Assembly: GCA_963819655.1 (NCBI GenBank)
Contig: CAWFXA010000003.1
Span: forward strand, 512,001 to 576,000
Direction: 5' to 3'
DNA from: an uncultured Chloroflexia bacterium
GTDB taxonomy: Bacteria; Chloroflexota; Limnocylindria; Limnocylindrales; CSP1-4
Length of the DNA: 64,000 bases
The notes under the pieces were generated by a model that saw only the letters and a list, made by a program, of their open reading frames with translations, was not told the DNA's origin and searched no databases. How positions within the stretch are numbered: the stretch's first letter is position 1; the number at the start of each line of letters is the position of its first letter. A program made the position numbers and the translations under genes. Positions 1 to 64,000 of the stretch are shown here, in pieces.

Positions 1-942
1 CTCCTCGAACTCCTGGGTCGTGTGGCGTTTCCCGCTCAACGGGCTGCGCGTCTTCATCAGGTCGAGCACGTAGTTGCGCCGCTGGACGATCTCGGACGAC
101 GCGGGGACCTCGAGTCGGGATTCCTGGCACACCTCGTCCGATTCGGGGTCTGGCGGCGGGTCGTCGAGGCAGACCTCCTCGGCGTTCCGCATGAGGTCGA
201 ATCTGGTCGGTGACTGCGGGATCGCGGCCAGGATCGCGTACTCGGCGAGCGTCAGGTCCTCGAGCGCCTTGCCGAAGTAGCCCTTGGCGGCCGCTTTGAC
301 GCCGTACGTCTGGTTGCCGTAGAAATTCTGGTTCAGGTAGGCCGTGATGATGTCCTGCTTGCCCTTGTCGCCGGGGTACGCCTCGGTCAGGCGGATCGAC
401 TGGATGATCTCGCGGATCTTGCGCTCGTAGGTCGTGTCGGCGAAGGCCTCGGGCGGCAGGAGCCGTGCGCGGACGAGCTGCTGGGTGATCGTCGATGCGC
501 CTCGCGGCCGGCCCGAGATGGTGTCCAGCCCGGCGCTGACGATGGCCGACGCATCGAACCCCGGGTTCGTCCAGAAGAACTGGTCCTCGATGGCGGTCGT
601 GGCGTCGAGCATCTCGTCGGGGATGGCCGCGAACGACACGACCTCGCGACGGAGGGTGCCGAGACGTGCCAGCTCGACCTCGCCGGTCCGGTCCTTGACG
701 ATCGTCTGCTGCTGGAAGGTCAGGTCCTTGAGGGCGGTCGAGGGGTCGGGCAGGCCCTGGGCGTAGAAGTTGTAGGCAGCCACGGTGAACAACGTCCCGG
801 CGCCGGCCGTGAGGACGGTGACAAGCAGGACGATGATCGGGATGGCGATGAGGATGCGGCGCGCGACGGTTCCGCCACGGCCAGTCGGTCGGCGGTTGAG
901 GGAGCGCCGATGGCGCTGCCGCCTAGCGAGGGTCGTCTGCAT
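1..942 (-). CDS. Class A penicillin-binding protein, N-terminal transglycosylase part (runs off window)
   Basis: Read from ATG 942: MQTTLARRQR..., TM helix, then GT51 motifs AIEDQFF, GASTITQQLVR, RKIREI, YLNQNFYG. Confidence 0.9.
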   Translation of the reverse strand, partial: MQTTLARRQRHRRSLNRRPTGRGGTVARRILIAIPIIVLLVTVLTAGAGTLFTVAAYNFYAQGLPDPSTALKDLTFQQQTIVKDRTGEVELARLGTLRREVVSFAAIPDEMLDATTAIEDQFFWTNPGFDASAIVSAGLDTISGRPRGASTITQQLVRARLLPPEAFADTTYERKIREIIQSIRLTEAYPGDKGKQDIITAYLNQNFYGNQTYGVKAAAKGYFGKALEDLTLAEYAILAAIPQSPTRFDLMRNAEEVCLDDPPPDPESDEVCQESRLEVPASSEIVQRRNYVLDLMKTRSPLSGKRHTTQEFEE

Positions 943-1010
943 CTGAGCCCGCACGATAGCATAGGGTTTGTGAACGACCGTTCGTGGCTGGCCGTCCGCT
1001 TGCAGACGAT

Positions 1011-2330
1011 GTGGCGCACCCGGCTGTGACGGCGACACCCTCCGCCGGAGCGGGCACCGACTTCCTCGCCGAGCTCGAATGGCGCGGCATCCTGCATGCC
1101 ACGACCCCCGGGCTGGCCGATCGACTGGCCACGGGCCGGCCGATCGCCGGGTACATCGGGTTCGATCCCTCGGCCGATTCCCTGCACGTCGGCCACCTCG
1201 TACCGATCTTCGGGCTGCTGCGCCTGCAGCGGGCCGGTGGCCGGCCGATCGCGGTCGTCGGCGGTGGGACGGGGATGATCGGCGACCCGTCCGGCCGGTC
1301 GGCCGAGCGCAACCTGCTCGATCGGGCGACGTTGGAGACGAACCTCGCGGGGATCCGCGGTCAGCTCGAACGCTTCCTCGACTTCACGCCCGGATCGGGC
1401 GGCGCGGTGATGGTCAACAACCTCGATTGGCTCGGCGAGCTGTCGCTCATCGAATTCCTGCGCGACACCGGTAAGCACTTCACCGTGCCGTACATGCTCG
1501 CCAAGGACTCCGTCCAGGTGCGCCTCGAGCGCGGCCTGTCGTTCACGGAGTTCAGCTACATGCTCCTGCAGGCGTACGACTTCTGGTACCTCCACCGCAC
1601 GATGGGCGTCGAGCTGCAGATGGGCGGCGCCGACCAATGGGGCAACATCACGGCCGGTCTCGAGCTCATCCGGCGGACGAGCGGAGTAGGGGATGAGGCC
1701 GCCGAACAGCCGGCGCACGGACTGGCCTACAAGCTGCTGCTCTCACCGTCTGGGTCCAAGTTCGGCAAGAGCGAATCAGGCGAGTCGATCTGGCTGGACC
1801 CGAAGCGGACGACGCCGTTCGCGTTCTACCAGTACTGGCTCAACACCGACGACCGGGATGTCGGCACGTACCTGCGCTGGTTCACGGAGATGGGCCGCGA
1901 GGAGATCGAGGCGCTGGAGCGCGAGGGGGTCGACCGACCCGAGGCACGGGGCGCACAGCGGGCGCTGGCGCGCGACATCACCGCCCGGACCCACGGGGAG
2001 GCCGTCGCCGCGCAGGCCGCGGCCGACGGCGAGGCCCTGTTCTCGAACGCACCTGTCACCGATCCGGACGTGCTGGAGTCGCTGTTCGACTCGACCGGCG
2101 GGTTCACCTTCACCGAGGCGATCCGGGCGGCTGGCGTCGCGGCGCTGCTCGCTGACACTGGCGTCGTGGCATCCCGCGGCGAGGCGCGGCGATTGATCGC
2201 CGGTGGTGGCGTCTCGATCGATGGGACGCGGGTGTCGGATCCTGCGTTCGTCCCGGAGCTGATCGGCGGGGAGTGGCTGGACGTCCGGATCGGCAAGCGG
2301 CGGCGGGCGATCGGCCGCAGGGTGGGCTGA
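1011..2330 (+). CDS. tyrS: Tyrosine--tRNA ligase
   Basis: YIGFDPSADSLHVGH, GGADQWGN, KFGKS motifs and C-terminal S4-like domain; start uncertain (984-1026). Confidence 0.97.
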   Translation: MAHPAVTATPSAGAGTDFLAELEWRGILHATTPGLADRLATGRPIAGYIGFDPSADSLHVGHLVPIFGLLRLQRAGGRPIAVVGGGTGMIGDPSGRSAERNLLDRATLETNLAGIRGQLERFLDFTPGSGGAVMVNNLDWLGELSLIEFLRDTGKHFTVPYMLAKDSVQVRLERGLSFTEFSYMLLQAYDFWYLHRTMGVELQMGGADQWGNITAGLELIRRTSGVGDEAAEQPAHGLAYKLLLSPSGSKFGKSESGESIWLDPKRTTPFAFYQYWLNTDDRDVGTYLRWFTEMGREEIEALEREGVDRPEARGAQRALARDITARTHGEAVAAQAAADGEALFSNAPVTDPDVLESLFDSTGGFTFTEAIRAAGVAALLADTGVVASRGEARRLIAGGGVSIDGTRVSDPAFVPELIGGEWLDVRIGKRRRAIGRRVG

Positions 2331-2332
2331 GG

Positions 2333-3478
2333 CTAAGACCCGGTCGGGGGCTCGATCTCGCGTGCTGCCGCGATGAGTCGATCGTTCTGCTCGGGGCTGC
2401 GGACCGTGAGCCGCAGATGATCGGCGAGCGGGTGGGTGTCCGGGAACGTGCGCGGAACGAGGCCGCGCTGGAGCAGGCCCTCGGCGACCGCCGCGGCGCG
2501 GTCGACCGATCCGAAGTCGACGAGCAGGAAGTTCGTGACCGATGGGCCCACCGACCAGCCTGCCTCCGAGAGAGCGGCCGATAGCCGGGCGCGCTCGGCG
2601 GCGACGCGTTCGACGTTCGTCGCGGCCAGGGTCGGGTCGCGCAGCGCCTCTGTCACCACCGTGACTGACACGGTCGACACCGAACCCGGGGGCCGGATCG
2701 GGTTCATCCGCGCGACCAGTTCCGGTCGCGCGATCCCGAACCCGACGCGGAGACCTGCCAACGCGTAGGCCTTGCTCGCCGTGCGGATCGCGACGACGTT
2801 CGGGTGGTCGAAGCGCAGTGCGGCGAGCGAGCCACCGGCGAACTCCGCGTACGCCTCGTCGATGACTACGATCGGGACGGGTCGGCCGGCCGCCCCGGCG
2901 TCGCCCGCGATCTGTCCGAGCATCGACTGGATCGCGCCGTCTGGCTCGGCGAGGGCCGTCGGGTTGTTGGGCGAGGCCAACCAGAGCAGGGCGGCTTCTC
3001 GGGCGGCGTCCCTGACGGCCGGGAGATCGAGCGCGTAGCCCTCCCCGGCGCCCAGCCGCGGAACGAGGACCGCCTCTGCACCGCGCTGCTCAGTGAGGAC
3101 CCGGAACATCGCATACGTCGGGATCGGCACGATCGCCCGCGAGCCCTCGGCGAGGAACGTCTTGGCGATGACATCGAGGATCTCGTCCGCCCCTGCTCCC
3201 ACGACGATCTCGTCGGTTCCGACGCCGTACCGCTCGGCGGCAGCCTCGACCAGTCGGCGATAGTCGGCGGGCGGGTACTCGGACAGCGATACATGGAACC
3301 GACCGGCCGACATCACGCGCTGCGCCACGTCGGGCGGCACCGGCGCAGTGTTGAGGTCGAATCGGACAACGTCGTCGATGGGCGCGCCGTAGCGAGCGGA
3401 GACCTCCTCGTTCGTGGCTTCCCACGTGTACGACGACGGCTGGTTCGGCGTGGCGAACGTCACGGGCGTCGGGCTCAT
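2333..3478 (-). CDS. hisC: Histidinol-phosphate aminotransferase
   Basis: GAGADEIL, SPNNPT, IDEAY, RTASKAYALAGLRVG PLP motifs; GAGG upstream of ATG 3478. Confidence 0.88.
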   Translation of the reverse strand: MSPTPVTFATPNQPSSYTWEATNEEVSARYGAPIDDVVRFDLNTAPVPPDVAQRVMSAGRFHVSLSEYPPADYRRLVEAAAERYGVGTDEIVVGAGADEILDVIAKTFLAEGSRAIVPIPTYAMFRVLTEQRGAEAVLVPRLGAGEGYALDLPAVRDAAREAALLWLASPNNPTALAEPDGAIQSMLGQIAGDAGAAGRPVPIVVIDEAYAEFAGGSLAALRFDHPNVVAIRTASKAYALAGLRVGFGIARPELVARMNPIRPPGSVSTVSVTVVTEALRDPTLAATNVERVAAERARLSAALSEAGWSVGPSVTNFLLVDFGSVDRAAAVAEGLLQRGLVPRTFPDTHPLADHLRLTVRSPEQNDRLIAAAREIEPPTGS

Positions 3479-3509
3479 CCGGGCGGCGTCCTCGGTGCGG
3501 CAGATGTCG

Positions 3510-3797
3510 CTATCGTGCCATCTTGGCGAGCATCGCCCGGTAGCCGCCCTCACCGTGCTTGAGCCACGACGCGATCCGCGTGATGGTCGCCGTGCTGGCC
3601 CCGGTCAGCCGCGAGATGTCCGCGTAATGGAGACCCTGGTCGAGCATCCGCACGACGGCCCAGCGCTGGCCCATATCGTGCAGCTCACCAAGGGTGCACA
3701 GGTCGCGGAAGAACGAGGCTGCCTCATCCGTGTCGTCGAGTCGAACGATCGCTTCGAGGAGCGCCTCGACGTTCGCGGTCCGCCAATCGTCTGCCAT
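3510..3797 (-). CDS. TrpR-related YerC/YecD regulator (HisR-like)
   Basis: FFRDLCT..EL, TGASTATITR...GEGGY signature; directly upstream of hisC. Confidence 0.92.
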   Translation of the reverse strand: MADDWRTANVEALLEAIVRLDDTDEAASFFRDLCTLGELHDMGQRWAVVRMLDQGLHYADISRLTGASTATITRIASWLKHGEGGYRAMLAKMAR

Positions 3798-3828
3798 GGG
3801 CCTGCTCCCTTGCTCGCACGTCAGCGTT

Positions 3829-3848
3829 GTAGCACGTTAGCACGCTAC
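3829..3848. promoter_or_regulatory. Putative TrpR-family operator overlapping the -10 of yerC-hisC
   Basis: Overlapping TAGCACGTTA / TAGCACGCTA boxes with 8-bp period. Confidence 0.55.
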
Positions 3849-3943
3849 CACGGCGCGCACTGGCACCACCTGGTCGCCAGTCCATGTCGCGCAGCGCGTC
3901 CCACGGCGCTACATTCCGAATGGAGATATCGAGGAGGAACCCG

Positions 3944-4855
3944 ATGAACCGTACGCGCCGCGCGGTCGCGCTCATCGTCGGCTACGCGCTGGTTGCCACG
4001 CTGTCTGCCGTACCGGCCGCCAGCTACAGCCTGACCGCCGGATCCGCGCTCTGCGACCCGGCTCATGAAGGGGCCGTCGAGTTCGAAGGCAGGGGCGCCA
4101 CGCTGCGGGAGAAGGACCTGGCACAGGTCCATGCCGACCTCCCCGCGTCTGCGAAGGGCAAGGCCAAGCCCGGCTTCACGGCGACCGTGCCGGTGTACTT
4201 CCACGTGATAACTGACGGTGCCGCGGGTAACGTCACCGACTCGCAGATCGACGCGCAGATCGGCGTGCTCAACAACACGTTCGGCGGTGGCGAGGGCGGT
4301 GCGGACACCGGGTTCTCGTTCCGGCTCGCTGGGGTCACACGGACGAACAACGCGGCCTGGTTCGCGTCTGCTTCCGGCGGCGCCGAGAGCGCGATGAAGC
4401 AGACACTGCGCCAGGGCGGGACTGACACCCTGAACGTGTACTCGACGAGCGCCGGCGCGTATCTCGGCTGGGCGTACCTCCCGAGCATCACGGACACCAA
4501 CAGGTCGTATCTCGACGGCATCGTGCTCGACTGGGAATCCATCCCCGGCGTCTCCACGACCTATGCCGGCCGGTATGACCTCGGCGAGACACTCACCCAC
4601 GAAGCCGGTCACTGGTTCAACCTCGAGCACACCTTCTTCGGAGGCTGCAACGCGAAGGGCGATTTCGTCGACGACACCCCGCCCCAGAAGACCCCGACCT
4701 CAGGCTGCCCGATCGGCAAGGACACCTGCAAGGCGCCCGGCGTCGATCCGATCCATAACTACATGGACTACTCGTACGACACCTGCTACACGGAGTTCAC
4801 CGACGGCCAGACGCAACGGATGCGCGACGCCTGGCTGTTCTACCGCGCCGCGTAG
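3944..4855 (+). CDS. Secreted M43 zinc metalloprotease (ulilysin/pappalysin-like)
   Basis: Signal peptide, HEAGHWFNLEHTF, NYMDY Met-turn; GAGGAGG RBS. Confidence 0.93.
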   Translation: MNRTRRAVALIVGYALVATLSAVPAASYSLTAGSALCDPAHEGAVEFEGRGATLREKDLAQVHADLPASAKGKAKPGFTATVPVYFHVITDGAAGNVTDSQIDAQIGVLNNTFGGGEGGADTGFSFRLAGVTRTNNAAWFASASGGAESAMKQTLRQGGTDTLNVYSTSAGAYLGWAYLPSITDTNRSYLDGIVLDWESIPGVSTTYAGRYDLGETLTHEAGHWFNLEHTFFGGCNAKGDFVDDTPPQKTPTSGCPIGKDTCKAPGVDPIHNYMDYSYDTCYTEFTDGQTQRMRDAWLFYRAA

Positions 4856-4903
4856 GCGGGCCACCGGTCGCGAGCCGACCCGGCGCTGGCGCTCAACCGA
4901 ACG

Positions 4904-7441
4904 TCAGCGCCGACCCTCGATGGAGCGGCCCAGGAACGTGCCGTCCCAGGTGGCCGTGCCGTCCTCGTCCGCCGTGTAGCGCCATTCGGCGACGATGCGA
5001 TAGGTGAAGTCGCCGGCGGGCCAGCGCACATCGAACTCGGCCTCATCCGTGCCCTGGTACGTGCCGGTCCCGTCCATCGGCTCGCCTTTGACGACCGCGC
5101 AGTCGTCGACCTTGATCGTGTCGACGTAGGCCCCTCCCTCTCCGACGCTGGAGACCTCGAGGCGACCGCCGAAGCGACAGCCGATGGTCAGCGGGTCGAG
5201 GCCGTCCCAGCCGACGTAGTCGGGGTGGGCGAGCAGCTCCAGGTCGAGCGCTCGCGCGCGGAACTCGATCGGGTCGCCGCCGGTCTTGTCGACCGCGAGG
5301 TCGAGGAACGGCGACACCATCTCTCCCGGACAGGACGTGCCCGATTTCGGACGCGCATCGGCGACAAGCAGGTCGATCACGATGTCATCCGGGCAGTCCC
5401 ATCCCCGCCCGAACGTGACGTGCGGTCCGTCCTGGGTCCGGATCAGGTACGCGTCGGTGATGGCCCGATACCGTTCGAAGATCCTGCGGCCGTGCGCGGG
5501 CGGGGTGATCGGGTCACCGGTCGCGGTCAGGATGAGCACCGGGAAACCGGCGGTCGCGGGTGTCGATGGGGGAGGAGCGGCGGCTGCGGGCAGGGGCCAG
5601 GCGTGACACGCGGCGCTCGACAGGTAGACGCTGCCCGTGCGTGACGCGGCGAACAGCGATGACTTGGCGTCCCTCATGAACTGCGACGCGTCGGTCTCCG
5701 AGCCCGCGCTATGGCGGTCCGCGCACGACGCCGCGTAGTACGTGAAATCCGAGATCGCCTCGTAGGCGACGAAGTCGGTCATGCCGCTGTACACGAGGCG
5801 GGCCATGGGAACCCAGTCGCCGCCCTCCGCCGCGCTGAGGGCCCGCAGCGCGAGCATCCTGCCCCCGACGTCGTACATCGCGTTCAGGAGCGTCTCGCGC
5901 ACGGCGTCGTCGGTCAACGGCCAGTCGGTGACGACACCGTCCGTGTCCGCGTAGCTCGCCGAGACCATGTCCTTCTCGACGGTGTTCATGACGTTCGACC
6001 AGACGCTCGCATCGTGGAATCGACAGCCTGCGGTCGCCAGGCAGGTGCCCAGGCTGCGACGCAGCACATCCTCGAAACCCCTGGTCGCCTCGACCCACGC
6101 TGCGTCGGTGGGCTGGGCGATGTCGATCGGCCCGTCGAGGATCAGCGCCTCGAGGTGCTCGGGATGGGCCACCGCATAGCGCTGCGCGACGACCGTGCCG
6201 TAGCTCTCGCCGTACAGGGCGATGCGCTCCACACCCAGGTCGCGCCGGATCGTCTCGATGTCCTCCGCGACGTTGGCGCTTCCATAGTCCGCGAGGCGGG
6301 TTCGATCGACTCCCGTCTCATCGACACATGCGTCAACGAAGTCTTCGATGACCTGCGGCGCCGCGTCGAACCACAGCGATGCCTGGTAGCGCTGACTCGC
6401 GACGGGACAGTCGACGTAGCCCGATTCGCCGACGCCGCGGGCGTCGAACACCACGACGTCGTACGCATCGGTCAGACGGCTGTCGTATGCGGGCGAATCG
6501 GCGTACGCGCTGACACCGCTGATGCCCGGGCCGCCGGTCGCGATGACGAGCGTTCCCCGCGATTCCCTGGTCGCGCGCCGGATGCCGTAGTGCAGCACGG
6601 CTGTCGCCCCGCGCGGGTCATTGGTGACCTGGTCGGCTTGCACGATGATCCAGCGGCAGTCGAGGTCCGCGGCCTGACAGAGGTGGTCGCTCCACAGGTA
6701 CGGGATGTTCGCCGCGGGCGGCACGATCGCGAAGACCGCGAGGAGGGCGATCGCGGGGATGGGCCAGCGTCGATCGCGCTCGCCCGGGTGCGGCTGCCAC
6801 GGATCGGTCGCGTGGATCGCGAGAGCCTCCCGACGCTCGATGTCGCCGACCAGCCAGATCAGCAGCGCCGCCGACAGCGGGAGCGCGAGCCCGCCGACCG
6901 CGCTCACCAGCCAGATGACGCGAGCACCATCGCGGCCCAGAGGCAAGAGCACGCCGAGTGCCCCGATCGCGACGAGGATCATGCCGCCGATCCCGAGCGC
7001 GAAAGCCAGTCGAGCCGTCCGCCTTGCGCCCGCCAGCAGCGGGCCCGGGTCTCCGAACACGGTGAGCGATGCCGCGACGGGTCCCGACCACCGGCGGCCC
7101 ACGACAACGGCCGCGACACCGAGCAGCAGAAGCCCCGCCTGGATCGCCAGCGCGAGCAGCGCGATCGACGCGAGCTCGGGTGTCGTGACGAGGTCCGGGT
7201 CGATCCGCCCGGAGAGGATGGCCGCCGAACGGATCCCGATCGCGCCGAGTGCGAGTCCGGCGAGGCCGATCAGGAATGCGATCCAGCGGAGCATTGCGCC
7301 ACCTCGTGTCGCGCGGCTGACCCGGGGAGGCGCGGGGGGCACGAACGGCTGGAACAACGGCGGCGGCGTGGGTTCGTCGGGCGGCGGCACCGGGTCGGGC
7401 GTCGGCGCGCCCGGCTCCCCGGTCAGGTCATCGCGCGGCAC
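4904..7441 (-). CDS. Membrane-anchored alpha/beta hydrolase (TAP-like peptidase)
   Basis: N-terminal TM helices; GGPG, DARGVG, GESYG, GDPITP, GPH. Confidence 0.85.
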   Translation of the reverse strand: MPRDDLTGEPGAPTPDPVPPPDEPTPPPLFQPFVPPAPPRVSRATRGGAMLRWIAFLIGLAGLALGAIGIRSAAILSGRIDPDLVTTPELASIALLALAIQAGLLLLGVAAVVVGRRWSGPVAASLTVFGDPGPLLAGARRTARLAFALGIGGMILVAIGALGVLLPLGRDGARVIWLVSAVGGLALPLSAALLIWLVGDIERREALAIHATDPWQPHPGERDRRWPIPAIALLAVFAIVPPAANIPYLWSDHLCQAADLDCRWIIVQADQVTNDPRGATAVLHYGIRRATRESRGTLVIATGGPGISGVSAYADSPAYDSRLTDAYDVVVFDARGVGESGYVDCPVASQRYQASLWFDAAPQVIEDFVDACVDETGVDRTRLADYGSANVAEDIETIRRDLGVERIALYGESYGTVVAQRYAVAHPEHLEALILDGPIDIAQPTDAAWVEATRGFEDVLRRSLGTCLATAGCRFHDASVWSNVMNTVEKDMVSASYADTDGVVTDWPLTDDAVRETLLNAMYDVGGRMLALRALSAAEGGDWVPMARLVYSGMTDFVAYEAISDFTYYAASCADRHSAGSETDASQFMRDAKSSLFAASRTGSVYLSSAACHAWPLPAAAAPPPSTPATAGFPVLILTATGDPITPPAHGRRIFERYRAITDAYLIRTQDGPHVTFGRGWDCPDDIVIDLLVADARPKSGTSCPGEMVSPFLDLAVDKTGGDPIEFRARALDLELLAHPDYVGWDGLDPLTIGCRFGGRLEVSSVGEGGAYVDTIKVDDCAVVKGEPMDGTGTYQGTDEAEFDVRWPAGDFTYRIVAEWRYTADEDGTATWDGTFLGRSIEGRR

Positions 7442-7479
7442 GGGCTCACCCCCTCTGCCGGTTCGCTGGGTCGGGTGGG

Positions 7480-9567
7480 TCAGTGCCCCCCGTGCCCGGC
7501 CTCCACTGCCTTGCGATGCTCGGCGATGACCTTGTCCGCGAGGTGGGACGGGACGTCCTCGTAGTGGTCCAGGGTCGCGCTGAAGGTGCCCCGACCCTGG
7601 GCCAGCGAACGCAGTTCCGTGGCGTACGAGAACAGCTCGGCCTGCGGCACATGCGCGGTGATGATCTGGATGCCGCCGTCGCTGTCCATGCCGAGCACGC
7701 GTCCACGCCGGCCGTTGAGGTCCCGGTTCACCTCACCCATGTACGCCTCCGGGATGCGGATCTCGACGAGCATGATGGGCTCGAGGAGTGCCGGCTTCGC
7801 CTGCTGGACGCCGTCCTTGAGCGCCATCGACGCCGCGATCTTGAACGACAGCTCGTTCGAATCGACCGTGTGGAACGACCCGTCATACAGCGTCGCCTTG
7901 AAATCGGATAGTGGGTAGCCGGCGAGGACTCCTTCGGCTGCGGCCTCGCGGATGCCCTTCTCGACGCCGGGAAAGAAACCCTTCGGCACGCTGCCACCGA
8001 CGATCCGTTCCGCGAACTCCACGCCACCGTCCGGGTTCGGCTCGAGCTCGATCCAGACGTCGCCGAACATGCCGTGGCCGCCGGTCTGCTTCTTGTACCG
8101 GCCGTGGACCTTGGTCGTGCCCCGGATCGTCTCCTTGTAGGGGACCTTCGGCGAATGGGTCGCGATGGCCGCACCGAACTTGCGCTTCAGCCGTTCCAGG
8201 ATGACAGAGGTGTGCGCCTCGCCCATGGTCCGCAACACCTGCTCGCCGGTCGCCGTGCGCTCGAGCCGGACCGTCGGATCCTCCTCGAGCAGCCGGGCGA
8301 GGGCAGGACCCATCTTGTCGAGGTCCTGCTTCGACACCGGTTCGATCGCGACGACCAGCGCCGGCGGCGGGAAGTCGAGGGGGAGCAGGCGGAGCGGCTT
8401 CTCCTTCGACCCGAGCGTGTCGCCGGTCTCGGTCACGGACAGCTTGGCGACCGCGCCGATCTCGCCTGCCTTCAGCTCGCCGATCGGTTCCTGTTCCTTG
8501 CCGTGCAGCAGCAGCAGCTGACCGATCCGCTCGTCCTCGTCGCGGGTCGTGTTCCAGACGTGGGCCTGCGAGTGGAGCGTGCCCGACAGCACGCGCACGT
8601 ATGTCAGCCGCCCGACGAACGGGTCGGCGGTCGTCTTGAAGACCCGGACCAGGAGGGGTCCGTTCTCGTCGGCAGGCACCTCCACGGTCGCGCCGGACTT
8701 GTCGAGCGCCTTGACCGGCGCCTCGTCGGCCGGGGAGGGGAGATAACGGGTGAAGGCGTCGAGGAGCGCCCGCAGGCCGATCCCCTTGGCGGCCGACCCC
8801 ACGAGGACCGGCGCGAGGATGCTCTCCTTGACGCCCTTCCTGAGGCACGCCTCGAGCTCCGGGTCCGAGACATCCTCGCCGTCGAGGTACTTGACGAGCA
8901 CGTCGTCGTCCGCCTCGGCAGCCGCCGCGAGGAGCTGATCGCGACGCTTGGCGACCTCATCCGCCAGGTCGTCGGGGATGGGGACCTCGGTCTCCTCCGA
9001 GCCGTCCCATATGTACGCCTTCCGATGGACCAGGTCGACATGGCCCCTGAACGACTCCGCGGAGCCGATCGCGATCTGGAGCGGAGCGATCTTGTCGCCG
9101 AAGACCGACCGCAGGGCATCCAGCGCGGCGGTCGGATCGGCGTTCTCGCGATCGGACTTGTTGATGAAGAAGCACGCCGCGCGTCCAGACGAACGGCCGA
9201 GTGCGACAGCCTGCTCGAGACCGGCCTCGACGCCGGCCGAGGCGTCCATGACGAACAGCGCGCCGTCGACCGCGGCGAAGCCCTCGATCATGTCGGCGAT
9301 GAAGTCGGGGTAGCCCGGTGTGTCGACCAGGGAGATTCGCGTTCCGTCGTACTCGAACGTCCCGACCGCGAGGCTCAGCGACTCCTTGCGCTTCTGCTCC
9401 TCGGGCTCGAAATCGAGGTGCGCTGTCCCGTCGTCGACTCGCCCGAGTCGCGGGATCGCCGCCGCCTTGAACAGCAGCTGCTCGGCGAGCGTCGTCTTGC
9501 CGCCACCGGCGTGGCCGGCCAGGACGACGCTTCGAAGGTGGGGCAGATCGACGCTCTTCATCGTCAT
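7480..9567 (-). CDS. fusA2: Elongation factor G-like protein (EF-G2)
   Basis: GHAGGGKTTL, DTPGY, NKSD, KKQTGGHG, DGSFHTVDS; lacks canonical RGITI/DTPGH. Confidence 0.93.
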   Translation of the reverse strand: MTMKSVDLPHLRSVVLAGHAGGGKTTLAEQLLFKAAAIPRLGRVDDGTAHLDFEPEEQKRKESLSLAVGTFEYDGTRISLVDTPGYPDFIADMIEGFAAVDGALFVMDASAGVEAGLEQAVALGRSSGRAACFFINKSDRENADPTAALDALRSVFGDKIAPLQIAIGSAESFRGHVDLVHRKAYIWDGSEETEVPIPDDLADEVAKRRDQLLAAAAEADDDVLVKYLDGEDVSDPELEACLRKGVKESILAPVLVGSAAKGIGLRALLDAFTRYLPSPADEAPVKALDKSGATVEVPADENGPLLVRVFKTTADPFVGRLTYVRVLSGTLHSQAHVWNTTRDEDERIGQLLLLHGKEQEPIGELKAGEIGAVAKLSVTETGDTLGSKEKPLRLLPLDFPPPALVVAIEPVSKQDLDKMGPALARLLEEDPTVRLERTATGEQVLRTMGEAHTSVILERLKRKFGAAIATHSPKVPYKETIRGTTKVHGRYKKQTGGHGMFGDVWIELEPNPDGGVEFAERIVGGSVPKGFFPGVEKGIREAAAEGVLAGYPLSDFKATLYDGSFHTVDSNELSFKIAASMALKDGVQQAKPALLEPIMLVEIRIPEAYMGEVNRDLNGRRGRVLGMDSDGGIQIITAHVPQAELFSYATELRSLAQGRGTFSATLDHYEDVPSHLADKVIAEHRKAVEAGHGGH

Positions 9568-9660
9568 CGGCTCGACGGTCCTCCTAGGTTGCGAGAGGGT
9601 GCCGGAAGGGCCTCGGAGCGGGGGGTCCGGCCATGATAGTCGGCTATACTCCGGCCCGCG

Positions 9661-10413
9661 ATGTCAGGTCATTCCAAGTGGTCGACGATCAAGCGCCAGA
9701 AGGGCGCCAATGATGCCAAACGGGGGGCCCTCTTCACGAAGGTCGCGCGCGAGATCTCGGTCGCCGCGCGTCTCGGCGGGGGCGACCCGGACGCCAACTA
9801 TCGACTCCGCCTGGCGATCGAGAAGGCCCGCTCGGTCAACATGCCGGCCGACAATATCAAGCGCACGATCGACAAGGCGACCGGCGGCGGCGATGCCGAG
9901 CAGTTCGAAGAGATCGTCTACGAGGGCTACGGTCCGGGCGGCGTGGCGGTCCTCGTCGAGGCCCAGACCGATAACCGCAATCGGACGGCTGCCGAGGTCC
10001 GCTCGATGTTCACGAAGAGCGGCGGTCAGCTGGCCGGATCCGGCGCGGTCGCCTGGCAGTTCGAACCGCGCGGGCTCATCACGGTCGCGCGCAACGGCAT
10101 CGACGCCGACGAGGTGACGCTGACCGCGATCGACGCGGGCGCGGAGGACGTCGACACCGACGACAGCGACGCCATCGAGATCTACACGACGCCGGGCGAC
10201 CTCCAGCGCGTGCGCGCATCGCTCGAGGGGGCTGGCGTGCCGGTCGAGTCCGCCGAGTCGACCATGATCGCCAAGCAGACCGTCGAACTGGATGCGGCCA
10301 AGGCGCGCCAGGCGCTGCGACTCGTGGAGCAGCTCGAGGACCTCGAGGACGTCTCGCGCGTCACGGCCAACTTCGACATCCCCGAAGAGGTCTTCGCCGA
10401 GGTCGCTGGGTGA
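9661..10413 (+). CDS. yebC: YebC/PmpR family protein
   Basis: [30 protein letters not shown]. Confidence 0.97.
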
Positions 10414-11078
10414 TCGTGCTCGGGATCGACCCGGGGACGGCCGCGCTGGGATACGGGATCGTCGAGTCGACGCGGGGGCGTCTGCGCGCGATCGACTACG
10501 GCTGCCTCGAAACGTCGGCAGACACGGCGATGCCGGATCGGCTACTCGCCGTCCACGCGCTCGTCGACGAGCTGATCGAGTTGCATCGGCCCGTGGTGAT
10601 GGCGGTCGAGCGGCTGTTCTTCTCGCGCAATGCGCAGACCGCATTGGGCGTGGGGCAGGCTCGCGGCGTCGTGCTGCTGGCCGCCGCACAGCGCGGCGTG
10701 CCGGTGCGCGAGGCGACACCGAACGAGGTGAAATCGGCCATCGCAGGCTACGGAGCCGCCGACAAGGACCAGGTCCAGCGCATGGTCCAGGTGGTGCTCG
10801 AGATGGCCGCGGTGCCACGGCCCGATGACGCCGCCGACGCCCTGGCGATCGCCGTGTGGGCGGCGAACAGCGAACGAGCGGGCGCGGCGCATCTTTCGCC
10901 GGTCATGGATCGCTCCGCTGTCGCGCCCATCACCCGGGGAGCGTCGGGCTACGAGCGGGCGGTGCGGGAAGCGCTTGCGCACGAGAAGGCCGTGACCCGG
11001 GGCAAGGCCGTGACCCGAGGCGCGGCGCGGCCTGAGGCGCGAGCCGCCACACGGGCCGCCAAGCGCTCGGCCTCCTAG
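10410..11078 (+). CDS. ruvC: Holliday junction resolvase RuvC, with C-terminal extension
   Basis: [25 protein letters not shown]. Confidence 0.96.
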
Positions 11079-11087
11079 GGTCGCCCG

Positions 11088-11687
11088 TTGATCGCATCCG
11101 TCGAGGGGGTCGTCGGCGCGATCGCTGCCGATTCGCTGGTCATCGAGGTCGGTGGGATCGGCTATCGCGTGTTCACCGCGCCGTCCGTGCTTGTGGCGGC
11201 AGCGGCGGGCGGGCGGCTGAAGCTCCACACCTACCACCTCGTCCGCGAGGACCAGCAGGCCCTCTACGGGTTTCGGTCCGCCGAGGAGCTCGGGTTCTTC
11301 AACTTGTTGCTGACCGTGACCGGGGTCGGACCGAAGGTCGCGCTCGCGATCGTCGGGTCGCGGCCGACCGCCGATCTGCAGCTCGCGATCATGACCGGCG
11401 ACCAGGCCGTGCTGGTGTCGATCCCGGGCATCGGCAAGAAGCTGGCCGAGCGGGTCATCTTCGAGTTGAAGGAGAAGGTCGCGGCGGCAGGGGTTGCGGC
11501 GGTCGAGGCCGGCGCGGTCGGCACGCCCGGCGGGGCCGAGACCGAAGTGGTCGCTGCCCTGCAGGCGCTCGGGTACTCGCAGGCTGAGGCTCGAGAGGCC
11601 TCACGGACGGCCCTCGCCGACGCCACGATCGGCGGCACGCTCGAGGAGCGCGTCAAGGCGGCGTTGCGGAGCCTGTTGCGCGACTAG
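11088..11687 (+). CDS. ruvA: Holliday junction branch migration protein RuvA
   Basis: GGIGY, VRED...LYGF, GVGPK, PGIGKK. Confidence 0.96.
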   Translation: MIASVEGVVGAIAADSLVIEVGGIGYRVFTAPSVLVAAAAGGRLKLHTYHLVREDQQALYGFRSAEELGFFNLLLTVTGVGPKVALAIVGSRPTADLQLAIMTGDQAVLVSIPGIGKKLAERVIFELKEKVAAAGVAAVEAGAVGTPGGAETEVVAALQALGYSQAEAREASRTALADATIGGTLEERVKAALRSLLRD

Positions 11688-11886
11688 AGCTAGGCGGCGA
11701 CATCCGGGCGCCGCCGGGCCCTTGACCGCGGCGATTCTGTTGGGACCAGACGAACCGGGGCATCGCCGACCGGAACGAGGCGGATCGCGCGTCCGCCACG
11801 CACGGTGGGCGGTTCGCACACCGGGTTCCAGGGCCCTTGTGGGCCTCGTACTGCGGATTCGTATGCTGGGAGCAGAACCCGGCGGC

Positions 11887-12741
11887 TCACGCCGGGATTG
11901 GCACCGCGTTTCCTGACACCCTGACACCGGCTTCGCCATGCACGATCGACACGGTCAGGAGGCTCGGACGGCCCATCTCGACGCCTTGCTGGACCTCGAG
12001 TGTCGCCGGTGCCGTGATCTCGCCCCGCTCGCGCAGGTACGCGCCCAGCGCCGCCGCGGCCGCGCCCGTCGCCGGGTCCTCGACGACGCCGCCGACCGCG
12101 AACGGGTCGCGGGCGCGAAATCGGGTCGGGGTCTCGCGCCAGATCAGCTGGATCGTGGTGAGGTCGTGGTCGAGCATCAGGCGCTGCATGGGGTCGAAGT
12201 CGTACGACATCCGGCCGAGCGTCTCAAGGTCGCGGACCGCGAGGATCAGGTGCTTGACGCCGGCGTACCCGATGGCCGCCGGAAGAGCCGGGTCGAGCTC
12301 ATCGTGCCGCCAGCCCAGCAGGGTAAGCACGCCGTCGACGAGGGCGTCAGGAGCATCGAGCACCCACGGCTCTACCGATGTCAGCGTCGCTCGGGACCGC
12401 CCGTCAGAGTCGATGTCGATGGCGACGTCGACCACGCCATCATTCGTGGTCAGCGCGAGGTTCGCGGGCTCGCGCCGTTCGGCGAGGGCCACGCCGGCCG
12501 CGATCGTCGCGTGGCCGCAGAAAGCGATCTCCGCGAGGGGGCTGAAGTAGCGGACGCGGAACCGGCCAGGCTCGCGCGAGCCGTCGGGGGCGAGGAACGC
12601 AGTTTCGGAATACCCGACATCTGCCGCGATCTGTTGCATCTCGTCGGCCGGCGGCAACACGTCCCCGATCCAGACACCGGCCGGATTGCCGCCGGCGGGG
12701 TCGGTGGTGAACGCGGCGAGTCGGAGGAGCGTCCCGCTCAC
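11887..12741 (-). CDS. PhzF family isomerase/epimerase
   Basis: AFT..GGNPAGV, SETAF, FCGHAT, EDPATG, QGVEMGRPS. Confidence 0.93.
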   Translation of the reverse strand: MSGTLLRLAAFTTDPAGGNPAGVWIGDVLPPADEMQQIAADVGYSETAFLAPDGSREPGRFRVRYFSPLAEIAFCGHATIAAGVALAERREPANLALTTNDGVVDVAIDIDSDGRSRATLTSVEPWVLDAPDALVDGVLTLLGWRHDELDPALPAAIGYAGVKHLILAVRDLETLGRMSYDFDPMQRLMLDHDLTTIQLIWRETPTRFRARDPFAVGGVVEDPATGAAAAALGAYLRERGEITAPATLEVQQGVEMGRPSLLTVSIVHGEAGVRVSGNAVPIPA

Positions 12742-12742
12742 C

Positions 12743-13219
12743 TCACGGGCGACGGCCGGCCAGCGCGTCGGCGTGGATCCCGCGTGGATCGATCGAGGCA
12801 CGCCCCTGTCGTGCGGCCATCTCGGCGAGCGTCTCGCGGTCGAGGATCTCGAGCATCGCGTCACGCACGTCGATCATCACGTCGCGCAGCGGGCAGGTCG
12901 CCTCGTCCGGACAGGAACACCGGCCGTAATACCGCAACGAGACGCACGGGAGCGGCGCCAACGCACCGTCGAGCAGTCGGACGACACGCCCGATCGAGAT
13001 CGTTGTCGGATCCGCGTCGATGGCATAGCCGCCGTGGGCGCCGAGGGTCGTGCGCACGATCCCGCCGTGCTTGAGCGTCGCCATGATCTGCTCGAGGAAC
13101 TTGGTCGGGAGGTTGTTGCGCTGGGCCAGGACGGCGAGCGCAACCGGGGCAGAGCCGTCCTGGCGCACGAGATCGACGAGCGCGCGGAGGCCGTACTCGG
13201 ATCGGCGGGAAAGGCGCAT
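12743..13219 (-). CDS. Rrf2 family transcriptional regulator with Cys cluster
   Basis: MRLSRRSEYGLRAL, GAHGGY, PCVS...CSC...C. Confidence 0.93.
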   Translation of the reverse strand: MRLSRRSEYGLRALVDLVRQDGSAPVALAVLAQRNNLPTKFLEQIMATLKHGGIVRTTLGAHGGYAIDADPTTISIGRVVRLLDGALAPLPCVSLRYYGRCSCPDEATCPLRDVMIDVRDAMLEILDRETLAEMAARQGRASIDPRGIHADALAGRRP

Positions 13220-13452
13220 CGGCGGAATGGTATCCCCGAAGCCCTAGTCGCGTGGTGGGCATTCGGGGAGCGCGACTATGGCGCACCTTTTCGGGCCGAG
13301 CGAGGTTGGAAGGCGTCGTTCGTGCCGACATCCCGACTGCGAAGCGCGCATCCCGGCTGTGGGCACTGACGCGCGGACTTTCGGCTCGAAATCGCGACTG
13401 GCACGCACGTAGGCGCGATCGCCGATTGCCCGGAACCCAACCACACCAGGGT

Positions 13453-13466
13453 AGAACATGTGTGCG
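13453..13466. promoter_or_regulatory. Putative LexA (SOS) box upstream of ruvB
   Basis: AGAAC-ATGT-GTGCG, one mismatch to GAAC-N4-GTTC, just upstream of extended -10 TGcTACCAT. Confidence 0.55.
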
Positions 13467-13499
13467 AAATCCCCGGATGCTGTGCTACCATCGCGCGCG

Positions 13500-14606
13500 A
13501 TGGTCGACGACGCCACGAGCATGCAGATCCTGTCCGCCGAGCTCGACGAGGAGATCGATCCCGTCGTCGAAGGCACTCTCAGACCCAAGTCGCTGGCCGA
13601 GTACATCGGTCAGGCCGAGGTCAAGTCGAACCTGTCGGTCCTGCTCCAGGCGGCCAAGGGCAGGGGAGAGGCCGCCGACCACATCCTGCTGTACGGCCCG
13701 CCCGGCCTTGGCAAGACGACGCTCGCGACGATCGTCGCCCGCGAGCTCGGGGTCAACGTCCGGTACACGTCGGGTCCGGCCATCGAACGGGCCGGCGACC
13801 TGGCCGCGATCCTCACCTCGCTCGAGGAACGCGACGTCCTGTTCATCGACGAGGTCCACCGGCTCAACCGCGCTGTCGAGGAGATCCTGTACCCGGCGAT
13901 GGAGGACTACGCGCTCGACGTGATGATCGGCAAGGGGCCGTCCGCGCGGAGCCTCAGGCTGAGCCTCAAGCCGTTCACGATCGTCGGGGCCACGACGCGT
14001 GCGGGCCGGATCAGCTCCCCGTTGCGTGACCGCTTCGGCGCCACGTACCGGCTCGACTTCTACACCGAGGACGAGCTCGCCCAGATCGTCGACCGCTCGG
14101 CGGAGATCCTCGACGTGCCGATCGACGCCGCCGCCACCCGGGCGATCGCGCGCCGCGGTCGAGGCACGCCACGCATCGTCAATCGACTGCTCAAGCGTGT
14201 CCGCGACAACGCCCAAGTGCACGGCGACGGTCGCGTCCACGAGGAGACCGCGCGCGACGCGATGCGGCGCATGGAGATCGACGACGAGGGGCTCGATTCG
14301 GCCGATCGCAAGCTGCTCGCGGCGATCATCCAGAAGTTCGCGTCGGGCCCGGTCGGGGTCGCCGCGCTCGCGGCGGTGCTGTCCGAGGAGGTCGACACGA
14401 TCGAGGACGTCCACGAGCCGTTCCTGCTGCGGCTCGGGTTCATCGACCGGACACCGCAGGGCCGCATCGCGACCGACCTCGGCCGCGCCCACCTGTCGGC
14501 GCTGGGCTACGAGATCCCGCCACCGCGACGCGCCGAGGCCGGGATGCCCAGCCTGTGGGACGACCCGATCGACCCGATCGACCCGGCCGAGACGGACGAG
14601 GCGTGA
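13500..14606 (+). CDS. ruvB: Holliday junction DNA helicase RuvB
   Basis: LRP...[35 protein letters not shown]. Confidence 0.97.
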
Positions 14607-15778
14607 CGGGGCCGTTCGTCTCGTCGTCCGCGCGGTTCGAGGTCACGACGCCTGCTCCGGCCGACGGTTCGACGCGGGCACGGACCGGGCTGCTGACGCT
14701 GGCGCGCGGGTCGGTCGAGACCCCGCAATTCATGCCGGTCGGCACGAACGCGACGGTCAAGGCGCTCGCCCCTGACGACATCAAGGACGCCGGCGCGACG
14801 ATCATCCTCGCCAACACCTATCACCTCTACCTGCGCCCCGGCCACGAGCGGATCGCGAAGCTCGGCGGGCTGCACCGGTTCATGGACTGGGATCGGCCGA
14901 TCCTGACCGACTCGGGCGGGTATCAGGTCGTGTCGCTGGGCGACCTGCGGGTCGTCGATGAGGACGGCGTCACGTTCCGCTCACACCTCGACGGCTCGAT
15001 GCATCGCTTCACCCCCGAACACGCCACGGCGGTCCAGGAGGCGCTCGGCTCGGACGTGGCGGTGGCGTTCGACCAGCCGGTCTACCCGAGCTCACCCCGC
15101 GAGGTCGTCGCCGACGCCACCGCCCGGACGCATCGATGGGCGGAGCGGTCGCTGGCCGCGCATCGGCGTCCGGACCAGGCGATGTTCGGGATCGTCCAGG
15201 GCGGGCTCGATCCGGAGCTGCGCGCGGAGTCGACGCGCTTCATCGCGGCGCTGCCGTTCGACGGCCTGTGTATCGGCGGACTGGCAGGCGACGAGACGCC
15301 GGAGGAACGCGAGGCTGCGCTCGATGTGGCAGTGCCGCTGCTGGCCGACGATCCGCGGCCGCGCTACCTGATGGGTCTCGGTTCGCCGGCTGACCTGCTC
15401 GAGGCGGTCCACCGGGGCATCGACCTGTTCGACAGCGTGCTGCCGGCGCGCGTGGCACGGAATGGCCAGCTGTGGGTGCCAGGCGGACGGCTGAACATGC
15501 GCAACCGGGCGTTCCTCGACGATGGCGGGCCGGTCCAGGAAGACTGCCCGTGCCTCCTGTGCCGACGTTTCTCACGCGCCTACATCGCCCATCTGGTCCG
15601 CGCGAAGGAGCTGCTTGCGTACCGTCTCGCGACTTGTCACAACCTCACCTTCACCCTAGACTTCATGGCCAGGATCCGAGCCTCGATCCGGGCCGGGACC
15701 TTCCCCGCCGAGATGCCCGATCTGCGCTCCCGCGCGGGCCGGATTAGTGGTAGTGAAGTCGCCGAGCAGTCGGCGTGA
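14603..15778 (+). CDS. tgt: tRNA-guanine transglycosylase
   Basis: FMPVGT, NTYHL, TDSGG, GIVQGG, RYLMG, CxCxxC..H zinc site; GTGA overlap with ruvB. Confidence 0.95.
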
Positions 15779-15820
15779 AGGATCAGTCGATACGCTGGAT
15801 GACGACGCGGAGGCGACGCG

Positions 15821-15985
15821 ATGGGCTCACGCAATCGACCAGGCAGAGAGGCGAAGAAGAAGCCGAAGGCCAAACTCGCTCAACCGAGTCTGACGCCGCT
15901 CTCGGAACCACCGCAGAACGTCGAGGTGATCCGAAAGCCGCGCAAGGAGAAGCCAGTCGTCGAGGACGACACGGACGAGACCTGA
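15821..15985 (+). CDS. Small basic/acidic protein (54 aa), below ORF-track cutoff
   Basis: GGAGG RBS; MGSRNRPGREAKKKPKAK...VEDDTDET*; fills the tgt-recA gap. Confidence 0.65.
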   Translation: MGSRNRPGREAKKKPKAKLAQPSLTPLSEPPQNVEVIRKPRKEKPVVEDDTDET

Positions 15986-16058
15986 CCGGCCGGACGGACG
16001 CCACCGTGGAAGGCTCCGCTGACGGGATGGACCGATCGATGAGGAGCGTGACGAACGG

Positions 16059-17114
<1,056 letters not shown>

Positions 17115-17237
17115 GTCGCCGCCATGCGGCCCGTCTGCGTCGTTGGGCCCTCCGCTCCGGCACTCACGCACCTTGAGGTGCGCTCGTACCGGTGCTCGGG
17201 CCCGCCTAGCATCCAGACCGCCTGACGCCGACCTACG

Positions 17238-17825
17238 GTGCCGCGTACGCGAGAGTCGTTCGCCGAGCGGCGCGAGCGGCGTGCCGCGGTCGACGACCCT
17301 GATGTCGTCCTGGAAGCGGCCGCCCGGTTTCTGGAGGCGCGGTCCCGGTCCGTCGCGGAGGTTCGTCGCAGGCTGACGACGGCCGGGTACCGAGCCGACC
17401 TCATCGACGGCGCCATTGCCCGGATGACCGAGCTCGGCATGCTCGATGACGAGACGTTCGCGCGAGCCTGGGTCGAGTCGCGCGACCGTGCGCGGCCGCG
17501 CGGCGAGCGGGCGCTGCAGAACGAGCTCCGGCTCAAGGGGATCGATCGCTCGGTCATCGAGCTCGTCCTGGCGGATCGACGCGACCAGCTCACGCCGGCC
17601 GACGACGCCGATGCGGCCCGTGTCGCGCCAGACCGTGCCGCGGCGGATCGGTTGATCGCCAAGCACACCCGGACCCTCGATCGGATCGCGGATCCACGCC
17701 GGCGGCGCGAGCGCGCCTATGCGCTGCTCGCCCGGAATGGGTTCGATCCCGAGACGTGCCGCGAGGTGGCTGCGGCGGTGATCGCGCGCGACACCGAGGA
17801 CCTGGACGGGAGCAGCCCGGACTGA
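17238..17825 (+). CDS. recX: RecX regulatory protein
   Basis: RS..EVRRRL, LDDETFA, ELRLKGI, LARNGF; follows recA. Confidence 0.9.
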   Translation: MPRTRESFAERRERRAAVDDPDVVLEAAARFLEARSRSVAEVRRRLTTAGYRADLIDGAIARMTELGMLDDETFARAWVESRDRARPRGERALQNELRLKGIDRSVIELVLADRRDQLTPADDADAARVAPDRAAADRLIAKHTRTLDRIADPRRRRERAYALLARNGFDPETCREVAAAVIARDTEDLDGSSPD

Positions 17826-18018
17826 CGCTCATTCGCCGAGGCTGGTACGGTGACCGCGGACACCGCATCGGACACCACCCGACCGAGCACGACCGCACCG
17901 GCCCCTGACCATCGTCAGGGTCGTGCGTCGAAGCCGCCGTCGGGATACTCGGTCCCGGTGCTGATCCCGGCGATCGCCGGTGACGTCCCTGACTCCGGGG
18001 GAAGGAGAACAGGACGCG

Positions 18019-18786
18019 GTGTATAGATCCATTCGACCGACCTGGGTGACTGCCACCTGGGTGGCGCTCCTTCTCGTCCTCGTCGCCTTCGCGGCGTCGC
18101 AGGCCAGGCTGCCCCAGGCCCCCCCGACCGGCATGGTCGCGGCGTTCGTCGACGTCAACGGCAACGACATCGACGACTCATGCGAAGACCCGGCGACTGT
18201 CGAAGCCGAAGCCGACCCGGATGCGGAGCAAGCCGCGGCGGAAGCCGTCGACCTTGACGGTGACGGGACGATCTCGGTCTCCGAGGCGGCGCAGAGCGAT
18301 CGCATCGGTGGCAAGAACTGCAACCACGGCGGCTACGTGAGTTGGGTCGCGCACGGATCGTGCCCGGACCCGGCCCCGGCCGAGCCTGTGACCGAACCGG
18401 TTACTGGGCCCGCCCTCGACGCCGCACCGGTGGCTGCTGATCCGTGTGCCGAGGCGCCGGCCGAAGAGCCGACCGCCGAGGCCGCTGCCCCTGTCACGGA
18501 ATGCGTCGAGATCCCGCCGCCGGAGCGCGATCCGGCTCTTGACGAGCAGAAGAACGGCCACGGCAAGTGGGTCTCGACCGTCGCGAAGTCCGACGCGATC
18601 GGTGGGAAGAACTGCAATCACGGCGGGGCCGTGAGCGAGGCCGCCAAGAAGGACAAGGAGGCCGCGAAGGCCGCCCGGGACGCCGCCAAGGCTGAACGGG
18701 ATGCCGCCAAGGCCGAGAAGAAGGCCGCACGCGAGGCCGCCAAGGCGGCCAAGGAGAACGGCAAGGGCAAGTCCAAGAACCACTAA
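18019..18786 (+). CDS. Secreted/anchored hypothetical protein with repeated GGKNCNHGG motif and DxDGDG loops
   Basis: N-terminal hydrophobic helix, internal repeats, Lys/Ala-rich tail. Confidence 0.75.
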   Translation: MYRSIRPTWVTATWVALLLVLVAFAASQARLPQAPPTGMVAAFVDVNGNDIDDSCEDPATVEAEADPDAEQAAAEAVDLDGDGTISVSEAAQSDRIGGKNCNHGGYVSWVAHGSCPDPAPAEPVTEPVTGPALDAAPVAADPCAEAPAEEPTAEAAAPVTECVEIPPPERDPALDEQKNGHGKWVSTVAKSDAIGGKNCNHGGAVSEAAKKDKEAAKAARDAAKAERDAAKAEKKAAREAAKAAKENGKGKSKNH

Positions 18787-18803
18787 GGGCCCCCGCACCA
18801 GAT

Positions 18804-18842
18804 CGACGACGGCGCCGTGCATGCGGCGCCGTCGTCGTGTGT
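18804..18842 (+). terminator. Probable intrinsic terminator
   Basis: CGACGACGGCGCCG...CGGCGCCGTCGTCG 14-bp stem followed by TGTGT (weak U-tract). Confidence 0.6.
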
Positions 18843-18864
18843 GCGGGACACGGCTGGCGGCCGG

Positions 18865-18893
18865 TTGACCCGTCGGAGGCTCGGCCCTACGCT
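18865..18893 (+). promoter_or_regulatory. Sigma70-type promoter upstream of rny leader
   Basis: TTGACC-17bp-TACGCT. Confidence 0.65.
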
Positions 18894-18895
18894 AA

Positions 18896-19095
18896 CCGGA
18901 CGTTCCAGACGCCCATAAACGGGTGTTTCGAACAGAAGCACCGGCCCGATCGCGGCCCAACGAGGGGGCCCGGACTGTCGTACCGACTGTCCGAGACCAG
19001 GCACCGCCATCGTGCGGCGCCCGTACCTCCTCGCCCCCCGTGATCGTGCCTTCGCACACGTGAAACGTCCGGCCGCATGATCCGGTCCGGATGGG
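18896..19095 (+). ncRNA. Structured 5' leader or ncRNA upstream of rny
   Basis: Nested helices found by eye (see findings). Confidence 0.45.
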
Positions 19096-19104
19096 AGGAA
19101 ACCG

Positions 19105-20634
19105 ATGGAGACACCGATCGTGGTGGCGGTGGCGTTGCTGGCCGCCCTCGGCGGAGCGTTGCTCGGCGCCCTGGTTCGAACGATGTGGGCATCGCAGGGC
19201 ATGAAGACCGCGCAGGCGGAAGCCCGCCGCATCGAGGCCGAGGCCCGCACCCGCCAGAAGGAACTGATCCTCGAAGCAAAGGACGAGAAGCTGCGCCTTG
19301 CGCACGAAGGGGAGGAAGAGGCGCGCGTCCGACGCAACGAGCTGACCGCACAGGAGCGCCGCCTGACGCAGCGCGACGAGCAGCTCGACCAGCGGACAGA
19401 GATGCTCGAGCAGCGAGACCGCAAGCTCCTCGATCGTGAGCGGGAGCTCGACAAGGCGAAGGAAGACCTCGTTCGCACGACACAGGAGCAGGTCGTGGCG
19501 TTGGAGCGCGTTTCGGGCATGAGCGCCGACCAGGCGAAGACCATGCTGCTCGACGCAGTCCGTGTCGAAGCCGAGCACGACGCGGTCAAGCTCGCCCGCG
19601 CCATCGAGCGATCCGCACGCGAGGAGGCTCAGGACAGGGCCCGCGACATCGTCCTGACGGCGATGCAGCGCGTCGCCGCCGACCACACGGCCGAGCACAC
19701 GGTGAGCGTCGTCCATCTGCCGTCGGACGAGATGAAGGGCCGGATCATCGGCCGCGAGGGGCGCAACATCCGGGCCCTCGAGCAGGCGACCGGCATCGAC
19801 CTGATCATCGATGACACGCCCGAGACCGTTGTCCTGAGCGGCTTCGACCCCGTGCGCCGCGAAGTGGCGCGCATCGCCATCACCAAGCTCATCGCCGACG
19901 GTCGGATCCACCCCGGTCGCATCGAGGAAGTCGTGGCCAAGGCGCGCGCCGAGGTCGATATCGTCATCCGCCAGGCCGGCGAACAGGCCGCCTACGAGGC
20001 CGGCGTGCCCGGTCTCCCGGCCGAGATCATCAAGCTGCTCGGCCGGTTGAAGTACCGGACCAGCTACGGGCAGAACGTGCTCAACCATGTCGTCGAGACG
20101 AGTCATCTCGCAGCGGTCATCGCCGCGGAGATGGGCGCCGACGTCCAGGTCGCGAAGATGGGTGGCCTGCTGCACGACATCGGCAAGGCGGTCGATCACG
20201 AAGTCGAAGGCCCGCATGCGGCTATCGGCGCCCAGATCGCCCAGCGCCACAACCTGCCGTTCAAGGTGATCAACGGGATCGCTGCCCACCACCAGGAGGT
20301 CGAATACGCCTGCCTGGAAGCCCCGATCGTCCAGGTCGCCGATGCGATCAGTGCGTCGCGGCCGGGTGCCCGCGGCGAGACCATGGACACGTATGTCAAG
20401 CGGCTCGAGGACCTGCAGGCGATCGCCGAGAGCTTCATCGGGGTCGAGAAGTCGTTCGCGGTCCAGGCTGGCCGCGAGGTCCGCATCCTGGTCCGGCCCG
20501 AGGAGATCGACGACTTGACCGCGACCCGCCTCGCCAGGGACGTGGTCAAGAAGATCGAAGAGCAGCTCACCTACCCGGGTCAGATCAAGGTCACGGTCAT
20601 CCGCGAGACCCGGGCCGTGGAGTACGCGAAGTAG
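19105..20634 (+). CDS. rny: Ribonuclease Y
   Basis: N-terminal TM, coiled coil, [15 protein letters not shown] domain, LLHDIGK HD domain. Confidence 0.98.
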
Positions 20635-20648
20635 ACACGTCCGCCGCC

Positions 20649-21507
20649 GTGGGGCGGACGCGCCTCGGGAACGTCGCGAACGGCGACGCGCCTCGGCCGA
20701 AGGGCGCCTGCCGCGTGCTGATGATCGGCGACATGATCGGCAAGCCCGGCCGTCAGGCCGTCGAGCGGCTCGTCCCCGAGCTGCGTGAGGCACGCGGCAT
20801 CGACTTCGTCACGGCCAACGGCGAGAACGTCGCGGGCGGGATGGGGCTGACTCCGTCGACCGCCGACGCGATCCTGGCCGCCGGCGTCGATGTCATCACG
20901 TCGGGCAACCACATCTGGGACAAGAAGGAGATCTACCCGTATCTCGAGTCGAACGAGCGGGTGCTCCGCCCGCACAACTACGGCACCCACGAGGTCCCCG
21001 GGCGGGGTTGGGGCACGTTCGACGCGCTCGATGGCTCGCACGTCGCGGTCATCAACTTGCAGGGCCGCACCTACATGCAGCCCATCGAGAACCCGTTCAC
21101 CGACGCCGATACGCTGCTCGATGAGGCGTCCTCGCCCGAGCCGCTGCCGCCGATCCGACTGGTCGACTTTCATTGCGAGCTGACGTCGGAGAAGAACGCG
21201 CTCGGGCTGTACCTGGACGGGCGCGTCAGCGTGGTCGTGGGAACCCATACGCACGTCGTCACCGGCGACGAGCGGATCCTGCCGGGTGGCACCGCCTACC
21301 AGACGGACCTCGGCATGACCGGCCCGGTCTGGAGCGTCATCGGGTTCGACCCGACGACGGTCCTGCCGCGGTTCATCAATGCGCTCCCGACGCGGTTCGA
21401 GGTGGGCGACGGTCCGGTCGTGTTCAACGCGACGCAGGTCGACATCGACCCGGCGACGGGCCGGGCCCTGGCCATCGAGCGGATCCAGCAGCTCGTGAGA
21501 GCCGTAG
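20649..21507 (+). CDS. ymdB: YmdB-family metallophosphoesterase (3' end apparently frameshifted)
   Basis: IGDMIG, NGEN, GNHIWD, DFHCE, GTHTH, TDLGMTG; likely stop TAG at 21505-21507. Confidence 0.92.
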
Positions 21508-21517
21508 TACGACGTCG

Positions 21518-22444
21518 ATGTCGGACCGACCGCGGCCGCGCCGCTCGCGCCGTCACGACCCGAGTGCGCGCGAAGGGGCGGTCGTACCGCCGGGTCCATC
21601 CACGGTCGACCTGCACACCCATTCGACACGGTCCGACGGGGTCCTCTCCCCGACCGACCTGATCCGCGACGTCGCCGCGGCCGGCGTCACGACGTTCTCG
21701 CTGACCGACCACGACACGCTTGCCGGCTACCGCGACATCGTTCGCGCCGACGCGGTTCCGCCCGGGATGACGCTCATCCCAGGCGTCGAGATCAATGCGC
21801 TGGTGACCCGCGACCTCGGCTGTGGGAGTGGGAGCTGCACATCCTCGGTTTCGGGATGGACCCCGACGACGAGCCCTTCGAGTCAGTGCTCGCCGCGCAG
21901 CGCTCCGCGCGCCGGGTCCGCTTCGAGAGGACGGTCGAGCTCCTGCGCGAGATCGGTCTGCCGATCGACGCGCAGGTCGCGGCGCTCGAGACCGGCGATG
22001 ACGATGCGCTCGGCCGCCCGACGATCGCCCGCGCCCTCATCGATGCCGGGTTCGCGACATCGGTCGAGGACGCGTTCAGCCGGATCATCGGGCACGGCGG
22101 CCCCGGCTACGTGCGACGCGCCGGTCTCGGTCCGGAGGACGCGATCGCGGCCATCCGCGCCGCCGGCGGGCTGCCGGTCCTCGCCCATTTCCGTGAAGGG
22201 CCGTCGCGTCCCGAAGTCGTGCGTGAGCTGGTCGAGGCGGGCCTCGGTGGCCTCGAGGTCTACTACCGGTCGTTCGACACGAGCACCGTTGCGGCGATGG
22301 AAGAGGTCGCGGCCTCGAACGGGCTGATCGCCACGGGCGGCAGCGACTATCACGGCGACCTCGGCCCGTACGCCGCGTCGCACGCCCAGCTGTGGGTGCC
22401 GCCGGAGGTGGGCGAGCGGCTCCTCGACGTCCTCGGATCGAGCG

Positions 22445-22473
<29 letters not shown>
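21518..22473 (+). CDS. PHP-domain phosphoesterase (TrpH/YciV-like), frameshift near 21820
   Basis: DLHTHS..SDG, TDHD, GVEI in frame 1; ELHILG, LAH, GGSDYHG in frame 2. Confidence 0.88.
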
Positions 22474-23215
<742 letters not shown>

Positions 23216-23256
23216 GGCCATCGAGGATACGTGTCGCCTGGATCGTCGGCGCTACC

Positions 23257-24953
23257 ATGGCGCGCACCGTGCATGACCCTCGCTCGGCCACGCGCTCGCT
23301 TCCGGTCCTCGACGCCGTGGCGCCCGTCGCACCCTCGGTGCCGCGCGTGCCGGTCGCGCCGGTCGATGCACCGCCTGACGGAGTACCGCCCCGAGGCGCC
23401 CGCGCTGCCGCGGTTCCACGTCTGGACGCTGGGCTGTCAGATGAACCGGAGCGACTCGGAGGAGATGGCGGGTCGGTTGCTGGCGGCCGGCTGCGAGGAG
23501 GCGCCGTCGTTCGAGGCGGCCGATCTCGTCGTGATCAACACGTGCGCCATCCGCGAGGGTGCCGAGCAGAAGGTGATCGGCCGGCAGGGCCACCTCACGC
23601 GCCTCAAGGCGGCCAACCCGGGCATGCGCGTGGTCCTGACCGGCTGCGCGGTTCGCGAAGCGGAGCGGGACGGCCTCCAACGCCGCTACCCGGCGGTCGA
23701 CCTCTTCCTGCGACCCGACGAGGAGCCGGAGCTCGTCGATCGACTCGGTCTCGCGTCGGCGCAGGGCGCGATCGGGTCGCTCGGGGCGTCGACACGCGGC
23801 GCGGTCGGCGCCACCATGACGGTGGGCCGCACGGTCGTCGGTGTCGCCGAGCGGCTCGCCGGCACGCGGGCCCGCGCCGTGGGGGAGGGGACCGTCGCGC
23901 GCGGATCGACGATCAGCGCCTGGCTCCCGATCATCTACGGCTGCGACAAGACCTGCACCTACTGCATCGTGCCGTTCAGCCGCGGTCCCGAGCGCAGCCG
24001 GCCGTTCGACGACATCGTCGATGAGGCGCGCTCCCTGGCGGCGGCCGGCTACCGCGAGGTGACACTGCTCGGCCAGAACGTGAACTCGTACGGCCACGAC
24101 CTCGCGCCCGAGGCGCGCTTCGCCCATGTCGACGCCGAGCGCTGGGCGGGCCGCCGACTCGACCTGCACGGACGGCCGGACCTCGCCGAGCTGATCCGCG
24201 CGATCGACGGCCTGCGGACCGCCGACGGTCACCCGGCGATCCCGCGGCTGCGGTTCGTCACGTCCCACCCGTGGGACCTGTCGGATCGGCTGATCGCGGC
24301 GCTGGCCGACTGCCCGAGCGTCTGCGAGCACCTGCACCTGCCGGTCCAGTCGGGCGACGATGCGGTCCTGCGTCGGATGGGCCGCCAATACACGATCGAG
24401 CACTACCGCGAGCGCCTCGACCGGATCCGCGAGGCCGTCCCCGGCATCACCGTCTCGACCGACGTGATCGTCGGGTTCTGCGGCGAGACCGAGGCGCAGT
24501 TCCAGCGCACGCTGCGGCTCCTCGAGGACGTCCGCTACGACCAGGTCTTCGCCGCGGCCTACTCGCCCCGGCCCGGCACGCCCGCGACCCGGCTTGCCGA
24601 CGACGTCCCGGCGGACGTCAAGCGGCGCCGGCTCAATGAGCTGCTCGCACTCCAGGAGGGCATCGGCCACGCGCGCAACGAGGCGTGGCTCGGTCGCGAC
24701 GTCGAGGTGCTCGTCGACACGATCACGCCGCCGCGAACCCACGATCACGACGCCGAGGCGGGAGCGGGCGCCGCCGCGTCCAAGCCGGCCGACGGTCGTC
24801 GGGCTGTCAGGCCGGACGCGTGGCAACAAGCTCGTCCACCTCACCGGAGAGCCCATCCTGCTCGGCCGCGAGGTCACCGTGCGCATCGCTCACGCCGGTC
24901 CGTACGCCCTCCGCGGGGCGGTCGTTACGCAGGAACAACCGACCGTCCGTTGA
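23257..24953 (+). CDS. miaB: tRNA methylthiotransferase MiaB (frameshifts near 23365 and 24795)
   Basis: TLGCQMN, NTCAIRE, CDKTCTYC radical SAM motif, HLPVQSG; TRAM domain GRTRGNKLV in a shifted frame. Confidence 0.93.
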
Positions 24954-24979
24954 CATCGGCGAGAACGCGCCGTTACCGT
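24950..24979 (+). promoter_or_regulatory. Sigma70-type promoter of ABC transporter operon
   Basis: TTGACA-18bp-TACCGT. Confidence 0.65.
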
Positions 24980-25074
24980 GACCCCTTCCGGAGGAGTTCC
25001 CAGCACGGACCGTCCGGCTGGATGGTGGTGCGAGCCATCACGGGTCCGTCACATGGTCGAGGAGGAAAAGCACC

Positions 25075-26814
25075 ATGGACTATTCCCGGCTTGATCCCGT
25101 GCGTCGATCGGTGACGCCGATCCAGCTCGATCTCGTCGAGTCGTTCGCGAACGGGCGCGATCACCCGACGCCAGTTCATCAAGCGCGCGTCGGTCATCGG
25201 CCTGTCGCTGTCGTCGGTCAGCGCGGTCATCGCCGCCTGCAGTCCCGGCACCCCGAGTGCGTCGGCGCCCGGCTCCGTGGCGCCCGGCGCGAGCGCGTCC
25301 GGCAGCGCCGCAAGCGCTGGCGTCGACCGGTGGCACGATCCGCTGCGCCATCCAGCGCCCCGTGTCGGTCGACCCGGTGGCGATGCAGGACCTCGGCGGC
25401 TACGGCATCGTCGCCCAGTCGTTCGAGTTCCTGATGCGCGCAGAGCACCGATCCCAACGATCCAGGCGGCCTGGACCCGGGCCTCGCCGCTCGTGGGAGT
25501 CCGAACGACGACGGCACGGTCTGGACGTTCAAGCTGCGACCCGAAGCCAAGTGGCAGCACGACGGCTCGCCGTTCACGTCGGCCGACGTGGTCGCGACGA
25601 TGGAGCGCCTCGTCGCGGCGGGCAACTCCGGCCTCAAGGGCGTGCTCGATCCGGGCGGCGCCGTCGCCACCGATGCGAACACCGTGACGTTCACCCTCGT
25701 CTCGGCCAACGGCAACTTCCCGTACCTCGTCTCGATCTACAACGCCCAGACGGTCATCACGCCGGCCGATTACGTCGCCGGGACGACCGCCGACGCGCGA
25801 CCGACCGGCACCGGTCCGTGGAAGCTGACGAACTACAACCAGCAGACTGGCGCGACGTTCGAGCGGAACACGGACTGGTGGGGCGGCCAGACGCCGCTCG
25901 ACGGCACCGAGTTCATCTTCTTCGATGAGACCGGTCCGATGATCACCGCCTACCAGGGCGACCAGGTCGACGCCATCGTCCAGTTCGACGTCCTGACCGG
26001 CGCCGCGCTGTTCAACGACCCGAACTTCACATTGATCGCCACGCCGGCGGCTCTCCATCGCCAGATCTGGATGCGTGTCGACAAGCCGCCCTTCGACAAC
26101 GTCAAGGTCCGCGAGGCGCTCGCGCTCACGTGGGACCGCGACGTGCTCATCCAGCAGCTGTTCCAGGGGCGCGCCGAGATCGGCAACGACCACGTCATCT
26201 GGCAGGGCTATCCGTACTACGACTCCTCGATCGCTCAGCGGACGCGGGATGTCGACAAGGCCAAGGCGCTGCTCACAGAAGCCGGTGCCAGCGACCTGTC
26301 GATCGTCCTTCACGCGGGCGAGCTGCAGGAGATCCCCGACCTCGCCGTGCTGATGAAGAGCCAGGCCGCCGAAGCCGGGATCACCCTCAATGTCGAAGTC
26401 GAGAGCCTGAGCACGTTCTATGGCGCGGCATGGTGCCCGGGCGACCCGGCCGATCCAAATAAGGCAACCGATCCACCGTGCGTCAATGCGGCGGAGCTCG
26501 GGATCGTGGACTACGGCCATCGGGCGACACCCGACGTGTACCTGAACGCGGCGCTCAAGAGCAAGGGCATCTGGAACTCGTCGCAGTACGACTCCTCGGA
26601 GTTCGACGCGGCGTTCGGTGAGTTCCAGGCCGCGGTCGCAGTCGACGCGCAGAAGGCGGCGTGCACGAAGATCGAGACGATCCTCAACCGGGACATCCCG
26701 GTCGGCCTGCCGTACTTCTACAACTACCTCGCCGGCAACTCGAACAAGTTCACCGGGGTGTTCTCGAGCGCCCTGGGCCAGATGTCCTTCGCAACGACCT
26801 CCAAGGTCGCCTGA
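25075..26814 (+). CDS. Peptide/nickel-family (class 5) ABC substrate-binding lipoprotein, Tat signal; several frameshifts in the first 500 bp
   Basis: GGAGG RBS; ITRRQFIKRA...IAAC; WTFKLR, DGSPFTSADVV, PTGTGPW. Confidence 0.88.
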
Positions 26815-26895
26815 CCAGACACAGCTTGAGGGCGGTGGCGTCAGCCATCGCCCTCGTCCACCCATCTATCTGAGGGGACGGCGCGCGAGCACGCG

Positions 26896-27851
26896 ATGGC
26901 ACGTTTCATCACGCGCAGACTGCTCCTGTCTCTCCTCACGTTGTGGCTCCTCGCCACGATCGTCTTCATCATCGCGAACGTCCTGCCCAACGATGTCGGG
27001 CGGACGATCCTCGGGCCGTTCGCGCCGCAGGAGAGCGTCGACGCACTGAACGAGCGGCTCGGCACGAACCGGCCGATGTTGGAGCGCTACGCCGACACCA
27101 TCCTCGGCGCCGTGACCCTCGACTTCGGCGACTCGTTCGTCACCGGCAAGCCGGTCCTGCCGACGCTCGCCGAAGCGGTCGTCCGCTCGGCAAAGCTCGC
27201 GGGCCTGGCGCTCGTCATCACGATCCCGATCGCCATCGCCGCGGGCCTCTTCGCGGCGCGCCGGCGAGACCGACCGGCCGACCGAGCCGTCGTGCTGCTC
27301 GGGCTGACGTCGTCGTCGATCCCCGAATTCGTCACGGGCACGATCCTGGTGGTCGTCGTCGGTGTGCAGCTGCAACTGGCTGCCGTGTCCTCGCGATCCC
27401 ACCGCGGGGTGCCGACCCGCTGACCGAGCTCCGGTACCTGCTGATGCCGGCGCTGGCGATGGCGATCGTGTACTTCGGGTACATCGCGCGCATGACCCGG
27501 GCGGGGACGATCGACGTCCTCCAGTCCGACTACACGCGGACGGCGACCATGAAGGGCCTGACGACCGGCCAGGTGATGACCCGGCACGTGCTGCGCAATG
27601 CGCTGATCCCGACGGTGGCCGTCATCGCCGTGCAGATCGGCTACCTGTTCGGCGGCATCATCGCCGTCGAGCGGATCTTCAACTACAACGGCATGGGCCA
27701 GACGATGCTGTTCGCGGCACAACGCAAGGACATCCCGACGCTGACCGCAGGCGTCATCATCATCGGCATCGTGTACATGCTCGCGACCCTGGTCGCCGAC
27801 CTGATCATCGCGTGGATGAACCCGCGCATCCGGCTCGACGCGGAACGCTGA
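26896..27851 (+). CDS. ABC transporter permease (DppB-like), frameshift near 27390
   Basis: LDFGDS, SIPEF; ARMTR...SDY..TA..KG EAA-loop, VERIFN. Confidence 0.9.
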
Positions 27852-28768
27852 TGGACGTCCCGATCGCGCCCGTACCCGCCGCTGCGCCGGTCACCGTCGG
27901 TGGCGTCTCCGAGAGGTCGCAGGCCCGCCGCGAGACCATCCGCCAGCTGCTGCGCCGGCCGGTCTTCCTGATCGGGATCGTGGTCCTGCTCGGCTGGGTC
28001 CTGACGGCCATCCTCGGCGAGCGGATCACCCCATACGACCCGTTCAATGACTTTTTCCTGAACCATCAGCCGCCCGGGTATGTCACCCGAGGGGACGTGA
28101 CTGAACTGCACCTGTTCGGGACCGACCGGCTGGGGCGCGACGTGCTCTCTCGGGTGATGGTCGGGTCGCGCGATGTGCTGATCGTGGCGCCGCTTGCGGC
28201 CATCTTCGGCGTCACTGCCGGCACGCTGCTCGGTCTGATCATGGGCTTCTACCGCGGGATCATCGATGACGTGCTCAGCCGCCTCGTCGAGGCGTTCCTG
28301 GCGCTGCCGGTGATCCTGGTCTCTCTCCTGACTCTCGTCGTGCTCGGCCCCTCGCCGTTGGTCGTCGTCGGGGTGGTCGGGATCCTGTTCACGCCGATCG
28401 TCGCGCGGACCGTGCGGTCCGCCGTGCTGTCCGAGCGGCAGCTCGACTACGTCACGTCGGCCAAGCTGCGCGGCGAGACCGGGCTGTTCATCCTGTCGCG
28501 CGAGATCTTCCCGAACGTGCTCGCCCCCGTGGTGGTCGAGCTGACCGTGCGGTTCGGCTACGCGATCTTCACGGTCGCGACGCTGTCGTTCCTCGGCGTG
28601 GGCATCCAACCGCCGTCGCCCGACTGGGGGTTGACCATCGCCGACGAATACTCGTACATGATCGCCGGCGTCTGGTGGTCGACGCTGTTTCCGGCGCTGG
28701 CCATCGCCAGCACCGTGGTCGCGATCAACTTCATCGCGGATTCGCTCCAGGCGGTGTTGTCCGAATGA
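27851..28768 (+). CDS. ABC transporter permease (DppC-like)
   Basis: FGTDRLGRD, LSFLGVGIQPPSPDWG. Confidence 0.93.
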   Translation: MDVPIAPVPAAAPVTVGGVSERSQARRETIRQLLRRPVFLIGIVVLLGWVLTAILGERITPYDPFNDFFLNHQPPGYVTRGDVTELHLFGTDRLGRDVLSRVMVGSRDVLIVAPLAAIFGVTAGTLLGLIMGFYRGIIDDVLSRLVEAFLALPVILVSLLTLVVLGPSPLVVVGVVGILFTPIVARTVRSAVLSERQLDYVTSAKLRGETGLFILSREIFPNVLAPVVVELTVRFGYAIFTVATLSFLGVGIQPPSPDWGLTIADEYSYMIAGVWWSTLFPALAIASTVVAINFIADSLQAVLSE

Positions 28769-31020
28769 CGACCGAAGCAGTCGCCCCGCCCCCGCCGCCC
28801 GAGCCCAAGACCTCGCCGCACGCCGCGCTGCGGGTCGAGGACCTGTCGCTGGCCTACGTCGTGCGCGGCATCCAGCGGCCTGTCCTGCGCGGCGTGACGT
28901 TCGACATCAAGCCGGGCGAGTCGTACGGGCTTGTCGGTGAGTCGGGCTGCGGCAAGTCGACGACGGCGTACGCCGCTCTCCGCTACCTGCCGCGCAATGC
29001 CGTGATCACCGGCGGCCGGATCCTCGTCGGCGGCGACGACATCACGCGCATGAACGACGAGCAGGTTCGCAAGTTCCGGACCAACCAGGCGTCGATGGTG
29101 TATCAGGATCCCGGCGCCGCGCTGAATCCGACGACGAAGGCCGGCCCCCAGGTCGCCGAGGCCTACACCGTCCTCGGCGAGAGCCCGAAGCAGGCTCGCG
29201 AGAGCGCGCTTGCGGCGCTGCGCCGCGTCCAGATCGCGGATCCCGAGCGGGTCTACCAGCGCTACCCGCACCAGCTGTCGGGCGGCATGCAGCAGCGCAT
29301 CGTCATCGCGATCGCGCTCGCCAGCAACCCGAAGCTGCTGGTCCTCGACGAGCCCACGACCGGTCTCGATGCGACCGTCGAGGCGAGCGTCCTCGACCTC
29401 GTGCGCTCGCTCGTGGCCGAGATGGACGCCGCGGTGCTGCTGATCGCCCACAACCTGGGCGTCATCCGCACGATGTGCGACCGGGTCGGCGTGATGTACG
29501 CGGGCAAGATCGTCGAGGAAGGCAACGCGATCGCGGTGTTCGAGCGGCCGCAGCACCCGTACACGGTCGGGCTGCTCCAGTCATTGCCGCGCCACGGTAT
29601 CCGCAAGTCGGAGCGCCCCCTCGCCACGATCCCGGGGACGCTGCCGCAGATCGGCACACCGCTCCCGACGTGCGTCTACGTCGATCGCTGCCCGCTCGCG
29701 ACCGACCTGTGCCGCGAGGTCATCCCGCCGGTCGTCGAGGTGGGCAACGGTCAATGGACGCGCTGCCACCACTGGGAACGGATCGGCGAGATCAAGGCCC
29801 CGCCGCCTGGTGTCGGCCAGGCGGCCGTGCCCCAGGGAGACGTGGCGCTCAACGTGGGAAACGTGTCGAAGACGTTCCGCTCGTCGGGCCACGCCATCCC
29901 GGCGGTCGTCGGGATCGACCTCCAGCTCCACGGTGGCGAGACGCTCGGCCTGGTCGGCGAGTCTGGTTCTGGCAAGTCGACGCTGGCGAAGACGATCCTC
30001 GGCATCGAGAGCCCCGATGCCGGCGGCCACATGGAGCTCGATGACCACCAGCTCGCGGCGCAGTCGGCCGGCCGGCCGACGAAGGACAAGCGATCGATCC
30101 AGATGGTGTTCCAGAACCCCGATTCGGCCCTCAACCGCGGCTGGACAGCGCGCAGCATCCTGGCCCGCTCCGTGACCAAGCTGACCGGTCTCAAGGGCAA
30201 GGCGGTGAACGACCGTGTCGACAAGCTGGCCGCCTCACTCCGGCTGACCCAGCGCCACCTCGACCTCAAGCCGCGCCAGCTGTCGGGCGGTCTCAAGCAG
30301 CGCGTGGCGATCGCCCGGGCGTTCGCCGGCGACCCGCGCATCGTCGTCGCCGACGAGCCGACCAGCGCGCTCGACGTGTCGGTCCAGGCCGCGATCCTCA
30401 ACGTGCTGTCCGAGCTCCAGGCGCAGAGCCGCACGAGCTACCTGTTGATCTCGCACGACCTCGGGGTCGTCCGCTACCTGGCCGACCGGATCGCGGTGAT
30501 GTACCTCGGCCGGATCATGGAGGTGGGCGAGTCGGAGGCCGTGTTCCGCGGCCCCAACCACCCGTACACGGAAGCGCTGCTGTCCGCGGTCCCGAACCTC
30601 GACGGCGAGATGCGCGCCCGGGTCCGGCTCGGCGGCGAGGTGCCGAGCCCGGCCAACCCGCCGTCCGGCTGCGTCTTCCACACGCGATGTCCGCGGGTGA
30701 TCCCGGGCCTGTGCGAGGTGACCGAGCCGCCCCTCGCGGAGGTGGAGCCGGGGCACCTGATGAGCTGCCACATCCCGTTCGAGGAGCTGCGCCGCCTCCA
30801 GGCGAAGGCCGTGCAGGAGGACGTCGTCGTTGACCACGCCCGAGGAGTCGCTAGCGGGAGAAGGTCTCCAGCAGTAGCGCCACGAACCGTGCGGCATCGG
30901 CGTCGAGCGCGACGAACGCGTTCGGCGGCTGTCCGAACCGGTCGTGCAGGTCCATCACCGTCCGCCCGACCGTCAGCTCGCCGCGGGTCTCGACGTCGAC
31001 TCGTGCCGGCCTGCCGCTGA
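28765..31020 (+). CDS. Fused dual ABC ATPase (DppD/F-like); true end probably near 30850-30880
   Basis: Two GESG(C/S)GKS Walker A, two LSGG motifs, two HPYT...C tails; ORF tail overlaps the next gene. Confidence 0.93.
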   Translation: MTTEAVAPPPPPEPKTSPHAALRVEDLSLAYVVRGIQRPVLRGVTFDIKPGESYGLVGESGCGKSTTAYAALRYLPRNAVITGGRILVGGDDITRMNDEQVRKFRTNQASMVYQDPGAALNPTTKAGPQVAEAYTVLGESPKQARESALAALRRVQIADPERVYQRYPHQLSGGMQQRIVIAIALASNPKLLVLDEPTTGLDATVEASVLDLVRSLVAEMDAAVLLIAHNLGVIRTMCDRVGVMYAGKIVEEGNAIAVFERPQHPYTVGLLQSLPRHGIRKSERPLATIPGTLPQIGTPLPTCVYVDRCPLATDLCREVIPPVVEVGNGQWTRCHHWERIGEIKAPPPGVGQAAVPQGDVALNVGNVSKTFRSSGHAIPAVVGIDLQLHGGETLGLVGESGSGKSTLAKTILGIESPDAGGHMELDDHQLAAQSAGRPTKDKRSIQMVFQNPDSALNRGWTARSILARSVTKLTGLKGKAVNDRVDKLAASLRLTQRHLDLKPRQLSGGLKQRVAIARAFAGDPRIVVADEPTSALDVSVQAAILNVLSELQAQSRTSYLLISHDLGVVRYLADRIAVMYLGRIMEVGESEAVFRGPNHPYTEALLSAVPNLDGEMRARVRLGGEVPSPANPPSGCVFHTRCPRVIPGLCEVTEPPLAEVEPGHLMSCHIPFEELRRLQAKAVQEDVVVDHARGVASGRRSPAVAPRTVRHRRRARRTRSAAVRTGRAGPSPSARPSARRGSRRRLVPACR

Positions 31021-31804
31021 CGACCGCCGGATCGATGAGGTAGGCGACGCACAGCGCGTCATGGACGGGTGCGGTGCCGACGGTGTCCATCGGCTGGAGG
31101 TCGTCGTAGGCGACGATCCTGTCCTCGATGAACGTGGCGGCCGCCACGCCGGCCGGCGTTCCGGTCTCGCGCAGCCGTCGGCAATCGTCGACGGACACAA
31201 GGGCCCGGTGCGTCGCATCGAGCGGGATCAGGGTGAGGTTCACCAGCCCGGCTCGTAGGACGACCTGTGCCGCCTCCGGATCGACCCAGATGTTGAACTC
31301 GGCGGAGGGCGTCGTGTTCCCGGACTCGTGGGCGCCGCCCATGATAACGGTGCGCGGGATCCGCTCGACGATCCGCGGCTCGAGGCGGATGGCGAGCGCG
31401 ATGTTGGTGAGCGGCCCGACCGGCACCAGCACGATCTCGTCGGTCGCGGCGAGATACGTCTCGATCAGGAACTCGGCGGCATGCCGCGTGTGCTTGACGG
31501 ACCTCGGCCGCGGGATCGGCAGCTCGCGTGGGTGCATGCTGCCGCCGCGGTGGAGGATCTCGCGCGGGATCGGGAAGTCGTCGCGGAGCAGCGCGCTCGC
31601 CGCGCCCTCGTAGACCGGGATGTCGACACCGAGCAGGTCGAACACACGCAGCGTGTTGTCGGTGCAGGCCGCGACCGGGTTGTTGCCGTTGACGGTGGTC
31701 GCCGCGACGAGCTCGAGGTCGGGGTGGAGCACCGCCAGCATCAACGCGATCGCATCGTCGGTGCCGGTGTCGACGTCGAGGATCAGCTTGGTGGCGGCAC
31801 CCAC
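30851..31804 (-). CDS. Nucleoside hydrolase (IU-NH family)
   Basis: DVDTGTDDA, GPLTN, MGGA, AEFNIWVDP, HD. Confidence 0.94.
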   Translation of the reverse strand: MGAATKLILDVDTGTDDAIALMLAVLHPDLELVAATTVNGNNPVAACTDNTLRVFDLLGVDIPVYEGAASALLRDDFPIPREILHRGGSMHPRELPIPRPRSVKHTRHAAEFLIETYLAATDEIVLVPVGPLTNIALAIRLEPRIVERIPRTVIMGGAHESGNTTPSAEFNIWVDPEAAQVVLRAGLVNLTLIPLDATHRALVSVDDCRRLRETGTPAGVAAATFIEDRIVAYDDLQPMDTVGTAPVHDALCVAYLIDPAVVSGRPARVDVETRGELTVGRTVMDLHDRFGQPPNAFVALDADAARFVALLLETFSR

Positions 31805-31817
31805 GCTCGGCGGGCGC

Positions 31818-33380
31818 CTAGACGTCGGAGTCGGGGAAGCTCGCCCGCCGCCGGTCCATCCACTCGACGAGCTCCTCATGGATGCCTTCGTCGAGCGGCG
31901 GCTGCTCGTACCCCGCGAGACGGCGCTTCCATGCCGCGTTGGCGCGCGTCGCGGCGTCCTGGGCGCCGTTGAGCTCCCATTGTTCGAAGCTGTTGTTGTC
32001 TGACAGCTCGGACCGCCAGAACGCGTTCTCGAAGTTGGCCAGCGTGTGCGGGGATCCCAGGAAATGCTGCCCGGGCCCACCGGCGAGCATCGCGTCGAGC
32101 GCGAGGCCGTTGTCGGTCAGGTCGACGCCGCCGATGTAGGCGGCGGCCATCGACGCCTGGTCCTCGTCGAGCATGAACTTCTCGTAACCGATCGCCAGAC
32201 CGCCCTCGAGCCAGCCGGCCGTGTGGAGGTTGAAGTTCACGCCGGCCTGCATCGTGGCCATGAAGCTGATCGCACTCTCGTACGCGGCCTGGTAGTCGGG
32301 GATCTTGGAGGCCGTGAAGTTGCCGCCCGACCGGAACGGGACGCCAAGCCGCCGCGCCAGGGCGGCGAGCACGAACAGCACGAGCTGCGGTTCCGGGGTA
32401 CCGAACGTCGGGGCGCCCGTCTGCATCGACATCGATGACGCGAACGATCCGAAGATCACGGGTGCACCGGGCCGCACGATCTGGCAGAACGCCATGCCGG
32501 CCAGCGCTTCGGCCAGCGTCTGGGTCGCATCCGCAGCCACGGTCACCGGTGCCATCGCCCCGCCGAGGATGAACGGGGTGATCAGCATGATCTGGTTGTT
32601 CTCGGCGTAGACCTTCGCCGAGCCGAGCATGTTGAAGTCCCACGACATCGGCGAATTCGCGTTCGCGAGGCCCATGATCACGTGCTCGCGCTCGAGCGCG
32701 TCGGCGCCGAACACGATCTTGGTCATGTCGACCGAGTCCTGGGCGCGCGACGGGTGTGTCACCGAGCCCATGAACGCCCGATCCGAGTAGCGGATGTGGC
32801 TGTAGACCATCTCGAGGTGGCGCTTGTTGACCGGCAGGTCGACGGGCTCGCACAGCGTGCCCCCACCGTGGTGGAGCGTCGTGCTCGTGTAGGTGAGCTT
32901 CACGAAGTTGCGGAAGTCCTCGATCGTCGCGTACCGCCGCCCATCGTCGAGGTTGTGGATGAACGGCGATCCGTAGGACGGCACGAGGACCATGTGGGGA
33001 TCGCCGATGACGACGCTGCGCGCCGCGTTGCGCGCCGTCTGGGTGAAGCTGCGCGGGGCGGTGGCCTGCACGATCTGCCGGCACATCCCGCGCTCGAAGC
33101 GGACCCGGGTGCCCTGGACGTCGGCACCGGCCGCCCGGAAGATGTCGGCGGCCTCGGGGTAGTTGACGATCTCGATACCGACCTCCTGGAGGAGCGTGTC
33201 GGCGTTGTGCTCGATCGCTTCGAGGCCCTCGGTCGAGATCACCTCCACGGGCGGCAACGTCCGTGTCAGGTAGGGGAGGGTCTCCATCGCCCGTGCGAGT
33301 CGGGCGGCCTGGCGCGCGGTCCGACCGCGTCGCGTGGGGGTCGCGTGGTCGAGCTCCTGTGTCGCCATCGTCGATGCCAT
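31818..33380 (-). CDS. Trimethylamine methyltransferase family (MttB superfamily, no pyrrolysine)
   Basis: CEPVDLP, NANSP, GAMAPVT, GAPTFGTPE, AGWLEGG; no in-frame TAG. Confidence 0.92.
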   Translation of the reverse strand: MASTMATQELDHATPTRRGRTARQAARLARAMETLPYLTRTLPPVEVISTEGLEAIEHNADTLLQEVGIEIVNYPEAADIFRAAGADVQGTRVRFERGMCRQIVQATAPRSFTQTARNAARSVVIGDPHMVLVPSYGSPFIHNLDDGRRYATIEDFRNFVKLTYTSTTLHHGGGTLCEPVDLPVNKRHLEMVYSHIRYSDRAFMGSVTHPSRAQDSVDMTKIVFGADALEREHVIMGLANANSPMSWDFNMLGSAKVYAENNQIMLITPFILGGAMAPVTVAADATQTLAEALAGMAFCQIVRPGAPVIFGSFASSMSMQTGAPTFGTPEPQLVLFVLAALARRLGVPFRSGGNFTASKIPDYQAAYESAISFMATMQAGVNFNLHTAGWLEGGLAIGYEKFMLDEDQASMAAAYIGGVDLTDNGLALDAMLAGGPGQHFLGSPHTLANFENAFWRSELSDNNSFEQWELNGAQDAATRANAAWKRRLAGYEQPPLDEGIHEELVEWMDRRRASFPDSDV

Positions 33381-33392
33381 GGTACGCGCCGC

Positions 33393-35378
33393 TCAGAGAC
33401 GCAGCGCGAGCTCGCGGCCCTCATAGAACGCGAGGCTGGCCCGTCGCGGCGCAACGCAGTCGCCGATCGCCTCGAACGACATCCCGAGCGCCGTGAGCTC
33501 CGTGGCCAGGGTCGTCTCTGCCGCGGGCGTCTCGGCGATCACGAGCGTCTCCGCCCGGATCGTCTCGGTCACTCCGGTGAGCGTCGAGCGGACGTCCGCG
33601 GCGGCTCCATCCCAGCTCAGCACGACCGTATCCGGGCGCATCGTCCCGCCGGCAGCCGCGAACCGCCGGCGGAGCGGCACGTCAGCGGCGCTGTGGAAGA
33701 GCCCGCCGCCGACCACCGATGCCGATGTGACGATCGTGACGTGGTGGCCTGCCTCCGCGACAGACAGGGCGGTGCCGAGACCGCGCCAGTCGCCGAGGTC
33801 GTCGAGGACGAGGACCCGCCCAGCGGCGGTCGCCGCTCCGGACAGGACATCGTGGATCGAGACGGCATCGTCCCTGTCGGCGCCGGGGAGGCTTTCGACC
33901 AGGGGAAGCGCACGCTGGAACCCAGTCCCGGGAGGGCGCGCGCCGGTCGCGAGGATCACGACGTCCGCGCGTTCCGCTTGGATGCGCGTGGTGTCTGCGG
34001 CGGTCTCGAGACGCACCTCGACCCCGAGCGCCTCGAGTCGCCGCGCATACCAGGCCAGCAGGTCCAGGATCTGGCCGCGTGACGGCTGCCGACCGGCGAG
34101 CCGGAACTGACCACCGAGCTCGCCATCCCGCTCCAGGAGCGTCACCCGATGACCTCGCTCGGCCGCGACCCTGGCGGTCTCCAGTCCCGCCGGCCCGCCG
34201 CCCACGACCAGCACGGAGCGCGGGGTCGCAGCGGGCTGTGGCCGATCCCCGTCCCAGGCCCACTCCCGGCCGGCCGACGGGTTTACGAGGCACGAGATCC
34301 AGTAGTCGCGCGAGCGACGGCCCCAGCACAGTTGATTGCACGAGATGCACGGGCGGACCTCGTCCGCGCGATCGGCACGCGCCTTGGCGACCATGTGCGG
34401 GTCGGCGATCTGCCCGCGCACGATGCTGACCAGGTCGGCCTCGCCGGCGGCGAGGACCGCCTCGGCGGCCTCGGGCGTCCGGATGTGGCTCTCGGCCTGC
34501 ACGACCGCGTTCGTGACGACGCGCTTGAGCGCGACGGCAAACGGGACGCCGAGCTGCTGCTCGTACAGGGACACCGGGATGATCGGATAGAAGTCGAAGT
34601 ACGAACCGGTGCCGCACGTGACGTAATCCATGGCGCGACGCTGGTCGTGCCACGCGACGATCTCGGCGAGCCCGTCCATCGACAACGCCGCCTCGGAGCG
34701 CACGTCCACGCTCACCGCGAGCCCGACGATGAACGCGTCGCCGCACGCTCGCCGGATGCCGTCCAGGACCGCCGACGAGAACCGCATCCGCCCGTCGAAC
34801 GAGCCGCCCCAGGCGTCGGTCCGGCGGTTCGACCACGGTGTCCAGAACTGATCGATGAGGGCGTGATACGCGGCGAAGACCTCGACGCCGTCGAAGCCGG
34901 CCTCCTGCGCCCGCCGGGCGGCAGCGACGAAGCCGGCGATGACCTCCTCGATCTCGGACTCGGTCATCGCGTGGCTGCCGTCCGCGTCGTGGTAGGACGG
35001 CAGCCCCGACGGCGACCAGTTCGGGGCGAAGGAGTTGTCGGCGTCCCCGTGCTGCCCGACGTGATACAGCTGCTGGATCATCACGACGTCGGGGTTCGCG
35101 TTCCGACAGGCGTCGGTCAGCTGCCGGAAGGGCGGGACGATCGCGTCGTCGTCGTGCCGGAAATTGCCGCGCGTCAGGACGGCGGTCCGGTGCACCGGCA
35201 CGGGCTCGACCACGATCATCCCGGCGCCACCGAGCGCGCGCTCGCGGTAGTAGCCGATGTGGCGTTCCCCGGGCAGCCCAGCCTCCGCCATGTTGGCGGT
35301 GTGCGCCCCGAACGTGATCCGGCTCGTAAGCGTCCGGTGGCGAAGCTGTAACGGCTCAAAGACATGCGGGAACGCCAT
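33393..35378 (-). CDS. NADH:flavin oxidoreductase (OYE barrel + Fe-S + FAD), DgcA/HpbA-like
   Basis: ERALGGAG, AGFDGVE, RPCISCNQLC...C cluster, VVGGGPAG. Confidence 0.9.
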   Translation of the reverse strand: MAFPHVFEPLQLRHRTLTSRITFGAHTANMAEAGLPGERHIGYYRERALGGAGMIVVEPVPVHRTAVLTRGNFRHDDDAIVPPFRQLTDACRNANPDVVMIQQLYHVGQHGDADNSFAPNWSPSGLPSYHDADGSHAMTESEIEEVIAGFVAAARRAQEAGFDGVEVFAAYHALIDQFWTPWSNRRTDAWGGSFDGRMRFSSAVLDGIRRACGDAFIVGLAVSVDVRSEAALSMDGLAEIVAWHDQRRAMDYVTCGTGSYFDFYPIIPVSLYEQQLGVPFAVALKRVVTNAVVQAESHIRTPEAAEAVLAAGEADLVSIVRGQIADPHMVAKARADRADEVRPCISCNQLCWGRRSRDYWISCLVNPSAGREWAWDGDRPQPAATPRSVLVVGGGPAGLETARVAAERGHRVTLLERDGELGGQFRLAGRQPSRGQILDLLAWYARRLEALGVEVRLETAADTTRIQAERADVVILATGARPPGTGFQRALPLVESLPGADRDDAVSIHDVLSGAATAAGRVLVLDDLGDWRGLGTALSVAEAGHHVTIVTSASVVGGGLFHSAADVPLRRRFAAAGGTMRPDTVVLSWDGAAADVRSTLTGVTETIRAETLVIAETPAAETTLATELTALGMSFEAIGDCVAPRRASLAFYEGRELALRL

Positions 35379-35399
35379 GGGCCGTGCCAGTATGCGGCG

Positions 35400-36329
35400 A
35401 TGGCAGCCGCGCCACCGCTGATCGTCGTCGCCGGCGCGACCGCGACGGGCAAGACCGAGCTCGGGATCCGACTGGCCGAGGCGATCGTCGCGGCCGGACG
35501 CCCGGCGACCGTCATCTCGGCCGATTCACGGCAGGTCTACCGCGGCCTGGACATCGGCACGGCCAAGGTGACCGCCGTGGACCGGGCGCGGGTCCCGCAT
35601 GCCGGGCTGGACCTCGTCGACCCCGATCGGCGGTTCGCGCTATCGGACTACGTCGCTCACGCCCGGGGCGTCCTGGAGCAGATCGCCCAAGGGGATGGCG
35701 TGGCCCTGCTGGTCGGCGGGACCGGGCTGTATCTGCGGGCCGTGGCCCGCGGCCTCGACCTCGACGGGCTCCCCGACGATCCCGACATCCGCGCCCGGCT
35801 CGAGGCCGAGTTCACGGCCGAGGGCCTCGAGCCACTCGCCGTGCGGCTGCAGGCGATCGCCCCGACGCTCGCCTCGGAGATCCATCTCGCCAACCCGCGT
35901 CGGGTGATCCGGGCGCTCGAGATCGCCGAGCTCCGGGGCGACGGCTCGCGTCCCCGACCGCGCGGTTACGACGGACCCGTGGCGTGGATCGGGCTCGAGG
36001 TTGTGCGCGACGAACATGCAAGGCGCATCGCGGCCCGCGCCCATGCGCAGTTCGACGCCGGCCTTGTCGAAGAGGCGGTCGCCCTGCGCGAGCTCTTCGA
36101 TCCGACGTTGCCCGCGTTCTCCGCGATCGGCTACCAGGAGGCTTGGTCGGTCGTCGACGGGACGCTCAGCCTCGGAGCGGCCATCGAGCAGGACTCGCGC
36201 CGCAACATTTCCTTCGCCAAGCGGCAGCGCACGTGGTTCAGGGCAGAACCCGACATCGCGTGGCTGGACGCCACGGCCGAGGACCCGCTCGCGAAGAGCC
36301 TCGCCGCCGCGAGGTCGATCCTCGACTAG
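35400..36329 (+). CDS. miaA: tRNA dimethylallyltransferase
   Basis: GATATGKT, SADSRQVY, IGTAK, GGTGLY, AKRQRTWF. Confidence 0.97.
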   Translation: MAAAPPLIVVAGATATGKTELGIRLAEAIVAAGRPATVISADSRQVYRGLDIGTAKVTAVDRARVPHAGLDLVDPDRRFALSDYVAHARGVLEQIAQGDGVALLVGGTGLYLRAVARGLDLDGLPDDPDIRARLEAEFTAEGLEPLAVRLQAIAPTLASEIHLANPRRVIRALEIAELRGDGSRPRPRGYDGPVAWIGLEVVRDEHARRIAARAHAQFDAGLVEEAVALRELFDPTLPAFSAIGYQEAWSVVDGTLSLGAAIEQDSRRNISFAKRQRTWFRAEPDIAWLDATAEDPLAKSLAAARSILD

Positions 36330-36979
36330 CCGTCGGCCACCTCGGTCTCGTCGACCACATCGCTGATCCCGTGGACCCGCTCGACGACCTCGATGATGGT
36401 GTCCGTGTCCTCGATGCCGTCGACGACTCCACGGATGACGGCGGTCGAGCCGCGAACGCCGATCAGCAGCCGGTCGACCAGCCCCGCGGTCGCGGCATCC
36501 GCCCGCAGAGCCTCGCGGATCCGCGCCGTCAGCTCGGGCTCGCCCGGCAGATCCGACCCACGGTGGTCCTCGTCGTACGGCTCGGACTCGGCCGAGACGG
36601 CGGCGCCGGCCGCGATGATCAGGCCGTCCTCCTCTTCCGGGTCGGCATGGACCGGTGGGTCGATCGGCGGGACGTAGACGAGGCCCTCCTCGGTCGCGAC
36701 GTCGGGGTCGTCGGTCTCGCCCTCACGAAGATCGTCGAGATCGAGGTCATCGAGCACGGCGGCCTCGTCGGCCACGAACGTCGGATCCGGCGGCGAGTCG
36801 CCGCGCTCGAACTCGGTCAGGGTCGGCGTGCGCTCGTGTTCCATCTCGTCGGGCGTGATGACCGCGTCCTGCTCATCGGGCGGCGTGTCGCCCTGGATCT
36901 CGATGACGTCCTCGAGCGGCAGATCGTCCGATGTATCGGCGCCATCGGCGGGCGTGCGTCGCTCGCGTGATTCGGTCAC
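36326..36979 (-). CDS. BON-domain protein with acidic N-terminus
   Basis: C-terminal IREALRAD...IRGVV...GISDVVD BON pattern; GAGGAGG RBS. Confidence 0.8.
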
Positions 36980-37068
36980 TGGGCACCTCCTCGGCTCGAA
37001 GCGTCCGGCCGCGCCCTTGCAGGGACGTCTACCGCCCGTCTCGAACGCTCACGGTATCCTGCAGACAC

Positions 37069-38445
37069 ATGCCCCGCACCCTCATCGATCTCGAACCGCC
37101 GAGCGAGAAGGTCTTCCTCGTCGCCGTCGACACCGGCGCCCAGGACGGCTGGACGGCGCAGGAATTGCTGACCGAGCTCGCGAACCTCGCGACGACGGCC
37201 GGTGCCGACGTCGTTGGCGCCGAATGGCAGAACCGTCGTCATGTCGACCCGAACTGGTACATCGGGAAGGGCAAGGCGGAGGAGCTGGCGTCGGCCAAGC
37301 GCGAGACCGGCTTCGACATCCTGATCGCCGACGACGAGCTGTCGCCGGCGCAGCAGCGTGCCCTCGAGGAGCTGCTGCGCGTCAAGGTCATCGACCGCAG
37401 CCGCCTCATCCTCGACATCTTCGCCCTGCATGCCCAGACCCACGAGGGACGCCTCCAGGTCGAGCTGGCTCAGCTCGAATACCAGCTCCCGCGCCTGACC
37501 AAGCTGTGGACCCACCTGTCGCGGACCCAGGGCGGCATCGGGTCGCGCGGTCCCGGCGAGAGCCAGCTCGAGACCGACCGGCGGATCGTCCGGACGCGGA
37601 TCGCCAAGATGAAGGAGCGCGTCGAGCAGGTCCGCCAGCAGCGCGCGACCGCCGCGCGCGGGCGTGACCGACGGCTGTGGCCGACCGTCGGCATCGTGGG
37701 GTACACGAACGCCGGCAAGTCGACCCTGCTCAATACTCTCGTCGGCTCCGAGGTAGCGCGCGCGGAGGACAAGCTGTTCGCGACGCTCGATCCGACGAGC
37801 CGCCAGGTCAAGCTCGGCGACGGCCAGACGGCGATCGTCACCGACACCGTCGGTTTCATCCACAAGTTGCCCCACCAGCTGGTCGATGCCTTCCGGGCGA
37901 CCCTCGAGGAGGTCAATCGCGCTGACGTGCTGCTCGAGGTCATCGACGCGGCCGACCCGCACGCGGAGGAGCACCGGGCGACGGTCCAGTCCGTTCTCGA
38001 CGAGCTCGGGGCTGGCGACAAGCCGCGCCTCGTGGTGTTCAACAAGGCCGACCTGATCGACCGCGTGGCGACGGATGGAGCGGCGGTCGCCCCGTCGATC
38101 GCTGGTGCCGTGTACGTGTCGGCCCTGACCGGGTTCGGCATGGACACGCTGCGCGCCGAGATCGCGGCGGTCCTCGCCTCGCTGTGGGTCGACGTCGACG
38201 TGGCGCTGCCGTACGCCGCTGGCGAGCTTCTGGCGCGTGTACGGGAGCGCGGGACGATCGACATCGAGTATCGAGAGCACGACGTGCGCGTGCACGGGCG
38301 CGTGGCCCCGTCACTGGCCGGTGAGCTCGATTCTGCGGCTGCCCGCTGGTCCGACGCGTTTGACGGGGATGACGGCTCCGGCGGCAACGGCGCCGACCCG
38401 TCGCTGCCGAGACGATCCGCGGCGGGGCGCCGCACCGCGGGCTGA
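37069..38445 (+). CDS. hflX: GTPase HflX
   Basis: [37 protein letters not shown]. Confidence 0.97.
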
Positions 38446-38455
38446 CGGGGCGGGG

Positions 38456-39022
38456 ATGGCCCCGACCCGACGCGCCGGGCGCGCGACGACGATCGGTGGG
38501 GAGATCCTGACGTGGACCGAAGCCGTGGGGACTCGTGGGACGCGTTGGCGCGAGGCCCTGCAGCGAGACGGGACGCTCATCCGGTCGTTGCTGCTGGAGG
38601 TCTCGGCAGCCGGGCGGCCGACCCGACTCGAGATGACGACCGCGGCCGGGCTGCTCACGCTGCACCCGGAGCCGGACGAGTCGGCGCTGCACGGGAACGT
38701 CGTGAGGGGCGACGGGGTGGACCATCTTGCCTTCGCGTGGAGCGCGGACCATGAGCTGCTGGTCCTCGGATCACCTGCCTCGGCGACGATCGCGCTCCGG
38801 CGGCTCGCAGAACGGATCGTGGTGGGTGCGACATGGCCGCTCGATGTAGTGCGGATCGATGACGCGCTCGAGCCGCGCCCGGCGAGCTGGACGGCGGAGC
38901 GAGTCGCGCGGCATGCGTGGCACCTGCGCACCGTCGACGGCCTCGAGGAGCGCCGCCTCACCGTCGATGATCAAGGCCGGCCAGTGCTGACGGATGCGCT
39001 GACCTGGCCGCTCGAGGCGTGA
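38456..39022 (+). CDS. Hypothetical protein
   Basis: 188-aa ORF directly after hflX with plausible codon usage. Confidence 0.6.
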   Translation: MAPTRRAGRATTIGGEILTWTEAVGTRGTRWREALQRDGTLIRSLLLEVSAAGRPTRLEMTTAAGLLTLHPEPDESALHGNVVRGDGVDHLAFAWSADHELLVLGSPASATIALRRLAERIVVGATWPLDVVRIDDALEPRPASWTAERVARHAWHLRTVDGLEERRLTVDDQGRPVLTDALTWPLEA

Positions 39023-39023
39023 C

Positions 39024-39120
39024 TGTGGGAACCGTGTGGACAACGCTCTCGTTCACGGGATGTTTGCGATGAAAGTCGTGGATAACCGCCTTGTCGCGGT
39101 GATGGCGCGCACCGTATGGT
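39024..39120 (+). promoter_or_regulatory. Unit 1: three DnaA-box-like sites plus sigma70 promoter
   Basis: TGTGGGAAC 39024, TGTGGACAA 39035, CGTGGATAA 39077; TTGTCG-18bp-TATGGT. Confidence 0.65.
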
Positions 39121-39126
39121 TGGTCT

Positions 39127-39220
39127 TGCCCGGAGGGGCCACGGACATCTAGCGATTTGATCGGTGTTTACATTGATCGGAGCGTCTAGTGATCGAGGTT
39201 CCTTCGGGCGTTTTCGTGTG
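39127..39220 (+). ncRNA. Candidate rod-shaped sRNA, copy 1
   Basis: 13-bp closing stem GCCCGGAGGGGCC/GGTTCCTTCGGGC, 11-bp apical stem, TTTTCGT tail. Confidence 0.7.
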
Positions 39221-39256
39221 TCCGGCGTCTGACCGATCCCGCCGCCGCAGACCCGC

Positions 39257-39353
39257 CGTGGATTACCCGTGGATAGTCCAGCTCGACAGAGCCCCGAATC
39301 ACGAAACTCGTGGATAACACCACTTCACAGACCTGAGTCCCACCGGCTACGGT
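39257..39353 (+). promoter_or_regulatory. Unit 2: three DnaA-box-like sites plus sigma70 promoter
   Basis: CGTGGATTA 39257, CGTGGATAG 39268, CGTGGATAA 39309; TTCACA-18bp-TACGGT. Confidence 0.65.
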
Positions 39354-39358
39354 AGTCG

Positions 39359-39453
39359 TGCCCGAAGGGGCCGTGGACTGAAAGCGGCGATACCGGTGTT
39401 CTGCATCGGTGTCGATGGCTACGGACCGGCGGTTCCTTCGGGCGTTTCGTTGT
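39359..39453 (+). ncRNA. Candidate rod-shaped sRNA, copy 2
   Basis: Closing stem GCCCGAAGGGGCC/GGTTCCTTCGGGC, 11-bp apical stem, TTTCGTT tail. Confidence 0.7.
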
Positions 39454-39505
39454 CCGCGGCAGCCCGTGCGGCCAGAGCACGGGATCGCCAGTACCATTCC
39501 TGACC

Positions 39506-41641
39506 GTGGCATCGCCCCCGCCCTCGGACGCCCGCTCATCGTTCCGACCCGACATCGAAGGCCTGCGCGCCGTCGCCGTCCTGCTGGTCCTCGCGTATCA
39601 CGCGCGCGTGCCCGGCCTGACCGGCGGCTACATCGGCGTCGACGTCTTCTACGTCGTGTCGGGCTTCCTCATCACCGGGCTGATCGTCCGCGAGCTCCAG
39701 GCGACCGGCCGGCTCGACCTGCCGGCCTTCTATGCGCGACGCGCGCGCCGCTTGCTGCCCGCGGCCCTCGTCGTGATCGCCGTGACGGTCCTTGCGTCGG
39801 CAGTCATCCTGCCGCCGCTGCGCATGGTCGACGTCGCCGGCGATGGCGCGGCCGCCGCCCTGTACGTGAGCAACATCCGGTTCGCGGCGCAGGCGACCGA
39901 CTACCTCCAGGCCGAGCTCGACCCGTCGCCGCTGCTGCATTTCTGGTCGCTCGGGGTCGAGGAGCAGTTCTACCTGTTCTGGCCGGCCCTCCTGTTCGCG
40001 GTCGCCGGCCGCCGGACGAGCGTGCGGCGGATCGGGATCGCGATCGCCGTCGTGGCCGCAGTGTCGCTGGTGCTGTCGATCGTGTGGACGTCGACCGACG
40101 CGCCCTTGGCGTTCTTCCTCCTGCCGGCCCGTGCCTGGGAGCTGGCTGTCGGGGCCGGGTTGGCGCTCGCCGCGACCCGGATCGCGCGGATCCCGGCGTT
40201 GGCCGCCACGGCGGCGGTCGTGGTCGGCCTGGCCCTCATCGGCATCGGCGCGGTGATCTTCGACCTTGCGACACCGTTCCCGGGGACCGCGGCCCTGGTC
40301 CCGGTGGCCGGCGCCGCCCTGGTGATCGCAGGCGGTCTGCGCCAGCCGCTCGGGCCGATCTCGCGGCTCGTGGCGATCCCACCGATGCGCTGGATCGGCG
40401 GCATCTCCTATTCGCTGTACCTGTGGCACTGGCCGTTGCTCGTGCTTCCGGCGGCGGCCGTTGGGGCGCCGTTGCCCGGCCCGGTCCGGCTCGCGCTCGT
40501 CGGGCTCACGTTCGTCCTCGCCGAAGCCAGCCGCCGCTGGGTCGAGGACCCGATCCGGCACGGGCAGATCTCGAAACTCAGGCCGTCGCGCTCGCTCGCC
40601 GCGGCCGGTGCGATCAGCCTGGTGGTCGCGGGCGTCTCGCTCGGGGCGGGTCGCCTCGCTGCTCCGCCGCAGCTCGCCGCCGCCACCGGCGGGCCCGTCG
40701 AGCTCGACCTGCCGACGCCGCTCCCTGGCCCGACTGACGCCCCGCGGGTCACGCCATCCGCGGGTGCGACACAGACCCCGAGTGCGACACCGACGCCTGT
40801 GATCGATCCCACCCGTGCCCCGACCGCTGGCGGCCCCGTCCCGGGCGACCTCGTGCCGTCGCTGGCCGCCGTGCGTGACGACATCCCGGTCATCTATGCC
40901 GACGCCTGTCACGCCGAGTCGCGCGAGACGCAGCCGCCGGCCTGCGTGTACGGCGAGGCCGGTTCGTCGACGTCCGTGTACCTCATCGGCGACTCGCACG
41001 CCGCGCACTGGTTCCCCACGTTCGAGCGGCTGGCGAGCGAACGTGGCTGGCGGCTCGTCTCGCTCACGAAATCCGCCTGCCCGGTGGCCGACCTGCGCGT
41101 CTACAACGCGAGCCTCAAGCGCGAGTATGTCGAATGCACCGATTGGCGCGCGGCTGTCCTGCAGCGCATCGCCGACGAACGCCCTGCGCTCGTGGTGATC
41201 TCGGACAGTCGGGCGGGCAAGCTGTGGAATGATGGCACGCCGGTCGACACGACCGACCGGGAGGACCTGTGGGCGGCCGGTCTCGGCCGCGCGATCCGCG
41301 CGATCGACGAGGTCGCCGATCATGTGCTCGTCCTCGGCGACACGCCGAATCCCCTCGGCGATCCGCCGGTGTGCCTGTCGGACCACCTCGATGACGCCCT
41401 CGCCTGCGCGACCCCGACCTCGAAGGCCCTTGCGCCGCGACGGACTGCCACGGAGCGCGAGGTCAGCGCCGCGAGCGGCGCGACGTTCGTCGATCCGAGC
41501 CCGTGGCTGTGCCCGACCGAGCCGTGCCCGGCGATCATCGGGCGCGTGCTGGTGTACCGCGACGGCCACCACATGACGACGCCGTTCGCGTCGGCTCTCG
41601 CCCCATACCTCGAGCCGTTGCTGCCGGCCCTGCCGGGCTGA
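39506..41641 (+). CDS. Acyltransferase-3 + SGNH O-acyltransferase (OafA/YrhL-like)
   Basis: RPDIEGLRAVAV, HFWSLGVEEQFY, GDSHA, DGHH. Confidence 0.95.
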   Translation: MASPPPSDARSSFRPDIEGLRAVAVLLVLAYHARVPGLTGGYIGVDVFYVVSGFLITGLIVRELQATGRLDLPAFYARRARRLLPAALVVIAVTVLASAVILPPLRMVDVAGDGAAAALYVSNIRFAAQATDYLQAELDPSPLLHFWSLGVEEQFYLFWPALLFAVAGRRTSVRRIGIAIAVVAAVSLVLSIVWTSTDAPLAFFLLPARAWELAVGAGLALAATRIARIPALAATAAVVVGLALIGIGAVIFDLATPFPGTAALVPVAGAALVIAGGLRQPLGPISRLVAIPPMRWIGGISYSLYLWHWPLLVLPAAAVGAPLPGPVRLALVGLTFVLAEASRRWVEDPIRHGQISKLRPSRSLAAAGAISLVVAGVSLGAGRLAAPPQLAAATGGPVELDLPTPLPGPTDAPRVTPSAGATQTPSATPTPVIDPTRAPTAGGPVPGDLVPSLAAVRDDIPVIYADACHAESRETQPPACVYGEAGSSTSVYLIGDSHAAHWFPTFERLASERGWRLVSLTKSACPVADLRVYNASLKREYVECTDWRAAVLQRIADERPALVVISDSRAGKLWNDGTPVDTTDREDLWAAGLGRAIRAIDEVADHVLVLGDTPNPLGDPPVCLSDHLDDALACATPTSKALAPRRTATEREVSAASGATFVDPSPWLCPTEPCPAIIGRVLVYRDGHHMTTPFASALAPYLEPLLPALPG

Positions 41642-41666
41642 CCGACCGGCGTGGCATCATCGCCCG

Positions 41667-42632
41667 ATGCGTGATGCCCTCGTCGCCGTCTCGGAGCTGA
41701 CGCCTGAAGCCATCCTCACGGCATCGGCCGCGATCGATCCGGTGTTCAGGGATTCGCCCCAGTTCGTCCACGACGGGTTGTCCGCGCAGCTCGGTGTGCC
41801 GGTCGTGGTCAAGGTCGAGACCGTCAACCCGATCCGCTCGTTCAAGGGTCGCGGTACGTGGGTCGCCGTGCACGGCCTGGTAGGGGAGGGGAGGATCGGA
41901 CCGGACCGGCCGATCGTGGTGGCGTCGGCCGGCAACTTCGGGCAGGGCGTCGCCTACGCCGCTCGCGCCATCGACGTCCCCGCGGTCGTGTTCACGTCGC
42001 GCAACGCCAATCGGGCCAAGATCGCGCGGATGCGCGCGCTGGGCGCGACGGTGTTCGAGTCGGGGGAGGACTTCGACGACGCCCGGACGGCCTCGGAGGC
42101 GTATGCCGCCGAGCATCGGGCCGAAATACTGGTCGACGGCGACGACCCACGCATCTCGACCGGGGCCGCCACGCTGGCGCTCGAGCTCACCGACGCCATC
42201 GAGACCGGCGTCCTGCCGGGGCTGACGATCGCATCGGTGCCTGTCGGGAACGGCGCCCTGATCAACGGGGTCGGCTCGTGGCTCCGGCACGCATCGCCGG
42301 CGACCCGCATCGTCGGAGTCCAGGCGGAGGTGGCCGACGCTATGACCCGCTCGTTCGCGGCAGGCCGGCCGATCGACACGGCGTCCGCCGCCACCTACGC
42401 CGACGGCATCGCGTCGCGCATCGCGGTGCCGCGCGCGGTCGAGCTCATGGCGGGGCGGGTCGATGCCATGCTGACCGTCAGCGAGGACGCCTTGCGTGGG
42501 GCACAGGCCGAACTGACCGACGCGCTCGGCATAACGATCGAGGGTGCGGCCGCGGCGTCGTGGGCCGGCCTATTGGCCGGCCCGCCACCGGATGGTCCGG
42601 CGCTCATCATCATCACCGGCAGCAACGTCTGA
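41667..42632 (+). CDS. PLP-dependent threonine/serine dehydratase family protein
   Basis: SFKGRG, SAGNFG, PVGNG, TGSN. Confidence 0.9.
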   Translation: MRDALVAVSELTPEAILTASAAIDPVFRDSPQFVHDGLSAQLGVPVVVKVETVNPIRSFKGRGTWVAVHGLVGEGRIGPDRPIVVASAGNFGQGVAYAARAIDVPAVVFTSRNANRAKIARMRALGATVFESGEDFDDARTASEAYAAEHRAEILVDGDDPRISTGAATLALELTDAIETGVLPGLTIASVPVGNGALINGVGSWLRHASPATRIVGVQAEVADAMTRSFAAGRPIDTASAATYADGIASRIAVPRAVELMAGRVDAMLTVSEDALRGAQAELTDALGITIEGAAAASWAGLLAGPPPDGPALIIITGSNV

Positions 42633-42661
42633 CCGGGGGAGCGGAGGAGGGGAGCCGGCCC

Positions 42662-43480
42662 GTGGCCGCGACACGGACGCTGCCCTTCGAGCTTAGGGAC
42701 TTCTTGCGCTCGATCGTGCCGATCGCGCTGCTGTCAGTGGCTGCGGCGGCACCGGCGTGGCGCCTATCGATGGTCCTCGTGCTCGCCGTCGGGACCGCCA
42801 TCGCGATCAGACGCGAGTCACCCGTGCGCTGGACGTGGGCGGGCACGGTGCCCGTGGCGGTCAGCCTGTTGTGGGGCACGCTCGCGGCGCCCGTCGTGGC
42901 GGCCGGGCTCGGGAACTGCGAGAACCCGGCGTCGCCTGTCGCCACCTGGCGTGCGCTCGAGGCGGTCGTGGTGCTCGTCGCGCTGGCGATCGTGGCGCTC
43001 GCGCTCCGGGCGGTGCCGGCGTCGCTCTACCTGCGCTGGCCCGCGCGGGCCTGGATCCGGTGGGCCGTCGTCGGCTTCCTGGTCGCGGGTCCGGTCGCGT
43101 TGATCGTCGGGCCGTACTTGGCGCGCCCGTTCTTCGGCGACGTCTCGTACGTGATCCTTGCCGGTGCGTTCGTGCCTGCGCTGATCTTCGCGGTCTCGAA
43201 CGGCGCGATGGAGGAGCTGATCTATCGCGGCGCGCTGATGAGCTGGTCGGGCCGGGTGGTGGGCGTCTGGCCGGCGCTCGTGGGGCAGGCGGTGGTGTTC
43301 GGGCTCGCCCACTCGGGCAGCGACGTGATCGGCCTCCAGGTGCCGCTGATGCTAGCGATGGGCCTCGGCGGGCTGCTGGCCGGTCTCGTCACGATCCGGA
43401 CGCGCTCATTGCTCATCCCGATCGCCGTCCACATCGGGCTCGATATCCCGATCTACTTCGCGTTGGCCTGCCGCCCGTAA
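42662..43480 (+). CDS. CPBP (CAAX protease-like) intramembrane metalloprotease
   Basis: EELIYRG, FGLAH, H..D; multiple TM helices. Confidence 0.88.
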   Translation: MAATRTLPFELRDFLRSIVPIALLSVAAAAPAWRLSMVLVLAVGTAIAIRRESPVRWTWAGTVPVAVSLLWGTLAAPVVAAGLGNCENPASPVATWRALEAVVVLVALAIVALALRAVPASLYLRWPARAWIRWAVVGFLVAGPVALIVGPYLARPFFGDVSYVILAGAFVPALIFAVSNGAMEELIYRGALMSWSGRVVGVWPALVGQAVVFGLAHSGSDVIGLQVPLMLAMGLGGLLAGLVTIRTRSLLIPIAVHIGLDIPIYFALACRP

Positions 43481-43535
43481 CCGGCCGTTGACCGGCGGCG
43501 GGCGTGTCGCGTGAGCCCGTGACATCATCGCGGCC

Positions 43536-45356
43536 ATGACCCAGCAGTTCGCCCGGATCCCGTCGGACGCCGGGGCCGTGGTCCGCGAAGTCCGCGGCTT
43601 CGGCGGCGTTCCGTGGGCCCGGCTGTTCAGCTACTTGCGGCCCCATTGGCGGCCATTCGCGCTCGCCCTCGTCGGCCTCGTCATCTCGTCGGCCGTCGGG
43701 CTGGCCTTCCCGCTGATCATCGCCGGGATCACGACCGAGGTCGTCGCCGGCGGCGATGCGGCCGGGCTCGATCGCCTGATCGTCGCCCTGATCGGGCTGT
43801 TCCTCGTGCAGGCCGCCGGAGGTTTCCTGCAGACGTACCTGCTCGGGGTGGTCGGTGAGCGGGTCGTCGCCCAGATCCGGGGCCAACTCTTCGGGCGACT
43901 CATCACGCTGTCTCTCGACTTCCACGCGAGCCATCGCGTCGGCGAGCTCATCTCGCGCCTGTCGAACGACGTGACGCTCGTGCGCACGATGCTCACCCAG
44001 ACCGTCACGAGCCTGCTGTCGTCGCTGATCGGGCTCGTCGGCTCCGTGATCATCCTGTTCACGCTGAGCCCGACGCTGCTGCTCGTCATCCTGCTGCTGG
44101 CGCCGGCCCTGATCGTCGTGGCGGTCGTGTTCGGCCGCCCGCTCCAGCGCATCAGCACCCAGGTCCAGGACACGATCGCGCGCAGCACCACGACCGCCGA
44201 GGAGGCGTTGTCCGGCATCCGGGTCGTGAAGAGCTACGTCCGCGAGGATTGGGAGCTGGGCCGCTACGACGACGACCTGCGCACGGTGGTGGCGACCGGC
44301 TCCCGCCTGGCGCTGTGGCGGGCGGCATTCGGGATGCTGATGGGGTTCCTGGGCTTCGGGGCGATCGCCGGGCTGCTCTGGTACACCGGCCACCAGGTCA
44401 TCGCTGGGACGCTCGGGATCGGCACGCTGACCGGGTTCCTGCTGTACGGCGTGGCCATCGGGGCGAGCCTCGGGTCGCTCGCGAGCCTGTACGGCCAGTT
44501 CCGCGAGGGGACCGGCGCCATCGAGCGCGTGTTCGAGATCATCGACACGCGTCCGACGATCCTCGATGCGCCCGACGCCCGACCGCTGGGGCGGGTCGCC
44601 GGCGAGATCGAGCTCGACGACGCGTCGTTCGCCTACCTGCCCGGCCGACCTGTGCTGCGCGACATCTCGTTGACCGTGCCGGCGGGGGAGACCCTCGCGT
44701 TGGTCGGGCCGTCTGGCTCCGGGAAGACGACGCTGGTGGGCCTGATCCCGCGCCTGTGGGAGGTGTCATCCGGCACGATCCGGGTGGACGGGGTCGACAT
44801 CCGCGACGTCACGGTGGCCAGCCTGCGCGCGCAGATCGGGCTCGTCGCGCAGGAAGCGACGCTGTTCGGCGGCACGGTGCGGGAGAACATCCTGTACGGG
44901 CGGCTGGATGCGACCGAGGCCGAGATGGTCGACGCGGCGGTCGCGGCCAACGCACACGACTTCATCAGTGTGCTCCCCGCCGGCTACGACACCGTCGTCG
45001 GCGACCGCGGCATGCGGCTGTCTGGCGGGCAGCGCCAGCGGGTGGCGATCGCCCGCGCGATCCTCAAGGACCCGCCGATCCTGTTGCTCGACGAGGCCAC
45101 GAGCTCGCTCGACAACGAGTCCGAGCGGCTGGTCCAGGACGCGCTCGATCGGCTGAAGGTGGGCCGCACGACGATCATCGTGGCCCATCGACTCTCGACG
45201 ATCCGCGCGGCGGATCGGATCGCGGTGCTCGACGACGGCTGGCTGGTCGAGCTCGGGACCCAGGACGAGCTGCTGGCGCGCGACGGGCTGTACGCGCGGC
45301 TGCACCGCACGCAGTTCGCGCGACCTGAGGACGTGCTCGAGCCGGTCGAGGTCTGA
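43536..45356 (+). CDS. ABC exporter, fused permease/ATPase (MsbA-like)
   Basis: TM domain; GPSGSGKT, LSGGQRQR, LLDEATS, AHR. Confidence 0.95.
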   Translation: MTQQFARIPSDAGAVVREVRGFGGVPWARLFSYLRPHWRPFALALVGLVISSAVGLAFPLIIAGITTEVVAGGDAAGLDRLIVALIGLFLVQAAGGFLQTYLLGVVGERVVAQIRGQLFGRLITLSLDFHASHRVGELISRLSNDVTLVRTMLTQTVTSLLSSLIGLVGSVIILFTLSPTLLLVILLLAPALIVVAVVFGRPLQRISTQVQDTIARSTTTAEEALSGIRVVKSYVREDWELGRYDDDLRTVVATGSRLALWRAAFGMLMGFLGFGAIAGLLWYTGHQVIAGTLGIGTLTGFLLYGVAIGASLGSLASLYGQFREGTGAIERVFEIIDTRPTILDAPDARPLGRVAGEIELDDASFAYLPGRPVLRDISLTVPAGETLALVGPSGSGKTTLVGLIPRLWEVSSGTIRVDGVDIRDVTVASLRAQIGLVAQEATLFGGTVRENILYGRLDATEAEMVDAAVAANAHDFISVLPAGYDTVVGDRGMRLSGGQRQRVAIARAILKDPPILLLDEATSSLDNESERLVQDALDRLKVGRTTIIVAHRLSTIRAADRIAVLDDGWLVELGTQDELLARDGLYARLHRTQFARPEDVLEPVEV

Positions 45357-45772
45357 TGCCGTTCGATCTCGAGCGCTTCGTCGACGCTCAGGAGGGCGTG
45401 TACGCGGGTGCGCTGGGCGAGCTCCGCGCGGGCCACAAGACCGGCCACTGGATCTGGTTCATCTTCCCGCAGCTCGGCGGCCTGGGGCGGAGCGAGACGT
45501 CCCGGTTCTACGGGATCGCGTCAGCCGACGAGGCCCGCGCCTACCTCGAGCATCCGGTCCTGGGCGCTCGGTTGCGGGAATGCGTCCGCGCCGTCCTGGC
45601 GACGTCGAGCGGGTCGGCCGACCAGATCTTCGGATCGCTCGACGCCATGAAGGTCCGCTCGTCGATGACGCTGTTCCACCGCGCCGCGCCCGACGTGCCC
45701 CTGTTCACGGAGATGCTCGAGCGGTTCTACGGCGGGACACCGGACCAGGCCACCGACGCGTTGCTCGGATGA
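45356..45772 (+). CDS. DUF1810 family protein
   Basis: DLERFVDAQ, HWIWFIFPQ, HPVLGARL, SSMTLF. Confidence 0.92.
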   Translation: MPFDLERFVDAQEGVYAGALGELRAGHKTGHWIWFIFPQLGGLGRSETSRFYGIASADEARAYLEHPVLGARLRECVRAVLATSSGSADQIFGSLDAMKVRSSMTLFHRAAPDVPLFTEMLERFYGGTPDQATDALLG

Positions 45773-45811
45773 CCGCCTTGCTCGCGACGGACGTATGGTA
45801 GCATGTATGGC

Positions 45812-46033
45812 ATGGAGAAGACGACCGTCTACCTGACCGACGCGCAAAAGCGCGCCCTCGAACGCGCAGCGAAGGCGGCCGGGCGCAGCGAGGCTGAGCT
45901 GATCCGTGAGGGAGTCGAGCTCGTCACCGCTCGACACCAGGCAGCCGAGCTGGTCTTGCCGTTGTTCTCCAGCGAGCAACCCGAGCTCGCGGAACACGTC
46001 GACGAAGCGCTGCGCGGCTTCGGCGAGCGGTGA
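45812..46033 (+). CDS. RHH/CopG-type antitoxin (VapB)
   Basis: MEKTTVYL...SEAELIREG; GTGA overlap with PIN gene. Confidence 0.88.
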   Translation: MEKTTVYLTDAQKRALERAAKAAGRSEAELIREGVELVTARHQAAELVLPLFSSEQPELAEHVDEALRGFGER

Positions 46034-46449
46034 TCGTCCTCGACACGAGCGGGCTGCTCGCGGCCATCGACGGAAGCCAGCGGCAGCACGGGGCGGCGGT
46101 TGACGTCCTTCGGCGCTCGGCCGAGCCGCTCCTGTTGTCGCCGTTCGTGCTCGCGGAGCTGGACTATCTGATCGGAAGCCGCGTGTCGGCGACGGCAGCG
46201 AGCGCGCTCCTCGATCAGGTGGCGGCCGGTGTCTACCGGCTCGAACCGATGGCTGCCGACGACGTTGCCGCCGCGAAGACGATCATCGACCGCTACCGGG
46301 ACCTGGAGCTCGGCCTCGCGGACGCGTCATTGGTCGTCCTTGCGGAACGCCACGACACGTTGGACATCCTGACGCTCGATGAGCGGCATTTCCGGGCTGT
46401 GGCGGGACCACGTGGTCGACCGTTTCGAATTCTGCCTGCCGATGCATAG
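46030..46449 (+). CDS. PIN-domain toxin (VapC)
   Basis: IVLDTS, LAELDY, LADAS, TLDERHF. Confidence 0.92.
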   Translation: MIVLDTSGLLAAIDGSQRQHGAAVDVLRRSAEPLLLSPFVLAELDYLIGSRVSATAASALLDQVAAGVYRLEPMAADDVAAAKTIIDRYRDLELGLADASLVVLAERHDTLDILTLDERHFRAVAGPRGRPFRILPADA

Positions 46450-46484
46450 CCGAGCGCGTTCGTCCTTCGCGAGTGGTCTTGGTC

Positions 46485-46512
46485 GCTTCCGATAAGGTGA
46501 GTTATGTCTGGA
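46485..46512 (+). other. dif-like XerC/XerD recombination site
   Basis: GCTTCCGATAA-GGTGAG-TTATGTCTGGA (11-6-11 layout), intergenic. Confidence 0.6.
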
Positions 46513-46554
46513 GCAGCTGCGACATGCTGAGGCGAGGCCGAGACCCCATTCTGA

Positions 46555-48060
46555 TCAGGTAGGAAGGGTCGGCGCCTCACGCATGAGTGTCGCCACGACC
46601 TTGGAGACTGTCCGCCCCTGGGCCGCGGCAAGCCGCTTTTGGACCTGGGCCAGGCCGCGTTTGACTTCAGGGTCCTCAATGCGCCGGGACACGCGTCGGA
46701 CGAAGCTCTTCGCGCGGGCGACGTCGTCGGCGGTCAGCTTGCTGGAGTCGCCATCGATCAGCTCGGTTGCTCGCCCGAGGAGCTCGGCCGCCTCCCGCTG
46801 CAGATCCTCCTCCTCGAGGACGGCGGCGAGGACCGGTCGCTGGACGCGGTCGAAGAGCTCGATCCAGCCCTGGCCGGCATCGGTTGTCGCGAGCGTCGTG
46901 TCCCGCAGCGATCGGATCGTCTGGACATCTCGAACGTTGTCAAAGAGCGACACGCCGATGAACTCGATAGCGCAGACCGTCTGCTCGATGAGGGCCAGGA
47001 TGGCCGCCTTCGTGTCCTTCTTGGTGTCGGCCAGCCGGGGTTCAGTCGAAGGGTGGAAGTCCTCCTGGTCGTTGCCTGTTTTCTGACCACACTCGAAGGC
47101 GAAGGCATAGGTCTTGTGGAGTGCCGGGTCCCGCATATGCTGGCTGTAGACGTAGTCGGAGCTCGTCCCCGAGGCGCCCGTCGGGTAGATCGAGTTGATG
47201 GGATTCGGCGTGTAGTTTCGTCCTCGGACCATCCGGACCGAGTTGACGACCCTCTGGGCGACCGTCTGGTAGCGCCGCAGATCCGCCGACGGGATGTACT
47301 CCTTGTACGTCGGCGGGTTCAACCAGGCGCAGCTTCCGGAGGCGAGGGTCTTGAAGTTCTGGGCCGGGTCCGTGGTCTGGAGGGGCGCGTGGCCCCACGG
47401 ATACATGATCCACTCCTTGAAAGAGTGCACGTCCACGAAGACGTTGATGTTGAACGTCTCCACCAAGGTCCGGACGTTGCGAGCTTCCGGCTCGGAGAAG
47501 GCGCGAGGGCCGCAGTAAACCTGATTCGGATCACAGACGGTGCACGACGTCGCCGATGTGGTGGTGGCCCAGGCGATGTCGAAGTTTCGGTTCACGTCGA
47601 CGCCGAAGCACGGCGAGTTGTCGTTGTCGTGGCGGTTCATGCGCCACATGTCGTCGTGATCCATCGCGTAATCCCGGCCATCGGGATTGGCGGTCGGGAT
47701 GAACCAGATGTCGAGCGTCTCGACCATCAGCCTGACGTCCTGGGCCGTCCAGGTGCGGCCCTGGGTGCCGGTCGAGCCCTTGTAAGTGATGCCGTGGCCG
47801 AGCAGGTACGCCCGCACGAGGTCGCCGGCGAGCTCGATGATCGCGTCGGGGTTCATGTACTCCCGGGCATGCATCCCGCCGACCGCGAGGAAGGCCCGCC
47901 GACCCGAGCCGCCGCCGGATGCGATCTTGAGCGCGTAGACCGAGCGACCCCCTTCTGTTCCATGGGGCAGTTCCCGTCGCTCGCACAGGAACGGGAAGTG
48001 GTTCGCCAGGTGCAGCATGATCGCGTCAATCTGATCGGCCGTCCGGTAGACCGCCGTCAT
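46555..48060 (-). CDS. M14 zinc carboxypeptidase with C-terminal helical extension
   Basis: HARE, NPDG, GVDVNRNF, DVHS, AFE. Confidence 0.92.
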   Translation of the reverse strand: MTAVYRTADQIDAIMLHLANHFPFLCERRELPHGTEGGRSVYALKIASGGGSGRRAFLAVGGMHAREYMNPDAIIELAGDLVRAYLLGHGITYKGSTGTQGRTWTAQDVRLMVETLDIWFIPTANPDGRDYAMDHDDMWRMNRHDNDNSPCFGVDVNRNFDIAWATTTSATSCTVCDPNQVYCGPRAFSEPEARNVRTLVETFNINVFVDVHSFKEWIMYPWGHAPLQTTDPAQNFKTLASGSCAWLNPPTYKEYIPSADLRRYQTVAQRVVNSVRMVRGRNYTPNPINSIYPTGASGTSSDYVYSQHMRDPALHKTYAFAFECGQKTGNDQEDFHPSTEPRLADTKKDTKAAILALIEQTVCAIEFIGVSLFDNVRDVQTIRSLRDTTLATTDAGQGWIELFDRVQRPVLAAVLEEEDLQREAAELLGRATELIDGDSSKLTADDVARAKSFVRRVSRRIEDPEVKRGLAQVQKRLAAAQGRTVSKVVATLMREAPTLPT

Positions 48061-48416
48061 CGCGGCTTCGTCCTGCGGGAGGCGTTCGTCGGCGGCTCCT
48101 GAGGAAGGTCACCAAACGTTTCCTCGAGCCACCGCTCGACGGACGCATCCGTGGCGATCAGTTCACGCGGGGACCCTTGGATGGGGTGATGTCGACGGAT
48201 GCGGACCTCGTAGCCTCGGTCGACGAGCTCGACGATCCCCTCGGCGGTGATCAGCACCCTCAGGCGGCCATATCGATCGGGCATGCGGTCCAGCGGCTCC
48301 CCGTCGAGCTCGTGGAGGCTGTTGCGACCGAGGCCTGGGTGGATCGTGGCGTCGAACCGTCCGGGACTCGGAAGCGGCCGGGACTCCTGCTTCGGAGGGC
48401 GTGAGCGCTCTGCCAT
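48057..48416 (-). CDS. Small protein translationally coupled to M14 peptidase
   Basis: ATGA overlap; TAGAGT -10 six nt before ATG. Confidence 0.7.
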   Translation of the reverse strand: MAERSRPPKQESRPLPSPGRFDATIHPGLGRNSLHELDGEPLDRMPDRYGRLRVLITAEGIVELVDRGYEVRIRRHHPIQGSPRELIATDASVERWLEETFGDLPQEPPTNASRRTKPR

Positions 48417-48482
48417 GTCGAGACTCTATGCCCCGGGCGTCTGGTATGCGTCTCGTCATTGCCGATAGGCAGGACGCTCGGG

Positions 48483-48593
48483 CGATGGCTTTGCCGGGTT
48501 GCCGTTGACGCGGACATGCTTGCCTTCGCACAGCTGCGTGGCCATGGGCCGGGTCTTGACGAGGCGCACAGTGCACAACCAGCGATCAATTCG
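48483..48593 (-). pseudogene. Diverged partial duplicate of the Hsp15/S4 gene
   Basis: RIDRWLCTVRLVKTRPMATQLCEGKHVRVNGNPAKPS, near-identical to 49111-49221. Confidence 0.85.
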
Positions 48594-48599
48594 GAAGGC

Positions 48600-48871
48600 G
48601 ACGAACCGACCTGACAATCGATCCACGCCCATCCCGAACGCGGCGATGGCCGACGGGACGAGATGTACAGACGAATCGACGCGGGGCAGTTCGATGCGAC
48701 GAAGGTCGTCAGCGACGCCCTCGCCGGGTTGACGATCTCCGGAAGCGGATCGCCGACATCCCGACCTGGCCATGGCGGCCGCAGGTCCTGAGCGGCTTCC
48801 TCTCGGCGCTGCTTCTGCCCGTCGCCATCTTCCTGATCACTCGCGCGCTCGCGAGCCACCTCGGCCCTTAG
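48600..48871 (+). pseudogene. C-terminal remnant of a membrane protein
   Basis: EMYRRIDAGQFDATKVVSDALAGL, then frameshift to DLRKRIADIPTWPWRPQVLSGFLSALLLPVAIFLITRALASHLGP*; no start. Confidence 0.55.
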
Positions 48872-49236
48872 CCTCCGGCCCGCCGCATCCGTTCGAGCTC
48901 GCGGCGAAGACGCTTGCTCGGCCGGCCCGCCCCACGGATCGCCTTGATGCCGGGCGCGATCTCTCGGGTGACCGGCGGTGGGCTGTTGTCGACGTAGCAC
49001 GTGGCGGCGACCGGCGCGCCGACGCGCGTTTCGATCGGCCGTACGACCTCGACGATCCGCTCACGTTCGGCGATCAGCGCATGCACCACGTCGCCGGCAC
49101 GAACCTTCGTCGACGGCTTTGCCGGGTTGCCGTTGACGTGGACGTGCCCGCCTTCACATAGCTGGGTCGCCATGGGCCGGGTCTTGACGAGGCGCACCGC
49201 GCACAACCAGCGATCAATTCGCGTCTCTTCGGGCAT
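48868..49236 (-). CDS. RNA-binding S4 domain protein (Hsp15/HslR-like)
   Basis: RIDRWL..VRLVKTR, VNG..AKPS, GAGRPSKRLRR. Confidence 0.9.
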   Translation of the reverse strand: MPEETRIDRWLCAVRLVKTRPMATQLCEGGHVHVNGNPAKPSTKVRAGDVVHALIAERERIVEVVRPIETRVGAPVAATCYVDNSPPPVTREIAPGIKAIRGAGRPSKRLRRELERMRRAGG

Positions 49237-49400
49237 CGTTCGCTCCCACGCATCCTCCGTCGTGTCGGGGCGATGATGGCCCCTTCGGCCGGCGTGGACA
49301 TACGTCGGCGATCCGAAACTGGTTCTCGGCTCGAGGCCTGACGCCTCCCCGCGCTCCTCGACCGCCGGCGCGGACGATTCGACGACTTCCCTCCCCCTTG

Positions 49401-50408
49401 TTAGGGCGCGACGCCCCAATCGACGTTGATCTCGTTGTCAGGCGTGGCCGTGACCTGGTAGCGGGCCGACCCGTCGGCGGGCGCGATGAAGAGGTCCGCG
49501 CGAAAGCCGGTGGCGTCGCTCGAAAAGACGATCCACTCGTCGTCGGGTGCCCAGTCGGGCCCGAACTGGAAGCCGACGCCAAGGTCGAAGCGTTGGGTCT
49601 CGGTGCCCTCTCGATCGAGGATCACGATTCTGCCCGACGCGCCCGTGGCGATCAGCTGGCCATCGCGCGAGAAGCGGCCCGGGTCGCCGTACCGCTTCTG
49701 GGTCAGCTGGACCGCTTCGCCGCCCGCCATCGGTACGAGCCAGAGCGGGGTGTCGCCCTCGGCATCCGCACCTCGCTTGAAGATCAGCTGTCCGTCGATC
49801 GAGATGTCGCCCGGGAGGTCGGTCATCCCGGCCGGCGTTTCGGTCAGGCGTCGGAGATCCGAGCCGTCCATCGACGAGACGGAGTAGATACCGGCGCGCG
49901 TCGGATCGGAATCGTCCCAGCCCTCGCAGCCGATGCGGGTCCCTTCGGGAAACCAGAAGACGCAGGCCAGGTTAAGCGTCGGATCTTCGATCCCGAGCTC
50001 ACGCAGGACGGTTCCGTCCGGGGCGAGGATCGCCGTGCCGATGCGGCCGTCAGCGAGCGTGGTCGCGACGGCGATCTCGTCTCCCGACGGCGACCAGCGT
50101 CCCCCACCTTCGGTGCCCGGCATCGGAATGGAGAGTTCGTTGGAACCGTCCGGGGCAGACGTGAACATGCCGTTGAAGGTGTGCGTGGACTCGGTGAAGC
50201 GAGCGAAGACCAGCTGGCCTTCGAGCCCTGGCAGGTCGGTGGGCGTCGGCGTGGCCGTGGGCGTCGACGTCGCCGTGGGCCCGGCCGTTGCCGTGGCACC
50301 GGGATCGGTCGAGGCGGTCTTCGCGGGGACTCCGGCTCCGCAGGCGGCAAGGATGATTCCCAGGCTCGCTCGTGCGACGGCGCCCAGCTGGGCTCGAGAT
50401 CGTGCCAT
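49401..50408 (-). CDS. Lipoprotein with TolB-like/PD40 beta-propeller
   Basis: ILAAC lipobox, PT-rich linker, WSPSG/FSRDG/WAPD repeats. Confidence 0.82.
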   Translation of the reverse strand: MARSRAQLGAVARASLGIILAACGAGVPAKTASTDPGATATAGPTATSTPTATPTPTDLPGLEGQLVFARFTESTHTFNGMFTSAPDGSNELSIPMPGTEGGGRWSPSGDEIAVATTLADGRIGTAILAPDGTVLRELGIEDPTLNLACVFWFPEGTRIGCEGWDDSDPTRAGIYSVSSMDGSDLRRLTETPAGMTDLPGDISIDGQLIFKRGADAEGDTPLWLVPMAGGEAVQLTQKRYGDPGRFSRDGQLIATGASGRIVILDREGTETQRFDLGVGFQFGPDWAPDDEWIVFSSDATGFRADLFIAPADGSARYQVTATPDNEINVDWGVAP

Positions 50409-50619
50409 CCGTACTCTCCTCCACCGCGCCACGACGACCGGCGCACGCCGGGTCGCTACGTATATGTCGTCATGTCGGGTCGATGATGGCGCCTTCGGCC
50501 GAAATGGTCGACGCCGCGGGCACTTGCCCCTCCCCTACCCGATTTCGTCAGCGGCGACGACCGCCAGGCCGTCATCATTCGCCGATGAGTACGACACGAC
50601 CCAATCTCGTGGGAGATCG

Positions 50620-51075
50620 ATGATGACGTCGCCTGACGACGGAACCACTCCAGAATTCGTGCTGCCGACGGCCATGACTGGCAGGGCGAGCCCGGCGAAG
50701 GCCGCGCTCGGCGACAAGCCGGTTTTCGCCTACATCAGCAGTCTGCCCCAGCCGCAACGCTCCATCGCCGAACGCGTCGATGCCCTGGCGGCCGAGACGC
50801 TCCCGCGCCTGCAGCGCTCCGTGAAGTGGGGCATGGCGTGGTATGGCGTCGGCGACGGCTGGTGCTTCTCGTGCGGCGGCTTCGACGGCCACGTCAAGCT
50901 CACGTTCGGGCGCGGCACGGCACTCACGCCCGTCCCGCCAGTGACGCCGATCGGGATGGGCAAGGACTCGCGCGGCGTGGACCTGGAATCCCTGGACGAC
51001 ATCGACGAACGACAGCTCGCTTCGTGGATGAAACAGGCCACGGCCATTCCCGGTTTCGGGGGCCAGAAACGATGA
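50620..51075 (+). CDS. DUF1801 domain protein
   Basis: YISSLP..QR, VKWGMAWY, HVKLTF..G, W..QA. Confidence 0.85.
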   Translation: MMTSPDDGTTPEFVLPTAMTGRASPAKAALGDKPVFAYISSLPQPQRSIAERVDALAAETLPRLQRSVKWGMAWYGVGDGWCFSCGGFDGHVKLTFGRGTALTPVPPVTPIGMGKDSRGVDLESLDDIDERQLASWMKQATAIPGFGGQKR

Positions 51076-51284
51076 ACGCCACAACGGCCGGCAAGGTCGC
51101 CCCGGCGATCGCCCGGAACAGGGGCCTCGCGCGAGGATGCTCGGCCGGATACTGCCGCGGACGACGGGTGGCACTGAAAGGTCGCCGGTGACTGTCGCAT
51201 AGCTCGTCGAGAAGGGACCGGCAGGCGGCTCGGGGACAGCCCACTACGCCCGTGGGGATGCGTTGGGTGACCTGCGTCCGAACC

Positions 51285-51761
51285 CTAGCTCAACACCAAG
51301 TCGCACGCGGCCCCGGATCGCTCCGACTCCGGTGCGCGGGTCCACATCGTGGCCTGCCAGGACTCCGTGCTCTGTCCGGGCGGTAGGTACCGCACCCAAC
51401 GCTCGAAGTCGTTGGTACCGATCCGACAAACCTCGTGGAACCCCCCCGCCTCAGCCGCGTCCATGATGGCCTTCGGGGGCAGCACGACGGCGCCGCCCAT
51501 CTCGAACTGGATGCCAGGCATCGCCACGTCCCACACCACGAACGTGCAGTCCGGGCTGTCCTGGCCGAAGGGGTCGTCGCCGAGTTCCAGCAGGGTGACC
51601 TTTCGACAGGCCGCGAGGTCCGCCTCTGCCTGCACTCGATGACGCTCCGTTGCCTGTCGGTCGATCGCTGTCTGCCGGTCGAATTCCGCTGAGACGGTCC
51701 TGCACCCGCCGAGTAGGAGCACGACGGCGACCGCCAGGGTTAGAGGGGCGAAGCCGCCCAT
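51285..51761 (-). CDS. Hypothetical lipoprotein
   Basis: GGAGG upstream; LLLGGC lipobox. Confidence 0.55.
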   Translation of the reverse strand: MGGFAPLTLAVAVVLLLGGCRTVSAEFDRQTAIDRQATERHRVQAEADLAACRKVTLLELGDDPFGQDSPDCTFVVWDVAMPGIQFEMGGAVVLPPKAIMDAAEAGGFHEVCRIGTNDFERWVRYLPPGQSTESWQATMWTRAPESERSGAACDLVLS

Positions 51762-51879
51762 GTCCTGCCTCCGATGTGCGAGTGACATCCGCAGATCGTC
51801 GAGTGGGGTTTGACTCGCGACCGTCGTCGGCATAGCGGCAGGGTAGCGGTCCTGGCCGCGTGGCATCCTCCTGCCTACG

Positions 51880-52440
51880 ATGAGCAGATACCTCGTCCTC
51901 CTGCGCGGCATCAACGTCGGCGGCCGGAACAAAGTGCCGATGGCGGCCTTGCGCGAGCTCCTCGAGAGCCACGGCCATACGAAGGTGTCCACGTACATCG
52001 CCAGCGGCAACGTGATCCTGACCTCCGATCGCACCGCCGCCGCGATCAAGCGCGAGCTCGAGGAGGCGCTCCCCAAGGCCTTCAAGCTCGATAGCGAGCT
52101 GATCGCGGTGCTGGTCCTGACGCGTGCCCAGCTACGCGACGTGGTCCGGAAGCGGCCAAAGGGCTTCGGCGACCAACCGGGGACGTACCACAGCGATGCG
52201 GTCTTCCTGATGGGGATCGATGCCCCGACGGCGATGAAGGTCTTCGACCCGCGGCCCGGCGTCGACGAGGTGTGGCCGGGAACCGGCGTGATCTATTCGC
52301 AGCGACTGAGCGCGCAACGAACCAAGAGCCGCCTCAGCAAGATCGTCGGGACGCCGGCCTACAAGTCGATGACGATCCGCAGCTGGGCGACGACGCTCGC
52401 CCTGCTCGAGCGAATGGAGGCGCCCGAGACCGACGGCTGA
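51880..52440 (+). CDS. DUF1697 domain protein
   Basis: LLRGINVGG, TYIASGNV, TIRSW. Confidence 0.93.
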   Translation: MSRYLVLLRGINVGGRNKVPMAALRELLESHGHTKVSTYIASGNVILTSDRTAAAIKRELEEALPKAFKLDSELIAVLVLTRAQLRDVVRKRPKGFGDQPGTYHSDAVFLMGIDAPTAMKVFDPRPGVDEVWPGTGVIYSQRLSAQRTKSRLSKIVGTPAYKSMTIRSWATTLALLERMEAPETDG

Positions 52441-52546
52441 CCGCCGGTCACGACTATGCCCGAGGGCGGGCAGATGCCGGCGAAGGCGTGTCGATCGCGC
52501 GCGACGCGGCAATTCGTGCTCCTGGCGCCGCGGTACGCTGTCAGCG

Positions 52547-53224
52547 ATGTCCTTTGAGTACGAGGAACGACCGTCGCGCTCCCGATTCGCTGACATCATC
52601 TGGCGTACGCACGACACGAGCGACGGAACATACCTGGCGGCCGCCGACGCCTGCTGGGACATGATCTTCATTCGCAGCGTCCACGGGAACCGGGCCCTCC
52701 TGAGCGGCCCGTCGACGCAAATCACCCCGGTCCCGTACCGCGCGGGCAACAGAAACGTCGGCATCCGCTTTCATCGTGGATCGTTCCTCACCCATGTGCC
52801 GACGACGGCGATGGTGGACATCACCGAGGCACTACCGATGGCGACACCCGAGTCGTTCCTGCTGGCCGACCGGGAGTGGCCGATGCCCACGTACGGGACG
52901 GCCGACGCCTTCGTCGCGGAGCTCGAGCGGCTGGAGCTCCTCAGCGACGACGCCGTGGTCGACGCCGTCCTGCGCGGCGAGCCTCCCTCGACCTCGATCC
53001 GGTCGATCCAGCGCCACGTTTCGCAGGTCACCGGACTCACGATGAACCGTATCCGTCAGATCGTTCGCGCCCGCGAGGCGGCCGAGCGTCTGCGCCGCGG
53101 CGAGTCGATCCTGGATGTCACCCACGACATGGGATACGCCGATCAGGCCCACCTGACGCGCGATCTGAAGCAGCTGACGGGGTATACGCCGGCCAGGACA
53201 AAGGAGCGCGACGAGGCGATTTGA
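52547..53224 (+). CDS. AraC-family regulator
   Basis: C-terminal GYADQAHLTRDLK..TG.TP. Confidence 0.9.
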   Translation: MSFEYEERPSRSRFADIIWRTHDTSDGTYLAAADACWDMIFIRSVHGNRALLSGPSTQITPVPYRAGNRNVGIRFHRGSFLTHVPTTAMVDITEALPMATPESFLLADREWPMPTYGTADAFVAELERLELLSDDAVVDAVLRGEPPSTSIRSIQRHVSQVTGLTMNRIRQIVRAREAAERLRRGESILDVTHDMGYADQAHLTRDLKQLTGYTPARTKERDEAI

Positions 53225-53320
53225 CGCGCGGCTCGGTGGTGTCGTTTCGCTTCAATACATCCCGACCGATCTCCGCTTTGATGGACGCATCCCCAGTCCA
53301 CTGAAACGGAGGTTCGTCCC

Positions 53321-54457
53321 GTGGAGATCACGCCCTTCACCGTCGCTGTCTCCGATGCCGATGTCGCCGATCTGCAGTCGCGCTTGGCAAACACTCGCTG
53401 GCCCGTCGACATGGTCAGCGACTGGAGCCGTGGCGTCCCGACATCGTACGCGCGGACCCTGGCCGAGACCTGGGCGACCAGCTACGACTGGCGGGTGCAG
53501 GAGGCCCGGCTCAACTCTTTCCCACAGTTCACCGCCACCATCGACGGCCAGCTCTTCCACTTCGTCCACGTCCGCTCGACTGTCGCCGGGGCCACTCCCC
53601 TCCTCCTGGCTCACGGCTATCCGAGCTCATTCGTCGAGTTCACCCGGATGATCGAACCGCTGGTCGACCCGGAGGCCCACGGCGGTCGGCCCGAGGACGC
53701 CTTCCACGTCGTGATCCCATCGCTGCCCGGATTCGGCTTCTCCGCGCCGCCGGTCCCCGGTTGGGGCATCCAGAAGGCAGCCAACGCGTTCGATCAGATC
53801 ATGCAGGCACTCGGTTACGAGCGCTACGGAGTGTCCGGCGGCGATGTCGGGGCCGGGATCTCAGCGGAGCTGGGACTGATCGCTGGCGAGCGGATGATCG
53901 GGGCGCTCGTCGTCACAGATCCCGGAGCGATCGCGACCGAGTACACGCCGCCGACGGACCACCTCACCAAGGACGAGCAGGCCCGCCACGCTGAGCTCAA
54001 GGCGGCGCGCCGCGAGGACTTCGGGTACATCGCGCTCCAGACAACGCGGCCACAGTCGATCGCCTATGGCTTGACCGATTCGCCGGTCACCCAGCTCAGC
54101 TGGATCGTCGAGAAGGTCCAGGAATGGACCGATCCGGCCAAGCCGCTCCCGGAGGATGCCGTCGATCTCGACCACCTCCTCACCCTCGTGAGCGTGTACT
54201 GGTTCAACCGAGGCGGCGCCGGCGCCGCGAACTTCCTGTACGAGACCGCCCACACCGCAGCGTCCTGGGGCGAGGCCCACGATCGACCGCAAGGATTCGT
54301 GTCCTTCGGGCGTGATCCGCTCGTGCGCCGGATCCTGGATCCCGAAGGGCGACTGGCGTACTGGAACGAGCACGACGCCGGCGGGCACTTCCCGGCGCTG
54401 GAGGTCCCCGACCTCTACGTCGGCGACGTGCGGGCGTTCTTCGCGGGTCTGCGCTGA
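53321..54457 (+). CDS. Epoxide hydrolase (EHN domain)
   Basis: RL..TRWP, HGYP, PSLPGFGFS, GGDVG, GGHF. Confidence 0.93.
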   Translation: MEITPFTVAVSDADVADLQSRLANTRWPVDMVSDWSRGVPTSYARTLAETWATSYDWRVQEARLNSFPQFTATIDGQLFHFVHVRSTVAGATPLLLAHGYPSSFVEFTRMIEPLVDPEAHGGRPEDAFHVVIPSLPGFGFSAPPVPGWGIQKAANAFDQIMQALGYERYGVSGGDVGAGISAELGLIAGERMIGALVVTDPGAIATEYTPPTDHLTKDEQARHAELKAARREDFGYIALQTTRPQSIAYGLTDSPVTQLSWIVEKVQEWTDPAKPLPEDAVDLDHLLTLVSVYWFNRGGAGAANFLYETAHTAASWGEAHDRPQGFVSFGRDPLVRRILDPEGRLAYWNEHDAGGHFPALEVPDLYVGDVRAFFAGLR

Positions 54458-54685
54458 CGGATACGCGATCAGATCCGGGTCGCGGCTCCATCTTTCGGGG
54501 CGAGCACTCGTCGCCTCACTGGCAGCCACCGGACGTGCAGTCGACCGTCGCGGATGCCGGCGCCGACCGATTTCCTGCGCCGTGACCGCAACGACATCGA
54601 TCGTGTTCACCCTGCCCAGTTCCGCGTAGAGGATGGCCTGGTAGGTCGTCTACCCTTCGACGAACACCTGCAGGGAGCGACGACC

Positions 54686-55294
54686 ATGAAGCTGACCGCA
54701 TCGATGATGCTGACCGTGGACGGCGTGTACCAGGGCCCCGGCGGCCCCGACGAGGACCGGCGCGGCGGGTTCGACCGCGGCGGTTGGACTGCGGCGTACG
54801 CCGACGAGGAGATGTGGCCATTCCTGACCTCGTGGTTCGAGCGCGCGGACGCGTTCCTCCTCGGGCGCAAGACCTGGGAGATCTGGCTGCCGTACTGGCC
54901 GCATCACGACAGCGGCGATCCGGTCTCCCACGGCATCAACGTCCTGCCCAAGTACGTGCCCTCGACCACGCTCAAGGATCCGACGTGGCAGAACACCCAC
55001 GTGATCGACGGCGACGTCGAGGCGGCGGTCCGCGAGCTCAAGGCGAAGCCCGGGCGCGAGCTCCAGGTCCACGGCAGCGGCGTCCTCCTCCGCTGGCTGC
55101 TCGAGCGCGACCTCGTCGACGAGCTCAACCTGCGGATCTACCCGGTCATCGTGGGCGACGGGCTCCGACTCTTCCCGGAGCACGGCCAGACGCACAACCT
55201 GGAGCTGGTCGAGTCGCGCTCGATCCCGTCCGGCGTGATGCTCCAGACGTACCGACCGGCCGGCCGCGCGACCTTCGCGAACGCCGGGGAGTGA
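54686..55294 (+). CDS. Dihydrofolate reductase / RibD-C family protein
   Basis: TVDGVYQGPG, LLGRKT, VHGS, G.GLRLF. Confidence 0.92.
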   Translation: MKLTASMMLTVDGVYQGPGGPDEDRRGGFDRGGWTAAYADEEMWPFLTSWFERADAFLLGRKTWEIWLPYWPHHDSGDPVSHGINVLPKYVPSTTLKDPTWQNTHVIDGDVEAAVRELKAKPGRELQVHGSGVLLRWLLERDLVDELNLRIYPVIVGDGLRLFPEHGQTHNLELVESRSIPSGVMLQTYRPAGRATFANAGE

Positions 55295-55307
55295 AGCCGG
55301 CGCGGCG

Positions 55308-55752
55308 TTACCCGGCTACGGGTCGATCGGCGTTTGGATCTGTTGACGTGTCCGGATCGGCCGGGACTGCGCCCGTCTGCGGCGCGATCCGTCTGACTTC
55401 CTCCATCGTGAACTCGCCCCGGTGGCTCCGGATCCAGGCGCGCGCGCCCCGATAGCGAATCGCCTCACGCCGCTGGCGTCGCAAGCGCCACGATCAGCAT
55501 CGCGGCCGTCGTTGCGAACACCACCAGGCGAACGCCGCCCTCTTCGGGGTCGAGAGTGTTCGTCAGCCAGGCATAGGCGGCCCACGCCAACCACAGCGCG
55601 GCAAGCAGGAGCCCGCCCCGCAGGAGCCCTGCCCCGCTCTCGTTCGCGGCGAGGAACCCAGTCACCTGCGTGATGGCGAAGACGAAGACGAGGTCGAAGA
55701 ACAGCTCCAGCGGCGTCACCCGCTGCTCGCCCTCGACCGGACGAACGTGCAT
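55308..55752 (-). pseudogene. LtrA family gene with large internal deletion
   Basis: N-terminal RVTPLELFFDLVFVFAITQ stops at 55465; EAIRYRGARAWIR tail follows in another frame. Confidence 0.8.
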
Positions 55753-55858
55753 CGCGGTCAGATTCGTCCAGGCCCTACCCGCGTCGAATGACGCCCCGCC
55801 GGCCCGGCAGACCGCGTATTGTGACCCGGGACGCGGGATGAGCTCGGAGGGAACCGTC

Positions 55859-56515
55859 ATGCCAACGCCGCTGACCCTCGCACGCACGATCGCCGTCGCG
55901 TGCGCCGTCCTCGCGGTCGCGTCCTGCGGCGGGAGTGCCGGGTCGGTTGCGCCGCCGACTCCGAGTGGCGCGGCGGCGTCGCCAGCGGCCGGACCGACGC
56001 TCCTCTGGCCCGCGCCGTCGGATCCGCTCGAGCGCACCGTCGCGGCCGGCCTGGAGCCCGCGCCGAAGGAGTACACGGACAACCACGTCCACGCCCACCT
56101 GGACGTGTTCATCGACGGCGGCGAGATCCTGGTCCCGGCGGGGATCGGGATCAACATCGAAGACCCCGAGGTCGTCTATTTCGAGGATGTGGGCTCGTAT
56201 GGCGGCATCGAGATGTGCGCACAACCGTGCATCTCGCCGCTCCACACCCACGACGCGTCCGGGATCCTTCACACCGAGTCGTCGGATATGGCGTCGCACA
56301 CCCTTGGCCAGTTCTTCACCGAGTGGGGTGTCGAGCTCAGCGAGACCTGCGTCGGGGAGCACTGCGCGCCGACGCCGATCGCGGTGTACATCGGCGGTGA
56401 GCTCTACGAGGGGGATCCTCGGGCGATCGAGCTCACCGACCAGAAGGTGATCGTGATCGTCGTGGGGACCCCGCCCGCGGTGATCCCGTCGACGGCCGAC
56501 TTCTCGACCGCCTAA
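55859..56515 (+). CDS. His-motif lipoprotein of unknown function
   Basis: VASC lipobox; HVHAHL, PLHTHD.SG.LH.E. Confidence 0.8.
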   Translation: MPTPLTLARTIAVACAVLAVASCGGSAGSVAPPTPSGAAASPAAGPTLLWPAPSDPLERTVAAGLEPAPKEYTDNHVHAHLDVFIDGGEILVPAGIGINIEDPEVVYFEDVGSYGGIEMCAQPCISPLHTHDASGILHTESSDMASHTLGQFFTEWGVELSETCVGEHCAPTPIAVYIGGELYEGDPRAIELTDQKVIVIVVGTPPAVIPSTADFSTA

Positions 56516-56549
56516 GTTGTCGAGTGAGCAGCGGCCTGCGTGCCTGGCG

Positions 56550-56993
56550 CTAGCCCGTTGCGGCGACCGGTTGGCGCGAGCCTTCCGTGACTTCGCCCTT
56601 GTGGGCGGCGAACGCAGCCAGGACCTCGTCCTTCTCCGCCGTCGGGACCTTGAACTCGTCGAGCGTCTTCGCGAGGATGCCGGCGACGGCATCGAATTCC
56701 TCGGGAGCGATATGCAGGTTGCGATGCGCTTCTTCGAGGCTCAGCCGGTCATGCCCAGGCTTCGTCCCGACGTACCCCTGCGGACCACCCGCAACATTGC
56801 AGAGCCACAGCGTCCGCATGAACTTGAGGCCGGGCAGACGCCCCAGCTCCTTCGTGTGCCATTCGCGTAGAGCCGGATTGCTCGAACCCTGACCAGCAAC
56901 CCGGTCCTCGATGATCGCGTCGCTGAAGCGATCGACCACGGCCGCGATCGCAAAGGCGCCTCCCAGGCGCTCATACAAGCTGTTCTGGGCCAT
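56550..56993 (-). CDS. Group 1 truncated hemoglobin
   Basis: SLYERLGG, GGP..Y.G, AH..L.I..EEFD. Confidence 0.92.
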   Translation of the reverse strand: MAQNSLYERLGGAFAIAAVVDRFSDAIIEDRVAGQGSSNPALREWHTKELGRLPGLKFMRTLWLCNVAGGPQGYVGTKPGHDRLSLEEAHRNLHIAPEEFDAVAGILAKTLDEFKVPTAEKDEVLAAFAAHKGEVTEGSRQPVAATG

Positions 56994-57120
56994 CGTGCGT
57001 CCTCCTTGTGGGCTGCAGGCCCGACATGTCGCGACGGGTCCCCCGCTGCCTGACGATTTGTTCGATCCGTCGGCGCGGATTGCCCGACGACAACGCCAGT
57101 CGTGCGGACGATGGCTTCGC

Positions 57121-58269
57121 TCACGCGTCCTTCGGGCGCTCGAGGGCGATCCCCTGCTCTGCCGCCCAGCGACCGACGTCGCGCTTCTCGATGGCTGCGG
57201 CCATCAGGCCCGGGAAATGGTCCGGCGTGCAGGCGAATGCCGGAGCGCCGAGGGCGGCGAGTTTCGCGGCGAGCTCGTGGTCGAACGATGGTGCGCCCTT
57301 GTCCGACAGCGCAAGGAGCACGATCACGCTGACGCCGGCGGCCAACAGTTGCGAGACGCGGGCGATGAGCTCCTGCTCGACCCCGCCCTCGAAAAGGTCG
57401 CTGATCAGCACGAAGATCGTGTCGGCGGGGCGCGCGACGAGCGTCTGGCAGTAGCCGACCGCCCGGTTGATGTCGGTCCCGCCGCCGAGCTGGGTGGAGA
57501 ACAGGACCTCGACCGGATCGTCCAGGAGGTCCGTCAGGTCGACGACCGACGTGTCGAAGACGACGAGCTTCGTCTCGACCGAACGGATCGAGGCCATGAC
57601 GGCGGCGAACACGGATGAATAGACGACCGAGGCGGCCATCGAGCCCGACTGGTCGACCGCGATCACCACGTCCCGCAGGGCATTCGATCGCCGGGCATGC
57701 CCGAGCAAGGTTTCCGGGATGACCGTCTTGTAGTCCGGCTGGTAGTGACGCATGTTTCGCCGGATCGTGCGGTCCCAATCGATGTCACGCTGGCGCGGTC
57801 GGCGGGTGACCGCAGCCCGGTTGAGCGCCCCGGCGATCGCCTGCTGGAGCGGGCTTTGCAGGCGACGCTGGATGTCCTCGACGACCTCGCGGACGATCGC
57901 TCGGGCGGTCGACCGGGTTTCTTCCGGCATGACCCCGCCGAGCGCGATCAGCTCGGTGGCGAGGTTGAGGTCGGGCTGGATCGTCGCCAGCAGCTCCGGT
58001 TCGAGGAGCATCCGGCGCAGGTTCAGCCGCTCGAGCGCGTCCTGCTGCATCACCGATACGACCGAGGAGGGGAAGTAGGTCCGGATGTCGCCGAGCCAGC
58101 GGACCACCGTCGGCGACGATGCTCCCATGCCGGCGCTCCGTTCTGCGTCGTAGAGGCGTTCGAGGGCCTGGTCACGCTTCAGGTCGTCGCCCGCCAGTGC
58201 GAGGCCCGTCCCGTCGGCATCGCCACCGCCGAGTGCGAGGCGCCAGCGCCGGAGCCGTTCGTCGCTCAC
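57121..58269 (-). CDS. VWA domain protein (YehP/CoxE-like)
   Basis: ERLRRWRL.LG, DQSGSM MIDAS, GGGTDI, ISDL. Confidence 0.93.
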   Translation of the reverse strand: MSDERLRRWRLALGGGDADGTGLALAGDDLKRDQALERLYDAERSAGMGASSPTVVRWLGDIRTYFPSSVVSVMQQDALERLNLRRMLLEPELLATIQPDLNLATELIALGGVMPEETRSTARAIVREVVEDIQRRLQSPLQQAIAGALNRAAVTRRPRQRDIDWDRTIRRNMRHYQPDYKTVIPETLLGHARRSNALRDVVIAVDQSGSMAASVVYSSVFAAVMASIRSVETKLVVFDTSVVDLTDLLDDPVEVLFSTQLGGGTDINRAVGYCQTLVARPADTIFVLISDLFEGGVEQELIARVSQLLAAGVSVIVLLALSDKGAPSFDHELAAKLAALGAPAFACTPDHFPGLMAAAIEKRDVGRWAAEQGIALERPKDA

Positions 58270-60543
58270 CGCTGCTCCTCGATGCCCAGGATCCTGGCGA
58301 GGATGGGCATCACCATGTCGGCGCGACGTTCGTCGAGACCGGCCGCTGCGGCCTTCGATCGTTCGCGGCGGCCGGCGAGGATCCGTTCGCCGATCGACCT
58401 TCGCTCCGGGACGCTGAACGTCGCGATCGTTCGACGCAACAGCGGCAGGATGTTGTCGAAGGCCTCCTGTGGCATGTCCGTCACCCAGCCATCGATGGTG
58501 TCGAACAGATCCTGGTCGTGGAGCAGGATGGTGCCGCTGTCGCGTAGGAAGCCCTCGACCCAGCCCGCGCCGACGGCCGGATCCGCGCCCGGCGAGAGGG
58601 CGAGGCGCATCCGGCGAGCCGCGTCGGCGCTGTCGAGGACGCCCTCGTCCAGCAGGAGGCGGGTCGCCCGGCCGGCCACGAGGCCATGGAGGCCCTCCTG
58701 GTCGATCAGACGAAGCAAGGACTCGCGCCAGGCCACGCGGTCCTCAGCATCGTCTAGCAGGGCGACCGCGCCGTGCACACCGTCGACCTGGCTCGCGAAG
58801 ATCGCGGCCGCGTCGTCGTCGAGCGAGGCGGCCGCGCTCGACAGCCCGATACAGATGCGGGCGACGAGCCCGTCGACGACCGCCGACACGGCAGTCGCGT
58901 CCGTGCCCCGGACGTTGCCGTACCGCAAGACCCTGGCGAGTGGCGGCAGGGCGTCCATGAGGGCAGGCACGTCGGCACCGACCGCCGCCATGTCGCCGAT
59001 CCGGTCGACCACGAGCTCGATCGCCTTCGGAAGATCGGCGAGGAGCACCGACTCGATCAACGAGGTCAGCGCTGCGAGGTCGTCCGCGCCATTGGCGGCC
59101 TCGATCGACGAGTTCGTCGCCGCTTCCTCGATCGTGTTCCCGAAGCGGCTGGCCGCGACCAGGTCGATCACGAACTCTGGCTGCCACGCGAGTGCCCAGA
59201 CCTCGTGGAATGTGCCGCTCTTGCCGCGGACCTGCTGGGTCTGACCCCAGTCGACGCCGAGGATCCCGAGTCGATGCAGGAGGTGACTGCGCGCGCGATC
59301 GGTTTCCGACCGGAGGTCCAGATCGATCGTCTTCTGACCGGGCTCCGGGCGCATGCGGAGTCGGCGGGAGAGCTGCTCGAGGTCGGCGGCGAGGGGCGCC
59401 ACCGGGGCGTCGGGCGGGGTCTCGCCCATGACCTGGCCCACGATGAGCCGGTCGCGCACGAGCTTGAGCGGCAGCTCGGAGCCCATGGCGAGGCACGCAC
59501 GAACGGCCTCATTGAGCTCGGACAGCGACGGCACGGCCCGGCCGCGCATGGCCGCGAGGGTCTCTGCGAGTCGGACGGCTTCGACGAGGTGTGCCGCGGA
59601 GGCATCGAGTCCTTCCTCGCGGAAGAGCGCGGCGACCTTGGCCATCCACGAAACGGCGAGCGGTTCCGTGCCCGACCACAGGTGGGCGTACCAGCCCGGG
59701 GACTCGACGCCGGCGCCGTAGCCCGACTCGGCGGCCAGGCGGTCGAACGTCCACGGCACCCAGGCGGCCGCGGTCTTCATCGGCCTTGGGCAGGGCCCGG
59801 AGGATCCGGTCGTCCTGCGCGGCAGGCGGCAGCTTCTCGAGGGCGGGCGCATGCCAGGCCCCGCACACGACGGCGACGTTGGTCGAAGCCCGTCCTTGGC
59901 CGCTTGCGCGGATGCCGCGCCGCATCGCCGCCTCGCGCTGGAGCGTCAGGCTCTCCCCTTCCGGCAGTGCGTCGCGCACGGCGGTCATCGCTTCCGAGAC
60001 GGCGGCGAACAGGTCCCCGGGATCGCGTCGTGACTCGACCAACCTGTCCCAGAACCGCTCGCCGTCCTCTTCACCCGCGGCTTTCGCGAGCTCGGAGAGT
60101 GGGTCGTGACGAACGTCCTCGACGGCCGTGGTGTCCGGTGCCTCCTCCCCCTCCCCTGCCCCGTCGTCGGCCTCGATCGCTTCGGCGGCCGTGGCTTCGG
60201 CCAGCCGGCGCTCGAACTCCGCCTTGGCGACCGCGAACTGGGCGCCGGCCGCGAGGTCGATGAACCTGGCCGGGATGCCGTGCTCGAGGGCCCAGCGCAG
60301 TGCCACCCATTCCGGGCTGAACTCCGCCATCGGATAGAACGTGGCGACGCGCGGCTCGTCGGGCGCGTAGATGAGGAGCGCGACCGGCGGCCGCATCCCG
60401 GGATTCGCGATCAAGTCGATCAGGTTCGAGGCGTCCGACGGTCCTTCGACGAGCAGGGCGTCCGGCTGCAGCCGCTCGAGCTCAGCGAGCACGCTCCGCG
60501 CCGAGCCGGGGCCGTGGTGGCGGATGCCAAGGATCGTGGTCAC
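58266..60543 (-). CDS. DUF5682 (YehM-like) protein, frameshift near 59780
   Basis: GIRHHGPGSA, AEFSPEW, VCGAWH in frame 1; WVPWT..RL...SGYGAG in frame 2. Confidence 0.88.
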
Positions 60544-60556
60544 TGTCCGGCCGTGG

Positions 60557-61654
60557 CTATTCGGCCTCCTCGCGGCAGGCCTTGTAGAGCTCGCGCCAAC
60601 CGCCGTCGCGTTCCTTCATCACGGTCTCCAGGTACTCACGCCAGACGGCGGCGTCCTGGACGGGATCGCGGATGATCGCGCCGGTCAGCCCAGCGGCGAT
60701 GTCGTGGGGCGTGAGCCGACCCGCGCCGAAATGCCCCGCGAGCGAGAGGCCCTGGTTGACCACTGCGATCGCCTCGGCTGTCGAGAGGGTCGCCGACGGG
60801 ACCTTGAGCTTGTTCTTGCCGTCCTCCGTCTGACCCGACCGGAGCTCTCGGAAGATCGTGACGATGCGGCGGATCTCCTCGAGGGCGGGTGCCTCAGCCG
60901 GCAGGTCGAGGGCGCGGCCCATCTCCCCTACTCGCTGCTGCACGATCTGGACTTCCTGCTCGACCGACGCCGGGAGCGGCAGGACGACGGTGTTGAAGCG
61001 CCGTCGGAGCGCGGACGAGAGCTCGTTGACGCCTCTGTCGCGGTTGTTCGCGGTGGCGATCACGTTGAAGCCGTTGACCGCCTGGACTTCCTCGCCGAGC
61101 TCCGCGATCGGCAGGGACTTCTCGGACAGGATCGTGATCAGCGCGTCCTGGACGTCCGACGGGATCCGGGTCAGCTCTTCGATGCGCACCTGTTTGCCTG
61201 CGGCCATGCCGACCATGACCGGGCTGGCGACGAGGGCAGCCCGCGATGGGCCATCGGCCAGGAGCCGGGCGTAGTTCCAGCCGTAGCGGATCGCCTCCTC
61301 GCCTGTGCCGGCGGTCCCCTGCACCAGCAGCGTCGAATCGCCGCTGATCGCAGCGGCGAGGTGTTCCGACAGCCAGCTCTTGGCGGTCCCGGGCACGCCC
61401 AGGAGGAGCAGGGCGCGGTCCGTGGCGAGCGTGGCCACCGCGATCTCCACCAGCCGCCGATCCCCGATGTACTTGGGCGTGACGTCGGTGCCGTCCTTGA
61501 GCTTGCCGCCCATGACGAACGTCACGACCGCCCACGGCGACAGGCGCCACCCCGATGGGCGCTGCTTCTCGTCGAGTCGGGCGAGGGCCTCGAGCTCGTC
61601 GGCCTGGGCCTGCTCGGCGTGGGCACGGAGGACGGCCGGGGGTGTCGTGGTCAT
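60557..61654 (-). CDS. MoxR-type AAA+ ATPase (YehL-like)
   Basis: GVPGTAKS, IRYGWNYA, EELTR, ATAN.RDRGVNELSSALRRRF. Confidence 0.94.
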   Translation of the reverse strand: MTTTPPAVLRAHAEQAQADELEALARLDEKQRPSGWRLSPWAVVTFVMGGKLKDGTDVTPKYIGDRRLVEIAVATLATDRALLLLGVPGTAKSWLSEHLAAAISGDSTLLVQGTAGTGEEAIRYGWNYARLLADGPSRAALVASPVMVGMAAGKQVRIEELTRIPSDVQDALITILSEKSLPIAELGEEVQAVNGFNVIATANNRDRGVNELSSALRRRFNTVVLPLPASVEQEVQIVQQRVGEMGRALDLPAEAPALEEIRRIVTIFRELRSGQTEDGKNKLKVPSATLSTAEAIAVVNQGLSLAGHFGAGRLTPHDIAAGLTGAIIRDPVQDAAVWREYLETVMKERDGGWRELYKACREEAE

Positions 61655-61665
61655 CGGGTCTCCCA

Positions 61666-64000
61666 TCAGGCTGGGGGTGTCATGGAGGAGAACGCCTCGC
61701 GGATGCGGGCGCGAAGTCGGATGGTCTCGACGACATCGGTGAGCGCCGGTCGGAGCTCGTCCTTGTACGACGCGACGTTGGTCAAGTCGTCCGCTCGGTC
61801 GGGTGGCAGGCGGAGCGCGGCGGCGCGGACGAGCTCGTAGAGTCCGGGTCCCGCGAACTGTTCCCGACCGACCAGACTGGCGACGTCGAGCACCGCGTCG
61901 GCGAGCGGCGCCGGCCAAGGCGCCGGGATCGATGCGGCGAGTGCTGCGAGCGTCGAAGGATGGAGGGCGGTAGCGGAGGTGGCCACGGCGGCGGCGGCGT
62001 CCGCCAACGAGAGCCCGTTCAGCACCTGCCCGACGTCGTTCGTGACCTTGTCCGGAACGGCCGGGTTGCTCAGGATCGCCGTCGCCCATGCAGGATCGCC
62101 GAAGCGGGCTGCTGCCGCGATCCAGCCCTCGAGCAGCGGGCGGGCTTCGTCTGATCGTGACGCCTGGTCGACGAGGCCTGGCGGATCCACCCGCAGCCAC
62201 TCGCTCCATCGTTCCGGACGGACATGGGCGAGGAGGGACCGGAGCAGCCAGGCGCGCTCGCCGTAGCCAGCTTCGGGCCGGCCGGTGAAACCCAGCGCCG
62301 CAAACTCCTCCGAGGGCGACGGCAGGGTGACCTTGAGATTCTTGCGGACGAGGCCGCCGGTCGCGAGGAGTGGCCTCGCTTCGTCCTCGATGCGACGGGT
62401 CAGTGCGGAATCCGGGAGCTGCACCAGGAGCCCCAGTGCGGTCCTGCGCACGTCGGCCCTTCGATCGGAGAGGGCCTCGGTGATGAAGGGTTCGTCCGCC
62501 GGTTCGATCCGCACGTCGACAGCCTCGAGCGCGCGCGCCCGATCATCCGACGGGATCGATGCCCACCAAGCCGCCAGGGCTTCTCGGGCGCGCGGCAGAT
62601 CCGACTGACGAATGCGCCGAACCACCGCAGCCTTGGCCGCCCCGGTCTGTGCCGCCGCCCAGGCTTCGTCCCAGTCCTCCCCCGTCCCCCACCACACGTC
62701 CCCGGCGAGTTCCGGGAATGTCCGAGCAAGCCACGCCGCGCGGGTCCCACCAAGCTCCACGTATGCGGCGGGGTCGTCTGCCCGCTTGGCCAATGCCATG
62801 AGGTCCGGGAGCCACTCGTCAGGCAGGCGACGGCCGGTTCCGCGCACGAGCTCGAGGATCTCGGGCGCCAGCGAAGGTCGCTCGTCGAAGCCGAGGCCGA
62901 CGTACCGTGCCGCCGCGCCCGTGAGCTGCGGATGCGGGTCGGGTTCGGCCGGCTGCGGGAGCGGCGCTTCGTCGCGGGTCGTCGTTCGACCTGCACGACG
63001 CCGGAGAGCCATCGACCCGGCCGCGACGAGGATCGCCCGCTCCGGCTCGGCACCCGCGACGAGACCGGCCACGGTCGCGGGAATGGGAGCGTTCCCTCCG
63101 GTTCGCTCCGTTCCGAGGAGGGCCGCCGAGACGAGCGCCGACCAGTCAGGGTCTTCGATCTTCAGTTCGAGGCCCTCGGTGTCCGTTGTCACCGACGCCA
63201 GGTGTCCATCGGCGAACGCCGCGAGGGGACGAAGCCAGTTGCCGTCCCACTCGGCGACGAGGGTCACCGGGTGGCCTCCCGACACGGCGAAGAGGCGCGG
63301 CGCGACGTCGGAGGTAAGCAGCGGGAGGGCCGTCCCGTCGGGATCCCGCACGAGCAGCTGATCCCCTCGAAGGACCGGCACGACGTCGCCGATCACGACC
63401 GGCCAGGAGCCGGCGAACGGATTGCGGGCGAGACGCGCGGCGTGTTCCTCGACGACCATGGAAAGCGCGGCGGCACCGGGGACATCGATGATGTCGCCAT
63501 CAGGTTCGATCGGTGGTCGGACGGCAGCGCGCAGCGGCGTCGATGACGGGTAGAAGGTCATGGTCGCCCGGAACGCCTGGCCGGGATAGGCGAGGAGCGT
63601 CGGCGGAGCGGCCCCGACGCCAAAGGCGAGATGCAGCGCGATCCGTCCGGACGACTCCCCGAGAAGGAACGTCCGCGCGGTCACGATGTCGCCGCGGTCG
63701 TCGATGCGCTGTCCGATGACGAGCCATCGGTCCTCCACGGCAGCGGCGGGGTCGAGCTCATCCTCCTTCACGTTCCAGCCGACCAGCGAGCGGACGTCTG
63801 CCCGCAGGTCATCGGGGAGCTGATCGGCGCGTCGATACGCCTCCGAAAGCAGGTGCAGGCGCCCGGCCCCCTCTAGCAGCAGGTGTGGCCAGGCGTCACC
63901 CGAGTTGGCCGCGGATCCCAGGCCGCGCACCGACCGACCCAACCCGCCGGCCTGCGCGTCGACGAGGCGGGCACCCATCGCGTCCCAGAATCGATAACCC
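61666..64000 (-). CDS. SWIM-associated (YehQ-like) region fused to DUF5691-like domain; 5' end outside window
   Basis: FWDAMGARLVDAQA.GL segment, then W.ALVSAALLGTER and L.DRR..VR..A..LL. Confidence 0.75.
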   Translation of the reverse strand, partial: GYRFWDAMGARLVDAQAGGLGRSVRGLGSAANSGDAWPHLLLEGAGRLHLLSEAYRRADQLPDDLRADVRSLVGWNVKEDELDPAAAVEDRWLVIGQRIDDRGDIVTARTFLLGESSGRIALHLAFGVGAAPPTLLAYPGQAFRATMTFYPSSTPLRAAVRPPIEPDGDIIDVPGAAALSMVVEEHAARLARNPFAGSWPVVIGDVVPVLRGDQLLVRDPDGTALPLLTSDVAPRLFAVSGGHPVTLVAEWDGNWLRPLAAFADGHLASVTTDTEGLELKIEDPDWSALVSAALLGTERTGGNAPIPATVAGLVAGAEPERAILVAAGSMALRRRAGRTTTRDEAPLPQPAEPDPHPQLTGAAARYVGLGFDERPSLAPEILELVRGTGRRLPDEWLPDLMALAKRADDPAAYVELGGTRAAWLARTFPELAGDVWWGTGEDWDEAWAAAQTGAAKAAVVRRIRQSDLPRAREALAAWWASIPSDDRARALEAVDVRIEPADEPFITEALSDRRADVRRTALGLLVQLPDSALTRRIEDEARPLLATGGLVRKNLKVTLPSPSEEFAALGFTGRPEAGYGERAWLLRSLLAHVRPERWSEWLRVDPPGLVDQASRSDEARPLLEGWIAAAARFGDPAWATAILSNPAVPDKVTNDVGQVLNGLSLADAAAAVATSATALHPSTLAALAASIPAPWPAPLADAVLDVASLVGREQFAGPGLYELVRAAALRLPPDRADDLTNVASYKDELRPALTDVVETIRLRARIREAFSSMTPPA

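Follow-up and report, generated by a model that had tools for sequence, protein, structure and literature searches.

The DnaA box, the site of domain IV of the replication initiator DnaA, has the consensus TTATCCACA or, in its high-GC form, TTGTCCACA, and an invariant CCACA combined with a free third position is the known pattern of variability among such boxes. A few protein genes are known to be under the transcriptional control of DnaA as well, and box clusters outside oriC occur at dnaA and nrdAB of E. coli as well as at sda and in the DnaA-box clusters of B. subtilis. Among small RNAs, the multi-copy paralogues Qrr1-5 of Vibrio use a conserved single-stranded seed together with Hfq, and the Y RNAs, about 100 nt in length, hold their 5' and 3' ends in a conserved helix around a variable interior and are linked to replication initiation in eukaryotes. 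To our knowledge, the small RNA CcnA is not driven by a DnaA-box array. CcnA is reported to be a cell-cycle non-coding RNA of Caulobacter crescentus that acts on the CtrA and GcrA mRNAs (PMC8959179). A study on P. aeruginosa gidAB-parAB describes DnaA as a transcription factor at non-oriC boxes (PMC13438810), and in a 2021 review on the transcriptional role of DnaA the terms 'small RNA', 'sRNA' and 'non-coding' are absent (PMC8203912). Full-text searches, with subscription journals outside their scope, found neither DnaA-box-driven small RNAs nor non-coding RNAs of Limnocylindria.

The locus considered here lies in a window of 64 kb (the whole stretch of DNA that was analysed) from a genome assembly of 3.49 Mb with 69% G+C and 91% completeness. 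It is a gene-free gap between a gene for a 188-residue protein, which stops at 39022, and an acyltransferase gene that starts at 39506, and is overlapped on both strands by mechanically called ORFs among which there is no sign of real genes. Two units follow each other in this gap with a period of 232-234 nt, and every box, hexamer, spacer, helix arm and tail that the first-pass annotation had described was found again in its place (Table 1). The same annotation held that the spacer sequences have diverged with the spacings kept, and this was borne out by pairwise alignment, in which the boxes, the -10 hexamers and the helix arms hold the clusters of identity. The distal boxes start 53 and 42 bp before the start of the proximal box, and the -10 hexamer is separated from the 5' helix arm by 7 nt in unit 1 and by 6 nt in unit 2. 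The word YGTGGATWA occurs three times in the window, each time within the gap, against an expectation of 0.20, and none of 100 shuffles reached three. To judge from sequence, both units probably specify stand-alone, self-terminating small RNAs, the promoters of which would be controlled, and probably activated, by DnaA.

Table 1. Features of the two units, their upstream neighbours and related loci elsewhere in the genome.
Feature	Position	Strand	Description
hflX	36931-38445		precedes the gene for the 188-residue protein
Gene for 188-residue protein	38456..39022	+	upstream syntenic marker of the RNA pair; no functional partnership claimed
Unit 1 distal double box	39024-39032 and 39035-39043	+	TGTGGGAAC and TGTGGACAA, co-oriented, 2-bp gap
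Unit 1 proximal box	39077-39085	+	CGTGGATAA, 5 bp upstream of -35
Unit 1 putative promoter	39091..39120	+	-35 TTGTCG (39091-39096), 18-bp spacer, -10 TATGGT (39115-39120)
Unit 1 closing helix	39128-39140 and 39197-39209	+	GCCCGGAGGGGCC pairs with GGTTCCTTCGGGC, then tail GTTTTCGTGTGTC
RNA A	39127..39218	+	putative ends, about 90 nt
Unit 2 distal double box	39257-39265 and 39268-39276	+	CGTGGATTA and CGTGGATAG, 2-bp gap
Unit 2 proximal box	39309-39317	+	CGTGGATAA, 6 bp upstream of -35
Unit 2 putative promoter	39324..39353	+	-35 TTCACA (39324-39329), 18-bp spacer, -10 TACGGT (39348-39353)
Unit 2 closing helix	39360-39372 and 39431-39443	+	GCCCGAAGGGGCC pairs with GGTTCCTTCGGGC, then tail GTTTCGTTGTCCG
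RNA B	39359..39452	+	putative ends, about 92 nt
dnaA	G000:C2:468761-470149		dnaA-dnaN spacer with boxes and AT-rich element
Member C	G000:C2:1026628-1026861		same promoter design, closing helix and tail; four DnaA-type boxes
Member D	G000:C2:1280668
Member E	G000:C2:63749

Of the 36 other genomes of the genus, 35 contain the pattern GTGGATRA-N41-43-GCCCGRAGGGG, as do 3 of the 24 from a sister family whose genomes measure 1.1 Mb; a reversed control pattern was absent from all 61 genomes. Promoter and interior divide these matches into orthologous classes. A covariance model (R1) was constructed from 15 class B RNAs without upstream sequence, so that the boxes play no part in it; it scores RNA A with 73.7 bits and RNA B with 89 bits. 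Searched against 150 genomes of the class, R1 matched in 37 of the 44 genomes of family f1, representing 12 of its 13 genera, and in 3 of the 50 genomes of family f4, all three in genus g16; families f2 (0/6), f3 (0/49) and f5 (0/1) gave no match. Upstream sequence was examined for 41 matches, i.e. all those in fetched loci with the genome's own excluded (13 from the same genus and 28 others). A box with at most one mismatch lies at -50 to -52 from the helix start in 33 of them, as compared to 0.0007 per sequence in shuffles, and the double core GTG[GC][AG]-N6-7-GTGGA, a pattern written after the data were seen, lies at -101 to -104 in 31 (shuffles 0.0002); the genomes being kin, such counts are not independent events. 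Because the double-core pattern and the heptamer described below are post hoc and the genomes are related, the shuffle controls overstate significance. The boxes, spacings and stems originally described from this single gap are conserved in relatives.

The eight matches without a proximal box comprise the three RNAs of genus g16, two further copies that stand behind other promoters, and three sites that are degenerate. The function of the RNA therefore does not depend on the boxes. In the g16 homologues the RNA is present and the boxes are absent, so that the RNA is older than, or separable from, DnaA control. Two R1 matches, 232-1022 nt apart on one strand, occur in 13 of the 41 genomes with a match, and the tandem state is therefore old. 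A scan of one genome per prokaryotic species yielded at least 122 stretches; 72 of the 80 loci listed are labelled as Chloroflexi/Chloroflexota, Limnocylindrales/-ia or Anaerolinea-type, and of the other eight, labelled outside Chloroflexota, six are chance matches in coding-like sequence and two are complete family members, the bins of which are probably mislabelled.

Both transcripts are predicted to form a long rod on the + strand, with folding energies of -47.8 kcal/mol for RNA A and -58.2 kcal/mol for RNA B (z = -5.9 and -6.5; none of 200 shuffles did as well). Folds of the - strand reach only -29.9 (unit 1) and -36.9 kcal/mol (unit 2), because the G-U pairs become C-A. RNA A is composed of the closing helix, an inner rod in which CAUCUAGYGAUC appears twice, an apical GGUG-UUUA-CAUU, and a U-rich tail; RNA B consists of the closing helix, an inner helix, an apical GGUG-loop-CAUC, and likewise a U-rich tail. 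The repetition of CAUCUAGYGAUC on both arms in class A produces a pseudo-two-fold duplex with symmetric bulges. Compensatory changes affect 6 of 32 predicted pairs among 8 orthologues of class A and 10 of 30 predicted pairs among 15 orthologues of class B. In the latter, 97.8% of the cells pair, compared to 33-47% when the partners are slid by 1-3 columns, and the covariation score was reached by none of 500 shuffles. The inner helix of class B accounts for compensatory change in 9 of 15 pairs. Its closing helix shows almost no variation (10 of 12 pairs invariant), with two G-U pairs present in all 15 sequences, and is therefore conserved as sequence beyond the needs of pairing.

A further element is the heptamer UYRCAUY, which was defined post hoc on RNAs that are kin. 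The matches listed from the public-genome scan include 43 RNAs of 70-89 nt, and 32 of these carry the heptamer at the apex (relative position 0.50-0.54); it occurs in 0.9% of shuffled interiors. Furthermore, GTGCTTGCA occurs in apical hairpins of the RNAs of relatives. The covariation demonstrates the shape predicted for the RNA, and the ends given in Table 1 are the presumptive ones. The family had not been recognised at first sight, and the covariance-model search places the RNA outside the known Rfam families: Rfam 15 returned no match at the gathering score in the window, only noise with E values of 2.9 and 9.8 in the region, and no match for members C, D and E or for the sister-family RNAs. 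A search for 6S RNA (RF00013) found nothing in the genome.

With regard to promoters, a sigma-70 scan flagged neither unit, since unit 1 reached 8/12 against a threshold of 9 and the -10 hexamer of unit 2 only 3/6. The layout TTGnnn-N18-TAnnnT, of the type seen in unit 1, is conserved in relatives; the class B orthologues carry weak -35 hexamers of the CTTCCC type at the same place, and class D follows the consensus TTGACC-N18-TACCGT in 18 species. The 13-bp closing helix is followed by GUUUUCGU in unit 1 and by GUUUCGUU in unit 2, with short U tails of 3-4 U, and a scan for the terminator consensus reported just a sub-hairpin of unit 1. In four metatranscriptomes, represented by assembled contigs, short pieces on the conserved arms were detected (e.g. 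39179-39211 and 39432-39458), for which DNA carry-over is possible; one contig joins 39139 to 39432, and a search of metatranscriptome runs gave small shares only. The contigs leave the RNAs of this organism uncovered; the pieces most likely originate from family members of relatives and speak neither for nor against transcription at this locus.

In the genome as a whole, five cassettes are built on one plan, namely A and B plus the members C, D and E. Each has a double box with a 2-bp gap, a third box some 51 nt ahead of the helix, a promoter of sigma-A-like type, and an RNA in which GCCCGRAGGGGCC/GGUUCCUUCGGGC form the closing helix, followed by a short U tail. The proximal box lies exactly 51 nt before GCCCGRAGGGGCC in A-D; member E has GGTGGATGA in this position. 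The members have both helix arms and the tail GYUUYCGUKG in common, and the tail is conserved in relatives too; their interiors vary in sequence and also in length (73-185 nt in the genome), with member C holding a multi-branched interior of about 185 nt in contrast to the rod of 82-84 nt. The neighbours of the paralogues are unrelated: MoaA and a nucleoside phosphorylase at C, a BamB-like gene at D, Rieske and MFS genes at E. The two cassettes had initially been taken for one duplicated pair; their paralogy holds, and their scope has to be widened to a five-member, family-wide RNA gene family. On comparative grounds, units A and B are members of an uncatalogued RNA family of soil Chloroflexota.

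The 13-nt arms are inverted repeats on either side of an interior that varies from 73 to about 255 nt, an arrangement that would also suit a dispersed repeat of the MITE or REP type with terminal inverted repeats, or a DNA cruciform. Such an origin is most improbable, given that only five diverged copies exist, at orthologous positions across genera and with conserved flanking genes, that the invariant G-U pairs are C-A mismatches on the other strand, and that compensatory changes accumulate in the interior and a conserved promoter stands at each copy. Five copies per genome at orthologous places thus speak against the dispersed REP/MITE element that had been considered from the outset as a competing identity of these cassettes.

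A different question is whether the hairpins act in cis, as leaders or attenuators of the downstream gene or as terminators of the hflX operon. Unit 1 follows the stop codon of the upstream gene directly, 50 nt separate the end of unit 2 from the co-oriented acyltransferase gene (of the AT3-SGNH type), and the weak U tails could permit read-through. Synteny over 44 RNA loci, many of which are short, tells otherwise: a relative of the acyltransferase gene is kept downstream in just 5 of 44. A relative of the gene for the 188-residue protein, which has no Pfam match and resembles PF06475 according to language-model features, is present in 23 of these 44 loci, and hflX in 16. A conserved promoter of its own stands before each of the tandem units, and the contexts of paralogues C, D and E are unrelated, so that a cis-acting role is very unlikely and the reading as stand-alone RNAs is preferred.

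The identity of the boxes was judged with a 9-mer criterion of 0-2 mismatches to the consensus. The reverse complement of TGTGGACAA is a perfect TTGTCCACA; CGTGGATAA has one mismatch, and TGTGGGAAC, CGTGGATTA and CGTGGATAG have 2-3. The spacers between dnaA and dnaN in 29 genomes of the genus contain 3.48 boxes per kb, as opposed to 0.076 per kb genome-wide, in the words TTGTCCACG, TTATCCACA and ATGTCCACA, and these boxes adjoin a nearly invariant AT-rich element of the unwinding type. The regions upstream of the RNAs reach 13.6 boxes per kb with the same words, and at the level of words the boxes are identical to those of the genus's own oriC. A class D alignment of 18 species retains four boxes, TTnTCCACA, a second CCACA 11 nt further on, and two in opposite sense, in which CCACA/GTGGA never varies and the third position is unconstrained. 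In a ChIP-seq study, DnaA of E. coli prefers co-oriented box pairs 2-3 bp apart, and the paired boxes of both units, with their 2-bp gap, match these E. coli sites (PMC11317965). Domain IV of the DnaA protein aligns to the DNA complexes 1J1V (E = 1.4e-15) and 3PVP, with RDHSTVLHA in place of the RDHTTVLHA of E. coli, and DnaA is the only protein with a Bac_DnaA_C domain found in the 91%-complete assembly.

In the genome, 31 double boxes were found, which include all five RNA loci and thereby four of the seven best sites; the distal double box of unit 1 is among these seven, that of unit 2 is another of the 31, and a further one lies upstream of dnaB (Pfam DnaB, DnaB_C). Most of the remaining weak matches fall inside genes according to a rough GC3 test. 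Two perfect boxes stand in the intergenic region between parA and a carboxylase gene. The shared oriC words, the pair geometry, the boxes at dnaB and parA, and the sole DnaA-domain protein sustain the first-pass assignment of these words as DnaA boxes. Two other assignments were discarded. A second origin does not fit, as the origin of the genus, with its unwinding element, is in the dnaA-dnaN spacer and the gap has no AT-rich element; a general promoter element of stable RNAs does not fit either, as the SRP RNA gene (G000:C2:1616866) has no box upstream.

It might be argued that the RNAs are real and that the boxes are bound by another transcription factor recognising a word of the GTGGAYAA type. 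The proximal box, with the reverse complement TTATCCACG, differs from the perfect TTATCCACA by a mismatch at one end and is never the perfect consensus, and its strict register with the -35 would fit any activator of class I or II. On the other hand, the same words fill the oriC of the genus beside the unwinding element and precede dnaB and parA, the variation follows the DnaA-box pattern with invariant CCACA and variable third position, the pairs have the gap reported for DnaA in the study cited above, and no second DnaA-domain protein was found in the assembly at its 91% completeness. A factor other than DnaA is for these reasons rather unlikely.

The loci could also serve chiefly as reservoirs of DnaA boxes that titrate the initiator, in the manner of datA or the DnaA-box clusters of B. 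subtilis, with the RNAs as by-products or as a means to evict DnaA by transcription. They are indeed the densest box clusters of the genome, well above the density in the oriC spacers; the only cluster of at least three near-perfect boxes in the genome is located at member D, and at G000:C3:98637 there is a conserved triple box, likewise one of the 31 double-box sites, that lacks the RNA chassis; its 44-nt core, the best-conserved piece, recurs in 34 of the 40 other genomes of the genus. An RNA-like stretch after this triple box was rejected, as it showed no significant structure (z = -1.0). Storage alone would not account for the strong selection on RNA sequence and fold across genera, nor for the persistence of the RNAs without boxes in genus g16, and the fixed distance of 5-6 bp between proximal box and -35 points to promoter control. 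Titration as the main role is accordingly quite unlikely, and control of the RNA promoters by DnaA remains the preferred reading.

In the mechanism that we envisage, a promoter of the sigma-A type would start transcription a few nt before GCCCGRAGGGGCC, 6-7 nt past the -10 hexamer. The transcript would form one long hairpin with the 13-bp closing helix and its two invariant G-U pairs, and this helix together with the short U tail would double as an intrinsic terminator. With a start just before GCCCGRAGGGGCC and termination at the helix and tail, the product would therefore be an RNA of about 90 nt. DnaA would set the rate of transcription, a dimer occupying the paired boxes with the 2-bp gap at about -100 to -84 and a further DnaA the box at about -50 to -42, abutting the -35 at a distance of 5-6 bp. 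With separations of 53 and 42 bp, i.e. about 5 and 4 helical turns, the three sites would share one face of the helix. If activation holds, RNA output would rise with active DnaA. Activation is indeed the better guess from geometry, as the boxes lie upstream of the -35 and off the core promoter and the -35 of class B is poor; repression is a lesser but real option on the same guess, and a switch dependent on the nucleotide state, or another mode, takes what is left.

As to the action of the RNA, binding of a protein is favoured over antisense pairing because of the shared helix, the symmetric motifs and the apical UYRCAUY hairpin, and because neither known chaperones nor clear targets turned up. 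Hfq (PF17209), ProQ (PF04352) and CsrA (PF02599) gave no match in the genome, at 91% completeness of the assembly. In a weak test, complements of the apical loops and of the class A motif matched only the RNA genes themselves or scattered intragenic near-matches.

In this context the locus may be set against the described systems. It resembles the DnaA-regulated promoters elsewhere in its pairs of consensus-type 9-mers 2-3 bp apart upstream of a promoter, and in the presence of boxes at replication-related genes, here dnaB and parA; it differs in that the targets are small non-coding RNAs, which hold most of the strong box clusters outside the origin. With CcnA it shares a small RNA wired into a replication or cell-cycle circuit, but CcnA is one gene in contrast to the five-member family found here, and there is no likeness in sequence or structure. 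Like Qrr1-5, the members are paralogues with regulator sites at a fixed distance from the promoter, conserved RNA segments and their own terminator, but here the conserved segments are the closing helix and the apical hairpin, and none of the three chaperones was found. The likeness to Y RNAs and Ro RNPs is one of shape only, as a Ro60/TROVE gene (PF05731) gave no match in the 91%-complete assembly and no Rfam match to a Y RNA was obtained here.

In a bolder and decidedly tentative reading, the main transcriptional output of the replication initiator in Limnocylindria would consist, in place of proteins, of a regulon of at least five structured RNAs on one chassis, which would report, or feed back on, replication status. 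The chassis would be the DnaA-box promoter, the 13-bp closing helix with its tandem G-U pairs and the tail, carrying interchangeable interiors of 73 to about 255 nt, and a dimeric protein that takes part in replication or the cell cycle might, for instance, be what the RNAs bind. The searchable literature has no description of DnaA acting outside the origin chiefly on a conserved set of small RNAs. If true, the finding would add an RNA family with an unusual shared chassis and would offer a natural test bed for the effects of box number, pairing and helical phase in the action of DnaA on promoters. The regulon, if real, would be a bacterial counterpart, in logic, to replication-linked small RNAs. 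The genomic evidence suggests that a set of regulatory RNAs is under the control of replication status, and replication initiation would thereby be wired directly to RNA-based regulation in an uncultured lineage that is abundant in soil and freshwater.

Relatives of the window's RNA pair, the predicted small RNAs A and B, were found in other genomes. In the sister family, whose genomes measure 1.1 Mb, the box-promoter and the closing helix, GCCCGAAGGGGCC...GGTCCCTTCGGGT, that enclose a longer RNA (see the table) are those of the window RNAs; the copy of this longer RNA at L052 is placed after a gene whose end resembles the MoaA gene preceding member D of the RNA family, and no Rfam match was obtained. 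In genus g16, which belongs to family f4 of the same class, loci L106, L107 and L108 hold class A-like RNAs in which each arm bears the CAUCUAGUGAUC motif; these RNAs are preceded by ordinary promoter-like sequence instead of a DnaA-type box, of which none was found there. In one relative, the class A/B-type RNA at L012 (G013:C310, minus strand) is 117 nt long, and its interior holds two adjacent GGUGCUUGCAUCG hairpins; the apical module, the hairpin at the RNA tip, is duplicated within this RNA.

Positions of the upstream gene, the box clusters and the sister-family RNA (G000, own genome)
Feature	Position	Loci	Strand or context
188-aa gene	window 38456-39022		+; directly 3' of hflX
Origin spacer, DnaA-type boxes in both orientations, then AT-rich element	G000:C2:468350-468760, outside window	L041, L055-L084	dnaA-dnaN
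Double DnaA-type box (2-bp gap), two weaker boxes	G000:C2:613726-613810, outside window	L239	upstream of dnaB helicase gene
Three co-oriented boxes, 3-bp gaps: TGTGGACAA, CGTGGATGA, CGTGGACAA	G000:C3:98637-98669, outside window	L240, L242-L253	
Two convergent boxes, TTATCCACA and TTATCCACG, 34 nt apart	G000:C3:935527-935569, outside window	L040	divergent intergenic region, ParA/Soj-like and carboxyltransferase genes
~255-nt RNA	L051 669-925; L052 (minus strand); L053	L051, L052, L053	sister family; G053, G048, G038

The 188-aa gene upstream is syntenic with the pair across genera. It has no Pfam match; judged by language-model features, its closest neighbours are clusters with PF06475 (Glycolipid_bind) in 13-46% of their members.

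The dnaA-dnaN spacer contains the chromosomal origin; the AT-rich element 3' of its boxes, ~47 nt and of GTTACTACGGTGATGACGGAGTGAGAAGATAGAGAGAAGATACCCAC type, is almost unchanged across 29 genus genomes. At the triple box, the most conserved piece is the 44-nt box core, which 34 of the 40 other genomes from the genus share, and a promoter-like CTTCCG-N18-TAGGAT lies 5 bp downstream of the boxes; the 120 nt downstream showed no significant structure, and the next ORFs had no Pfam match. The double and weaker boxes upstream of dnaB suggest that this helicase gene is under DnaA control in the organism's own lineage.

Follow-up and report, generated by a model that had tools for sequence, protein, structure and literature searches.

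The window, a 64,000-nt stretch of one contig from an uncultured member of the Chloroflexota class Limnocylindria, contains two independent, co-oriented and neighboring small-RNA genes, at 39128–39209 and 39360–39443, which represent paralogous types (A and B) of one family. The genome measures 3.49 Mb, has 69% G+C, and is 91.25% complete. Features of the locus are listed below in order along the forward strand; the start of the 188-aa open reading frame (ORF) at 38456 is our choice, and the transcription starts of both RNAs, as well as the -10 element of gene B, were placed from the sequence.

38456..39022, + strand: ORF of 188 aa, upstream neighbor outside the RNA genes, directly 3′ of hflX (36931–38445)
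39035..39043, + strand: distal promoter box of gene A (TGTGGACAA), ~92 nt before the RNA start
39076..39085, + strand: proximal promoter box of gene A (TCGTGGATAA), from genome word count and family units
39091..39120, + strand: core promoter of gene A, with -35-like TTGTCG (39091–39096) and -10 TATGGT (39115–39120), 7 nt before the first RNA G
39128..39216, + strand: small RNA A (type A), an 82-nt hairpin (39128–39209) plus the tail GUUUUCG, from fold, alignment, and pair counts
39257..39276, + strand: distal promoter boxes of gene B, CGTGGATTA (39257–39265) and CGTGGATAG (39268–39276)
39308..39317, + strand: proximal promoter box of gene B (TCGTGGATAA); a box is present here in 66 of 66 type B units
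39348..39353, + strand: -10 element of gene B, TACGGT, 6 nt before the first RNA G
39360..39449, + strand: small RNA B (type B), an 84-nt hairpin (39360–39443) plus the tail GUUUCG, from fold, alignment, and pair counts
39506..41641, + strand: acyltransferase with AT3 and SGNH domains (Pfam PF01757, PF19040), downstream neighbor outside the RNA genes, 62 nt after RNA B

Hairpin Folds of the Two RNAs

Each RNA as a whole forms one hairpin of ~35 bp. The first 12–13 nt pair with the last 12–13 nt in a closing stem common to both (GCCCGRAGGGGC / GTTCCTTCGGGC), which is followed directly on the 3′ side by GTTTTCG in A and GTTTCG in B, that is, by GUUU(U/C). In A, the closing stem of 13 bp leads to CA(U)CUAG(U)G, a helix that is nearly palindromic and in which two U residues bulge out symmetrically, and then to an 11-bp upper stem capped by a UUUA loop. 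In B, it measures 12 bp, and above it lie, in order, an internal loop that is conserved (CCG-AAAG-C / G-(A/G)CUA-CGG), the upper stem, which covaries, and the apical loop. A previous reading of this DNA made from the letters alone (hereafter, the sequence-only reading) had pointed to apical stems that differ in sequence yet pair completely, and this can be read directly: 11 of 11 positions pair in A (TTTGATCGGTG / CATTGATCGGA, loop TTTA; four G-U) and in B (CGATACCGGTG / CATCGGTGTCG, loop TTCTG; two G-U), with CGGTG-TT..CAT common to the apical parts of both. The hairpins it described are real but longer than it had drawn them, as they take in the whole RNA and its closing stem.

Folding of 106-nt stretches gave -48.5 kcal/mol for A (z = -4.44) and -60.0 kcal/mol for B (z = -5.34) on the plus strand, and in neither case did any of 200 shuffles fold as well. 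The minus strands fold far worse (A, -30.9 kcal/mol, z = -3.10; B, -37.4 kcal/mol, z = -2.06). Summed over the pair tables of the alignments described below, 283 of 1594 paired cells in type A and 122 of 624 in type B are G-U (~18–20%). These values agree with the earlier view that the G-U pairs work only on the plus strand and point to RNA structure, not a DNA cruciform. The ORFs that overlap the hairpins look like chance occurrences in a genome of this G+C content, so the statement that no peptide ORF lies inside also stands.

The anatomy of each gene (promoter, hairpin, GUUU(U/C) tail) suggests that the closing stem doubles as an intrinsic terminator and that both ends of the RNA would be sealed in it. 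The U-run after the hairpins is short (3–4 U), and read-through into downstream genes is therefore possible.

Conservation and Covariation

That the fold is kept by compensatory change had been proposed from a comparison of A with B; orthologs show it better. Among 12 type A sequences from the genus, 96.7% of cells are paired and 11 pairs have changed on both sides, while sliding the partners as a control leaves 33.6–45.5% pairing. The 21 type B sequences give 97.6% paired cells and likewise 11 pairs changed on both sides (control, 32.7–49.8%). When type A is extended to two families of the class (46 sequences), 97.9% of cells are paired and 16 pairs are double-changed, in 91 cells (control, at most 46.6%). 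The double changes were matched by 0 of 500 shuffles in each of the three sets, a control that overstates significance because the aligned sequences are related. The class-wide set was gathered with a search pattern that required the closing-stem words, and much of the invariance of that stem in this set follows from the pattern. Seed alignments (A3 and A6) and a covariance model (R1) were built for the family; A and B score 86.7 and 89.4 bits, respectively, against R1.

Along the hairpin, modules whose sequence is conserved are interspersed with helices free to change as long as pairing is compensated. The conserved modules comprise the closing stem, which includes a tandem G-U, a middle motif specific to each type, and an apical GGUG-YUUR-CAUY hairpin. 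In both types the middle motifs are nearly invariant although they are helical, and the adjoining helices covary. Among the arm sequences, type A conserves CAUCUAGUGAUC on each arm and type B conserves GACUACGGACC. Wobble pairs recur at fixed places in type A, in a genome with a G+C content of 69%: closing-stem G-U pairs occur in 39 and 43 of the 46 sequences, and apical G-U or U-G pairs in 37 and 43. In the consensus folds of both types, the unpaired positions comprise loops of 4–5 nt and small bulges, with no unpaired stretch longer than 5 nt; the conserved blocks sit in helical and internal-loop modules with freely covarying helices on either side, and a single-stranded seed is absent. In some relatives the apical GGUGCUUGCAUC hairpin is present twice within one RNA (L048).

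Promoter Architecture

Members of the family have a common promoter plan, consisting of up to three GTGGAYA boxes in the same orientation, near -103, -92, and -50, and a TAnnnT -10 element 6–7 nt before the first G. The exact form of the proximal box, TCGTGGATAA, occurs five times in the 3.49-Mb genome, four of them before family RNAs, and the reversed control word does not occur. With up to two mismatches it is present in 127 of 142 units, and in 125 of these 127 the box ends 41–43 nt before the RNA 5′ G. A GTGGAYA word starts between -93 and -90 in 95 of 139 units, always in the same orientation and with the consensus TGTGGACAA, and the two distal boxes of gene B match the family box positions -103 and -92. 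Of the 142 units, 141 have a TAnnnT word somewhere from -22 to -5. Because a conserved promoter precedes each RNA individually at a set spacing, A and B are more than a terminator for upstream transcription, one of two outcomes that the sequence-only reading had named as refuting it.

Family Distribution and Genomic Neighborhood

The genome harbors at least five family members with the common promoter and closing stem, and R1 recovers four of five. Homologs were found in 24 of 24 genomes of the same genus. At the level of the class, R1 matched 93 of the 151 genomes sampled, with two of the five families represented (f1, 42 of 44 genomes; f4, 50 of 50) and the RNA undetected in f2, f3, and f5. 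The closing stem of f4 differs only in its first pair, which is U-A in place of G-C. A search of positions 38000–40500 against Rfam 15 (4227 families, E up to 10) returned only two chance matches to microRNAs, outside the hairpins, and Rfam searches of the other family loci gave no match. Literature searches listed no paper on this RNA family or on regulatory RNAs of Limnocylindria. On this comparative evidence, A and B belong to a previously undescribed multi-copy RNA family of the Chloroflexota class Limnocylindria.

Gene order around the locus (hflX, ORF, A, B, and a PALP enzyme gene) is kept within the genus, which suggests that the locus has been vertically inherited. By tblastn, the 188-aa ORF was found in 19 of 29 genus loci. 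The PALP gene is present at 17 of 29 loci, starting 27–54 nt after RNA B in the four where its start could be placed; the copy in the genome studied here lies at 41667–42632. The acyltransferase occupies the locus in only 2 of 29. Among 125 loci from the class, considered with 300-nt flanks only, we counted PALP 31 times, the ORF 13 times, the acyltransferase 5 times, and hflX twice, and five loci from family f4 had no flanking genes in common with the A/B locus. Synteny was accordingly set aside as a clue to function, as it holds in the genus, partly in the class, and not at the five f4 loci, and none of the genus, class, and f4 loci examined has a conserved neighbor pointing to a partner protein. 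The 188-aa ORF was considered as a partner and rejected: it has no Pfam match, and its nearest ESM Atlas clusters (score 0.97) carry PF06475, a glycolipid-binding domain, on 13–46% of their members, with no sign of RNA binding.

Three RNA libraries among the 24 runs listed contain 6–11% of the sampled words. They yielded only assembled contigs, among them one of 472 nt (depth 43) from a 92%-identical relative, which covers approximately 39295–39635 and runs into the next gene; it displays no discrete small RNA, the ends, strand, and level of a transcript cannot be read from it, and carry-over of DNA is possible, so that we count it neither for nor against expression.

Proposed Mode of Action and Alternatives

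We propose, with a probability of about 0.5, that A and B are promoter-driven hairpin small RNAs that are activated together, are stable, and act by putative protein binding. A single transcription factor recognizing the boxes would switch both genes on. The RNAs would then serve as scaffolds or decoys, not by base-pairing with mRNAs. The middle motifs would be type-specific binding sites, in the form of a two-fold symmetric bulged helix in A and a 4 × 4 internal loop in B, and the common closing stem would provide stability, termination, and perhaps a site for a common partner. The near-invariant helical motifs, the wobble pairs at fixed places, and the doubled apical hairpin all favor protein binding, and the earlier prediction of a protein-binding or decoy RNA is plausible in this general form.

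The same RNAs might instead act in trans, with the hairpin opened or cut (e.g., by RNase III) and the conserved arms then pairing with mRNAs. A promoter and predicted terminator of their own, as in classical small RNAs, the conserved arm sequences, and one ORF with a dsRNA-binding domain in the genome, presumably RNase III, are in keeping with this. We nevertheless consider it unlikely, given that the RNA is almost wholly self-paired without a single-stranded seed and that Hfq (PF17209) has no match in the 91%-complete genome. In addition, a genome search for exact complementary words outside the RNA genes found none for three of the four conserved motifs; the 10-nt word from the 5′ arm of B has three exact complementary matches elsewhere in the genome. 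The best near match, 12 nt complementary to the A arm as it reads in this genome, lies across the end of an unrelated coding sequence, including its stop codon, and is no better than chance would give; the search by complementarity ended without a convincing target. A little less likely again is a role in cis, either as a promoter whose 5′ hairpin leader lets some transcription continue into the downstream gene or as a terminator shielding a leaderless promoter downstream. Proximity speaks for it: B ends 62 nt before the co-directional acyltransferase gene here and 27–54 nt before PALP in the relatives noted above, type A in family f4 ends 28–34 nt before a TMEM175-like gene, the short U-run permits read-through, and the RNA-library contig continues from B into the next gene. 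The genes that follow differ from copy to copy, however (PALP, acyltransferase, TMEM175-like, PNP_UDP_1 phosphorylase, MFS), making a metabolite- or gene-specific switch unlikely, and what follows A is the promoter of gene B, not a gene. For two further copies, the distance to the next gene downstream is 175 nt (C) and 290 nt (E). The downstream genes also have a -10-like word of their own 6 nt before the start codon (CATGAT/CATCAT for PALP, TAGCAT in f4), which PALP has kept in this genome as well, where another gene now comes after B. With the entire RNA taken up by one hairpin, there is no competing fold that could serve as an antiterminator. The specific idea that B is a leader of the PALP gene was likewise judged unlikely.

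Much further down in probability comes a DNA-level element with an incidental transcript, whether a MITE-like palindromic repeat with 12-bp terminal inverted repeats or a site that titrates DnaA. The 12-nt ends are mutual inverted repeats, each nearly palindromic, the element is multi-copy in the genome, and DnaA-box-like words lie upstream of the RNAs. Against this, ~18–20% of paired cells are G-U, pairs that form only in the plus-strand RNA; compensatory changes preserve pairing in the RNA; synteny across the genus shows that the locus is not scattered; and a -10 element lies at a fixed distance. Scarcely credible, finally, are decoy RNAs of the CsrA or Ro60 type, which the sequence-only reading had raised in noting, as a speculation, a resemblance to CsrA-type sites and suggesting a check for csrA or Ro60. 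The RNAs do contain a few A(N)GGA words, and the terminal stem recalls that of Y RNAs, which is formed from the 5′ and 3′ ends. But neither CsrA (PF02599) nor the TROVE domain (PF05731) has a match in the 91.25%-complete genome, whereas the same searches match in three and two control genomes, respectively. The GGAC words that had been assigned to internal loops are in place (ACGGAC at 39141, GTGGAC at 39373, ACGGAC at 39421) but are mostly paired in the consensus fold. GGA words number one or two per RNA; the G of the type A 5′-arm GGA is A in 37 of 46 sequences, and only the 3′-arm ACGGACC of type B is conserved. Rfam has no Y RNA, CsrB, or Rsm match at A or B.

Returning to protein-binding RNAs under a common activator, the boxes themselves suggest a candidate. 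The consensus of the distal box (TGTGGACAA) equals TTGTCCACA read on the opposite strand, and CGTGGATAA, from the proximal box, agrees with TGTGGATAA at 8 of 9 positions; we take TTGTCCACA and TGTGGATAA to represent the DnaA-box consensus, which may differ from the host’s own. It is possible, if doubtful, that these are true DnaA boxes and that in this class of Chloroflexota the replication initiator, DnaA, is wired directly to a regulon of almost only sealed hairpin RNAs. In that case, the paralogous types would present different binding modules on a common chassis, as scaffolds or decoys, and would constitute an RNA output arm of DnaA without a described counterpart. The gene dnaA lies at C2:468761–470578 on the minus strand, with only one box-like word within ~3.5 kb. 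No cluster of at least four relaxed boxes per 500 bp occurs anywhere in the genome, and GC skew is weak. Exact TTGTCCACA occurs four times (8.5 expected) and TTATCCACA twice (3.8 expected), two of these six at family promoters. With so few boxes near dnaA, no cluster, weak skew, and low counts, no origin could be placed and the host’s box consensus could not be derived.

Limnocylindria, which are uncultured, abound in soils and fresh waters. Strong covariation, a conserved dedicated promoter, several paralogous types, and a presence throughout two families make it likely that the RNAs form a major regulatory or ribonucleoprotein system of this class. Annotation of the Rfam type gains a new family with seed alignments and a covariance model, and experiments gain two starting points: the factor that binds the boxes, which may be DnaA, and a pair of well-defined RNA motifs.

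Comparison With Known Systems

Sibling small RNAs with a common activator site are familiar from RsmX/Y/Z and CsrB/C (GacA/UvrY), GlmY/GlmZ, and Qrr1–5. The A/B family resembles them in having several paralogs per genome (five members here), predicted terminators of their own, and upstream boxes at a fixed distance, with A and B in tandem. Its paralogs differ from one another in the middle motif and are alike only in promoter, closing stem, and apical hairpin, and the box resembles what we take to be the DnaA box, not a GacA or sigma-54 activator site. Unlike RsmX/Y/Z and CsrB/C, the family lacks GGA-loop repeats, and no CsrA or Hfq gene was found in the genome; where CsrB and RsmZ expose many GGA motifs in loops and linkers, the few in A and B are mostly paired. 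The lack of any unpaired stretch longer than 5 nt, together with the missing PF17209, also sets them apart from Hfq-dependent small RNAs. A plain intrinsic terminator would share the hairpin and U-run, but A and B have their own box and -10 element, and B follows A, not a gene.

In several ribonucleoproteins, including those of Y RNA with Ro60, 4.5S SRP RNA, and 6S RNA, the 5′ and 3′ ends of the RNA are paired in a panhandle. The family is similar in its predicted sealed ends, held in a conserved terminal stem with a short 3′ U tail, in its size (~80–190 nt), and in its conserved internal-loop and bulge modules between covarying helices. It differs from these RNAs in lacking a central bubble or tRNA-like domain, and its loci have no Rfam match to Y RNA, SRP RNA, or 6S RNA. 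The genome has no TROVE gene, and the neighbors of A and B are hflX, the PF06475-like ORF, and the acyltransferase, unlike the setting of Y RNA. The 6S RNA is a rod of ~180 nt with a large central bubble, in contrast to the 82–84 nt of A and B; its model (RF00013) matched neither the whole genome nor a 184-nt family member.

For type A only, and by analogy, the RAT hairpins bound by dimeric antiterminators of the LicT/SacY type offer a parallel. Each arm of type A carries CA(U)CUAG(U)G, and the resulting helix is quasi-symmetric, bulges included, as would be expected for recognition by a homodimer. RAT hairpins overlap a separate terminator and control one operon, whereas the type A motif lies inside a free-standing hairpin RNA.

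Orphan structured RNA motifs of bacteria were reportedly uncovered by comparative genomics by Weinberg et al. in 2010. Like such RNAs, the A/B family is lineage-restricted, supported by covariation, predicted to be independently transcribed, and without an assigned function. It differs from them as a multi-type family with a dedicated promoter, standing outside the 4227 families of Rfam 15.

Two hairpin RNAs in one intergenic region

The genome under study (3.49 Mb, 69% G+C, three contigs, 91.25% complete) is non-coding at 39023-39505 of the window, between a 188-aa ORF downstream of hflX and a gene for an AT3+SGNH acyltransferase. This stretch contains two look-alike units, each with a long hairpin at its end:

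39128-39209, plus strand, hairpin A, followed by GTTTTCG
39360-39443, plus strand, hairpin B, followed by GTTTCG

As plus-strand RNA, A folds at -48.5 kcal/mol (z = -4.44) and B at -60.0 kcal/mol (z = -5.34), with none of 200 shuffled sequences as good in either case; the minus-strand folds are weaker (-30.9 and -37.4 kcal/mol). The apical stems, loops and GGAC words described in a sequence-only reading were all confirmed, positions included, by reading the sequence directly, except that the GGAC words, which it had placed in internal loops, mostly occupy paired positions instead. Beyond the apical part, a single hairpin spans the entire RNA in both A and B: the first 12-13 nt (GCCCGRAGGGGC) pair with the last 12-13 nt (GUUCCUUCGGGC) in a closing stem with an invariant tandem G-U.

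From base to tip, the conserved closing stem is followed by a short covarying spacer helix, a type-specific and nearly invariant middle motif, a freely covarying upper helix and an apical hairpin, GGUG-YUUR-CAUY or, in one subgroup, GAUG-CAAA-UC; we take these loops to be stable tetraloops of the CUUG and GNRA types. The middle motifs define two clear paralogue types. In type A (copy A), each arm has CAUCUAGUGAUC, and the two arms form a near-palindromic helix, CA(U)CUAG(U)G against an identical strand, whose single bulged U per strand makes it two-fold symmetric. In type B (copy B), marked by GACCGAAAGC and GACUACGGACC, the motif is a 4x4 internal loop, with CCG-AAAG-C facing G-(A/G)CUA-CGG and an A-A mismatch beneath it. 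One type B orthologue (L044) has AGUA opposite GAA, the bulged-G (sarcin-ricin / loop E) consensus, which we treat as a lead only. Among 46 type A sequences, wobble pairs are held at fixed sites despite the G+C-rich genome. In some relatives the apical hairpin is doubled: both units of locus L048 (G013:C310) are 114-117 nt long and have the GGUGCUUGCAUC hairpin twice per RNA.

Covariation

Base pairing in alignments of the two types. Columns: alignment; sequences; model pairs; cells paired; both-side changes; shuffles as good; cells paired with partners slid. The shuffle control overstates significance because the sequences are related.
Type A, genus (by BLAST); 12; 35; 96.7%; 11 pairs, 19 cells; 0/500 (9/500 for further pair types); 33.6-45.5%
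Type B; 21; 30; 97.6%; 11 pairs, 31 cells; 0/500; 32.7-49.8%
Type A, wider set; 46; 35; 97.9%; 16 pairs, 91 cells; 0/500; at most 46.6%

The wider set comprises copy A of the window, 38 rows chosen by the 3'-arm word CTAGTGATC with at most one mismatch (7 from genus loci found by DNA search, 31 from pattern-scan loci), four covariance-model matches from family f4 and three genus rows with variant closing stems. The proposal that compensatory changes preserve the fold thus holds in the alignments of both types. So does the claim of a plus-strand RNA structure: G-U or U-G pairs account for 283 of 1594 cells in type A (46 sequences) and 122 of 624 in type B (21 sequences), and all would be mismatches on the opposite strand, which also folds worse. 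Invariance of the closing stem in the pattern-scan set arises partly by construction, because the pattern required its words; where the stem is variable, it varies compensatorily, as in locus L025 (GAAGAGGC / GUCUCUUC), at pairs 3 and 4 (U-A in single rows) and at the first pair in f4 (U-A). Together, these results show that the plus-strand hairpins of A and B are kept by selection.

Family members and distribution

A DNA search followed by short motifs revealed three further units in the genome, which share with A and B the upstream sequence and the closing words at either end:

C2:63800-63873, third paralogue type
C2:1280719-1280793, third paralogue type
C2:1026679-1026862 (L002:1330-1513), 184-nt member

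The 184-nt member, located between a minus-strand Rieske/DUF2231 gene and an MFS gene, has a branched interior (-110.3 kcal/mol, z = -6.7), the family box promoter and the closing stem, and matches no Rfam family, 6S included. The third type (66-75 nt, apical motif GAGAU-NN-CAUCAA) is present in f1 and f4, the RNA-positive families of the class Limnocylindria; at its f4 loci (L185-L187, L190-L194) the first closing pair is U-A, not G-C.

DNA searches found homologues in all 24 same-genus genomes. Pattern scanning, with one genome taken for each species, gave at least 125 loci, most of them labelled Chloroflexota or Candidatus Limnocylindria MAGs; the few matches in other phyla probably reflect chance, given a pattern with just 20 fixed bases. 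Typical units also occur on two contigs labelled Bryobacteraceae and Verrucomicrobiia, which may be binning errors. A covariance model (R1) built from 129 units recovers all but one of the five members known from the genome under study and matches 93 of 151 sampled class genomes, that genome counted.

Genomes with an R1 match, by family. Tallies exclude the genome under study and include three flagged unpublished (G156, G122, G131); zero means none among the genomes searched.
f1: 42/44
f2 (genomes of about 1.1 Mb): 0/6
f3: 0/49
f4: 50/50
f5: 0/1

As far as searched, this multi-type family is confined to part of one class.

A shared promoter

Of just five genomic occurrences of the 10-nt word TCGTGGATAA, four lie ahead of family RNAs. 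With up to two mismatches, this box is found in 127 of 142 units (type B 66/66, other types 34/35, type A 27/41), and in 125 of those 127 its end is 41-43 nt upstream of the first G of the RNA. TAnnnT lies between -22 and -5 in 141 of the 142. A and B are thus two independent genes with a common, strongly conserved promoter. The -10 lies 6-7 nt ahead of the first G, which puts the expected transcription start on the closing stem's first base.

Across the 139 units for which 160 nt upstream were available, GTGGAYA starts at -51 to -49 in 115, at -93 to -90 in 95 and at -104 to -101 in 29; all of these words share one orientation, and reversed words number fewer than three at every position. At least two such boxes are present in 104 units. 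Near -92 the box sequence is TGTGGACAA, with T preceding the core in 77/95 and A following it in 86/95; its reverse complement, TTGTCCACA, is the high-G+C Gram-positive DnaA box. Between the proximal box and TGTGGATAA, 8 of 9 positions agree. Exact DnaA-box 9-mers are rare, with six genome-wide and two of these at family promoters. The dnaA-rpmH-rnpA-yidD-yidC region (C2:468761-470578 and flanks) holds one such box-like word only and no recognisable canonical cluster. On all three contigs there is no DnaA-box cluster and GC skew is weak with no clear minimum, so that no replication origin is marked or placeable. The same promoter type (TCGTGGACAA, TTGACG, TACGGT) stands ahead of the rsmG/GidB gene (PF02527; C2:398420, L180:1021-1075), separated from it by a leader of about 190 nt, with a TTATCCACC word 30 nt upstream. 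At C3:98628-98670 (L181:1028-1070), four DnaA-box-like words (CTATCCACC, TGTGGACAA, CGTGGATGA, CGTGGACAA) lie within about 45 bp, followed by a -10-like TAGGAT, a leader of about 200 nt and an ORF without a Pfam match.

Genomic context and expression

The gene order in the genus is hflX - ORF - A - B - PALP enzyme. In tblastn searches of 29 genus loci, hflX was found at 20, the ORF at 19, PALP at 17 and the acyltransferase at 2, which indicates that the locus is vertically inherited and that the acyltransferase (39506-41641, between B and PALP) is apparently a local insertion. The ORF (38456-39022), kept directly after hflX in the genus, has no Pfam hit; its ESM Atlas neighbours are clusters partly annotated PF06475 (glycolipid-binding).

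In the four loci that allow the PALP start to be placed (L029, L035, L042, L043), the gene begins 27-54 nt 3' of B. CATGAT or CATCAT stands 6 nt before its start codon in L042, L043 and the genome under study, where PALP comes after the acyltransferase and the -10-like word falls within 41641-41670; this suggests that PALP has its own promoter and a leaderless mRNA. The f4 loci share no flanking genes with the window locus; there, type A lies 28-34 nt before a TMEM175-like gene with TAGCAT 6 nt before its ATG (L196, L197). Such -10-like words suggest that leaderless mRNAs start immediately after the terminators of the RNAs.

In three RNA libraries, 6-11% of sampled words were present, and only assembled contigs map to the window. 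One (472 nt, depth 43, from a relative 92% identical) spans B and continues into the next gene; it reveals neither a discrete RNA nor the ends or strand of one.

Interpretation

We consider A and B to be real small-RNA genes (probability about 0.9). The closing stem would both open the transcript, from its first base, and serve as terminator, which should make the RNAs very stable and seal their ends; a single box-binding factor may co-regulate the entire family. Action through protein binding is an evenly balanced proposition. It is suggested by sequence-invariant modules embedded in covarying helices, the symmetric type A helix, conserved wobble pairs, the duplicated apical hairpins of some members, and the lack of both a single-stranded seed and an Hfq match.

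Base-pairing after the hairpin is opened or cut is unlikely: besides the missing seed and Hfq gene, there is no convincing target among complements of the conserved motifs, three of four being without an exact match elsewhere than in the RNA genes and that of a 10-nt B 5'-arm word having three. The genome has one dsRNA-binding-domain ORF, presumably RNase III. A cis leader or insulator role seems more doubtful still. Other copies lie 175 nt before a PNP_UDP_1 phosphorylase gene and 290 nt before an MFS gene, and such varying downstream genes make a gene-specific riboswitch unlikely. A DNA-level element is highly improbable, given how frequent the strand-specific G-U pairs are. The suggestion of a CsrA or Ro60 decoy can be given almost no weight, as neither CsrA nor TROVE genes, like Hfq, were found in the 91.25%-complete genome, and GGA words in A and B are few, mostly paired and, in type A, not conserved.

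The genome has no 6S RNA match, and the family loci searched match nothing in Rfam 15; the RNA family is absent from that database and is new. No description of it was found in the accessible parts of the literature on Limnocylindria RNA or Chloroflexi small RNAs. The closest parallel lies in sets of sibling small RNAs that have an upstream site in common, as here too such a site stands over paralogues; the present family differs in its sealed, whole-molecule hairpin chassis carrying type-specific modules.
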